Assembly: GCA_951406725.2 (NCBI GenBank)
Contig: OX597827.1
Coordinates: forward strand, 20,770,001 to 20,834,000
DNA length: 64,000 nt
DNA from: Octopus vulgaris
Taxonomy: Eukaryota
Direction: 5' to 3'
The notes under the pieces were generated by a model. That model did not search any database and was not told the origin of the DNA. It was given only the letters and a program-made list of their open reading frames with translations. Both the position numbers and the translations under genes were made by a program. The number at the start of each line of letters is the position of its first letter. Within the stretch, counting starts at the first letter, position 1. This document shows, in pieces, positions 1 through 64,000 of this stretch.

Positions 1-789
1 TGTATTATGTTTTGAACCATTTGTATTCAAAGGCCACCAGCAGCACCACCGCCACCCAGAGACATGCTTCATGATTCCAACTTCCAACTAAATGGTCGAT
101 AATTTGGTTTTTTCTTTTTTGGTCAAATTTAATTGGATCCAGTGAAAAAGAACAAAAAAAAAAACTTATGCCCCACTCAGCTGTTTTCATTGCCCCCCGC
201 CCCCCACCTCTCTCTTTGCTGCTCCCTTGGGTGATGAACCAGTCATGCACTGTTGGTGCTGTGCAACGAAGCATGCAGAGATAATGACAAGAGGAAGGAC
301 TGTGTCTGCAAATTGTTGAGGAGGAATAGAATTGCAGTAGTGATGATGATGATGATGATGGTGGTGATGATGATAGTGGTGTGGTGGCTTTTTCTCTTTT
401 ATTGGCTGCAGCAGAGTTGTGTGACGGAGTGAGGTTAACAGTAGCAGTAAGTGACAGAGAAGCAGAAGTAATCATTTATTGAGTGAAGTCCAATGATCAG
501 GTTTCAATTTCCAGCTGTAACTGTTAGCAAATCTCTCATGTAACCTTTAAGTAAAGCATGAAGTTTACACATTCTCATTTCCTTTGCTTATAAAAACTCT
601 GCGGCATTGTCCTGACAGTTATAGTTTTGGTTGTAGTATGGGTTGGTAGTAAATGCAGTGGTGATGGTCACATGGCATGTTTGGTACTGTTGTTATTTAA
701 GTGGAATCTAGGGTCGGCTGGTTTCTATCCTGTTTCCTTCTGATTCTTAGACCAATCTGAAAATAAGTACTTGTGTTGGAATTTTTATG

Positions 790-921
790 TTGCTTACCAA
801 CCACACGGCTCCGGGTTCAGTCCCACTGTGTGGCACCTTGGGAAAGTGTCTTCTACTATAGCCTCGGGCCAACCAAAGCCTTGTGAGTGGATTTGGTAGA
901 CGGAAACTGAAAGAAGCCTTT

Positions 922-990
<69 letters not shown>

Positions 991-1203
991 TTGTGTGTCT
1001 GTGTTTGTCCCCCCAACATCGCTTGACAACCGATGCTGGTGTGTTTACGTCCCCGTTACTTAGCGCTTTGGCAAAAGAGACCGATAGAATAAGTACTAGG
1101 CTTACAAAGAATAAGTCCTGGGGTCGATTTGCTTGACTAAAAGGCGGTGCTCCAGCATGGCCACAGTCAAATGACTGAAACAAGTAAAAGAGTAAAGAGT
1201 AAG
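790..1203 (+). mobile_element. tRNA-derived SINE, family A (5'-clipped), with internal (TA)n(TG)n
   Basis: Box B-like GGTTCAGTCCC, then GGCACCTTGGGAAAGTGTCTT (CORE-like), an internal microsatellite and a 3' AAATGACTGAAACAAGTAAAAGAG tail. Near-identical to the copies at 30760 and 47109. Confidence 0.85.
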
Positions 1204-1727
1204 GAATCACCATTATTAATGTCTGATATAATCAGTCAAGCGTCCTCCTCATCTGGGTCATCAGGGTCACATCTCCACAATTGTTTTCTAAAGCCTTCTT
1301 CAGGGATTACAATTATCGAACACAGATATATTTGGACCAATGCCCTTCATCTTGGTTGTTATTGTCACAATTTCTGAACCATCTTCAGATTCCTGACATA
1401 TTCAATAATGTTTCTGCAACTTCCAACCAAACCTTTTATTAAATCCATGGGAACAGATTATTTTCACCCGATTTTCCATCCTAGGGATATATTCTCCTCT
1501 TAGTTATTCTAAAACTAACACAAGAATATTCCTGGTATGAACAATGGGTACAATTTATTGCAAGGGATTTAATAAAATAAAAATTTGAAATTCCAGGAAT
1601 GTTACCATATCCAAGAGGCACCTGAAGAAGTGTGTGTGTGTGTGGGGGGGAGAATAGCTGAAATGGTGGGACTATTACAACAACCTAGATGATGGCACCA
1701 GTCTTATTATATCAGTATTGAATAATC

Positions 1728-1935
1728 CTTTCTTATTTTGGCACAAGACCAGCATTTTGGGGATGGGGCAAAGTCAATTACATTGACCTTAGTGACTGAC
1801 TGGTATTTTATTGACCCCGAAAGAATGAAAGGTCAAGTTAAACCTTAGCAGAATTTGAACTCAGAGTGTAAAGACAAGGGAAATACCGTGAAGCATTCTG
1901 TCCAGTATGTGAATGGTTTTACTTGCTTCTTGCCT
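1728..1935 (-). mobile_element. SINE family B, variant tail, diverged
   Basis: Reverse complement matches the GAGTTCAAATTC..CTTTCAT.CTTTCGGGGTC core seen at 43957 and 53270. Confidence 0.7.
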
Positions 1936-2848
1936 TTAATTCCAGTGTCTAATAATGAAAAAAGATACATAGGTGTGTGCTAGGTCACAACCTGCATATG
2001 TTATATGAGAGTCAGTGGAGTGTGACAGTGATGTGAAGTGTGCGCGTGTGTCTGTGTGTCCCCTTACAAAATGTCATTATTATTCAGCCAGAGTTGTTTC
2101 TTCCAAGAGATGATGACAATGTTGTTTCAAATGAACAGGAATTGTTTGGGAGTTTAATTCTAGACACGCTTTGGGATTCTGTGGTAGGGGAGGAGGAAAA
2201 ACGAGAGGGACGTAAGCAGAGGTGGGGTAGTTGCCATTTAATGATATTGAGAATATAATGATGACTCACCACCACCACCACCACAACCACAGCCATCATT
2301 ATTATTATCTTTATTCTATTTCATGAATGAGGTAATTAGACAATGAGAAATAGATAGATGCCAGTCGAGATGGGTGTCTACGCTAGGACAAAGGGGAAGC
2401 ATAAGAGAAGGTTAATAACAGGCAGCCATAACCTGATTCACTGAGCATTACTACTGTCCCACCCACATTCGAACTGTCCCACCCAGCTATCCTACCCTAT
2501 TCTCCATAAACACAATTGTTATACAATAACACTACACAGACTGCAGAATCATCACCACCATCACCACAACAACAACCACCAGTACCACCTCAATGCCATC
2601 AGAACATCGACCTGAACACACCACTTATCACATTCAAAGAACCCACCCTTCTGAAACAGCCACCCTCACCCAACACTGAACCTTATACTTTACCCCTGCC
2701 CTCCCCCCTGCAATATCTGCCCCTCCACCCAATAATCATCCTCTACTGCCTCCCCCACTGCACTGTTAACAGTTAGTTCCTTGCTAATAGATCTCTTCCT
2801 TACACTACCACAAACCAATATAAACAGCCCCCATACTGGAGCAATGAA

Positions 2849-3060
2849 GGAGGAGCCCGCTGACGGTTGCTTGACTTGCTAGAAATAGCATCCAAATTTC
2901 CCACAAATCACACATATTCTTGTCTTAAAAAGAAGAGCTTATCAGATAATGTAAAGTTGCTATAACTGGAAAAGAAATAAAAACAGTTGGTCATGGCTGG
3001 GATGTCTTTGATCATGAGGGTGTCTCATTTAGGGATGACCATGGGTTAAACAACAATAAT
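2849..3060 (+). repeat. Old interspersed repeat family D (SINE-like, (AAC)n tail)
   Basis: TGCTAGAAATAGCA.CCAAAT...GGTCATGGCTGG.ATG.CTTTGATCAT...TAAACAACAA. Related copies at about 3830-4020, 26935-27090, 27155-27330, 39100-39360, 49265-49420, 49540-49710 and, on the minus strand, 46545-46690. Confidence 0.65.
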
Positions 3061-3084
3061 AATAAATCTTTATACTTCTACATT

Positions 3085-3615
3085 ACAATACACACACATA
3101 CACAAACATACTTACACACACACACACACACACATGCACATACTCACACACACTCACACACACACGTGCGCGCACACACATGCACATACTCACACACACA
3201 CACACACGTGTGCGCGCACACACACACACACACGTGCGCGCACACACACACGTGCGCGCACACACACACACATACATGCACAAACACACACACTCAAACA
3301 CACACATGCACGTACAAGCACACACACTCACACACACATATGCACACACAACTCCCAGATGATTTCAGCAACATTAAATCATTCCTCCAAAACCCCACCC
3401 CTACCCAAATACCCTCATCAACACAATTTCCCAGCCTCCTCCAAGCATCATTCTTGCACATACACACATACAAAACCATATACACACTTATAAACAAACA
3501 CTCATACACACAAACACGCAAGCTCAGCCACACACACACACTTATACGCATGCTTAGCTATATACACAACATATACATACACACACAGAAACACATTATA
3601 TGCACACACACACAT
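3085..3615. repeat. Compound (CA)n microsatellite with CGCG interruptions
   Basis: Read directly from the sequence. It explains the HT/CV-rich ORFs. Confidence 0.95.
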
Positions 3616-4462
3616 CTTTCGCACCCCAACAACTTCAATAAAAACAAACTCCCCATCAAAGCCATTAGTTTGCTGATGTCTCTATCTCCTCCTCCTCCTC
3701 CTCCTCCTCCACCGCCCCCACCACCAGCACCACCATCATTGGTGCTGTCATCACCATCATCATTACCAACAACATAACCACAAACAACCAATGCCCTCAT
3801 CTCACAAATAGGAGAAACTCAATATGGGCCTTCACCTGCTAGAAATAGCACCCAAATCTTCTTTAAACTAAACCTCCCCATCTCTTGTAAAAGGAACAAC
3901 ATGCTGTTGAATCATGCCATCACAGATGTTGTATCTGAATAAAAGCGGTGGTGGTCACAGTTGGGTCGCCTTTGCCCAAAGACTGGTTTGATCAGGGTTG
4001 TTTTAAAGATGAAGCAACAAGAAACAGCTTCATTAACAAAAACAAGGTTTTCATGTGAAATAATTGGTGATGGGGGTGTTAATGCAGTGACAAGATTGCT
4101 AATTAATGGCAGAGGTTGTGATAGTGGTTGGTAGGGGAGGGTGGTGGTGGTGGTGGCGCTCCAGCTTGGTCCTGGGCAGACATGATCAAAAGCATTCCAG
4201 CCAGGCTCAACCTGTTTGTTTTTCTCTCCTCCTATATACATACCATCGATCATAGACAGACGGGAAGATGCTAAGGTTGTCCAATGCTACTTAAGTTCAT
4301 TTTGCAATAAAGTCTTTCAGTTTCAATCCCACAGCACAACACCTTGTGCAAGTATCTTCTTCCATTGCCTTCTATAGACTAATTCCTCATTAGCGAAATT
4401 TAGTCACTGTTCGAGAGTTACATGGATGTGTGTGTGTATTTGTATATATATGTGTGTGTGTG

Positions 4463-5003
4463 TGAGGTCTGATGAAAAGGTGCCAAGACTGTTGCCCATA
4501 GTAACAAAGCTAAAGCATGTAGAGTGAAGCTGCTTGGCACAGATTGACCTTGAACTCTGTCACACATGCAGTGCTTGGAAGGAAGGTGTGTAGAGTGTGG
4601 TTGTCTCAAAAAGAAGATCAGGTCTCAGCTGCGCAGGGTCTCCATGATTGTGTCAAGGAAGACGAAAACTTTTTGAAAATGGTCATAGCATGTGACAAAT
4701 CAGGGGTCTATGGCTATGACCCTGAAATCAAGGGCCTGAAAGGAATCCCATACGGAAGAAACAGCATTTCAAGATGTTGTGGAAATCCATGAGAATGCAT
4801 TGAAGCAGCTGCTTGCTAGCTGCAAAAAGGATTCCCAGGAATGCTTCCATCAATGGAAATGGTTGAGACTGGATAAAGTGTGTGGCTTGAGAAGGGCGGG
4901 AGCAGGGGGGGGGTGTCTACTTCAAAGGAGACGAAATGCCAAACTGATGGGTTGTAGTTTTCTTTCTATTGCACCAGTCCTGATACTCTTTGAGCAGACC
5001 TTG
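4463..5003 (+). mobile_element. Internally deleted, decayed mariner transposon
   Basis: Imperfect TIRs GAGGTCTGATGAAAAGGTGCCAAGACTG / CAGTCCTGATACTCTTTGAGCAGACCTTG+TA. The ORF fragment QKEDQV..EDENFLKMVIACDKSGVYGYDPEIK resembles mariner FL..IITGDETWVY.YDPE.K. Confidence 0.8.
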
Positions 5004-5089
5004 TATGCATGCATTATGAAATGTAATTATGTATGTAGACTACACACACACACACACATGCACACACATTATATATAGACATATAAAAG

Positions 5090-5240
5090 CTTCTTTCAGT
5101 TTCCACCCACCAAATCCACTCACAAGGTTTCGGTCAGTCTGGGGCTATAGTAGAAGGCACTTGTCCAAGGTGCTGTGGAATGGAACTGAACCCGAAACCA
5201 CGAGGCTGCAAAGTGAGGTTCTTAACCACATAGCCCCATG
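5090..5240 (-). mobile_element. SINE family A head fragment
   Basis: Reverse complement of the tRNA head and CORE-like region up to GAAACTGAAAGAAGC. Confidence 0.75.
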
Positions 5241-6420
5241 CCTGTTGAAATTTTCCACAGAAATTTTACAAAATTTCTCCCGTTGGTTTCAGTAAATTCC
5301 TTTGTTTGGTAAATCATGCCAGAGTTTCAGTTGAGGGAGGAAATTGATTCCATTGTTACTATTTTGGTATTTATGACAGTTTTTGTAATCATGGCCATCA
5401 AGGTTTGTTATTGTTTATCTTGGTATGTGGGAAAATGTTCAACACCTTCATAGATTTATTTTCATGAAATATATTCATTATAAATAAGTGACCAGCAAGT
5501 CGGTCAAATTTCTAACAGTTTTTACCTTTCCTCAGTAAAATAGCAAAGTTAAGGCTGATTCCAGGGGAGAAAAGGCAGAACTAGGACCAGATAACTTTGT
5601 TTTTGGCATCACCTTTCAGAGGAAATGAGTGGTATTGAGAGGAAGAAACCATGACTGATAGGTTATTCTCAGATCAGGTACACGAGGAAAGTGGTGGCAT
5701 AAAGCCAGACAATGGATTAAGTAGCCCACCCCAACCAATTTATGTTGCTAAAACACAGGAGAAACACACTGAATATCACAGTTCATATAGCTTTCTATTT
5801 AAAAACATCAATAAATTTTATTTCACGATTGATGAAATATTTCTCATTATGAATAATGAAAAAAAAAAAAAATGTAAACATTTGGTGATTAATACATGAC
5901 TGACCATAATAAATAAAACTTAAAACCTTTATTACTTTCAGTTCAATATCACTTTGATTCTGTTCATAGATCTTCAGCTCTATTGTTTTTTTTTTTGTGG
6001 TGGTGGTCGTGGTTGGTGATCTTCATTCAACTCTATTGGGTTTTTTTGTTTATTAGGATTGTGTCCTTTACAAACTTTGCCAAAATTTCAACAGTAAACT
6101 CATTCTGAGAATGATGCCATTTAATGTGCTAAATCTAAACCATGTAATATACATTCCTCTCTCACCAATCCTCCTCCCAAACATGATGAATAGGGCAACT
6201 AAGCTCCTTAATAGGGTCCATCGAACAAACAAACTGTTATGTCTTTGGGGGTTTGAATATCTCATCGTCAATAATGTTATGATGATGTTAGGATGTGCAC
6301 AAGGGTATAGGAATGGGGTCACTCAAATAAACATTCAGATAGGGTTAACTAGAATAACCTTTTGCAGAATTATTATGCTCACACAGAATGTGCTCTGCAC
6401 TGCACCAGACATAGATACGA

Positions 6421-6540
6421 TATTCTTTTCTACTCTAGGCACAAGGTCTGAAATTTTGAGGGAGGGGCCCAGTCGATTAGATTGATGCCAGTACGTAAAC
6501 CGGTACTTAATTTATCAACCCCAAAAAGATGAAAGGAAAC
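6421..6540 (-). mobile_element. SINE family B 3' fragment (variant tail)
   Basis: Matches the reverse complement of 53370-53486. Confidence 0.7.
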
Positions 6541-6586
6541 ATAGGTATGATATTAAACTAACACAATCCAATACAAACAATCAACA

Positions 6587-6770
6587 CTGTCAACTGCTGG
6601 CTGTCAACTGCCCACTGTCAACTGCTGACTGTCAACTGCCCACTGTCAACTGCTGACTGTCAACTGCCCACTGTCAACTGCTGACTGTCAACTGCCCACT
6701 GTCAACTGCTGACTGTCAACTGCCCACTGTCAACTGTCAACTGCCGACTGTCAACTGCCCACTGTCAACT
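6587..6770. repeat. 14 bp minisatellite CTGTCAACTGC(TGA/CCA), about 13 units alternating as a 28 bp dimer
   Basis: Read directly from the sequence. Confidence 0.95.
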
Positions 6771-7566
6771 CGACAGTTCTTTATTTCATTGAAATGCGTC
6801 AGTCCACTTTTAGTCACATGGGGGTGGTCAGGATCCTTCCATAACACAAACACTAAATCCTAAAATACAAAAACTACTTCTCTTTTTCTGATGTGATTTT
6901 GTTTGTTGCATTTTGTTTTCAGCTGCTGTTCATGAAAATTGGAACTGAAGAAAGTTCCAAGACTAGGAAGACATTTTATCCGGTGATCAACTTAAGAGAT
7001 TAATGAAAACAAACAAAGAATCTGTCCTTTGGCCACAACGTCCACCAGGTATAAATCCTAGCCTCCCAACCATAACATAACCCCTTATCATACAACAGAC
7101 AACAGTGAATGGAGAGTAACCTCTTTCATTGTAACATGTAGCCAAGTCTCATGGACTGGATGTGGAACCTGTGATGCTGGGGGATGATAACGATGATCCA
7201 AAGATCTCAATGGAATTTATTAGTCAATAGATGCCCTGTTTTTTTTTTGTTTTTTTTTGAATTTTTTACAAGCTAAGGATCATTTAATTAAAGGAAATTA
7301 ATTTAAACTTAATTCCCCCACTAAGCTAACTGACCGAAATACTCGTTAAGGTTTTGTGTGGGTTGTCTCATTCAGTTTTTTTTTCATAATTATTTTTTTT
7401 TTATCATTTTGTTGGTGGTGAGGGTGGGTGGAGACAGCAGGGAATTTCAAAAGTCGTTCTTGAAGCTAATTCTACATTCCACCCCCCCCCACCACCACCA
7501 TAACTGCAAGGGGGAGGTGGAGGAGGGGGGGCTTTAATTCATTCTGAAATGTTGCTATTGTTGTTG

Positions 7567-7598
<32 letters not shown>

Positions 7599-8181
7599 GG
7601 TGATGTTGGTGTTAATGAAGCTATATTTGTTATTGGAGGGGTGGGGTTAGTATTGGGGAGGGGATTTGTTAAAGTCTCTCATAATGTTTGTATTATTCAC
7701 TTGTTTAGCGATGGAGGGGGGGAGGAGGGGGTGGACTGCAGTTATGTTTGCATTCTGACAAAACTATTTTCACTGTTATTATCATCATCATCATCACCAT
7801 CATAATCTTCATTGTTGTTGCTATTGTTATCGTAGTTGTTGAGGTAATTATAGAGTTCGATAGAGAATATCAATGATGGGCATGGGGGGAGGGCGAGTGC
7901 GGCGGCGGAGGGGGTGAGGAGGAGGGAGAAGTGTGACTTCATGGTAGAAATATGTGAATAGTTCACCACCACCACCACTACCACCAACCACCGCCACCAC
8001 CACCACCACTACCGCCACCATCGTCACTACCGCCACCACCTTCTAACATGTTTTAGTGATTAGGTCAGTATAGTACACTTGTGTGTGTAGATGCTTGTGT
8101 GTCTGTGGTGTGTATATGTTTGTGTGTGCAAGAGTGCATGTGTATGCTTGTGTGGTTGTGTCCATATGTATAGTTTCACAT

Positions 8182-8218
<37 letters not shown>

Positions 8219-8394
8219 CAAATACACACATATATATAACTATAGACTTGCATGCGTGTGTTGCTATATGCTTGTGTGTATGCATATATGCATGTGTGCA
8301 TGCACATGTCTGTGTGTGTGTGTGTGTGTGTGCAAATTTGAGACAAATTTAGAATAATTGTAGAGGTTCGTTTAGCACAGGTAGTGGTTGTGTG

Positions 8395-8426
<32 letters not shown>

Positions 8427-8937
8427 GGTAGTGCTGGTGTTGGTGGTAGCGGTGGTGGTAGTAGTGATGTTCTGTTTGGTTCATTTCTGATTAAATATAT
8501 GCTGAAAAGCATAAAAAGAAGAATTTTAAAGAATTGTTGAAATTGAACCTGTGACATTGCAAAATAATTTTCTTTTTCAGATTTAAAATTTCTTTCTATG
8601 GCATTTGACTGTTTTCTAAGCATATTCCTAAAAAATACACCTATCTTTCAATTAATTTTAAAAACAATTAAAAAGTGAAAAGAATTTAGTAAAAGGATTA
8701 AGTTTTCATTATTATCATCTGATTCTTGGAATATAAAAGGTTTTTCCTCAAATTCTATAAAATAATAACCACAACTTTATTGCATACAATGCTCAGACAG
8801 AAGCTTTTCATTTCAATCAGAACAGTTTATGAAAGTTTTAAAGTGTTTACATTTAACAAAAGCCAAGCTGGAGTACCCTGCTTGTGACCCTTTGTTGTGT
8901 AACATTGTCACTTATATATACAAAAGTCGTTCTTGAA

Positions 8938-9165
8938 GCTGGCGGCACGTAAAAAGCACCAACCGATCGTGGCCGTTTGCCAGCTTCATCTGGCACGTAA
9001 AAAGCACCCACTACACTCAAGGAGTGGTTGGCGTTAGGAAGGGCATCCAGCTGTAGAAACACTGCCAGATCAGACTGGGCCTGGTGCAGCCTTCTGGCTT
9101 CCCAGACCCCAGTTGAACCATCCAACCCATGCTAGCATGGAAAGCGGATGTTAAACGATGATGAT
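8938..9165 (+). mobile_element. RTE LINE 3' UTR/tail fragment
   Basis: GGCACGTAAAAAGCACC units, GTGGTTGGCGTTAGGAAGGGCATCCAGC and CCATGCTAGCATGGAAA..GTTAAACGATGATG. The same tail follows RTE coding sequence at 38165-38401. Confidence 0.85.
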
Positions 9166-10502
9166 ATACACTTTTCTCAGACAATTTAGCAATAGCTGAC
9201 TCCATCCAAAGAGGCTGAACAATGTGGATGAAGTCGTTAGCTCTAACACAAGAGCACTGTCAAACTGATGAGTGTTCTGTTAGTTCAGAGTGATAAGCTT
9301 CTAGATAGATATACACACATATCTGTTTATTCATTTTTAACTGATTTCAATCATTGCATAATGGCCATACTGGGGCATTACCTTCAAGGGTTTCCTTCAT
9401 CATTTATATTGCATCGATACTGTTATTTTATCTGGTACTCTTTCCATGAAGTTCAGTCACAAACTGGGTTATGTATCCCTTAAGAAAACCCTTTAGCAAC
9501 ATGAACACCTCAACACACACACACACACACACACGCTTGGATACCATTTTTGGATTACCTCTGATCACATTGGTACCAGCACCATTCCACGGCACCACTG
9601 AATCATCGCAAGTTTAATCTTTAGGTTCTGAACCAGAGTCCTTGCACTAATAAATCGTTAGTTATCAGAGTGGACTTGAGTTGGTCATCATTTATTTTTG
9701 GCTTCCAACAAATAAGAACGTGCTTTTAAGCAAATGGTTTTTTAAATAGAATTGTTTGACCAAGAGAATGGTAATTTCCAGACTTCAAAACTATGGAAGA
9801 TATCGAATCTGATATTTCATAGATTGCCCCTTAAGTTCTACATCGCACATCTTCTAAGGTTTCTGTTTAAAAGGTCAATTTGGAAGAGCTTCAAGGGGTC
9901 CTTTGTGTGTTTTTATAAGCTCGTATTGGGATCATGCAATTCCTTTGCAAGTTGCTTGTCCAAAATTCCTATACAGTGACGAAGCTGCAGTTCAAAGCTT
10001 ATTGGAAATGTTAACATTTGTTATTTTGGTTTTTCTCTTTTACATTAAGAATAGCTCAGAGGAATTAATCGATATTGATCAAAGAATATCATTCTGTGAA
10101 CAATTTATAAATGTTTTCACGATGCTGTTCAGTTTGTTTCCCCCCCCCACCCCCCACCCCTGCCACCTATCACCCACTCCTGCCCCTAGCCCCATCCCAT
10201 TAGACACTGGTAATTTTGTTCACCATACTAATTGGTCTTGAAACTTAATTGCATTAGTCACAATTCTTTATTACATATTGATACATATGCTGTACCAACA
10301 GGCATAATGTGAATATTATTGAGATATAAACACACATACACACACACACGAGGTTGGCAAGTATGTTTCAATATGATATTCTATAATATCCATTATACCT
10401 GAGCAGGTTCAGTAGCTGCAGAGATACACATTGTAAGTGATATATACATATATATGTGTAAGTTCGTCAACATCAAAAATTCGAATGGTAATTGTAGTTA
10501 AG

Positions 10503-10822
10503 ACACCCGTGCTGGTGACACGTAAAAGCACCGTTCGAGCATGGCAGATACTAGCGTCGCCTGATTGGTGTCCGTGTCGGTGACAGGTAAAAGCACCAAC
10601 CGATCGTGGCCATTTGCCAGCCTGCTCTGGCTCCTGTGCCAGTGGCATGTAAAAAACATCCACTACACTCATGGAGTGGTTGGTGTTAGGAAGGGCATCC
10701 AGCTCTAGAAACACTGCCAAATCAGACTGGAGCCTGGTGCAGCCTCCATGGCTTACCAAACCCCGGTCGAACCGTCCAACTTATGCTAGCATGGAAAACG
10801 GACGTTAAATGATGATGATGAT
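10503..10822 (+). mobile_element. RTE LINE 3' UTR/tail fragment
   Basis: Same tail family, three internal sub-repeats, (GAT)n end. Confidence 0.85.
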
Positions 10823-11150
<328 letters not shown>

Positions 11151-11526
11151 TGTATACCACATACCCCAATACATAAGACATGACCCAATACAAACAAGAC
11201 ACATATTGTACTTCCCTCAACTGGAGACAGGTGGACAGACAAACAGATAAGTAAATACATAAATATACAATATAATTGAAATGGTCCAATACCTCTCATT
11301 TAGATACCAGAATTGAACTGGCTCAGTTACTGATTTATAACAGAGACACACACATACTCATAACTGCACTGGTCTAATATACATCATATAGATACATACA
11401 ACATTCAAAACCAATATGTACCATACAGATACACATTATACCTCACCTGAGACCACTACAATATACTCTTCAGTCTCACCTCTAGTTGCACAATATATAT
11501 ATATATACATATATATATGTGCATAT

Positions 11527-11923
11527 AAGGCGTAGGTAGAAACTCTATAAGATGTACCCAGTGTAAGCTATGGATGCATAAGAGGTGCAGCAACATCAAA
11601 GGAAGGCTAAATGGGAAGATAGTTTTTGTATGTGGCAGATGCTCAAGAGCAATAAATACTGAAAATGTACAGAGAACAACTTCCGCCACATTCCAGGGAG
11701 AAAAACTAGAAGTAATTGATAGCTTCCGTTACCTAGGTGACCAAGTCAGTAGTGGGGCAGGGTGCGCTGAAAGTGTAGCTGCTAGAATAAGAATAGCCTG
11801 GGCAAAGTTCAGAGAGCTCTTACCCCTGCTAGTGACAAAGGGCTTCTCGCTCAGAGTAAAAGGTAGACTGTATGGCGCATGTGTACGAACAGCCATGCTA
11901 CATGGGCTGTGACTGCTGAGGAC
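11527..11923 (+). pseudogene. RTE-clade LINE reverse transcriptase fragment with Cys/His-rich insert
   Basis: ORF 11574-11912 plus upstream codons: CTQCKLWMHKRCS..FVCGRC..LEVIDSFRYLGD..ARIRIAWAKFRELLPLL..VKGRLYGACVRTAMLHG, typical of the RTE RT C-terminal/thumb region. Confidence 0.85.
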
Positions 11924-12292
11924 AAAATCTGCCTCTAAGATGCTGGCGAAGCAGCAGAAATGACTCCACCTGTTAATCACTCAGGACATGATGGCCTGTG
12001 TAAACCATGACCCAGACTTCATGAAGACCACCAACACTGGCGAAGAGACATGGGATTATTGTCTCTGCTCAGTGCGTTAGGTCATCTTGCATGGAAACAA
12101 AAATCTGACATGTGTGCACTACATGTCTTTAATCTCGGCATAATAGCTGGAATCTGATGTGGCCTATTGGTGTAAAATTTTTCACACAAGCACAGGAAGG
12201 GTGGTGTCACCTTCCACTGAAAGGATTTTGCCCATGCACCATTAGTTTTGGCAGGAAAAAAATATAGTCGGATACTTTCTGAACACACCTCG
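11924..12292 (+). mobile_element. Mariner relic (transposase fragment plus one TIR)
   Basis: Translation QQK*LHLLITQDMMACVNHDPDFMKTTNTGEETWDY matches mariner D.DFLK.IITGDETWVY. Terminal GATACTTTCTGAACACACCTCG+TA. Confidence 0.75.
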
Positions 12293-12479
12293 TATATAAA
12301 ATTTCTCTCCTCATGCACTGCACCTGACTCTCTCTCCTCCTCTTCTCCTGTAGCCCAACCCATCCACATGTCCTCTCTCTTACTCTCTCCTATCACCATT
12401 ACTATCGCCACCCCAACTTTCTTTCTGATATCTTAACTTTAATCTGCAAAGAGATGAGAGTAAAGATTTCAAGGCTTGC

Positions 12480-12686
12480 AAGCTGCATGATAACCTCACT
12501 AGTGCTGGTGCCACAAGAAATCACTCAGCACACACTGTAAAGTGGTTGGCATTAGGTAGGGGTATCCAGCAGTTGAAACTATGCTGAAGCTGACATTGGA
12601 GCACAATACAGTCCTAGGACCCATCGGATCCTGTCAAACTGTCCAACCCTTGCCAACGTGAAATATGAACTTTAAATGATGGCGAT
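12480..12686 (+). mobile_element. RTE tail, older subfamily
   Basis: CACTAGTGCTGGTGCC..CTGTAAAGTGGTTGGCATTAGG..GTCCAACCC. Confidence 0.65.
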
Positions 12687-14028
12687 TACACACACACACA
12701 CACACACACTACATGTAGAGAAGTTGAAGCGACTTCATGTTTGCCATTCATTTATTATTTGTTCACCATGAGAGAAAAACTACAAAAAAGTACCAAATAA
12801 TATATCCGAGTATTTTTATGTCCCAAAAAGTACACCCGACTTTCTAAAATCCCTGATAAGGCACCCTGTGTTTCACTTGTCCTGCAGTGGGGACATTCTA
12901 ACGGTGACCAACACTGATTGTTGTCGACATTTCTGTGTTTCCTAACGCTTAACATTTAAAATGCTGATGGTCTAAGTTGGTAAATAAGATGCACGTCTCA
13001 AAAGTATGGAATGGTAAGAAGTACAGAGTTGACAAAATGGTGTAAATGAATTTGCTGTGAAGGAAGAGGAGAAACCTGATGTCTTGGACAGGGACACTTT
13101 GTATTGGGGGCCCCGTGTGGGGGAGAAATAGCTAATACAACGATTCTATGGATGGAGGGCAATGATGGGGAGGTGGGGGATATGTAAGTGATATGTGTTG
13201 GGAGGTGTTGTGTGGGTATGTGTATTCATGGACTATGCACACACATTACAAATACACACAGACACACACACCTGTATTTAAAAGATTAAACAACAAAGAG
13301 AAAGAGTGACAAACAAGCAGAGAGAGAGAGAGGAATCATTCCAGTTTTATTGTTCCTAAGATAGAAACATTACAAAGATAGTCATGCCCTCAACCACCAC
13401 CACCACCACTACCACCACCACCAACACCACTACAACCACCACCACAAACCACCACCACCAACAACACCACTACAACCACACAAACCACCATCACCACCAC
13501 CACCACCACCAAGACCACCACCACAAACCACCACCACCACACCAACCACCATCACCACTACAACCACCACCACTACAACCAACACTATACAATCAAGGGC
13601 TGAACTGAGATTAAACAACAACAACCACCACACAACTACCTGCCTGCACCATCACCACTAACACCAATACTATAAAGCACAGCCGCCACCACCACCACCA
13701 CCACCACCACCACCACCACCACACTGACTCAGATCCTAATTCCACAACTGAAAGACAAATATTTTTATTAAACGTCATTCCGTATTAATGGAATAGTTAA
13801 TGACTGCTTTCAATGTTGCCCAAACTGCATTCGGTGCAAGCAGCCATGTGCAAACATTGCAAACATTGCGAGTGACTCTGTCCTCACTGCACAAGTGACT
13901 GCGTCCATTTACCTCTGCCTCATACCTCTGATGTGTGTGCGTGTGTGTCTGTGGATACATGTATGTGTGTGTACATACACACAGACACACACAGAAAGAA
14001 AGAGTGAGATAGACTGATTTTGTACAAA

Positions 14029-15284
14029 CAAGATGGTATAAAAAAAGTTCCTGGACTAGTTCTGAAGTGTGCCAACAGATGGCAGCACACAGTGGCATGT
14101 GCAGTGAGAACTAGCAGTGACCCTCGTGAGGCAGTGTGCCAAATGAGATCACTGTGATCACGTGGCAAGTTGTGAAATTAGGGTTTTTGTGACCCTGTGT
14201 GTCTGCTGTGGTCTGTGATTTTGTCATTGAAAAGAACAAAAAGCCAGCATGAAGTTTTGCATTAAACTTAGGAAGTCTGCTACAGAGACACTGAGCATGC
14301 TTTGGCAAGCTTAGGGTGACCAGGCAATGGGTCATCTGCAATGTTTCGAGTGGCACAGGTGCTTCAAAAGGCACAACAGAGTCGTAGCTCTATCAAGAGT
14401 ATGCTCATCTTTTTTTTATATCATCCATGGGATGAGGTGGTGAAGCATGACCTTCGAACGTTGGACCTCACAGAGGAAATCACGAAAGACAGTGACCTCT
14501 GGAGATATGCTGTGACTGAGAAGACCCAGTAAATAAAGTGAGATCACAGCTGTAACCTACACCAGTGTGGCATAACCAGCCAACTCAAAGAGTACCCTTG
14601 GATTGTAGGGTGACATGCTGTGCTTGAGGAGCCGTATTGAGTCAAGTACATCAACATCAAAATGAAATCAAGTTACAATCAATTACTTTCAGAGTGTAGT
14701 GGGTGTTAAGAATAGCATCAAGCTGTAGAAACATTGCCAGATCAGACTGGAGCCTGGTGCAGCCTCCTGGCTTTCCAGACCCCAGTCGAATCATCCAACC
14801 CATGCTAGCATGGAAAACAGACGTTAAACGATGATGATGATGATGATGATGGTATTGTGCATCGAGAATTCTACTGCAATGTTTTGGAGCATTTGAGGGA
14901 GGACATTTAACAAAAGGGACCAAATCTGAGGAGCACGAAGAATTGGGTTCTTCACAATGACAATGCGGCCCATCACTGAGCTCTCCCCACATGGTCATTC
15001 CCGCACCTGTCCTATTCACCAGATTTACCACCTGCAGATGACTTCCATCTCTTCTCCAAGATGAAAACGCAGCTCAAAAGTCGCTGCTTTATGTTGAGAT
15101 TAAGAATGACTCGCAGAAGGTCCTCGACTCACTTACGGAAAATTACTTCCGGGCTGGATTCCAAAAGTGGCAGGAATGCTGAGACAAGGTGACTATTTCA
15201 AAGGAGATTATATTAAAACTTAGGTAAATAAGTTAATTTCTTTATTAAACATAACTAGTCTTGGAACTTTTTGATACCACCACC
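14029..15284 (+). mobile_element. Decayed near-complete mariner, interrupted by an RTE insertion
   Basis: TIRs GATGGTATAAAAAAAGTTCCTGGACTAGTT / AACTAGTCTTGGAACTTTTTGATACCACC. Fragments EQKASMKFCIKLRKSATETLSML..CFEWHRCFK, GIVHREF, WVLHNDNAAHH, YSPDLPP.D and GDYFKGD. Confidence 0.88.
14428..14850 (+). mobile_element. 5'-truncated RTE (ORF C-terminus, 3' UTR, (GAT)n) nested in the mariner
   Basis: WDEVVKHDLRTLDLTEEITKDSDLWRYAVTEKTQ* followed by the standard tail. Confidence 0.85.
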
Positions 15285-15824
15285 TAAGATTCATGGTATG
15301 CATGAGGGTCTGTATATACAGAGGGAAAAACTGGATATCAGCTGGTTACATTTCCTGCTAATAACCTTTACCTGTTTTTCCAGCAAGGCACTTTTTGCCC
15401 CTGACATCTTTGAAAGCATAGAGCTACCGGATAATTTGTTGATATGAATAATATGGAATGTCAGCATTTGTAACTCAACACTTTTTATACAATGTAAGAA
15501 ATCTAAATATTCCATCATGGTCCCTACACAGTTATATACACATATCATATACACATACACACGCACACACACACACACACACACACTTGTCTCCATACAG
15601 TTTCTCTCTAGCAATTTCCCTCATAACCGTTGATTGCCCAAAGTATCAAGCAATAAGATTGAACTCAAGACCACATTGCAACAAAGCAAGCTCTGTGCTT
15701 ACACATCAATGCCCGATAATACTTGACCCAGAGGAATAGCTATGGTCAAACATAGCCAATCCCTGCCAGAGTGGAAAAACATCAGTCTTGATGCTGCTGC
15801 TGCTGATGATGATGGTTATGATAG

Positions 15825-15855
<31 letters not shown>

Positions 15856-16910
15856 GAGGGTGATGAGGATGATGATGATACTTTTTAGAGTTTTACTGAT
15901 TGAATCACAAAAGAGGAATGAAAGATGTGTGTGTGTGTGTGTATGTGTGTGTGCATATTTGTATGCGCTTGTACATATATTTGGATATACATTTTCCTAG
16001 TTTTGTTTATATGAAAACACACACGTTTGTGTGTACAGATATGCATACGCAGACACACATACGAAAACATTTGAGGGTGTATATCTATAGCCATATATCT
16101 AATTACCTTTGCTCAATACACACATATTCACAGCCATACATACGCACTAACTTATGCATCTATTCACACAAGAACAGCCATAATTATAGGTATGGAAAAG
16201 TAAATATAACTGTACATCTCTACATCTTCCTCAACGCACTTTCTTACATAAGACACAGACACACACATGCACGTGAACACACACACACACACACACACAT
16301 AATATATACATCAATGCACATACACAAATGCAGGCCTACATGCACTGATCATATCCTTAAGAAAGGCATGAATACTACAACCCCCACGTCTCCCTCACCC
16401 TGAACCCTGTAAGGCGTGATCACTCAATATTAATGAAGGGACAATTAATTAATTCTATTGACTGAATTAACATCTGAGATAATTAAATATATATTTTTGC
16501 ACATATTGGTTAATTTGGCACAGAAGCAAGTTTTGTAGTACAGCAATAATGAATCGACTTGACTCCTGACCCCAGTATATTGATGGTATATATTTTATAA
16601 ACCTAAATGAGATGAAAGGGAGGTCAACAGCAACGAAACTTGAACCCCAAGATATTAATGGCCACAAGTCTAACAGCAAGGCTTTTAATCTTAGAAGAGA
16701 TTTTGATGTAAGAAGTTGAAATTGTTGTGAAGAAGTTTTGTGTCTAATTTCTGGTTTTGTCCTTTGAGGACAAAGAAAGAAGGAAACAAACATGGGACAT
16801 GCCCCAGCTGTAAGTAAGAGCCCTTCACCAACTTAATGGGTGTTCTTTTTCCCTTTTCGTCAATCAATTCAATTGATTGCTTCTAATATGCAGTGTTTAT
16901 AATGTTGTCA

Positions 16911-17560
16911 GGTTCACGCATGGCTGTGTGGTTAAAAAGTTTAATTCACAACCAGAAGGATTCATGTTCAATTTCATTCTTATTTCTTTATTGCCCACAA
17001 GGGGCTAAACATAGAGGGGACAAACAAGGACAGACAAAGGGATTAAGTCGATCACATCGACCCCAGTGCGTAACTGGTACTTAATTTATCGACCCCGAAA
17101 GGATGAAAGGTAAAGTCGACCTCGGCGGAATTTGAAATCAGAACGTAGCAGCAGACGAAATACCACTAAGCATTTCGCCTGACGCACTAACGTTTCTGCC
17201 AGCTCGCCGCCTTTATTCATTCTGTTCAATTTCATTCTGTGGCACTTTGGGCAAATGTCATGTCTTCTGGTGCCTTGGCTTCATATATGTCTTGTAAATG
17301 AAATTCAGTGAACAAAAATTAGATGGAAATTATTGGATATATATGCATGTGTATGCGTATGCATGCATGCATGTGTGTGTGCATGCGTTTGTATCTTTGC
17401 ATTTACATCCCTTGGGCAGCAGTGATGTGTGTTTGCGACATCTTGTGTAATCTGGCAGCCCAGGGATTCAACAGGTGAAAAAGAACAGAATAAAGTAAAA
17501 GGCTGGCATCAAGAAAGGCGTCCAGCCATAGAAGACTGCTTCAACAAGTTTTAAACCCCC
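16911..17560 (+). mobile_element. Old SINE A-type element with RTE-like tail, split by a SINE B insertion
   Basis: Head TGGCTGTGTGGTTAA, GTGGCACTTTGGGCAAATG after the insert, and tail AAAGGCGTCCAGCCATAGAA. Confidence 0.6.
16981..17213 (-). mobile_element. Full-length young SINE family B with 16 bp target-site duplication
   Basis: GGCGGCGAGCTGGCAGAAACGTTAG head and TAAAGAAATA end. TGTTCAATTTCATTCT is duplicated at 16965-16980 and 17223-17238. Confidence 0.9.
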
Positions 17561-18399
17561 CACCCCACCCCAGACCTATGTTCAGAGGCATTCCAGATAT
17601 GACCAGCCCATCTGTTTATATATTTATGCTGACATTTTGATAGGTGTTATATTATTTTGGTCATTTTTACTTGGGAAAACGTTTCCATAAGATTAATAGA
17701 TATATTTCTTGCCCATTTTCCAGATCCTTTGATTTCGTGTTGGAGAAATGATGATTGCATGGCATCTGTTCGTTTCTGAATATCAGCAGAGAACAATGAA
17801 ACAGTTGAAGATGGAGATTAAAACTGGTTTCTAAAATTGGTGCACTAGGACTTACATAGCTCAGATTCAAATTTCTTTTGACCAGACACACTGTTTGGTA
17901 GTGCTATTTAAATTCTAATGAGGCTAACGAGATGAAAGGCAGAGATAACTTGGAACTTTTTAAATGAGGTGTTACAAAGAAAATAGTAAAAAAAAAAAAA
18001 AACGTCCAGTCCTATACATACACTCCTCTGCTTCTACCAACTCCATCAAATTAATATTGATTTCGTTTGACTTGGCACAATGCCAACTGAAACGATGATG
18101 ATGATGATGATGATGAATATAATCAATTGCATTGACACACAGAACATAAAGCCGTTGCCCTCCCCCTCTCAGCTACATCCCCACCCAATCGAGGGGTCTT
18201 TTTTTTTTGTCTTGTAAGTTACTTGGCAGCTTCACTGATGCCAGTGTCACAAGAATAAAAAAAAAAAGCACTCACTACACTCCGTAAAGTGGTTGGCGTT
18301 AAGAAGGGCATCGATCCATAGAGACGAAGAAACCAAAACAGAACAATTGGAGTTGAAGGCATTCCTGCAACTCACACCAGCATGGAAGATGGACCTTAA

Positions 18400-18626
18400 C
18401 TTCTTAGCGTTTAAAGTGGCCCCCATATACACTCCAAATATTCTGCCAGTTTTCTGTTTCAAACCAGCCTGATCCAGCCTCTCACACCTACCCTGAAATA
18501 TTGTTTTAAATGTAAACAATCATGTCATGAAAATCTCAAAGCTACAAGATAATGCATGATTAAATTAAGAAATAATGTGAGTTAATAAGCACTGCATTTG
18601 CCAAGAGTAATCTGAATGCTGAAGGA
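18400..18626. mobile_element. TTAA-flanked piggyBac-type MITE inserted in an RTE tail
   Basis: TTAA|CTTCTTAGCGTTTA ... TGAATGCTGAAGGA|TTAA. The host tail resumes as ATGATGATG. Confidence 0.65.
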
Positions 18627-19084
18627 TTAAATGATGATGATGATGATGATGGTGATGATGGTGATGATGATGATGATGATGGTGAGAGTTTGTGTATATT
18701 TTATGAACTCTGTTGGGAATTGAACCTAGAACTAAGATGGATGAAACTAAAAGATATTTATAAACAATGAATCTTAACTCCAGTTCTATGGTATTAAGAA
18801 AATGAGAAATCACTATCTCCTGGATAGGTCACCAGTAAGTATTCCAAGGTCTTGCATTCCAGATAATTAGATGAAATTAAATATATTTTGTTGTCATTTA
18901 TTTTAAATTATTTCATACTGTCATGTGTATGTGTTATCATCATTATCATCATCATCATCATCTTCATGCTGATATGGGTTGGAACATCTTTGGACATTGT
19001 TTCCATATTTAAAGCTTCTCAAAGAAGTCTTCAAATGAATTAATTACAAGAATTAGAGTCAGTAACACAAAACTTGCTGTGAAA

Positions 19085-19270
19085 GCTCAATGTTGAACTC
19101 CTCCAGGAGAACTGTAAAGGAAAGGAGCTGAGATCTGAACCCTGATGGACACCCTGATGCAGACTGATGCCCACCCTGATGCACACCCTGTTGGACACCC
19201 TGATGCACACCTTGATGCACACCCTGATGCACACCTGCCTCATCAATCAATTCTTCACAGCTGACACATT
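19085..19270 (-). pseudogene. RTE RT fragment with 12 bp tandem expansion of GVHQ
   Basis: Minus-strand translation SCEELIDEAGVHQ(GVHQ)n..GVHQGSDLS resembles RTE SEEF.V.VGVHQGSVLSP. Confidence 0.6.
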
Positions 19271-21475
19271 TTACTGACCCTGTCCAATTACATTGGTTAC
19301 ATGGCTTCCACAAACCATTCCTCTACTCACTAAAAATCGTTTTCTCAACAACCATCAGACTATAAACAATGGCAGCCTCTCAAGATCCTTTCCCAAGTCA
19401 ACAAATTCTAGGTAAGAGATAGATGTGGTGGGTTGTTCTTGGGGAAGAATTGCTACAGTTGTTGCTTCTCTGACAACAACCGAACACAACTCCAAACTGC
19501 ATCTCATCTGAAGACAGTTCTTTCCCTGTTATTCTGCTGCTTTTAGATCCACTTCTATTATATACAATGTAACTGTACATCTATATATTTTCATGTAGGT
19601 AAATGCCCCTGCATGTGGGGATAAACATGCATATGTTCCAGAGAGAGACCTCTGTTTCCTGCCCCCCTCCCATCCCAAATAACTCGCCAGAGCCTCAGAG
19701 AACTTAATTACCATTCCTTCCAATATAACCCAATCTTTAAGGGTTATCCAAGAACACATTCTCTACTACGTCTCTCCTTTTTTAAGATGGTTAGGTGTAA
19801 TTTAAGGGAAACCTGGCTACCATTTCTAGAAGGTTGGCAGGCATGTAGTGGTTCTCTTGTTCACTCATCTCCCTTCTATATTATCTCAGTCAGCCATCTC
19901 TAGAACCAGTCATCAAAATAAAACAAACATTTTATTCTCGTTATTCAGTTGTTACTTTATAATTAAGCACTTACAGATAATTTCTAATGAAATGCTACAA
20001 GTACTTACTTCAATTAATTGATTAGTGTTTCATTTAACTTGTTTTAATTTAATAGTTTGAACTAGCTCCACCACAGGCTCTGCCTTCAAATCACATGGTT
20101 TCTGCTTCCCACTGAGCTGCAGACAGAATTTCTATATGGCTGATGAACATGCTAAAAATAGCAACCAAGTACTCACTCTTACATGATAGTCATCACAGAT
20201 CTCACCCAGGCCTAACTACACTTAACCAATCATGACTAATTAAATACAAATTTCTCCTTCGACCCCCTTCTCACCCTCTCATCTCTCCACTCCATCCCTC
20301 TTTCTCTTTCCTTCTCCCTTCTAAAAACTCTTCTTTTGCAAAAAAAAACATTTAACAGGTAATTGATAAACATGGCTTTACAGTTGACGTTTGTGTGTGT
20401 GTGTATGTGTGCTCATTTTCAATTGCTGAGGCTGGATGAAGGGACAGAGCTCATGGGCTTTGTAAGTTTCCAAGAGGGATGAATAGTTGTTGTTGTTGTT
20501 GGTGGTGGTGGTAGTGTTCTATTTAAATTGTTGCAAGAAAGAGATGTGCAGTGTAGAAATTCCTGACACCCAACTGTCTGGAGACGAAGGATCGGACAGA
20601 GTTATTAGTACAGGGAAGGGGGAGGTGTCATTGGATGCATCAAGGGTGATGAGGTATAGAGGTAAGTGGGTGAGGGGTGGTGGAAGGATGAGACCAACCA
20701 GCTTGGAGGAACAGAAACCATTATAGCAGCAATAATGAAGACAGAGAGAGGAGAATATCACACTGGTCTTACCATGAAATATTTTTTACATAAAAGAACC
20801 ACAACTACATTATTGAAATACAACAGGAGTCTAAAATACAATGGTATCTGACAACAAAATCAAGTGGTTAGTAATTGAATCCCTTCTTTCCTATATGAGT
20901 GAATCCAAAAAGAATTCAACAACCTAACACAACTTGCATAACTAGAAAAGTTTCAAGTTGGAGTTGATTTCTTTATGCCCTTACCAAAGAAAATTTATCC
21001 TACAATTCTTCAAGTTATCCATCTGATGATGATAATGATGTATGTTTTCTGTATAACTCTGGAACCTATCACTTGTCTGTCTTCAACTATAAACTTACTT
21101 TACTGCCCTGCAACACAATTTTCTCCCTTTATTTCTAGGAATTTCAGTTTACTTTTGGTTTTCCCTTACACACCAACCTATAAACATGTCTTTTCCAGGC
21201 TTTCCCCTTCTGTATAGACTATAACCTTTACATACTGCAATTTGTGCATATAGTCCTTGTAACAAGAGGGTTATCTGTACCACTGTTGTGCTTCTTGTGG
21301 TTTTATATAAACCTTTTATACACCCTTATCTTGCATGTTCCCTTTAAAATGATACAGACATGATAGTCCCACTTTTGGTCTTTAGATAAATTTCTATCTC
21401 TCTATCTATGTATATATATATATATCTTTCTCTCTATGTATATACACACATGCACATGTATATTCTTATGTTCGC

Positions 21476-21640
21476 CAGTCGTGACTGTGTAGTAAGAAAC
21501 TTGCTTCCCAACCACATGGTTCCAGGTTCAGTCTCACTGCATGGCACCTTGGGCGAGTGTCTTCTACTATAGCCATGGACTGACCAAAGACTTGTGAATA
21601 GATTTGTTGGTAAACAGAAACTGAAAGAAGCCCATCATGT
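21476..21640 (+). mobile_element. SINE family A head
   Basis: tRNA-like head, GGCACCTTGGGCGAGTGTCTT and AAACTGAAAGAAGCCC. Confidence 0.8.
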
Positions 21641-21787
21641 GTGTGTATATATATATATATGTGTGTGTGTTTGTCTCCCTGACATTGGTCCCTATGTTAT
21701 AACCACCAACCGTCACACAAAAATTTCTCGTAAACATGCACAGGTGTACAGAAACACGAGTTTGTATGTCACATACCCACACACACA

Positions 21788-21822
<35 letters not shown>

Positions 21823-22307
21823 TGCTGAGGAAATTTTGTTGCTTTTTTCTTTTTTTACATTGTTACCTTCCCCACCCCCATCCTCTTAACTAGTTTGCAA
21901 TTTCGGTTTCAGTTTTTGAAAGAATCTTCAAATATATTTCTTAAAGAGATTTTCTTGAAATAATTTAGAAAATATAGAGTAAAGAAAAAGAACAACATAG
22001 ACAAAAAATAAAAAAAAAAAAAAACAAAAGTGTAATAGAAACCTCGTTAATTAAATAATAATAATATGGCTGAGATTATGTTTTGTGAACTTACTGATGT
22101 CAATACGTATTACTGTTCAGACAGGATCAATACAATAAAATGAAAGATGTTCCTTGATAGATTTCTTACCTGTAATATAAAGAAAAGGTATTTAATTATC
22201 AGATCAAATTTTACAGACATATCAACATATAATTAACATACTTATTAATATTAATTGGAGTTGTGCGCAAATTGATACACTGAACATTGTATGTATGATG
22301 TACGCAT

Positions 22308-22356
<49 letters not shown>

Positions 22357-22424
22357 CAGCATCTTTGGCAGTGAAAATGAGTTTTATATCTAGTGACTAT
22401 TTAGGACACTTTCATATATACATT

Positions 22425-22455
<31 letters not shown>

Positions 22456-22662
22456 ATATACATACATATATAAACAAACATACATATATACATACATACC
22501 TACATGTATATGCATACCTACATATATACATTCATATACATACATACATACAAATACATACATACATATATATATACATACATATATATATACATACATA
22601 TATATATACACACACACACACATATATATATAAATACAAGAGTAAAATTAATCATTGCCAGG

Positions 22663-22883
22663 CCCGCCTGACTGGCTCTTGTGCCGGTGGCATGTAAAAA
22701 GCACCCACTACACTCTCGGAGTGGTTGGCATTAGGAAGGACATCCAGCTGTAGAAACTTTGCGAGATCAGATTTGAGCCTGGTGCAGCCACTGGCTCTCC
22801 AGACCTCAGTCAAACCGTCCAACCCATGCCACCAGGGAAAATGGACATTAATCAATGAAGACGACGATGATGATGATGACGAT
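22663..22883 (+). mobile_element. RTE tail
   Basis: Same tail family with (GAT)n end. Confidence 0.85.
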
Positions 22884-22940
22884 ATATATATAGGCATGAA
22901 ATTGCATTTGACCCTCTGGCTGATAACTGATGAGGAGTTA

Positions 22941-23000
<60 letters not shown>

Positions 23001-23371
23001 ATGGGAAGGTAGGTGGGTGTATGGAGTGAGCAAGGTGATCCTGCTGTAGGTCAGCTAGTCTACTAATAGGCCAACTGACCTAATGAAACTCACTTAGCCC
23101 TCTCGGCATGTTAGGTGGTTTGTGTTGGTTAAACTGAAGAATTATATAATCCAGCGAAAGTCAGGCTTTATCTTTTCTGAAGCAGAGAGTGGGTGAGCGG
23201 AGGGAGGGAGAGGAGTGAGATTAGCAGATTAAGTAATTGGCTGTAAACGAAGTCAATAACTACAAGTAACCCCACCTACTATGTGCACTATGTAATATAA
23301 TCCTAGTGTGTATTTGTGTGTGTGTATGTGTGTGTGTGTGTACAACATCAACAACAACAATAATAATACTA

Positions 23372-23776
23372 ATCTTTTCTACTATAAGTACAAGATCTGA
23401 AGTATTAAGGGACAAGCTGAGTCAATTACATTGACCCCCAAATGGAATTTGAACTCAGAACATAAAGACAGACGAAATGCTGCTCAGGAAAAGTGCTGAC
23501 CATTTTGACCAGTGTCATATAGATTCTGCCAGCTCACTGCAACAACAACAACAATAAAAATAATGGTTTCAAATTTTGGCACAAGGCCAGCAATTTTGGG
23601 GGATGGGGTAAACCAATTGCATTGACCCCAGTGTTTGACTGGTACATATCTTATTGATCCCGAAAGGATGAAAGGCAAAGTCAACCTTGACAGAATTTGA
23701 ACTCAGAACGTGGAGACAGACAAAATGCCATTTGGCATTTTGCTCGACACGCTAACGATTCTGCCAACTCACCACC
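23372..23776 (-). mobile_element. Two tandem SINE family B copies (23372-23540 deleted; 23563-23776 near complete)
   Basis: Two GAATTTGAACTCAGAA..GATTCTGCCA(G/A)CTCAC blocks. Confidence 0.8.
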
Positions 23777-23805
23777 TTGTTGTTGTTGATGATGATGATG
23801 ATGAT

Positions 23806-24140
23806 AAGAAGAAGACGAAGGAGGAGGAGGAGGGGAAGAAGATGATGATGAAGGAGGAGGAGGGGAAGAAGAAGACGAAGAAGGAGGAGGAGGGGAAGAA
23901 GAAGAAGACAAAGAAGGAGGAGGAGGGGAAGAAGAAGAAGACGAAGAAGGAGGAGGAGGGGAACAAGAAGATGATGAAGGAGGAGGAGGGGAAGAATAAG
24001 GCGAAGAAGGAGGAGGAGAGGAAGAAGAAGACAAAGAAGGGGAGGAAGGAAAGAAGGAGGAGGGGAAGAAGAAGACAAAGAAGGAGGAGGAGGGGAAGAA
24101 GAAGACAAAGAAGGAGTAGGAGGGGAAGAAGAAGAAGAAA
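23806..24140 (+). repeat. Polypurine (GAA/GAG) minisatellite, about 30 bp unit
   Basis: Read directly from the sequence. It explains the K/E- and S/P-rich ORFs. Confidence 0.95.
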
Positions 24141-24857
24141 ATGCGTTAGGAGTAGTAAAAACGATTTGAGAAATTTGCTGGAGAAGTTGGGATTTGCTAT
24201 GAGGTTAGAAGATGGTAAGGAAAGAGCTTGATTGAAGACAGCGAGGGGGTTGAGATTGGTATTTGGATGGTAAATATTGTGGAACCTTGACAAAAGGTTT
24301 GTTGTCTGCTCTTAGGGAATTAGCTGGATCAAAACGAATCAAGAGCTCTAAGAGGAGAAATGTGCAACAACAACAACAACAATGTTTTCTTTATCAGCCA
24401 CAACGTGTTTCACAGATTATGTGAGAATATTTTTTTTTTTATAAAGGAGAATTTATGCTAAAATAGATGTATTGTGTTACAAAGAGTTTCCATGAAATAG
24501 GAAGGGACCAATAGACATGACATTGAGTAGAAGGGATTCTTTTATCTTGTTGGGAACAACCTCTCTGGTGTTGGTCACATCTGATAAAAGTTTACCCCAT
24601 TTTTGCCGTACAGTGACCCTTGATAGGGGTCCCTTCTATCAGCAAGCTCTTTAGCAAAAGTAACAGTTCACCCAACAACAACACACAGCTGGGTTTTTGT
24701 CTCTGTTAACCCTACAAACCAAATGATGGGGACCTCAGGGCCTGGTAAAATAGAGTCACTTTGCAACATAGAAAAATGGATGCAAAGAAATGATGATAAA
24801 ACACATACACACGTGCACGAGCATGCGCACATACATGCACACACACATACACACAAC

Positions 24858-25018
24858 AGGTTTCTTTCAGTTTCCATCTACCAAATCCATTCACAAGGCT
24901 TTGGTCAGCCTGAGACTATAGCAGAAGACACTTGCCCAAGGTGCCATGCAGTGGGACTGAACCCAGAACCATGTGGTTGGTAAGCAAGCTTCTTACCACG
25001 CAGCCACACCTGCACCTA
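24858..25018 (-). mobile_element. SINE family A head
   Basis: Reverse complement begins GGTGCAGGTGTGGCTGCGTGGTAAG and has box B GGTTCAGTCCC. Confidence 0.85.
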
Positions 25019-25035
25019 TATATATATATATATAT

Positions 25036-25524
25036 ATAGGAAAAATAGAAAAAAGAGACAAATGCTCAAGATGTTATTAAATCATTTACATTTTCGTATC
25101 TCCTACATATGTTTCGATAGATACATCCAACAGGATGAATAATATGGAGCAATGCATCAATCTCTTCAGGGAGGATATAAATAACAGTGCTCATCAAGTA
25201 GACAGATATATCTGTTAAAATGTCTACTTGATGAGCACTGTTACTTATATCCTCCCTGAAGAGATTGATGCATTGCTCCATATTATCCATCCTGTTGGAT
25301 GTATCCATCGAAACATATGTCAATGATATGAAGATGTAAATTATTTAATAACATCTTGAGTGTTTGTCTCCCTTTTCTATTTTTCCTATTTTTCTCCTAA
25401 ATATATCTTGCTTATCCCTGGATTCAGATCCCACACAAGTGTGTCCATTGTTTCCTAGGAAACTTAAGCAACATTTAGCCACCTTGTAATTATTCCCTCA
25501 GATCCTTCCTATAGATTGTACACT

Positions 25525-25526
<2 letters not shown>
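25036..25526. mobile_element. Penelope-like pLTR derivative with about 169 bp inverted duplication, each arm carrying a hammerhead motif
   Basis: Arms 25036-25204 and 25221-25389 are near-perfect reverse complements with a 16 bp spacer. (TA)n flanks both sides. Each arm has CTGAAGA..GAAA.CATATG.T(A/C). Confidence 0.75.
25097..25177 (-). ncRNA. Type I hammerhead ribozyme motif (GUA site)
   Basis: TATCCTCC CTGAAGA [GATTGATGCATT..GATGTATCTATC] GAAA CATATG TA GGAGATA. Stem I 7 bp with one bulge, stem II about 11 bp, palindromic stem III ACATATGT. Confidence 0.7.
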
Positions 25527-25559
<33 letters not shown>

Positions 25560-25618
25560 ACAAACACACATAAATATACACACATATTTATTTACACATT
25601 ATATATACTTTGCCCCCT

Positions 25619-25675
<57 letters not shown>

Positions 25676-27569
25676 TATATACATATACATACATACATGC
25701 ATATACGTACATGTACATAATATGTATATATATATTTATACATATACATTGAAACAGCTAGAGGTCCATCTATCCATTCGTGCACACACACACACACACA
25801 TACATACACAAACATTGCAGTTGTTGTTACTGTTGTTTGTGTAGGTCTCTTTGTGTTAGCTGTTGTTGTTGTTGTTGTTGTTATATGTTGCCTGTGGATC
25901 TGATCTGCCCACCAGCCAAAGCATTGGTTCATATCCCTAATTAGGTTAAATCCTCTCCGTGAAGCTGTTCAGCGCTAATCCGATTGAACGGGATCGCACT
26001 TACTCCCACTACCACCAGTTTGCTGATTGCTCACAACCCCCATCATAATAATCACTGTAAGCAGCAACTACATAGCAACGACAACAACAACAACAACACC
26101 ATCATCATTATCATTACTAGCATCGTAATCAGTTCATTGATCGATTATTACCATCATAGTGATAATCATCATCATTACCCTAAGCTGACAACATAGCCAT
26201 GATCATCATCATCATCACCCTCGTAATCCTTGTTGTAATCACTATTACCATAATCAATATCTTATTCATTCTCAACCTCCACAACTGACATCACCACCAC
26301 CACCACCTCCATCATCATCATCATTCCTGCTATCAAAAGTAACTAAATATTACTATCATCACCTTCGTTTATCATAGCTATCATCATTGCCATCATATCC
26401 ACTGTCATCATCATCATCATCATCATAACCACTGCCATGAGCCACCACCACCACCTTCATCATCATCATCATCATCGTCATCATCTTCATCAGTAGCAGT
26501 GTATTATTTCTATTTTCTTTCCTCTTTATCATCATCATCTGTGACATACTTCCTTTAAAGTACCTCTATGCAGGTACCTATCCATCATCCCCACCCTCAC
26601 CCCACCCCCACCACCTCGAAGCAACTTTTACCACCCCATACACTTTCTCTCTTCTCCCATCCCTTTTGCTTTTTCTCTCCCTCCCCTTACCCCTCCTCCT
26701 CCTCCTTTCTCGCTAGCTTTTTGCTCACTCCTCTGCTGTCCACTTTGCTTTAATTATCTAATGCATTAAGTTAATTAAGTTCATTAATTAATTAACAAAC
26801 CAAAGGCCACTACTTGCATTGCACTGCTTCAGTTCTCTTGCCTGAAACTTAACTAAAGTAGCTGCCACCATCACCATCACCACCACCACCACAATAATAT
26901 CAACAACAACGTGTGGGAGCTTTTACAATGTTACTTTAACTGTTAGAAAAAGCAACCAAATATCCCTCATATTCCACCTCTACCAGGTAAAAAAAAAAAA
27001 AGAAAAACACAGTGGTCAGAGCCAAATTTATTTGATGACAGATCGGCTCAGTCACAGCTAGCCTGGAGCTAAACAACAACAACAACAACAAGAGTAAGGG
27101 CAATAATATAATAATTCTCTCAATTGCTGCAGCTACAAGAATGAGGTCCTATATAGGGTTGCTCAACCACATAGAAATAGCAGCCAAATGAATGTCCCTT
27201 AAACCACACACCAATGCCTGAAGATTGAACACACTGGATAATGCAGTCTAGGATACACTTTAACTGAAAAATGATGAGGTGGTCATGGCTGGAGTTGCTT
27301 TCATCATAATTCAGTTTGGTTAAGGCTGATGTTTTCTTTTTTAGTGGCTGTTTCTGGAAGAAGTGACTGTGGCCATGAGATTTGCAAATCTTACAAGACT
27401 GATGAGATTGATGTTGTTAACGTTCTGCTTAAACTATGGAAATCAACACAAAGAAACGAGCAAGGAGAGAGTTCCAGAGGACCAATGTTCTGCAAAAGAA
27501 GAATTGTGTGTTGTAGTTTGTGGGGCTCTATTCTCTAAACACTCATAAAATTTTGCACGCCTCTGATTT

Positions 27570-29000
27570 TTCCCCATCATAACCAGGCTCCTTGGTGCTG
27601 CATCCCATCATTGTTGCTGGCTCTTTCTCCTCCTTAATGCTCACACTTCATTCCAGATCAGTAACCTCCTTCACTTTCCTTACACTTTGTCATGCCAGGG
27701 TGTCATGTTCCTACCCAGGCTAGTCCTTCCATAAGGTACAACACCCCACAGCACTCAATGTCTTAGTCATGACTTTACAGCCTCAACTACTCTCCACAGT
27801 CATCTTGTACTGATCTCAATACCAGCCTGACAGACTTTTGGATCACAAGAGCCTTGGTATTGCAGCACCTCCTCAACACAAGTCACCACAAATTCTATGT
27901 CCAAGCTGCTGATGGGAGACCTTCAACTCATTTTCCTGTCCATTCTAAGTGATGCTGCCTGAGCTCTGAGAGAGTCCCAGCTGTTTCCACAGGAACCTGT
28001 GAACCCTTCTCTCCAATCCCTCTACTGTGGATACTGGGACCTCATATATGAAAAGTGACCAAAGAATTTGTAGGAGGATGCATCCAGGTCTTAAAATTTC
28101 CAGATAGACACTTGTCCCCAGTGGATAGACAGGCTTCCAATTCTTGGTAGGTCTCATGGATAGATGATGTATCTTTGAGGCTGCTTGTAAACACCTCTCC
28201 CAGGCCCTTCCCTGCTTTCTCAGTGGTATCTCTACACTACAAACCAACCAAGAAGTTGAACCTTTCTTCAGCACAGGATATCTGAACTTGAATGATTTGG
28301 AACTCGAGCGACTCCAAGTCATCAACTCCGCAAGACTCTTTAGGATCCTCCTGCCCTTCAGGACTGATATTTTCATAATGCGGTCATCCATAAAGGCCGA
28401 GTGGGATGGCTCAATGGACACTAGACATGGCGAGCAGCCCTCTGCACATCAGCTGATTTTGCTGGTATGTTCAATGCAAGTGCAAAAAGGGTCACTGAGC
28501 TAGTATGCTCAGTGGTATGTACTCTGCTTGAGCTTTTGTCACTCTGATGTCATAGTAGTGTAGAATGAAGTCATGATGTCTGTTCAAAGACTCTTCAGCC
28601 AATTTATGAAATATGAACCAATAGGCATTTGCTACATTTAGCCACAACTCCTTTATTCTCTTGAGATCCCCTGATTAACTGGGTGACCACACCTAAGTGC
28701 TCCAGGCAGCCTGATATCTTTAAGATGCCAGCTTTCTGAACTGAAGTATCAATGCAGAAATTCCTCAGGATGTAGTCCTTTAGGAGTTCAGCGTTAACCC
28801 TGAAGACTGAGTAGCAACATTATTCGAAACTGATCTTTCACACTTCCTTCTTTAGAATCCATATCTCTTTTGCACACCTTCACTACTAAGCTGCCTTTTC
28901 TCTCCTTAGTATCTGGAACCTACAGAGCACCCTTGAGCAATTCTTACACACTATGTAAGGTGGCCCACTTCATCATGGAGCTGATTCTGTCCTTGTCTTC
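27570..29000 (-). pseudogene. Decayed HERO/R2-like (RLE-clade) non-LTR retrotransposon RT region
   Basis: Catalytic AFMDD at 28397-28383. Further fragments GCLEHLGVVTQLI, ILKSLAELMTWSR..VLKKG, ILWSLFIYEVPVSTVEGLERRV.RFL..LGL, DPKVCQAGIEI and QHQGAW. Frameshifted. Confidence 0.75.
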
Positions 29001-29109
29001 TTGATTCTCTTTCCTTCTTATATTTTACACAAACCTGAAGCATACAAATTAAATGATTCCAAAATATCCCTGTTTGCTTTGACTTCATCATTACATCTTA
29101 TTTATAGAC

Positions 29110-29437
29110 ATCATCATCCTCCACCTCCTCCTCATCGTTTAACGTCTGTTTTCCATGCTAGCATGGGTTGGACGGTTCAACCGGGGTCTGGGAAGCCAGG
29201 AGGCTGCACCAGGCTCCAGTCTGATCTGGCAGTGTTTCTACAGCTGGATGCCCTTCCTAACAGCAACCACTCCATGAGTGTAGTGGGTGCTTTTTACATG
29301 CCACTGGCACAGGTGCCAAGGGAGGCTAGCAATGGCCACGATCGGTTGGTGCTTTTTACGTGCCACTGGCACGGAAGCCAGTCAAGGCAGTGCTGGCATC
29401 GACCACATACGGATGGTGCTTTTTACGTGCCACTGGC
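29110..29437 (-). mobile_element. RTE tail with three about 62 bp sub-repeats
   Basis: Reverse complement of the tail family. Confidence 0.88.
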
Positions 29438-29844
29438 CTAAATAAATATATTTAAACAGGCACGAAAATGGTATCAGATAAAATAGATTCTTATGTTCCT
29501 ATTAGCTTTCTGCACTCAGACATCATATCTCATCAAGGTCTTTTTTTCCTTCCATTTTTTTTTTGGGGGGGGGGTCATGAAATGTCATAATATTTCTTCT
29601 CTCTCTCTCTCTCCTTCTCTCTGCAAGAAATTATTCGAGATCTATCCCCGAGAGGATGGACTGTCTGATTTAAACGCTAGTCTAAATATATGCCTGACAC
29701 TGTACCTACAACTACATCACAATTAATGGACTCGTTATGTTCAGACACATTCACACACTCTCAACACATACATAACATATATATGTGTATGTGTGTATTT
29801 ACATACACACACACACACACACATATATTTATATATATATGTGC

Positions 29845-30423
29845 ATGAGTCATCTAAGTGACTATAAGCCAGGGAAAAGCTGCACTTGTATATCTGTCAG
29901 TAGAGTGGATATATTACCCGAAATGTGTAGTATTAAATATCCATCACAGCTGGTTTTACCAATTAGTTTCATGTAAAGAATACAATGGAGTGTTATATAA
30001 CAAACTGATTATATAACTTTACACTCATCAGAGTTAGCTGATATGGAAGGGAATATGGTGACTGTTCCCTGTTGTTGGTGGTGGATTAGCACAACCGGTC
30101 TGCAGCTGTTGTGAAAAAGGTGGTGGAACGAAAAAGGGTCCAGAGGATTAGTTTAGGGACTATGTCCCTTGATTGGGTATGCTGTACAGCTGGCAAGAGT
30201 TATCTTGAAGTGTGGAAAGTGTGTATATTTAATGTGGTGCTCCTTTGGGGATGGGGTGTGTGGTAAGTGTAATGGTGTCATATGTATAGCATTTTTCCGG
30301 GGGTGTAGGTATATATAGCTGTGTTTGTTGGTCTGTTTTCTTTCTGCAAAGGATAAAGTCGTGGGGTGGGGTTGTGCATGAGCATAAAGTTATATAATCA
30401 GTTTGTTACCTAACACTCCATTG
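29845..30423. mobile_element. Penelope-like relic with 46 bp inverted repeat and hammerhead motif
   Basis: 29983-30028 is inverted at 30378-30423. A minus-strand hammerhead lies at 29947-30040. Microsatellites flank both sides. Confidence 0.6.
29947..30040 (-). ncRNA. Type I hammerhead ribozyme motif (GUA site), stem I degenerate
   Basis: CAGCTAACT CTGATGA GTGTAAAG[..]CTTTACAT GAAA CTAATTGG TA AAACCAGCTG. Stem II has 8 bp and the stem III loop is AATT. Confidence 0.6.
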
Positions 30424-30450
30424 TGTGTGTGTGTGTATATATATATTAAA

Positions 30451-30741
30451 TTTCTTTTCAGAATGAGATAAAAAAACAAGGCTGTGAAGATTTTAGAACA
30501 TTTATAAATAGGTCTTACAGCTGTTTCCAGGATAATTATTATATCCCTTCATCGGAGATGGTGTAAGAAAGTGGTTAAGCAATAGTTAAATTAGATAAGA
30601 TATGAAATAGAGAGTGAAGTGAAAATAGATGTGAGATATGCAGGGATATTGCATTTGTAGATCCAGCTGTAAGACTTTCTATTAATAAATGTTCTAAAAT
30701 CTTCACAGCCCTGGTTTTTTTTATTGCATTCTGAAAAGAAA
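30451..30741. mobile_element. Penelope-like relic with about 75 bp terminal inverted arms and hammerhead motif
   Basis: 30451-30523 is inverted at 30664-30741. Minus strand reads TCT CCGATGA AGGGATA..TATCCTG GAAA CAGCTG TA AGA (30513-30561, U4C). Confidence 0.6.
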
Positions 30742-30759
30742 AATGTTTATATTTTGCTT

Positions 30760-31014
30760 ACAAACCACATGATTCCATGTTCAGTCTCACTGGGCAAGTA
30801 TCTCCTACTATAGCCTCAGGCCAACCAAAGCCTTGTGAGTGGATTTGGTCGACGGAAACTGAAAGAAACCTGTCTTATATATGTATATATATATATCTAT
30901 ATTCTTTTTTCTTTTTCCGACCAGACCATCAGATGTTGCTACACATCGCTGGTCACAATGCATTCGCATTGTTTTAGCCTTCGAATGACGCCATCCCGCT
31001 GGCTAAGCGAGCAG

Positions 31015-31075
<61 letters not shown>

Positions 31076-31283
31076 ATATGTTTGTGTGTCTGTGTTTGTC
31101 CCCCCAACATCACTTGACAACCGATGCTGGTGTGTTTACGACCCTGTAACTTAGCGGTTCAGCAAAAGAGAACCGATAGAATAAGTACTAGGCTTACAAA
31201 GAATAAGTCCTGGGGTCAATTTGCTTGACTAAAGGCGGTGCTCCAGCATGGCCACAGTCACATGACAGAAACAAGTAAAAGAG
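30760..31283 (+). mobile_element. SINE family A with a foreign about 100 bp insert in its microsatellite
   Basis: Head and 3' half match 790-1203. 30917-31018 is extra. Confidence 0.85.
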
Positions 31284-31436
31284 TATATATATACACACGC
31301 TGATATATGACCTACGTTGGACTCCTTATTCGCATAATCACCGAACCTGGAGCTTAACTATGGTCTATCCATAGCACTTACTTATAGCATTACCTAACAC
31401 CTTTGGGTCTTACTGACACCATTACCTCTCATAACC

Positions 31437-31483
<47 letters not shown>

Positions 31484-31626
31484 ATATATATATGTGTGTG
31501 TATATATATGTGTGTATATATATATGTGTGTATATATATGTGTGTGTATATATATGTGTGTGTATATATATGTGTGTATATATGTGTGTGTATATATATG
31601 TGTGTATATATGTGTGTGTATATATA

Positions 31627-31668
<42 letters not shown>

Positions 31669-33091
31669 GAGAGAGAGAGAGAGATTATACAATAATACAC
31701 AGGATAGATTGGAAGTTGAAAATTTCACAGTGCTAATAAAAGGTTTTCATTTACAATATTTGGAGACTGCAAAAGTACTCAATACAAGTTTCTGCTGGAA
31801 TGGTGTAGTGTCTGTTAATTTATGTTAATCTATGCAAAATGACTTTACCACTTCATTGATAGCATGAAGCAACACACAGTAGGCCGGGCCTTTCACAATG
31901 GCAACATATTACCAGTGTGTGTTGTGATGAAGAGGGTCAATTGAATGGCTCCATCTCTCATGGAATTCACAATGTTGCAATGTTGGCTAATTTCACAAGC
32001 GTTGCTGTAGAATCACAAATAGGATCCTGTGGAAAAAATGGTCAATAAGTCTCCTTGCTACTTTTCATGGATTGATTGCTGCAAAGACTGAAGGAAATCA
32101 GCACAATATTGATCCGTAATATGGATCTTGTAATCCATGCTGTCAATAAGGATTACATGCTCACTGGCTGACAGAATGGTGCATGTCATTTCGATGGTAC
32201 TGGTTTAGATCTTGTATTTCTTCGATGTAGGGATGGGGCAGGCATTAGTGTATTTTCATCATGTCAGTTCATGTTTTGTTCGGAACAGATTTACAAGAAT
32301 TTATTTAATTTCCAGCTTTTGATTAACATCTCAGAACCCTATTCACTTGTAGAATTATGCTGAGATGAGAACAGACCTGGGACTATATAACGATGACAAC
32401 AACAACAACAGCAACAACAGCAACATCAACATCAACAACAACAACAACAACAACAACGACAGCAGCAGCAGCAGCAACAACAGCAATCTTCTCCTTCCCT
32501 GCTTTTGGGTCAATCAGCCAAAGGATTCTTCTTTGAATTTAAATATTCAAAGAATGCCAAATCAACTGAACCATTCTTGTTTTACCAGTTACAGTCATTG
32601 GACAGTACCTAGGATGGTACTGTCACATTCAAAAGTCAACTCAATAATTTTACTACTCTGACTAATTAACTAGTATTTATTTGGTAACACCATTCCTGAC
32701 AAATCACAAATTTGTTTCTAAAGTGTCGCATGATTTAAAAAATTTTGATTTATGATCACAACTTGCTCTGCAAAACTGTGCTTTCTTTCTCTCTCTCTCC
32801 CATACACACACACACACATGCACACATAAATATTCATTCAATTTTACCTGTTTTTCCACACCTGCCTAAGTTGGACATTTATCGAGGCATTGCTTTGATA
32901 GCTCAATGCCCTTCCTGTAAGCAACCCTTCCTCAATTTTCTTGTAAGGGGGAGCACCAAGCTACATAACTTCAAAAGGACAAAGTCAGCAGACAAGTGGT
33001 ATGACAACAACATCACTGTCCATGGCTGAGGGATTTGGGGACAAGAGCAAACATAAATAAACACTCAGATGTACACACACACACACACACG

Positions 33092-33240
33092 CTTTAGTTT
33101 CTGTCCACCAAATCCACTCACAAGGCTTCAGTCAACTCCTGGCTGTAGTTGAAGACACTTGCCCAAGGTGTGATAAAGTGGGACCGAATCTGATACTCTG
33201 TGGTTGGAAAGGAGACTTCTTAGCCATACAGCCATTCATG
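33092..33240 (-). mobile_element. SINE family A head, diverged
   Basis: AAATCCACTCACAAGGCTT..GAAGACACTTGCCCAAGG. Confidence 0.75.
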
Positions 33241-33280
33241 CACTTACACACATATATCTATAAACACACATGCATATATA

Positions 33281-33583
33281 GTGGCACATAAAAAGCACCA
33301 TCCGATTGTGGCCGTTGCCAGCCTCGCCTGGCCCCCGTGCCAGTGGCACGTAAAAAGCACCATCCAACCATGGCTGTTTGCCAGCCCTGTCTGGCACATA
33401 AAAAGCACCCACTACACTCATGGAGTGGCTGGCGTTAGGAAGGGCATCCAGCCGTAGAAACATTGCCAGATCAAACTGGGCCTGGTGCAGCCTTCTGGCT
33501 TCCCAGACCCCAGTTGAACCGTCCAACCCATGCTAGCATGGAAAGCGGACGCTAAACAATGATGATGATGATGATGATGATGA
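33281..33583 (+). mobile_element. RTE tail with three sub-repeats
   Basis: Tail family with (GAT)n end. Confidence 0.88.
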
Positions 33584-34462
33584 CTCCCTTACACCAATCT
33601 CTGTAGAAGAATATGAGGAGAAGTTAGTTTCAGTTTCTTGTTTCTCCTCTGACACTCTCTGCATCTCCATCTTCCCATTTATTGTTAAACAACAGATTGA
33701 ATTTATTAAAAAAAAAGAAACCATTTCACGTAAAAGAAAAACATGAAAAAAAAAACAATAACAGTAACATTTTATTTTCCGGTTAATGCATTTATTATCA
33801 ATTTTGTCCTGCTTCTAGACAGTTCTATTAAAATTTGAGAGAGAGTAGTTATGGGGTATCTATAGTGTAAATAGTAACACGTTTACCTGGTGAGGAAAGG
33901 GGTGCAATTTCCTGCAGTTTCCTGTCAGTCAGCTTACTCTTACTTTTTATTCATAAACAGTTGTTTACAATGTAAACCATTCCCTGATGCTTGCATTGTA
34001 TAACTCCTCTCTCTCTCTCTCTCTCTCTTTATATATATTGCTATTAGATTGGTATACAATATTGTAAGCAATATTTTCAAAAGTTAAATTCAATCTCTCT
34101 CTCTCTCTGTCAATTTGTTCACTTGCTTTACTTCTGTCTTACCATGCCTGCATGGGTTTGATGAATATGTTATTTGAGGCATTGTTTTACAACTGGACGC
34201 TCTTCCTGTCACTAACCCTCACCTGTCCTGAAGTAACAGATTTCTTATTTCACATGGCTTCAAAGGCACAAAGCCACTGGGTAATTTGTTGACTAGGGAA
34301 ATGACATCCCTATTTTATTTACCCTTCTATCTGTCTGTCTGTCTGCCTGCCTATCTCTCTCTCTATCTCCCCCTCTCTCTCTCTCTCTATCTCCCCCCTC
34401 TCTCTCTATCTATCTATCAAACATGGTATATGTGTGTATATTTGTGGCAACTTATATATATA

Positions 34463-34506
<44 letters not shown>

Positions 34507-34983
34507 TGTGTGTATATATGTTAAAAGAAAGGAGCAGAGCGACTGTATGTTTATTTTGATAGAAAGGCTGATCTTTTTATTGACATCAGTGTAAACACCC
34601 CAAAACTTACGTTAGGCAAAGGGTTGGGGGGGAAAATTGAGTCAAAAATGTTGTTGTGGCCTCTGAACTATCTTGACAACTACCTCCACAACCACCACCA
34701 CCACCTCTCCAATACAAAACCACTGCCTAGACACTACCAACAACCACCACCACCACCACCACCTCTACAGACAATGATGGAAGCAGATCTGGCATTGCTG
34801 CAGCTGCTGCTGGTGCTGCCGCTGCCAGTAATAGTTTGTACAGCAGTACTGACTGCAAAGACTAACAGCCAGTTGCAACAATGCTAATGGTGCATTCATT
34901 AGTTCTGCTACTAAACCAGCAGCTGCTGCACTTACAACTGAAAAAAAAAAGAAAAACAAACGCGAGAAGCGACTAACTGTAAA

Positions 34984-35447
34984 CAACAACAGGTTATAGG
35001 CAATATCAAGCTATAGGCAGCAACAGGTTAAAGGCAACAATAGGTTAAAGACAACTACAGGTTAAACGTAGCTACAGGTTATAGGCAGCAGCAGCAGACT
35101 ATAGGCAACATCAGGTTATAGGCAGCTGCAGACTATAGGCAACATCAAGTAATAGGCAGCTGCAGACTATAGGCAACATCAGGTTATAGGCAGCTGCAGA
35201 CTATAGGTAACATCAGGTTATAGGCAGCTGCAAACTATAGACAACATCAGGTTATAGACAGCTGCAGTCTATAGGCAACATCAGGTTATAGGCAGCTGCA
35301 GACTATAGGCAACATCAGGTTATAGGCAGATGCAGACTATAGGCAACATTAAGTTATAGGCAGCAGCAGACTATAGGCAACATCAGGTTATAGGCAGCTG
35401 CAGGCTAAGGCAACATCAGGTTGTAAGCAACAACAGGTCATAGGCAT
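34984..35447. repeat. Minisatellite with 34 bp unit made of two 17 bp subunits (TATAGGCAACATCAGGT / TATAGGCAGCTGCAGAC)
   Basis: Read directly. Homogeneous core about 35099-35420 with decayed edges. Confidence 0.95.
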
Positions 35448-35821
35448 ATTGTGTGTTGTAGTTGACGATGGACACAAATGACAGACTTTGATAATCAATG
35501 ACAACAGACTTGAAAACAGCAACAACGAAAGACAAGAAAACAATAACAAATGCCAGGTAACAGGGAGTTTTCAGTGTTTTTACCTGAGCAAAAGATTCCA
35601 GCAGCAGTGACTTAATGCAAAGTTTTGTTGGAGATTTTTGTTCTTCACCTGACCCTGGTGTGTTATCAACCTCAGAAAACTAAAAGGGAATCCAACCTAT
35701 GTCCATCAGACAATATCTAAACAAATCAACTGATCTCCTAAAATCTCTGTGGAAATCATTAACCCTCAACTATATCAACCCATTTCCCACTATTTCTGTG
35801 GCACCAATTACTTTATATATT

Positions 35822-36080
35822 GACTGGCTTCCGCACCAGTGGCGCATAAAAAGCACCAACCGATCATGGTCGTTGCCAGCCTCCTCTGGCCCCTGTGCTG
35901 GGGGCACGTAAAAAGCACCCACTACACTCACGGAGTGGTTGGCGTTAGGAAGGGCATCCAGCTGTGGAAACACTGCCAAGTCAGACTGGAGCCTGGCGCA
36001 GCCTCCTGGCTTCCCAGATCCCAATCAAACCGTCCAACCCATGCCAGCATGGAAAACAGACGTTAAACGATGATGATGAT
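35822..36080 (+). mobile_element. RTE tail
   Basis: Tail family. Confidence 0.88.
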
Positions 36081-36224
36081 TTTTTTGTATATAAACCACA
36101 GTTCAATTGCACCCCTTTCATGTTTATAATACTTTGATTCCATGCCCCAGCATGGCCAGAGCCAATGACTGAAACCAATAATAGAATAACTAAATACATG
36201 TCATGTTTCTTGTCATAAATACAA

Positions 36225-36450
36225 CTTTTGATCTTTTGCTTGTTTCGGTCATTAGACTGCGGCCATGCTGGGGCAGCACTGCCTTCAATTTTTAGTCAAA
36301 TAAATCAATGCCAGAACTTATTTTTTAAAAAGAATCTGGTATTGATTCTATTGGTCTTTTTTGCCAAACTGCTAAGTTAGAGAGATGTAACCATACCAAC
36401 ACCAGTTGTCAAGCAGTGGTAGGGGACAAGCATAGACACAAAGACACACA
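36225..36450 (-). mobile_element. SINE family A 3' half
   Basis: Reverse complement of ..GCTTGACAAC..CCAGCATGGCCGCAGTC.AATGACCGAAACAAG. Confidence 0.75.
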
Positions 36451-36514
36451 CACACACACACAGACATACATATATACATATATATACATATATATGTATA
36501 TATATAAAAAAAAA

Positions 36515-37029
36515 CTTTTATCATTAATTAATAAATCTTAGGCTAGCAAAAAAATTTTTAGAAAAATTATTTGCTACTAGTGGTCTAGCGAGAAGGAAAA
36601 ATTAGTCAATAGACTATATATTATTCATATAAAAATACAGTGTACATTTAAACACATAAGAGATGACCATAATAGGACATCTGACCCACTAGGAAGAGCA
36701 GTTAAACTCCAAACCACTAATAGTTGTAATTCTGAAAGGGAATGAGAAATAAAAACGTTTACCTATCTTTCCTGGACTATGTATAGTTTCGACAATCTTT
36801 TGTAAATAAAATAAAATGATTTTAATTTACAATTGGCGTTGCCATCTTCAGCAGGAAGCCAAGGCTAACATATAGGCACAAGGTGATAAAGACCATGCCT
36901 CGTGTTTATATGTTATAACTTTTCAAAATCCACCACGTACGCGCAGTTTTTTCGGCAGTAAATACAAGTGCCAATTTTCTTTCAAAATTAGCCAAAAAAG
37001 CCTTTTATCATTAATTAATAAATCTTAGG
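36515..37029 (-). mobile_element. Terminally redundant 487 bp hammerhead-containing unit (retrozyme / Penelope pLTR-like)
   Basis: Exact 28 bp direct repeat CTTTTATCATTAATTAATAAATCTTAGG at 36515-36542 and 37002-37029. TA-repeat flanks, no ORF and a central hammerhead. Confidence 0.65.
36769..36857 (-). ncRNA. Canonical type I hammerhead ribozyme (GUC site)
   Basis: TTCCTG CTGAAGA T GGCAA[..TTGTAAAT..ATTTACAA..]TTGTC GAAA CTATACATAG TC CAGGAA. Perfect 6 bp stem I, all core nucleotides present, cleavage predicted between 36775 and 36774. Confidence 0.8.
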
Positions 37030-37180
37030 GTATATATGTTTAAATATCACTCTCACTGAATGACTGACAATTATATTAAAGCATCTAACAGACATTAGGA
37101 TTACATCCAGCAGATAAAGACTTGTGCATATATGTTTCATATACGAGAAAAGTGTGTGTGTGTGTGTGTGTGTATTGATT

Positions 37181-38401
37181 TACAAGACTGGAAGTCCATG
37201 GCAACTCCTATATGTTGATGATTCTAGCCTCATAGCAGAATCTGTAACAGAATTAGAAAAGAAATTCCAAGTGTGGAAGCAGAACCAGGAATCTAAGGGT
37301 CTTAGAGTAAACTTGGCCACAACCAAAATCCTAGTAAGCAAGAAATCAGACAGCACCTGTCAGCCTTCTAGTAAATGGCCCTGCTCAATATGTAGGAAGG
37401 GTGGAGGCAGAAATTCCATTCAGTAATTCCCAGTGCAAGCTATGGCCATACAAGCGGTGCAGTGGAATAGTAAGAAGGTTAACGAAGAAAGTATTGTTTG
37501 TATGTGGAAAGTGTATGGGAGCCATAAAGACCACAGGTACACGGGAAACTGATTTGCTCAAATATCCCAGTATCTCTCTGGAAGTTGTAGATAATTTTTG
37601 CTACCGAGGTGACCTAATTAGCAGTGGAGGAGGTTGTGCAGTCAGTGTAGTTACTAGAATAAGAATAGGATGGAGAAAGTTCGAGCTTTTACCTCAGTTG
37701 GCAACCAAAGGTCTCTCTCTCTCTGTGTGAAGGGAAAATTTTAAGATGCATGTGTACACACTGCAATGCTACATGGTCCCTGAATGCAGAGAACATACAA
37801 AGACTGGAGAGGAATGAAGCCGGTATACTCCACTGGATGTGTGATGTCAGTGTGCATGAGTGAAAAGAGCATTGATGTATCGAGGGAAAAGTAGGGTATA
37901 AGAGGAATTATATGCAGGGTGCAAGAGAGGAGACTGGTTTGACCAGGTGATGTGAATGGATGAAGACAGTTGCATAAAGAAGTGCCAATCACTCAAAGTG
38001 GAGAGAAGTTGCGGAAGAGGGAGACCCAGGAAGGTCTGGAATGAAGTACTGAAGGTTGATCTCAAAATGTTGAACCTTATGAAGGAGATGACAAAGGACC
38101 GAGATATGTGGTGCATTGTTGTACTCCAGAAGACCCGCCCCACCAAAACAGAATTGCAATCCTAAAACCAAGGGGCCACCTAAAAAGCACTGGCAATGGT
38201 GCCACATAAAAAGCACCCCGTATACTTTGTGGAGTGGGAGTGATCAACATTAAGGAAGGGCATCCGGCCATAGAAACCAAGCGCCCAATCAGACTATGGA
38301 ACCTGATGTGGCCCTTGGCCTTACCAGTTCCTCTCAAACCAACCAACCCAAGCCAGCCATGGAAAACAGATGTTAAATGATGATGATGATGATGATGATG
38401 A
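37181..38401 (+). pseudogene. 5'-truncated RTE LINE: RT (YVDD), Cys/His insert, C-terminus, 3' UTR, (GAT)n
   Basis: PWQLLYVDD..KGLRVNLATTKILV..WPCSICRKG..QCKLWPYKRCSG..FVCGKC..VVDNFCYRGD..RIRIGWRKF, then GRGRPRKVWNEVLKVDL. Frameshifts and stops. Confidence 0.92.
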
Positions 38402-38408
38402 AGACTTA

Positions 38409-38575
38409 TAGGCAGAGGCATGGCTGTGTGGCAAGAAGTTTACTTCCCAACTGCATGGTTCTGGGTTCAGTCCCATTGAGAAGCCCCTTGGGCAAGAGTT
38501 CTCTGCTATAGCCTTGGACTGACAAAGCCTTGTGATTAGATTTGGTGGATGGACAATGAAAGGAGCCTGTTGTGT
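38409..38575 (+). mobile_element. SINE family A head
   Basis: TGGCTGTGTGG box A, GGTTCAGTCCC box B and CCTTGGGCAAG. Confidence 0.8.
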
Positions 38576-39039
38576 GCATGTGTGTGAGTGGGTGTGATTG
38601 TTAATGTGTTGTAAGCTTCAAGGGCAGAGCAAGTGACAGTAAAGAAATTGTTTACAATTTTTCACAGCCTTTTTTTTTACAATGTTTTTAATTAAAAAAA
38701 ACAAAAAACTGTGGTCTCTCCAATAACACCAATCTACCATATCCTGTGTTGGACCGGGCAATCCAACAAACACATTACACTGCCTCATATCATCTCTGTT
38801 CAACTAAAAACCACAAAAGTACATTATTCTTTTAGATTTCTTCAATGAAGAAGCTAATCTTCAAATGCCCCATCCCTTTAAGTTATGTCTAACCAAAAGG
38901 TCAACAGGTGTTTCAATACAAACTCATCTTCGACAAATTCAATTCTATCAGTGAAAAGAGACAATTCCCAAATGCTGCAGGATTCTAAGGGAAGCATAAA
39001 TTTTCAAAGAATTTTTTTAATAATCCTTTACTCCATTAT

Positions 39040-39256
39040 CATTGAAGATATTCTTACTATCAGAAGAGGGACCCTAGATGATGAGGGAGCCTCTATGAAG
39101 TTATGTGAACTGCTAGATATAGCAGTCAAATCTCACATTTCACCCTACCATTGAAGATATTCTTACTATCAGAAGGATCCTAGATGATGAGGGAGCCTCT
39201 ATGAAGTTATGTGAACAGCTAGATATAGCAGTCAAATCTCACATTTCACCCTACCA
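39040..39256. repeat. Recent tandem duplication of about 109 bp
   Basis: 39040-39148 is repeated at 39149-39256 with few differences. Confidence 0.92.
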
Positions 39257-41009
39257 ACTTAAAAAAGGGTATACATATTGAATAAGGTAGTTCTAGAGAC
39301 ACTGTGTGAAAAAAGACAAGGTGATCATGGGTGGAATGTTATTGATTAAAGTTGATCCATGGTTAATATTTTCTATAAGTAGCAAAGAAAAGCTAAGAGA
39401 GCCGGAGTTCTTTTAATTATTGCAAACTTGCCATTGTTTTTGTTGCCAGTGGGAAGCAGGATCTTGTCATTAGTCTGGCCCAAACCTGAGACCTTAAAAC
39501 CCTCATAGAAAAGACTTACAAGTGTTCAGGGTGATGCTGACTAAAGATGATTTGAAAGTAGTTATACCAAAGAATAAGATGATGGAGCCATGTCAAAACC
39601 TACACAACTGGGGTGAGGATGAGGGGCAGTTTGCAGTCATACTCTGGGGGGGGGGGAAGGAACAACAATTTTTTAAATACTAAACCTTAGGAAATAAAAC
39701 AATTTTGTGAAGGTATTAATTCATTACTGAAACCATTTAAATTGGGAGTTGAAACGGAGTCTTTAAGTGAATTCTTTCCCAAAACTTTAATAACTCACTC
39801 TAGCAAGGGTATATAATAACTTAAGAAGACAGGTATGAAAAGAATCAAGCCATACATTCAGGTGAAATAATTATCTGTTAGGATGTGTTGTGTGACAAAG
39901 GTCGATGAGTAAGTAAGGAAAATAGTGGAAGATTCTGGAAGATTTCAACATAATTATTTAGATTAGACATTACGAAAGAAAGATCCAAAATGGAAACAAT
40001 AAGTCAATAAAACACTTGAGAAGATTAAGATTCTTTGAGAGAGATAAGAGAGCAAGAGAAATGTCTTTGAGACAACCCAGTAAGATTAGACAGGATGTAA
40101 ATCTGCAAAGAAGACAAAAATAGTTTATCTAGTGAAATCTAAAAGGACAAACAGACAGATTGTGTGATGCCGACTAGCTTAAGTAATGTTAGAAGCATAC
40201 ACACTTGGATAACTGAATAGGTTACTATATATAGTCATTGAAAGATTTATATACACACATTCACATGGAGACCAATAAATGATAACACAGAATTGAAGGT
40301 AATGAAGCTACCATACTTTGAAAAAGGTCTATAGAAATTAATCAGATATAGTAATTAAAGAAAATAATAACTCTTTGTAAATAGAAGGAACTGACAGATA
40401 AAATCCTGTGGGGGCACAAATTGAAACTCATCATCATCATCTACTTTTAAATGCCTGCATGAGTTAGATTTTGTGGAGGTAGATTTTCTATGGCCAGATG
40501 CCCTTCATGTTGCCAGTTCTCACCTGTTCCCAAGCAAGGTAATATTTCCCCATGGCCTAATACAATTTTATGGAAGATTGGAAATAAAAGACCCTGCTTG
40601 TATGATGATGATGATGACGACGACGATGATGATGCTTGTTTTACAATCTTTTTTTTATCAAGAGCAGAAGGAAATTTTATAAAGAACATAGAATAACATA
40701 TCTGAATGCAAGGAGGCCAATTATAATCATTATAAAACTAAGCAATTAAATAAGAACAAAACAGTTTCTATGTTAGCTGTCAGTTTATAAACTGACAACA
40801 GGGAACATAATGACAACAAAGATATAGAAGATGACACACACACAGAAAAATGTTTTACATGGTGCTGCAGGTGAGAAAAATTAAGATTTCTTACAGAATC
40901 TTAAAGTTCTAAATTCCTAAGGAAACCAAGTTTACAGAAAGTTGATGTCACTTTTACAAGACTTGAACCAGGAACTGAGAATTCTTGATCTAAAAAATAT
41001 TTCTAACTA

Positions 41010-41470
41010 AGATTGTGTGGAAGAGCGAAGACTGCATTGGTTTGGTGATGTGATGCTAATTGATGAGGACAATTGCATAAAACAGTGCCAACCACTTAAA
41101 ATGGAAGAGGGAGATTCTGGAAGACATGAGGTGAAGTACTGAAGGCCAATCTCAAAATGCTGAGCCTTACAAAGATGACCGGACCGAAATACATGGTGCA
41201 TTGCTGTATCAAGAAGAGGCACCCACCACAATAAAATTGATCTCCTAAAATCAAGGTGCCACGTAAAAAGTACTAATGATGGGTTCACATAAAAAACACT
41301 GGTTACGTAAAAAGCACCCAGTACACTCTATAAAGTGGTTGGTGTTAGGAAAGACATTCAGCTGTAGAAACCCTGCCAGAACAGATAATGGAACCTGGTG
41401 TGGCTCCAGTTCCTATCAAATAGTCCAACCCATGCCAGCATGGAAAATGGACATTAAATGATGATGATGA
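41010..41470 (+). mobile_element. RTE 3' coding end plus tail, older copy
   Basis: VEERRLHWFGDVMLIDEDNCIKQC followed by the tail and (GAT)n. Confidence 0.82.
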
Positions 41471-43230
41471 TTGTTGAGGGAGATGAACATTGTCAATTCC
41501 GCCCTCTCCCCCAAGTACTTCCTGTCTGGTACAGAGAGACACAGGCATAGTTGTGTGTTTCAGAAGTCCAGTTTGCAGCCACAGCATTTCAGTTTCAATC
41601 ACACCGCCTGGTACCTTGAACAAGTGTCTTCCACTATAGCTCCAAGTCAACTAAAAACTTAGTAGAATTTGGTACACTGCAGCTCCTTGTGTCTGCCTGT
41701 CTTTCAAAAGAGAGAAACAAAGGAAATTCATTTGTAATGAGTAGCAATAGAATGAATTTTTCAATTAAAGAAAATTTTTTTTACTGTCAGCCATAGTTCT
41801 AAATGAGTCTTGTTAAAATGAAATTCGTTATAAGAAATATTCCAATAGAATGAAATGTAATGGAACCCTCGATAGCCACAATTTCTTGCAACAGTGAAAA
41901 AAAAAAATAAATGAATATATTTTTGAGCCAACAGTCCTGTGAAGTTCAGACACAGAGAAGATATAAAATATTGATTGGAGCACAGACAATGCGACAGTTA
42001 GAAGCCCAGTTGTCTAAACATTAACATGCAGTCGTGTCAGAGGAGTGCAGTAGTTTTTTGGGTTTTTTTTGTATTTTTATTTGTTAGTATTTTTTTATCA
42101 CTCGAAATAATAATTCTACAAAATTAAAACAAACCAGTCTGGTTCACTTTGAGCTAACAATATGCAAATTTCAAAATGGTCAGGAAGCAAAATATATTTC
42201 TGAATTTATCAAACATTCATAAGAATGAAAGCATTCCATCCACGACCAACCCAGCTTTTTGGTTTATTTTTCAAATTCTTCAAATGCGACCATTTTCTTT
42301 TATATATGGCTTCAGAGATTTTTTTTTCCTTCGTGATATGAAGCAATGTGTTCCATCTGTGACCAACCCTTTGTTGTGCCAATTGTTGATTGTTAAAAGG
42401 ACATTTTAGGTCCACTGATAGAGAACTTCCAAAACTCAGATAATGTCAGAGAGAGATGGACCACAAATGGCCCAAAAAATGTGTCTGCAGGTAATTCTTC
42501 ATATTAGCTTTATTTTGATTCATATCAATTGCTTATTTATTCATTTGTAATTTGAATTTGAAAAAGAGACAAGATCCCAGCTGGAATGCTTCCTCTCTTG
42601 TTAATACACACGCATGCACGCGCATACACACACACACACACCTGTTGTATGCAGAGTAACTGCTTCCAACTAAACCCATTCACACACTAATAATCCCTAA
42701 ACGCACAAAATAAAAGCATAAAAGCAAAATGTTGTTGGCATTGTCATGGTTTAACTCAGTGGTCAGTGTTAAAGGAACTGAGTGTAATAAAGTCCACATA
42801 ATTTGGTCATACTATGAACAAATGGACATTTGATGCAGTCAAGGATGGAAGTGAAGCAAGCATAAAAATCAATCAATACTGTATGGATTGGTGTTTTATG
42901 GGTCAGCTTGTTTGACCGGATATTCTGGATCATGTGACTGGTCAATTGGAAGGCAATTAGAAGAGCAGAGTTTTATATTGTACATCATTCTCTCTCTTAT
43001 ATACATGTGTGTGTGTGTGAGTGAGTGTCTTCATGTCATGTAATAGTTGTAAAGGAGTACTTCTGTCATGTAAGCAATCTGTCATGCACACATGTGTAGA
43101 CATTGTACTGTTTGCATTCAAAATGTTTCCTTGCTTGGAGACAGGTGAGAATTAGTGACAGGAAGAGCATCCAACCATAGAAAATCTGCCTTAATGAATT
43201 CCATCTGACCCATGTCAGAGTGTACCTTAA

Positions 43231-43436
43231 CCCATTTGTTACTGTATTTATTTTGAGATGCTCTGTGTTTCTTTCAATTACTTTAAATATAAAGAATTTT
43301 GTTAAAAAACTTAGTTATCATTCAGTTAGTCTTCAGAACATAAATTGTGACTAAGGTTTGGTGGAAGATTTTAATTCAAAACTTATGAAAACAAGACATT
43401 TGTACTCAAACGAGAGCCAGGTTGGTAACAAAAGGG
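43231..43436. mobile_element. piggyBac-type MITE
   Basis: TTAA|CCCATTTGTTAC ... GTAACAAAAGGG|TTAA. A related diverged copy probably lies at about 50740-51190. Confidence 0.8.
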
Positions 43437-43956
43437 TTAAAACAATGTTGTCGATGATGATGATGATGATAATGATATGCATGTGCCTTAGACATAGAGA
43501 TATTTGTACACAGTATAAACTAATGAGTTTTCTTTCTCTCTCTCATACATTATCCTTTTATGTCTACATTCCATGCTGGCATGGGTTAGACTGTTCGACA
43601 AAAAAACAATGGGCGAGAGGACAACTTGCTCCAAAGTCTGTTTTGGCAAAGTTTTTAAAGCCAGACATCTTTCTTGGCACCGACCAGTTTACAGATGTTA
43701 CTGGCTGCCCACTCTCATGGCATTGGTCACCAGAGAGGCTGTCTAAAGAATCGGCTCAGCTCTGAGTTATCTCTGCTCAATTAACCAACCACTTTACAGA
43801 GTGTGATGGGTGTTTTGGTGGGGGAGGGGGCAGCAGCACCTTCGATGATCTTCGTGATTGAAAATGAAATTGAGAGAGAATGGGAGGGGAGAGAGAGAGA
43901 GGAGGGGTTTAAGTGAGGTTAAAGTATGAATGGAAGGAACAGACATATATATATAA

Positions 43957-44176
43957 GGCGGTGAGCTGGCAGAATCGTTAGCACGCCGGCCAGTATGCCT
44001 ATCGGTATTTCGGCTGCTGTTACGTTCAAATTCTGCCGAGGTCGACTTTGCCTTTCATCCTTTCGGGGTCGATAAATTAAGTACCAGTTACACACTGGGG
44101 TCGATATAATCGACTTAATCCGTTTGTCTGTCCTTGTTTGTCCCCTCTGTGTTTATCCCCTTGTGGGTAGTAAAGA

Positions 44177-44180
<4 letters not shown>
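43957..44180 (+). mobile_element. Full-length SINE family B
   Basis: GGCGGTGAGCTGGCAGAATCGTTAG..GTTCAAATTC..GGTCGACTTTGCCTTTCATCCTTTCGGGGTCGATAAATTAAGTACCAG..TAAAGAAA. Confidence 0.9.
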
Positions 44181-44213
<33 letters not shown>

Positions 44214-44743
44214 GGAGAGAGAGAGAGAAAGAAAGTGTTTGTGTGTGTGTGTGAGTGCATGTTTACTATTACATCTAAGAAAAAGAGAATTCAATAAAGA
44301 TATTATCGTGGAAGGTTCACTCCTTCCAGGAGTATAAATATTTAAGTCAATCGGTTGAAGCGAGTTTCTCTCGCTTAGCCAGTCCACTAAGTAGAAAGAG
44401 TAGGCATAGGTCCATTTGTGTGTGTATGGTGGTGCTTTTATGTATGTTTGTTAGTGTGTTTGTGCATGTGTGTTGCTGTCACTGTATGTGTATGTTAATG
44501 TGTTTGTGCGATCTTGTGTATGTACATATGTTAGTATTTGTATAGTTGTGTTAATATGTATGTATGTTAATGTGACTGTGTGTGTGCATTTGTAAGTCCA
44601 TGTGTGAGTGTCTGTGTGTCTATATGTATGTGTTTGTGTGTCATGTCATTTTCAAAGATCTTTAGACCTTTGGAATTTTTTTTTACTTGCATAGATCTCA
44701 GTCTCTCTGAAACTCACTATTGTAAAACACACACACATGCACG

Positions 44744-44826
<83 letters not shown>

Positions 44827-46189
44827 CTCACTTATTTGCACATTTGACATTTCTTCTAACCTCGACATATGACCAGTTTCCGAAAAGGAAGGGCAGCAGT
44901 TTATTGAACAGTAAAAAATCCATTTAGTTTGATGAGTGAATGCATGTGAGTATGTATATTTGTTGTTAGTGTATGTTTAAATACTTACATACATACATAT
45001 GTGTATATATATTTATATATATAGTTGGGTACATAAACATGTGTATGTGTGTATGTCTGTTGTTAGAGTAGGTTTATATACATACATACATACACACACA
45101 CACATATATATATATAAGGTTGGGTACATATACATGTATGTGTGTGTGTGTGTGTGTAGGATGTTCACAGTCAAAAACTAAAAAGTAAATAACATAAAGC
45201 AAAGAATAAAATTGTACCAAGTCAATATATCTGAGTGTGAAGGAAAGGAAGATGTATCGATGTTTTGGACAGCTTGCTCTTTGTCAAGATAGATGGATGG
45301 AGCAGAAGGGAGAGAATATATGAAAACAAATGTACATGTGTTTATAGTAGTAGTAGCATAGTGAATAATGGTAGAATGGAAGTGAAAGAGGAGGGGAAGT
45401 GGTTTCCGATAGAGAAGAAGAATGTATTGGGTTGTAGGCTAATATTGGTCAGGTTTTGAACGAATAAAGGAAATGTGAGTGTGGAAAGAAGGATCAGTTC
45501 AGGAATGACATAAGAATGCAATGGTGATATTGAAACAACAAGGTTTTGGTAATTGATCCCGTGCTATACTGGAATCTGGGTCATACTGACATAATAGGGC
45601 GTATATCTAACAGGTAGGAAACCTCCCATCCAAATACGTAGATGTAAACAACGCATCGTGTGGGAGTGGAACAAGTGAATGGAAACATGATAGTGTGAAC
45701 TTTATCAGTGTGTGTGTGTGTGTAAAGAAGAGAAAAGTCAATTATTTTGACATCAAGGAGCAGCTTTTCTTAAGTGGGAAATTACTGTTAAGATGGAACA
45801 AAGATGCAGGAGTGTTGTGCCATTAAAAAAGACTAGAAACAATAAAAGGAAGAGTTGAAGAGGTAGAAAATGGGTTTAAATGGTCCTTTGAGATTTCATT
45901 GGATGTCCAACAAATGTTTCAGATTTTGGCTTGGTTTCTGAGGGTTTCTGATTTACACACAAATCCAGCAAATTTGAAGGTAGCAGCGTTAGTCAATACA
46001 ATCAATACCAGTACTTGACTGGTACTTTATTTTATCGAGAGGATGGAAAGCAAAGTTGACCCCAGCAGAATTTCAATACAGAATAAAAAGAGCCAGAAGA
46101 GGTTAGGGTTGCACAGGGATCATCGGACGCAACTTGTGAGAAAAGATTAAATGAGAGAAGGACATAAAGTAGCAATTAATCAAGTATGA

Positions 46190-46441
46190 CACTGGGCCCT
46201 TAACCCCTTTTTGTCTATGGACCCCTTTGATTCTTGTTTTACTCACAAGGACCTTCAAAGCCATTTGATATTTTTTTAAATCCTCTTATATTTCTATAGT
46301 TAAATATTATTATGGAATGTATTTAAAAATTGTTAAAATAACCAAATATTGCACCCAAACTTTAACAACAAAATCTTATATGGACCCCCAAGGGTCATAT
46401 GGACCCTTAAGAGACATGTGGACCCCAGTTGAAAACCATTG
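46190..46441. mobile_element. hAT-like MITE
   Basis: Right end GTTGAAAACCATTG with a degenerate left end CACTGGGCCCTTAAC, plus internal TGGACCCC sub-terminal repeats. Confidence 0.55.
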
Positions 46442-47108
46442 AATTAAAAAAAGATAGCAATGAAAGCTGAAAATACAAAATGCATAATTGACAGGAAAGG
46501 GAACAACAAAAGGGTCACAGAATGAGGGAGAGTGTGTAAACCAAGGAGTATTCCAGTCATGACCATCACATCATTTGGAAGTATCTACAACTATTGTATC
46601 CAATGTGTCCTTCTTTGTTTAAGATAAGGTTTCATACAAAGGAGATTTAGCTGCTACTTCAAGCAGGTTGAGTAACCACATAGACACTCCCTTACTTGTT
46701 TAGTATTTCTGCACATCTTGGAAATAAGTTCCAGTTTATCTGGGAATGTTACTTGGGATAGAATGGGAAAGAATCCAAGGGTGGAAATTCTCTCTATTTG
46801 ACACCCTGAAACAGGAGACAAGCACAAGCTTAGGTTTAGCAGACTTTCACAGAAGCCCTTTTTTATTGTCACTAACCCCTTTGATGTTTCAACAGCCTTA
46901 TCTCATCATAGCAATGGAAGCTGAGGGTGGGGAGCAAGATTTGGTAGTTCCTCTTTCTACCATATCGTCTCATCGTCAACACCACCCTAACAGGCTTGGG
47001 TGGATCGAAGAAATACAACCACACAAAAGTTAACATAGAAATATTCTCACAGAAAATATATTTCTACTCCTATACACACACACAGACAAAAAATATCATA
47101 AACACATA

Positions 47109-47498
47109 GGTGCAGGAGTGGCTGTGTGGTAAGTAGTTTGCTTACGAACCATATGGTTCCGGGTTCAGTCCCACTGTGTGGCACCTTGGGCAAGTGTCTT
47201 CTGCTATAGCCCCGGGTCGACCAATGCCTTGTGAGTGGATTTGGTAGACGGAAACTGAAAGAAGCCTGTCGTATATGTGAATATATGTGTGTGTGTATAT
47301 GTTTGTGTGTTTGTGTTTGTCTCCCTAGCTGATGTGTTTACGTCCCCATAACTTAGCAGTTCGGTAAAAGGAGCCCGATAGAATAAGTGCTAGGCTTACA
47401 AAGAATTAGTCCTGGGGTCGATTTGCTCAACTAAAGGAGGTGCTCCAGCATGGCTGCAGTCAAATGACTGAAACGAGTAAAAGAGTAAAGAGAGAGTA
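47109..47498 (+). mobile_element. Full-length SINE family A
   Basis: GGTGCAGGAGTGGCTGTGTGGTAAG (box A), GGTTCAGTCCC (box B), a CORE-like block and a (GAGTAAA)-like tail. Confidence 0.9.
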
Positions 47499-48675
47499 TA
47501 TGTGTTCATGTATGGAGCTACACAGACACACACAAATGGGGAAAACATGTTTATTCTGACGTGTACCTACATACACAGGAATACACATTTATTACCTTTA
47601 TACACAACATATACTTATGCACTGTATACACACACAAGCATGCACACATGAAAATATATATATATATATATATATATATTTATCTTTAGGTAGTTTCTTC
47701 CAACAAACCTTTGGCACTCAGTACAAATTCTAAATTAGCCACTGGCAGCGACACTCTGGAGCAGTAATTATAGCTTGGCATCATATCCTCTAAACTAAAA
47801 CAAATGCTCCCTAAAGGCTTGTTTGGAAAGGTCTTCACTTTGGCAACAAATCTTTCTGTTTCCCTTTAAAAAGGAAAAAAAAATGTATTTTGTATCCCCA
47901 TTTCACCCTTTCCCCACCTTAACATCAAATAAAATGGTTTGCATCTATTTTGGACAAAAATGGTTTAAGATTTAGTCAGTGTTTACCACTCCTTCTTTGA
48001 CGACTTCTTTAAACTTGACATCATGTAAATTCATGGAAGAAATACCATTTTACCATAAATTCGTTTCTAGAAAGTTTACACGGAGACATTAAATATTTAC
48101 TAATGACATACTTAATACAGCAGATTTGAATGCGATTATGTTAATCATTGTGGCACCCTCAGGGAACATCTCATATTCTCTCAGATGTCAGAAAGGAGGT
48201 GTTCTCTGAAGACTAAATCCAACAGTCATCATTAGCATATTCACATACAAATCAGCCCAAACATATTCAGAATGAATATGTATATCATTGCTTTGGTTCT
48301 CACAGGGATTTGATTATCACTGCCCATGATAATTAATCAGATTTTAGAAGCTTTCCATGTATTTATTTATTCATTTTTGCCAGTTCACTGGAGCCACCCC
48401 CCACTTCTCCCCCTACAGCTTCAGGTTTTCTAATACAGGTAAATTTTTAAAATAAATCTCAAAAGGGGATTAATTTGGGTTAAAAGTTAAAAGGTCAACT
48501 GAGATTAGGTATACCTTCTGTATTTCAGGGATCAATTTAATTAACTGCCAATCTGTACCAACATCCAGTAGGGTAGCATGTTAAAGCCAACCCCAAAATT
48601 CTGTCAACAGGTTAAGGGACACACTGGTTGGACTGCTTGGCTAACCAAGAAATATTATCAGTAACACCCTATGAC

Positions 48676-48741
<66 letters not shown>

Positions 48742-49184
48742 CTATTAGTCACTCACAATATCCATTCTGTAAACAACAACAAAAAAATCTATGCAAATCT
48801 CCTTCCTTTGAGTATTTTCTACCATTAAGTGGCTGAGAGTTAGTGAAGATAAGCCAGGATAACTCAGCACCATTTATCACAACCACTTCCCAGAGAAAAC
48901 TTAGAATCTTTGCTGTGACATAACTTTGCAAGGTTACAGTTTTAATCAACAACTCTTAATAGCTTTGAGCAAATAATTTCTGTCAAATTTTCCTGAATTT
49001 TAAAGAGAAATAAATAATTTTTACATGGAAACAATCACTACAATTATGGGGATGTACTTGCATAGCAAGTGACCTGATCTGAAATTGTGTGCTGAAACAA
49101 AAACAATTGCAGCATGGAAGGTGTTTACAAGCCATTTAAGAAACACACAAAAACCGTTAGATTCACTTCAACATTTAAATTTAA

Positions 49185-49235
49185 TTTGCCAGAATATTTT
49201 CATCACTTTCAGACCGGAACCTGTTCACTGACAAA
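49185..49235 (-). ncRNA. Variant type I hammerhead motif with G3-C8 core covariation (UUC site)
   Basis: TTTGTCA GTGAACA GGTTCCGGTCTGAAAGTGAT GAAA ATAT TC TGGCAAA. Stem I has 7 bp, stem III AATATT is palindromic and stem II is weak. Confidence 0.5.
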
Positions 49236-49849
49236 ATTCTGTGCTATATTTACAAAACCAAAGAGGAGACCTGTGATTAGTTGTTCAACCTGTCTAGAAA
49301 TAACAATCAAATCTCCCTCAAACCAGAATCTACAATCTTAAATGCTATGTTGCAATAAGAGATTGAATGGTCATGCTTGGAATGTCTCTTCGGTCAGAGC
49401 TCACCTGGGGTTAAACAATTCCACCACCAACACAAATACCACTAGTACATACACCCCTGCCATACAACCATGCATACTAGCACCAACACCTTAAATATGG
49501 TTAATAACCACCACCATCACTTGCCATTACCATTTGAGATGCTAGAAATAACTACCAAATCTCCCTTAAATCAAACCTATCAGCTTAATACAGAAGAATA
49601 TATTGGACAATATAATTGTTGATATATTTAGAAAAAAGGCATGATGGTCATGGCTGGAACACACTTTTGAATATAGATCTGCTTGATCAGTGTTACCCTA
49701 CATACTATAAATACTATCATCATCATCAGAAGCATTGCTACACTTCCCATCATCCCCACCACCATTGCTACAGCTAATCACAACACCCCTTTGTACAATA
49801 ACCCTCACCCAACAGCTGACAAAAGCACAAGTGCTTAGATGTCAGCATG

Positions 49850-50215
49850 GAGAGCAGATGTGAGACAGGCCCCACAGAGGAAATGACAAGGGACCGAGGC
49901 TTCTGGTGGTCAAGCTAAGTAAAATCATGGCCATCCCTACATACAGGAATGTCCTCCACTACATCACTCTCTCAGCTGAGAGATCCTAGTCTTGTGGGCT
50001 CATGAGTGCTGGTCCCACATAAAACTGCCCATGCCGGTGGCCAGCCCCCAGGACACTCTGTAAAGTGGTTGGCATTAGGGAGGGCACTCAGCTGTAGAAA
50101 CCATGCCAGAACAGACAAATGGAGCCCAAGCAGCTCTCCTGTTGACCAGCTCCTGTCAAACCATCCAACCCATGCCAACATTGGAAAGCAGATTTTAAAC
50201 AATGACAATGATGAT
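49850..50215 (+). mobile_element. RTE 3' end/tail, old
   Basis: CACAGAGGAAATGACAAGGGACCGAG then CTGTAAAGTGGTTGGCATTAGG..CCAACCCATGCCA. Confidence 0.7.
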
Positions 50216-52719
50216 GTGGCTGTGTGATTAACAAGTTCATTTCTCAACAGCAAGGTTTTGTGTGTAGCCCCATTACGCAGTGGCGTCAAGCAGTAGTAGT
50301 GAATGCTATGTTCTAGTGGTGTCCCCCCATTGTCATTGCTGTAGTTGTAGAGACAGCAGCAGCAGAATGGAGTTGTTGGTTGGTGGCATCACAGTTGTCA
50401 TTAAGTAGGAGGAGGGAGCTATGAAATTGAACTGTGTTCTATGGAGACAGACACACAGACAGACAGTGGAAGATATATAGATAAATGCTCTAAATATTGA
50501 TTCTGTTTTTAAAATGTCTTCATTACATGGGCAGAAGGGAAAGGGAAATGTCTGATATACAAGCCCTATTCTCCAAGGATAATTAGTGAAGCCATGTGGT
50601 TTCACTTGGAAGTCTATGTAAAGCAGTGGATTCCTCTGGGTAGAAACTAGCACGGTATGGCAGCACGCCACATGTGTGACTAAGAGAGAAGTCATTGGTT
50701 TGGCAGCACAACATGTTTATCGGTTTTTTTTGGAGAATGTTAAACATTTTTGTTGCCATATTTCTCGTTGAAATACACTGGTAGTGTATTTCAATTAATT
50801 TTGGAAATAATCAATAATTTTGAGAGATTTAGACCAAAAAATTAACTTTTAGATTTATTTCTATATCAAGCTGGTGTTTAGAAAGCAACTTATCATATGC
50901 TTCTTGCAGCAAACTAAATATCTGGTGGTATTTCTTTTAACTCTTTACATTCTGATTTCAAATCCTGCAGAGGTTAACTTTACCTTTAATCCTTCTGGAG
51001 TTGATAAAATAAAGTATCAGTGGCGTCACCGATACTGACTTAACCTCTCTCTTCAAAATTGCTGGCTTTGTGCCAAAATTTGAAAGCGTAAAATAATAAC
51101 AGAAAGTTTTCGTTTAAACACGAACCCTTAAAAGAAGCAGTTTTGAATGAAAGAATCGGAGACGGTTTCAAGTCTGCTGGTGCCAAGAAGCTGAAACTAA
51201 TATTTCAGAAGAGGAAGAGACAAATCTAAAAACAACAACAACAACCTAAGAATAAATCTGATTGCAAAAGAAAAACAAAGAGGGAAAATAAAACAAAATT
51301 ATACAAGGAGTTTACTTGGCAGCCATGTGGTTCCAGGTTCAATCCTAGGCTGTGATAACTAAGGCCAGTGTCTCCTAACGTTGACTAATGAGTGAAAATG
51401 AATGAAATTGTGTGGTTGAGTTATGTTTCTGAGTTTAAAAATGTAAGAACTGTTGTTGATAGAATTGACTAAAACCATGACAGACCATCAGCCTGGCTTT
51501 TGTTAGCACAGTTCTGTTGCCATATGCTGCCTTTATTCCAGTTAGTCTTGAAACCCCCTTCCCAGAGTGGACCCACTCACTCAAGCCATCTTCGCCACAG
51601 TCACCCACCTCCCAACAAATCTATTATGTACCTGCACCTCCCTTTCCACTGTCACCTTCCTTTTTAGACAGAACTTCAAAGAGTCACAAGGCCAGTCATT
51701 TTGGGGGGAAATGGTCAGTTGATATCGTTGGGTCCAGTACTTTACTGGCTGCAAAAGGCTGAAAGGCAATGTCAACCGAAGCAAGATTTGAACTCAAAAT
51801 CTAAGAAGACAGAAGACATGTGGCATTTGCTCAGACATTCTAATGATTCTGCCTGCTCAAAGTCTTAATAATAAAGATAATAATAATTATAATTTCTATT
51901 ATTGGTTAGAGGACCCAGGAATAACAACATCGTCAACAACAACCATATGTCGATATTGAGGAAAGAACGATATGTCGATATTGAGGAAAGAACTTTTTTT
52001 AGCAGCGTTTTTTAATAAAATTGGAAATGTTACAGAAATTGGAAAATACGCAATTTTTTTAGGGTGTCTGAAGTTGGAGTATAGGTGATAGTTGGCAGTG
52101 GTGTTTGCGATTGGTGGTGGTGGTGGTGGTGGTAGCATGATGATGATGATGGTATTTCTGATTGTTGCAGTAAAGATGGTGATTGAGGATGTGGTGTGGT
52201 TGACTATGGTGGTAAGTGTTCATGTTGTTGCTGGCGGTGGTGTTTGTCGATGGTGGTGTTTGTTGATGGTGGTGTGTGTGTTGGCGGCTACTATGGTGGT
52301 GTTTGTGCTGGTGTTTGGAGGTGGTCTGGGTGACAGTAGTATGATATTGATAGTGTGGCTAGCAATTCTTCTTCTTCACCGTTTGTCATCCTTATCCGAG
52401 CAGCCCTTCACCCTGCTCCCCCCCTGTAAATGTATTTCAGTTTTGAACATCCCCTCTTTTCAGATATACTTTATCTCAGGATGACATTATCAAATAATCC
52501 TTCCTTTTACTTAATGACAGCAGCATGTGATTGGTGAGGCTTGGTTGCTATGTCTAGCAAGCTTAGCCACAATGGAGTGCCTCTGTAAGTGTGGTAAGAA
52601 AGGCAAGTAAGAGGTTAGTGGTGTCATAACAGTAAAGATGTTCTTTGTATGGTGTGCTTTAGTAGAAGCAGACTTTGCATGGCTGCTTAGTTGACTAATT
52701 CCTGTCCCCATAACAAGGT

Positions 52720-52945
52720 CTTGTGATGACAACCTCACTAGTCCTAATGTCAGGACAAAGAACCCAGACCACACTCTGTAAAGTGGTTGGCGTTAGGAAG
52801 GGCATCCAGCCGTAGAAGTCATGGCAAAGTAGACACTGGAGTATAAGGGAGTCCGTGGACATGGTGGATCCTGTCTGTCTTATCCATGCCAGCATAGGAC
52901 ATGGACATTAGATAGTGATGGTGGTGATGATGATGATGGTGGTGG
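52720..52945 (+). mobile_element. RTE tail, old
   Basis: Tail family. Further old copies at 55650-55870 (-), 59305-59495 (-), 60215-60435 (+) and 43555-43740 (-). Confidence 0.7.
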
Positions 52946-53269
52946 TGTGTGTGTCAGCATGTATGAGAGAGAGAGAGAGAGAGAGAAAACAAACAGATAT
53001 AAGAGAGACACTTAGGGAGAGAGGTAGCTAGAGGTATTATCATGAGCACTGTCACCAGCATTTTACAGTTTCTTCCATGACTCACATGTCTACCTTTCTC
53101 ATCTCGTCTCTTAAGTCCAGCTTCCAGAAATCAGATTCCACCACTTCTCAAACACTCTGTGGTCCTTCCTCTCTCAAAGCTTTCTTACACACAAAGCACT
53201 TCTTTCCCCAACTGCTACCCTCCATTTACATCACATACCTGTGCCATCTTCAATAGACATCACATGTAA

Positions 53270-53486
53270 GGCGGCGAGCTGGCAGAAATGTTAGTGCACT
53301 GGGTAAAATGCTTGGCAGCATTCTGTCCTTCTTTAAGTTCTGAGTTCAAATTCCACCGAGGTCGACTTTGCTTTTCATCCTTTCGGGGTCAATAAATTAA
53401 GTACTAGTTGCATACTGGGGTCAATCTAATCGACTGGCCCCCTCCCCACCAAAATTTCAGGCCTTGTGCCTAGAGTAGAAAAGAAT
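53270..53486 (+). mobile_element. SINE family B, variant tail, with 11 bp TSD
   Basis: ACATCACATGT at 53257-53267 and 53489-53499. Confidence 0.9.
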
Positions 53487-53659
53487 GTACATCACATGTT
53501 CCCTATCTCTTGCATATTCACTTCTCTCTCCTCCACCTCCTCCCCCCATCAGCTCATCTCTCCTCCACCATCCAAGCATACAAACATTACTTGTACAACC
53601 TTCACCCATCCTCTTCCTGCTACCTCCAGGGTTCACTAACAAACTATAATATTGTAGTT

Positions 53660-54007
53660 CATAAAACCTGGCACCTCCATTAGTCACGATGACAGGGGTC
53701 CCAGTTGATTCGATCAACGGAAAAGCCTGCTCGTGAAATTAATGTACAAGTGGCTGTACTGTACATCCGTACTGTTAATGTCGGTCTCAAAGAGATTCAA
53801 CGTGACACAGAATGTGACCAGGCTGACCCTTTGAAACAACTCAATTTTCCTTTTGTTTTTTTTTTTTAAAAACAACTCACCTTTGCCAGGTGGGTGGAAT
53901 GGAGCAACGTGAAAAAAAGAGTCTTGCTCAAGGACACAGTGCACTGCTGGCAATCCAACTCATAACCTCACGATTCAGCTGAATGCCCGAACCACTAAGC
54001 TACTCAC
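53660..54007 (-). mobile_element. tRNA-derived SINE family E
   Basis: Minus strand GTAGCTTAGTGGTTCGGGCATT (box A) then TGTGTCCTTGAGCAAGAC (CORE/V-like block). Confidence 0.7.
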
Positions 54008-54627
54008 TTTCAAACAGACGCAAAAATACAAAAGGGGTCTTCATAAGCAGGACGGAATAGTTCTCTGAATATCCTGCAGACCATTCTTATTCTGGTTACT
54101 TTTGCAACACACACACACCTCTGCTGCTTTAAAATCCCTGGCAGATAAAGGTTAGTGACAGGAGGAGCGTCCATCTGTAAAAATTCTGGTTCAATTATCT
54201 CCCACCTAGCATGGAAAAATAAACGTTAAATGAAACGAATGGATAAATATTTCCAATATTAACCCCTGTAAAGAGGTACGTAAATAGATATGGAGAGACA
54301 GATGGACGGACAGACGGACAAATTAATAGACATAACTCACAGACAGATGCAAACAAACAGACAGACAGACAGCCAGATAAATGGAAAGACAGACAAGCAG
54401 ACTGACAGACTTATGGCTGCGAGTGAGTGAGAGAGAGAGAGAGAGAGAGGGAGAGAGAAAAAGAGAGAGAGAGCAAAGTGCAGTATATTACACCAAGGAA
54501 GAGGAGTGATGGTAAGAGAAGGAATAAGTAAGAGGCAGCAGTTGTTTTCCTTTCATTTTAGATTTGGCAAGAGTAGGAACTGTCCACTATATTGTGAATC
54601 ACTACACTCTCACCCCCACCCCCACAG

Positions 54628-54659
<32 letters not shown>

Positions 54660-57600
54660 ACACACGCAGATATACATACATGTACACGTACATTGATATA
54701 CATAAGAAATATTTAGATTCAGAGAGAAATATCTGTTTATAACACACACACACACACGTGTGTGTGCGTGTGTGTGCAAACAAGTGTACACGTGGATAAC
54801 TATACAAACATAAAAAGAGGAAAACAAAGGAACGCAAAAAGAAACACACATTTTGGTGGTTGCAAAGACATACGTAGACAGACACACAGAGAAATTTAGA
54901 TTCACAACACACACACACACACAGAGTTACTTAGACAAACACGAACTGCTGAAGATATAAATATTTGTCTCAGACAAAACACAAAAAAAGAAAAGCAAAC
55001 ACACGCACACACACACACACACACACGCGCGCGCGAGAACACACACTTCTGAGTTCTACTAATGTTAGTTAAGTACTGTAAACCAGTCAAACATAATATC
55101 ACCTTTTAAACCTAAGTCCAGCCACACTTCCACCTGTTATTTTACCTGTCAATGTGACTCACCTTAACTGCGCCTTCATGCACACACACGCATACATACA
55201 CACACACACACATGCTACACAAATGATGATGTATCAGAGACAAATAAACATCTGCAAGATCTTCTTAAAGATGATGAACAAGTGGAGATGCTTTCGTTCA
55301 TAACCTTTTAACCAGGCAAGGTGGCCAGTCGAAATTAACTCCGAATTAAAAGGAGGAACCCCACCCCCGAATACACACACACACACACACACGTATATAT
55401 ATAAACAGGTTATTTTGAAAGTGAAATTGTCTGTGCATTGGCCAACTCACAGCATGGTGGGCCAAGTATTGCATTTTGTTAGGACTCTACTGGCTCGGTT
55501 TGGTTTGCTTGGTCTGACCCCATCGCCAAATGTAGTTTTCAGTCTCATGAAAGCAAAGAACCTCCCTACCCACAAATTTAATTATTTTCATTCTTCTCCC
55601 AGTGTGAAATTACAAAATTCGGTTTTTGAAATCTCTCCTATAAACACCATCATCATCATCACTGAACATCTAGCTTCCATGCTGGTATAGGTTGGATGAT
55701 TTATTAGGATCCAAGTTCAAAGACTATGTTGAACTCCAGTATCTACTTAGGCATGGTTGCCATGGCTGGATGCCCTTTCTCCTGTCAACCACTTTACAGA
55801 GTATAATTAAATGCTTTTCCCATGGCACTTGCACCAGTGAGGTCACCATGCAGCACACAAGACTAAGATCCCCTTCAACAGAGTGGAGCTACTGTAACGA
55901 GGGAAAGGGCTTTATGCAAGGCAATGAGGGGTTAAGGTCTGCAAGACGGAGCCAGACCAGAATAGTTCCTTGTTGTAGAGGAGATAGGGGTAGGAGTAAC
56001 CAAGGTGAAAATGGGAAGAGAGATAAAATGGTGGTGATGAGATGTCAGGGTGGATTCTCAAGGTATATATATCATCCTAAGATATATATATATATATATA
56101 TATCTTAGGATGATATATATATATAGCTGGAATTTACAGAAAAACAAAAGATGAAGCCAGGTGTATGAACAACAAGCAGGTGTATTAGTTTGATACTTGG
56201 GAAAAATGAAAAAATCTTTTACGTTTTGGGCCTACACTCTTCAATAGAAAGGAATAAGAGAAAATAAACAGAGAGAGAATGAAAAAAACTTGTAGATTTC
56301 AGCAACCCAACATGGTATATATGTAAATCATAGGCGACTCCAGGTCATCAGTGTCACTCGGGCTCATCACAGATTTCACATAAGACACATGTCTGCTTGA
56401 AGAATTTCACATTTTTCCACATATTTCTAGCCCCAAATGGCTTTTTTTTTTTTTTAATATCTTGTCTTTCTCCATTTCTAAGTTAAGAGTAAAAATAAAG
56501 CAACCCTGAAAATTACAACTGATCTTTACACACAGAATAACAGCAATCAAATTACAACATCAGTGACCTGACTGTCACCTGTCCTCTTGACAAGAGATGC
56601 CAGTTAGTCTTTTACACCTACCAGACTTGTTGGTATTAGCCCGAATTGCTGGATAATTCTTCGTTCCTCTAAGAATATTGTAAAACGGCAACTTTTCATA
56701 GATTGGAATTTAATTCCTAATCTTTATAGAAATTTATTGTTTCAAGAAAACATTGAATTTGAATTACTTTTAATTTTTACGATTATAGATAACAACTCGG
56801 ATCTTAACTTCTGACTCCAAGTCAGGTGCGTGTGAACGATGTCGAGAGAACGTCTGCTATGAATATTTTTTGACACAGGGCACCTCTAAGACATATATCA
56901 AGTGCCAGAGTCGCCACTGATATATGGATATATGCAAATTTATTTGTGGTGCTTATTCCAAAAGTGTGCTTTGCATTGAAGACAGTTGTAATATTTTCTG
57001 CTCAAACCTTTAACATTTCACTCTAAACCTAAGTATTAAGCAAACCCTAAGTTGGCCTTTAGCTTATAACTCATTCTACCGACTGGTTAACACACATCAA
57101 CAATACACAGGTTGATCATTGTAGAACTGTCTTCAAACAGTGCTGACCAGGAAAGTTAAGCAACACCAACAACAACAACAACAATGTGCACAACAACACT
57201 GGCACAGTGAGCTTCAAGCTAAATGTTGGCAAATAAATAAATAAAATTGATTTTATTAAAATCATCAAAAGCCATCTTAAGCAGCAGATATGTCTGGAAA
57301 GACATTTTGATCTCACACCCCATCGCCACCACTCTCATAACATACACTTCCCATCAAGTTTCCACACACACACACACACACATGTATGTATGCATGTGTA
57401 TATATATATGTGTGTGTGTGTGTATATATATATGTATGTATATATATATATATATGTATGTATATATATATATATGAGTATATATATGTGTGTGTGTGTG
57501 TGTGGTGTGAGTGTATATATATATGGATAGATAAATAGATAGGTAGGTAGATAGAGGTGTATGTGTGTGTAACACATACAATCATACATGCACACACACA

Positions 57601-58273
57601 CACATACACACACACACACACACAACCCATTATCTCTATATATATAATCAATACATTCCTACAGAAAGAAATACTGTAATGTGTTTGTGCACACACACAC
57701 ACACACACACACAGAGGCACACATGTGGGGAAAAGGGAAGATATATGTATCTGGGTCAGTGTGTGCATGTTTTATGGGTGTAAGTGCATATGTATGTGTA
57801 CGTGGGTGTGTGTGTGTGTGTGTGCCTGAATATGCAAGTGCATGTGGTGGTGGTGGTGGTGGAGGAACGTCTATAGTAAGCAATCGTGCAAAAGATATTT
57901 TAACAATCTCCAATTTTGGAACCTCAAATTTCTGAAGTAAAAGACAGTGAGTGTATATATATATGTGTGTGTATATGTATGTACATATACACTCAGTGTA
58001 TACGCGAGGTGTTTGTGTGTGTACGTATGTCTTTCTTTGTCTTCTGAGTCTAGTGACAATTGAATGTAAGGAGATCTGCAGATGATGTTCTTGACTCATT
58101 TCCCCCACCCCACCCCCGTATCACTTGCAGTTTGACCTGAAATCCAAGTTACTTACCAACACGTATCAAAACCTAACAATGTTTCTCACCTGTTAATTAA
58201 TAAGTCAGGCATTCTGTACTTTTCCTTCAAAATGTTCACCTTTAAATAAGTCACCTCTGACATTTATTATACC

Positions 58274-58503
58274 TATTTCTTTACTACCCGCAAGGGGCTA
58301 AACACAGAGGGAACAAACAAGGACAGACAAACGGATTAAGTCGATTATATCAACCCCAGTGCATAACTGGTACTTATTTAATCGACCCCGAAAGGATGAA
58401 AGGCAAAGTTGACCTCGGCAGAATTTGAACTCACAACATAACGGTGGACGAAATACGGCTACGCATTTCGCCCGGCGTGGAACGTTTCTGCCAGCTCGCT
58501 GCC
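58274..58503 (-). mobile_element. Full-length SINE family B
   Basis: Reverse complement of 43957-44180. Confidence 0.9.
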
Positions 58504-59863
58504 TGACATTTATTATAGCCTTAAATGTTTCTGATGGATCAAACAATCTTCAGGTATTCTTCAATCATTTCCACTTTTCTACTATTAAGTCCAGAATGTT
58601 ATCTTGCACAAGCACACATGTAGGTGTGCATGTCTATCTATCTATCTATCTATCTTTTCATTTGTTTATCTCTCTCTGTGCGCACACACACACACAAACA
58701 CACATTGTTTCGAAAGAAATCTAACATGTGCAGTGCAGGATGTGTCTGAGGAATATTCAGCCATTTAAGTGCTAATTCAATGAGCAAGTTAACTGATTTG
58801 ATTGAACAAATGAATTCTCATAATTGAAAACAGCACACACACACACACACACACACACAAACATACACGCACACACACACACACACATTTGCATCCATTT
58901 AGTATTGACTGTCAAAAGAAAGAGTACTAAATACCATACAGGAGATTAATAATGTTTACATTTTGGTCAGTGTCCTGCTGTGTTGCTGCTCTGAAGTGGC
59001 ACAGGATCATCATCAGGCAGGTTACGACTGCTGATCTTGTGAACACAGGTGAACCTTCAGAGCAGCAAGGCACTGACACTGGACGATCAAATGATGTGGG
59101 TGTGAAAAGTAATTAAGCAAAAATCAAATGAAATGCACAATAGTGTAAGATTGAGTTGAATAATATTCATTAAAAGGAGGGGGTGGGTGTGTAAGTGACA
59201 GCTCACACTTGGGTCTGTCTATGATTGAGGATCAGGGTCAAGAAAGCCTGATAAGTAACTCAAAATCTCTCAGCTTTCAACAAATGAAGATATATATACA
59301 TAACCATCGTCATAATCATTTAATGTCCGTTTCCCATGCTGGCATCGGTCAGCTGGTTTGGCAGGCGCCAGTAAACCAGAGGACTGCACCAATGTCTGCT
59401 TTGGCATGCTCTCTATGGCTGGATGCCCTTCCTAATGCCAACTGCTTTACAAAGTGTGCAGAGTGCTTTTTTTTTTAATGGCACCAGCACTAGTGATGAT
59501 TGTCTTGTAACATGCTAGGCTAAGGACCTAAAGTGGCTCCTATAACTGGAAAAGGGATTACTTTAGGGCCTCTCTCCACACACACACTTTCTTATGTTGT
59601 TATGAATATCAGTCAACATTATTAACACATATTTCAAACTGTGACAGAACAAATAATGTACATAATACATTAATGAGTAATAAAGCTTATTTATACTTGC
59701 AGTGAGTATAATTTTATTAGAGTTAAACATGCAACATGGCATTCCATTTTATTATACATACATACATACATACATACATACATACACGCACATACATACA
59801 CACACACACATACATACATACACACACACACACATACATACACACATACATACATACACACAC

Positions 59864-59914
<51 letters not shown>

Positions 59915-62148
59915 TACATACACACATACATACATACACACACACATACACACATACATACACACACACACATACACACACACACATACATACATACATC
60001 TGTATTAAAATGATATTGTCATCATTGATGGTACCCTTTCACATCCTGCCACTACTCTCATCCTTATCTCTCTTGCTAGCTCCACTCTTGTATAAGGAAG
60101 CCACATATCTGTCTCATTTACAGCAACAACCTGTTCCAGCCCCTTCATACACATGTCAACTTCTAAAGCTGCTTCCCACATGAATATAGTCCAACTCGAT
60201 CAAGGGGAATTTTAGCACTTCCAGCTACATGGTGACCTCACTAGTGCTGGTGCCATGAAAAAAGCAGCCCCTACATGCTGTAAGATGGTTGATATAAGGA
60301 AGGGCATCCAACTGTAAAAATCATGCCAAGACAGACACTGGGTTGTAGTATAGTCCTTGGACTTGTCCGATCGTGTCAAACCATCCAACCCATGCCAGCA
60401 TGGAAACAGGACATTAAATGGTAATGACGATGATGTGTTATGTGCATGCGTGTATGTATATCTATATGTACACACATATACATGTGCGTGCATATGTATT
60501 CATATGTGTGTGTATTTATAAATGCACATCTAAAATTATGCATACAAAAATATTGATAGGTTTCCATGTGTGTGTGTGTAAACTACTCGTAAGTCTATGT
60601 AAGGCAGTGGTTAATATTCCACCAATATTTAATGCTATTTCACTCCAAAATTCAAATGTTCCTTTAGTTATGTCTTTATATCAAAAAGCAAAAATTATTT
60701 ACCAACAAGCCATAAAGAAGGCAAAATAAAATATTTTTATTATTATTTTAAAGTACACGAGCTTTCGGTTTTTGACCTGTTGGGTATTTTAACCACTTAC
60801 ATCTTCTTGAAATGTTCTCATAATTTATCGAGAACATTTGAAAGAACATAAAAGACTCACACGACATTTCTTATACACTCACACACACACATACACACAC
60901 ACACACCTAATATTTATTGCAAGAAATGATATTTTGCCAATATCTCAAAAGCCTTCTGCTGCCATTTTCATAAAATTCAGGTAGTTTTGATTTAAAATTT
61001 TTTAAAATCATATTAAAAAAAAAAAAGCCTTATAGTAGATTAATAAAAAAAAAAAAACAACTATTTTTCTGAGAATTTGGCACATTTCTGGAAAGATGGT
61101 GATCTGAATGAAGAGAAGAGAAAAGAAATACAAAAGAAGAAAAGGGTCTTTTTTAAAAGTTTGCCAACATAATTACAGGCTTTACAACACACATTAGATA
61201 CTATTTTAATTATTTAATGAAATGTTTTGTGAAAAATGATGTGAAATGGGTCTTCTATTGAGAACTGGTGCCAGGAGGTTTCTGTAATAGAACTAAAATC
61301 ACTACAATCCAAAGCATCAACTCTAGATTTTGGTTGGTATCGGATGAAGTAACATTATTTGTAGAATCTAAAATGTCTAAAAGCAAAGTCATTGAATAGA
61401 AGATCCTGCAGGATTTCTTGGAAAGAAATTATATTCTATCCTAAGTGATGATGGTTAGACTTCCATTGGAGAAGCTGTCAAGCAATGTGTCACACAGAGC
61501 TTGAGGCATGAAACGGTAGCTTGATTAAAAGAAAACAGCCTCGGGGTGAAGACTTATTTTCAGGGGTTTCACACCACAGCATCTTGGATAAAGGACTCTT
61601 ACTATAGGCCAAAGCAGATCAAAGCCTGTAAGTGGGACCCAAAAGAAGCCTGTTGTTCATATGTATGTGTGTATATATGTATGTGTGTGTGTGTGTGTGT
61701 GTGTGTTCGCATATTCTTCAAATATTGTCAACTACAGGCAGTGAAAATGTGGTCATTTTCCTTGTCAAAAAAGTAATCTCCTGGGTTTACCCTTTCAAAG
61801 ACATGTAAAATAAAGGAAAATAGATTCTTTTCTTGAAAAAATAAGAGTAAGGGCTTCAAGCAGTAAAATAATATCACAATAACACCTTCATCTAACCCAT
61901 GCCAGCATGGAATAACAGACGTAAAAACAAACAATGTCCGGAAAGTTGCCTTACATATTATGGAGGAAGCTGAGTTAAGAAGTCAATGCTGTCTAATGAC
62001 ACCAAGTTGCAAACTGAGAGGGAACCAGAATTTTGGTATACCAAATATATGAATGATTCAGACTGGTTGAGAAGCATACAAGAAAACTAAGGCCTAACAC
62101 CACCACCAACGCCACCACCACCGCCGCCGTATAGTGTATATGCATGCA

Positions 62149-62472
62149 CTGGCACTATGACCCGGCGTTGCCGGGTCAGACAGATATGTTATGTATGTAG
62201 TCATATACACAGACATCTCAAAAGTAAATAACCTCATTTTAGAAACAAATGCAGGTATAGATGGCTATCTCATCAGATCAACAGAATATCGTGGTTGCAT
62301 TCGTTTTTTTCAACTCCTTAAGACTCTACATTACACTTTTACAAATTGGGGAATATCACGTGCTTTGTAGGCTGCTGGTCCACTAAAGGAGCTTTTGGGG
62401 GATTACCACAAGATTGTATAAACCCATATATTTTGCATCAAATTTACATGTGTGTGTGTGTGTGTGTGTAGA
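62149..62472 (-). mobile_element. Non-autonomous Helitron-like element
   Basis: Minus strand reads A|TC...GC-rich hairpin TGACCCGGC-AAC-GCCGGGTCA, then CCAG|T (CTRR-like end, A^T target). Confidence 0.55.
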
Positions 62473-63228
62473 TACTATCAGTCAGTGAAAACTGAGAGTC
62501 TGCTTCATTTTTGGAGGAGTGTGGGGGTGGGGGCGGGGAAATAATTGTAATAGTTTATGTCTTGGAGGATTTTTAAAAGTTCGTCAAGTTCTAATTATTG
62601 TCTCCTACTATGTCATTTGAGTGGCAGTTAACAATTGCCAGTTGATAATTTGATGGAAATTCTTAAATAATGCTGTCAAATGGATTTTGAAAGATTTTTT
62701 AATGGTTCTACATTTTCATCGAGATCAGAAAAAAATCTGTCAAAACTCTGGCACCAGACTAACGAGAAAGTCTGCAATAAATTCAAAAGGAAACGTAGCG
62801 TTTGTTTTTTTGTTTCTTCTTTTATTTTTCATTTTTCTTGAAGTTATTTGCCATTAGCTGGGAGTGAAAAAAATAAAGGAAATTTATATTTAAAAGCTTT
62901 CATTGTAGAGTTTATGCTGCATGGAAGTAGAGAATTGTCTTCTAATCTAAAACTGAACTTGTTAAGCATCACCATTCAATCAGCTGACATTGCCAATTCC
63001 TATAAAGATTCACTGTTTAAAGAAATTGGTAGTGCTTGAACAGAGTTTTTTTCTCTTTAGAAAAAAAACCCCGAAATATCCATCTGCTGCTGAAGAGAAA
63101 AAAAATCATGAGCCAACCTTAGCACATTTAAGCCATCTTATGGCAGTGAAGTATGGTAAGTCCTAATATTCCAATGGTTGGAATGGACAATGGCTAGATG
63201 CATGGGGTCAAGTGAAATCCACTGCTGA

Positions 63229-63562
63229 GATGCAGGTGTTGTGGTGTGTTTAAGGAGTTTGCTTTGCAATCACATGGTTCTGGGTTCAATCTCACTGCAT
63301 GGAACCTTGGACAAGTGTGTTCTAGTTTAACTTGAGGCCAACCAAAGCCCCTTGTAAGTGTCTTTGGTAGATGGAAACTGAAAGAAGCCTATTGTGTGTG
63401 CGTGTCTCCTTGTTTTGACATTCTGTGAATGTCATTCATTTTCAATATCCTGCAAAAGAATTAACCAGCTCAGAAACAAGGATTGGCAACAGAAATGACA
63501 ACTGGCTGCAAAATATCTGCCTCAATAAACCTCCATCTGATCTGAGATGATGACGATGATGA
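63229..63562 (+). mobile_element. SINE A head with RTE-derived tail
   Basis: Family A head to AAACTGAAAGAAGCC, then ..GGATTGGCAACAG..TCTGCCTCAA..CCATCTGA..(GAT)n. Confidence 0.7.
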
Positions 63563-63777
63563 CAACTGGATCACAAGCAATCTGCTGAGGAATGGTTCCC
63601 GTAAAATACCACATGACCTGTGGCTTATGTGTTATGCAGGTCTTCTATCAAATATAATTGGGAGCAGTTTGTTAATTAACTCATGCCATCAGCAGGACGG
63701 TGACCACCGGACAATCATGAGTCATTTAAAATGCTAGAAATAACAGTTAATTTTCTATTACATTATATTGAATAAAA

Positions 63778-63998
63778 GGCGGCGAGCTGGCAGAAACGTT
63801 AGCATGCTGGGCGAAATGTATAGCTGTATTTTGTCTGCCGTTGCATTCTGAGTTCAAATTCCACTGAGGTCGACTTCACCTTTCATCTTTTCGGGGTCGA
63901 TAAATTAATTGCCAGTTATGCACTGGGGTAATCGACTTAATCCGTTTGTCCTTGTTTGTCCCCTCTGTGTTTAGCCCCTTGTGGGTAGTAAAGAAATA
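63778..63998 (+). mobile_element. Full-length SINE family B
   Basis: Matches 43957-44180. Confidence 0.9.
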
Positions 63999-64000
63999 TA

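Follow-up and report, generated by a model that had tools for sequence, protein, structure and literature searches.

A 487-bp repeat unit with a type I hammerhead motif and a short terminal overlap, probably a decayed solo copy of a retrozyme-type family

The window (i.e., the whole 64-kb stretch of DNA analysed here) contains a unit of 487 bp (GC = 32%) that is followed directly by the beginning of a second turn of the same sequence (Table 1). The initial annotation had noticed an exact direct repeat of 28 bp with a period of 487 bp, and had stated that this repeat is not itself microsatellite; both observations hold, with 36515-36542 being identical to 37002-37029. Allowing for mismatches, the match widens to 39 bp at 92% (36507-36545 vs. 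36994-37032, blastn E-value 2e-10). The figure of 28 bp is thus right for the exact match and too short for the overlap as such: because at 36543 the family (99% of depth in each of X1 and X3, two of the public runs surveyed below) has the letter that stands at 37030, and because the X1 junction contig is exact over 37003-37150, the true overlap spans at least 31 bp (to 37032 and 36545, respectively). The sole internal difference between the two overlap copies, at 36543, is about what would be expected from a decay of 2-3%, and is therefore not decisive on the type of template. The TA end of the overlap is common to element and target, and its left edge is ambiguous (an A run, or an A run plus GC).

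The same annotation had described the flanks as TA repeats. This is accurate for the left flank, where a real CA/TA microsatellite (36466-36506) is followed by nine A, but not for the right flank, which has a few TA units only. No second copy of the unit was found in the 64-kb window by a 13-mer scan, and none by blastn beyond an E-value of 0.09. The older host repeat whose tail forms the left target (36232-36440) has three other copies in the window, at 994-1191, 31085-31282 and 47335-47484. The host repeat at 794-1231 continues past the microsatellite, and the right flank of the 487-bp insertion is unrelated to the host repeat, which hints at a target deletion or at a prior truncation of the host repeat.

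Several other repeats were recorded in the window. A 17/34-bp minisatellite (~27 copies of the 17-mer) occupies 34984-35446, and a SINE-like repeat ending in (ATG)n lies at 35820-36093. Counting the self-match, the latter has 19 blastn matches in the window (71-88% identity for the 14 of 19 listed), and SINE-like repeats of this kind suggest that the window comes from an octopus-like animal. Two degenerate fragments, 37338-37900 and 11529-11924, are 72% alike over 221 bp and presumably resemble the end of a LINE ORF; the frame at 11529 has a weak PHD-finger match, below the cut-off. Finally, 39037-39256 is a two-copy tandem duplication of 106-109 bp (95-97% identity).

Table 1. Coordinates in the window of the 487-bp unit, its flanks and the elements of its hammerhead motif (-, minus strand;., no strand assigned).
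Feature	Position	Strand	Remarks
Full unit of non-coding repeat family	36515..37001	-	RNA sense is the minus strand
Left overlap copy	36515..36545	.	Exact core 36515-36542, single difference at 36543
Right overlap copy	37002..37032	.	31 bases into second turn; terminal TA also opens the TA flank
Left target	36440..36514	.	CA/TA microsatellite and A run; tail of older host repeat 36232-36440
Right flank	37033..37150	.	Short TA run (few units), followed by window-unique sequence
Segment just downstream of the cut	36582..36765	-	Summed contig depth ~10-50x that found elsewhere in the unit, in each of the four runs
Type I hammerhead	36769..36857	-	One motif, mid-unit, outside the overlap
Stem I, 6 Watson-Crick pairs	36857-36852 with 36774-36769	-	
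Core CUGAAGA	36851-36845	-	
Extra U after A9	36844	-	
Stem II, 5 pairs	36843-36839 / 36795-36791	-	AU-rich hairpin extension ~36834-36797
GAAA	36790-36787	-	
Stem III	36787-36776	-	Only 3 pairs beyond A15.1-U16.1
Predicted self-cleavage site, after GUC	36774..36775 (cut 36775/36774)	-	Position from hammerhead consensus
AUG from A9, extra U and G10.1	36843..36845	-	Opens only 7 codons (36845-36822)

The hammerhead motif of the unit was the single match to a type I descriptor on both strands of the 64-kb window, against a background of 0.033 loose matches per window and of 0/60 matches of equal quality and stem length in 60 random second-order Markov windows. As had been annotated, it lies on the minus strand and combines the CUGAAGA/GAAA/GUC core with a 6-bp stem I and an extended stem II. 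The word “perfect”, which had been attached to it, has to be dropped: there is an extra U at 36844, stem II includes a G-U pair, stem III is short, and the active fold is not the predicted minimum-energy one (estimated cost of 3.2-3.3 kcal/mol locally and 8.1 kcal/mol in the circle). No Rfam match reached the gathering score in the window, and the 17 matches with an E-value of up to 10 over 36400-37100 comprised 0 hammerheads and were mostly microsatellite look-alikes, a miss that is probably due to the long stem II and the extra base.

Within the family, the majority letter at 36792 (82% of depth in X1, 95% in X3) converts the G-U pair of stem II to G-C and would lower the cost of the active fold (modelled at 1.3-1.5 kcal/mol locally and 6.7 kcal/mol in the circle). 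The majority letter at 36782 (98-99%) turns stem III into a perfect 12-nt palindrome, for which a self-duplex of -15.9 kcal/mol is predicted, vs. -5.5 kcal/mol for the window's own copy. Variation in the core is confined to N7 among the 40 of 110 variant rows listed. The ribozyme and the predicted fold are kept across the family and are decaying in the window copy, which, with one ribozyme and ~2-3% private-looking changes, is probably unable to release a monomer by itself. Its features are those of the Penelope-like element (PLE) type, namely an extra base after A9, G10.1-C11.1, a long helix II, and a short stem III, which most relatives have as a palindrome; the signature of PLE-type hammerheads has been given as CUGANGAH-G, G10.1-C11.1, a long helix II and a palindromic helix III (passages in PMC4209133). 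One X1 contig, with a joint at 36814-36889, represents a subfamily variant that has a CUGAUGA core and differs on the 5′ side of stems II and I.

The RNA of the unit is predicted to be strongly folded, with a z-score of -5.65 for the circular fold on the ribozyme strand vs. -2.81 on the opposite strand (40 shuffles each), and of -4.69 for the linear fold. Family variation was confronted with this model using 30 of 40 variant rows (nine minor rows and one outside the unit were dropped), 14 of which were majority letters. The 12 majority letters outside the ribozyme would stabilise the fold by 9.3 kcal/mol summed, where random changes of the same type are expected to yield +9.5 ± 5.9 kcal/mol (p-value 0.002). 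Predicted pairs are broken by 5/30 variants, two of which are majority letters; compensatory changes on both sides of a pair were absent from the 30 variants tested.

The longest stop-to-stop frame inside the unit is 54 aa. Four short frames of the unit had 0 Pfam matches, and a 45-aa frame was related to 0/4 candidates among longer proteins (a weak search). The unit does not contain the single ORF with reverse transcriptase and GIY-YIG endonuclease that characterizes an autonomous PLE and, having no ORF, is not one itself; in the window, no PLE ORF was recognised among the 51 frames of at least 110 aa, of which three were scanned. A look by eye for tRNA-like promoter boxes found nothing convincing. 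The extension of stem II is formed by a U-rich GU...AG stretch of 34 nt (36830-36797, minus strand), the removal of which would put the AUG in frame with the 45-aa frame (~40 codons); this stretch is very short for an intron, probably is not one, and was set aside as such.

Part of the unit is present in 20 of the 24 listed public runs (four organism labels, 10 studies). To survey the family, contigs of four of these 24 runs (X1, X3, X7 and X14, from four studies) were aligned at 82% likeness on 36490-37150. X1, X3 and X7 are DNA-type runs with three organism labels; X1, 80% of which was read, may be the source sample of the window. In all, 3006 (X1), 2910 (X3), 1131 (X7) and 221 (X14) contigs were aligned, most of them less than 99% alike (672 of the 3006 X1 contigs are at 99% likeness or above). 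The unit is a diverse, dispersed multicopy family. Summed contig depth, as used throughout, is not equal to copy number and is inflated by branching, and the window copy's own changes near the ribozyme lower the mapping there. The depth profile of X14, which is RNA by guess only, roughly tracks those of the DNA runs, at ~0.001-0.02 of X3 per bin.

Junctions between distant parts of the unit occur in these contigs: among the 15 of 21 joints listed, five go back, six change strand and four skip. The former lead from 37032 to 36549 (X1, two contigs, with two letters in between that match 36546-36547), from 37032 to 36560 (X3), from 36999 to 36587 (X3 and X7), from 36999 to 36599 (X1) and from 36969 to 36550 (X3). 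Because other copies read through the 28-mer in this way (37032 back to ~36546), the 28-mer is element sequence and the order of the family is head-to-tail, closing on itself with a period near 487. X14 had no back-going joint among the 15 of 21 listed, and is neutral on circular RNA. In X7, a 499-nt contig (depth 5.64) appears to circle the unit once, from ~36635 to ~36633, its path having been pieced together from rows of equal depth (5.64). No piece spans the aligned stretch and no contig reaches far enough for two ribozymes in tandem, and monomers with other start points would yield the same joints as arrays.

Ends of the family were likewise mapped from the contigs. Loose ends that run into TA repeats cluster at 36627 (at least 27 contigs in X1, 37 in X3 and 4 in X14, among the 24 of 656 rows listed), 147 nt downstream of the cut, whereas the window copy starts ~110 nt further on, and the ends of the family are therefore not fixed. 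One X3 joint enters at 36603 while many contigs end at 36627, which may be compared with the optional 30-40 bp tail of PLEs and its two adjacent starts of reverse transcription. Position 36627 is likely the main start of reverse transcription in many relatives; for the window copy, the start of cDNA synthesis would correspond to the left overlap copy, at the 3′ end in RNA sense. Outside of the unit, 37042-37150 has no cover in X3 or X7, and is represented in X1 by one unbroken junction contig.

Coverage along the unit is strongly uneven in favour of the segment just downstream of the cut (Table 1), with summed depth in X1 dropping from 59780 to 2119 across 36743-36788. Such a drop could mean that most copies end at the cut, but thirteen X3 contigs continue past 36763 into sequence that resembles a diverged ribozyme, and the 24 of 656 rows listed include no loose end at 36774. 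The excess may reflect short copies that extend from the common start as far as the ribozyme cut, sister families in which just 36582-36765 is shared, or an abundant autonomous (Penelope) parent or very abundant short element. The 487-bp unit may accordingly be a side branch, of minor abundance, of a much commoner element with which it shares 36582-36765 only.

In our reading, 36515-37032 is quite probably a decayed solo copy of a non-autonomous, non-coding, non-LTR family of retrozyme type that depends on PLEs. The initial annotation had proposed reverse transcription slightly more than once round a circular or tandem template (retrozyme-like, or a partial tandem pLTR), leaving a unit permuted relative to the cleavage site. 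This proposal is supported by the 28-mer being internal in other copies and by the variation in ends, so that neither a plain target-site duplication nor the sharing of fixed ends by all copies, two of the three outcomes named there as contrary, was what we found; and the start/stop point of the copy does differ from the ribozyme cut, as it does from the common family end at 36627. Its narrower title, which spoke of the footprint of a circular RNA, is not supported: a circular template fits, but the same footprint is expected of an uncut tandem transcript and of a template jump. For the window copy, we consider a circle and an uncut tandem transcript to be equally plausible templates, each of them tentatively, and a jump between cut linear monomers to be rather unlikely.

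Mechanistically, minus-strand RNA would be made from tandem copies or by read-through, and would be cut to unit length by the hammerhead, probably as a dimer via the palindromic stem III, after which the unit-length RNA may be ligated to a circle. A PLE protein acting in trans would then nick a TA-rich target with its endonuclease, and its reverse transcriptase would prime internally, at a U-rich point near 36515 here and near 36627 in many relatives. The cDNA would pass the intact cut site, extend over one full turn and 31 or more bases, and have its end joined to the target at the TA microhomology. Penelope-type habits are seen in the family as AT/TA-rich insertion sites, partial tandems and inverted joints (the latter 6 of the 15 listed out of 21). 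It is tempting, if somewhat doubtful, to read all of this jointly as a closed 487-nt circle copied by a Penelope reverse transcriptase from several starts, with the 36627-to-cut segment as run-off from cut, unligated RNA. If true, dispersed insertions of one turn plus a few bases, both ends of each being copied from a single template, would directly record retrotransposition from a circular template in an animal genome, and the abundant segment of 150-180 bp would show cleavage in vivo; the circle-templated step has been proposed since 2014, and its demonstration was not met in the literature cited here.

Among the alternatives, the one that survives best, although we hold it to be unlikely, is a gutted PLE or long solo pLTR, i.e., a terminal region (5′ UTR, ribozyme and the initial 150-250 nt of the ORF) that an internal deletion has closed up, which would be an occasional by-product and not self-propagating. 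The AUG formed at A9-U-G10.1 is indeed at the place where the ORF of the anole PLE starts, but its frame closes after seven codons, the four short frames of the unit are without Pfam match, and one frame is without protein relative in the weak search mentioned above. Solo pLTRs are known (PMC3846280, in the passages cited), and the post-cut segment has 10-50x the summed depth of the rest; against this, variant contigs are numerous over every part of the unit, diverged copies retain its entire circular order and length (the 499-nt X7 contig and the X1 and X3 joints), and the family letters appear to favour a predicted fold around the entire unit. Both readings grade into each other, since retrozymes have been argued to derive from pLTRs (10.64898/2026.07.22.740005, in part).

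More than one unit of reverse transcription at the site would be superfluous if the locus had arisen at the DNA level, either from a satellite array shortened by unequal crossing-over or deletion, or from an array that was collapsed during assembly. Arrays would account for the head-to-tail joints just as well, and local tandem growth and loss have been proposed for retrozymes (10.64898/2026.07.22.740005, same passages), but an array would itself require a first insertion of more than one unit. Moreover, depth in X1 for the window letter at 36782 (47.9) nearly equals the 49.9 of the right junction contig, which is unique, in line with a single unit, a rough comparison in a run that may be the source sample, and we regard a DNA-level origin as very improbable. 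A viroid-like circular RNA that replicates itself independently, and of which a copy became integrated, would match the size, the strong branched fold predicted, the hammerhead and the circular permutation. Such an origin is nonetheless hardly credible given a ribozyme that is confined to one strand and of PLE type, the TA targets and inverted joints, the many genomic copies under several organism labels, and 0 matches to the exact ribozyme patterns in metagenome or viral contigs (a weak search, being restricted to exact patterns). An ordinary insertion with a 28-bp target-site duplication, for which it could be said that such duplications in retrozymes, when present, are stated to exceed 4 bp (PMC7229834, in part), deserves next to no credence and is refuted by the back-going joints, the 28-mer being continuous with the element on both sides in other copies and its two places both having high summed depth in X1, X3 and X7.

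Taken singly, the locus is an ordinary decayed copy, and reverse transcription of more than one unit on a circular or tandem template is already in print (passages in PMC4209133 and PMC7229834). The re-entry of animal retrozymes to the genome is still argued, in the parts of the literature cited here, from their co-occurrence or sequence likeness with Penelope (PMC7229834; 10.64898/2026.07.22.740005), and the present unit belongs to a purely non-coding family with Penelope-style habits, namely insertion at TA targets, reverse transcription that probably starts inside the element on the downstream side of the ribozyme, and inverted joints. With such varied start points, a genome-wide survey of family ends could test circular vs. 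tandem templates. No paper on a cephalopod retrozyme was found in the literature searched, where supplements or repeat libraries may list such ribozymes or this family; the giant squid has 235 annotated hammerhead-1 loci (PMC6962438, in part).

Compared with known systems, the unit is like plant LTR retrozymes in being non-autonomous and ribozyme-bearing and in its putative circular RNA intermediate. Plant LTR retrozymes, however, are described as carrying a type III ribozyme in each of two long LTRs, together with PBS/PPT and target-site duplications of 4 bp (passages in PMC7229834 and 10.64898/2026.07.22.740005), whereas the unit has one type I ribozyme in its middle and a terminal overlap of 31-39 bp without ribozyme, and is not a plant LTR retrozyme.

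Resemblance to PLEs goes further. According to the passages cited from PMC11167929, the ORF of the anole PLE starts at stem II, with the cut 26 nt past its start codon; reverse transcription begins on AT-rich targets at two neighbouring sites, one of them 111-118 nt into the ORF (i.e., an internal start ~85-92 nt and more downstream of the cut), and insertion in vitro does not require ribozyme cleavage. For PLEs, partial tandems and inverted copies are described as standard (10.1101/2021.04.23.441226; PMC3846280; both in part). The unit likewise has an AUG at the start of stem II, AT/TA-rich targets, a probable start of reverse transcription inside it and downstream of the cut, and partial tandem and inverted copies; with endonuclease-bearing PLEs and pLTRs it shares an extra base between 9 and 10.1, a long helix II and a palindromic helix III (PMC4209133, same passages). 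It differs from PLEs in having no reverse transcriptase or GIY-YIG ORF and in its length (0.49 kb vs. ~3 kb), and from the minimal form of the PLE ribozyme in a helix III of 3-4 bp, which is nearer to canonical invertebrate type I motifs.

The closest likeness is to metazoan non-LTR retrozymes, described as small AT-rich units with type I ribozymes, whose circles are expressed in coral, mussel and axolotl, and for which reverse transcription of more than one unit by PLE proteins has been proposed (passages in PMC7229834). For these elements, Li, Clavereau and Pollet 2026 (bioRxiv 10.64898/2026.07.22.740005, in the parts cited) report that solo monomers are common, give unit lengths of 51-972 bp and an origin from pLTRs, define an “active” retrozyme by tandem units with two or more ribozymes in a row, and found cleavage in only 1/9 predicted frog dimers tested. 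At 487 bp, the unit is longer than the circles of 170-400 nt in the cited passages of PMC7229834 and falls within the range of Li et al.; among molluscs, a precedent is known from mussel (350-390 bp, same two sources). Other differences are that the window locus is a monomer plus 31 bp with one ribozyme, that its stem II has a long AU-rich extension and an extra base follows A9, and that the ribozyme, known here from sequence, would not form freely in the predicted circle. Shared with metazoan non-LTR retrozymes are the type I hammerhead, a GC content below 50%, a small non-coding unit without long terminal repeats, the head-to-tail order, the many copies, a predicted circle that is strongly self-paired, and the solo state that is common among them. 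The locus resembles these retrozymes and most likely represents a solo copy of one.
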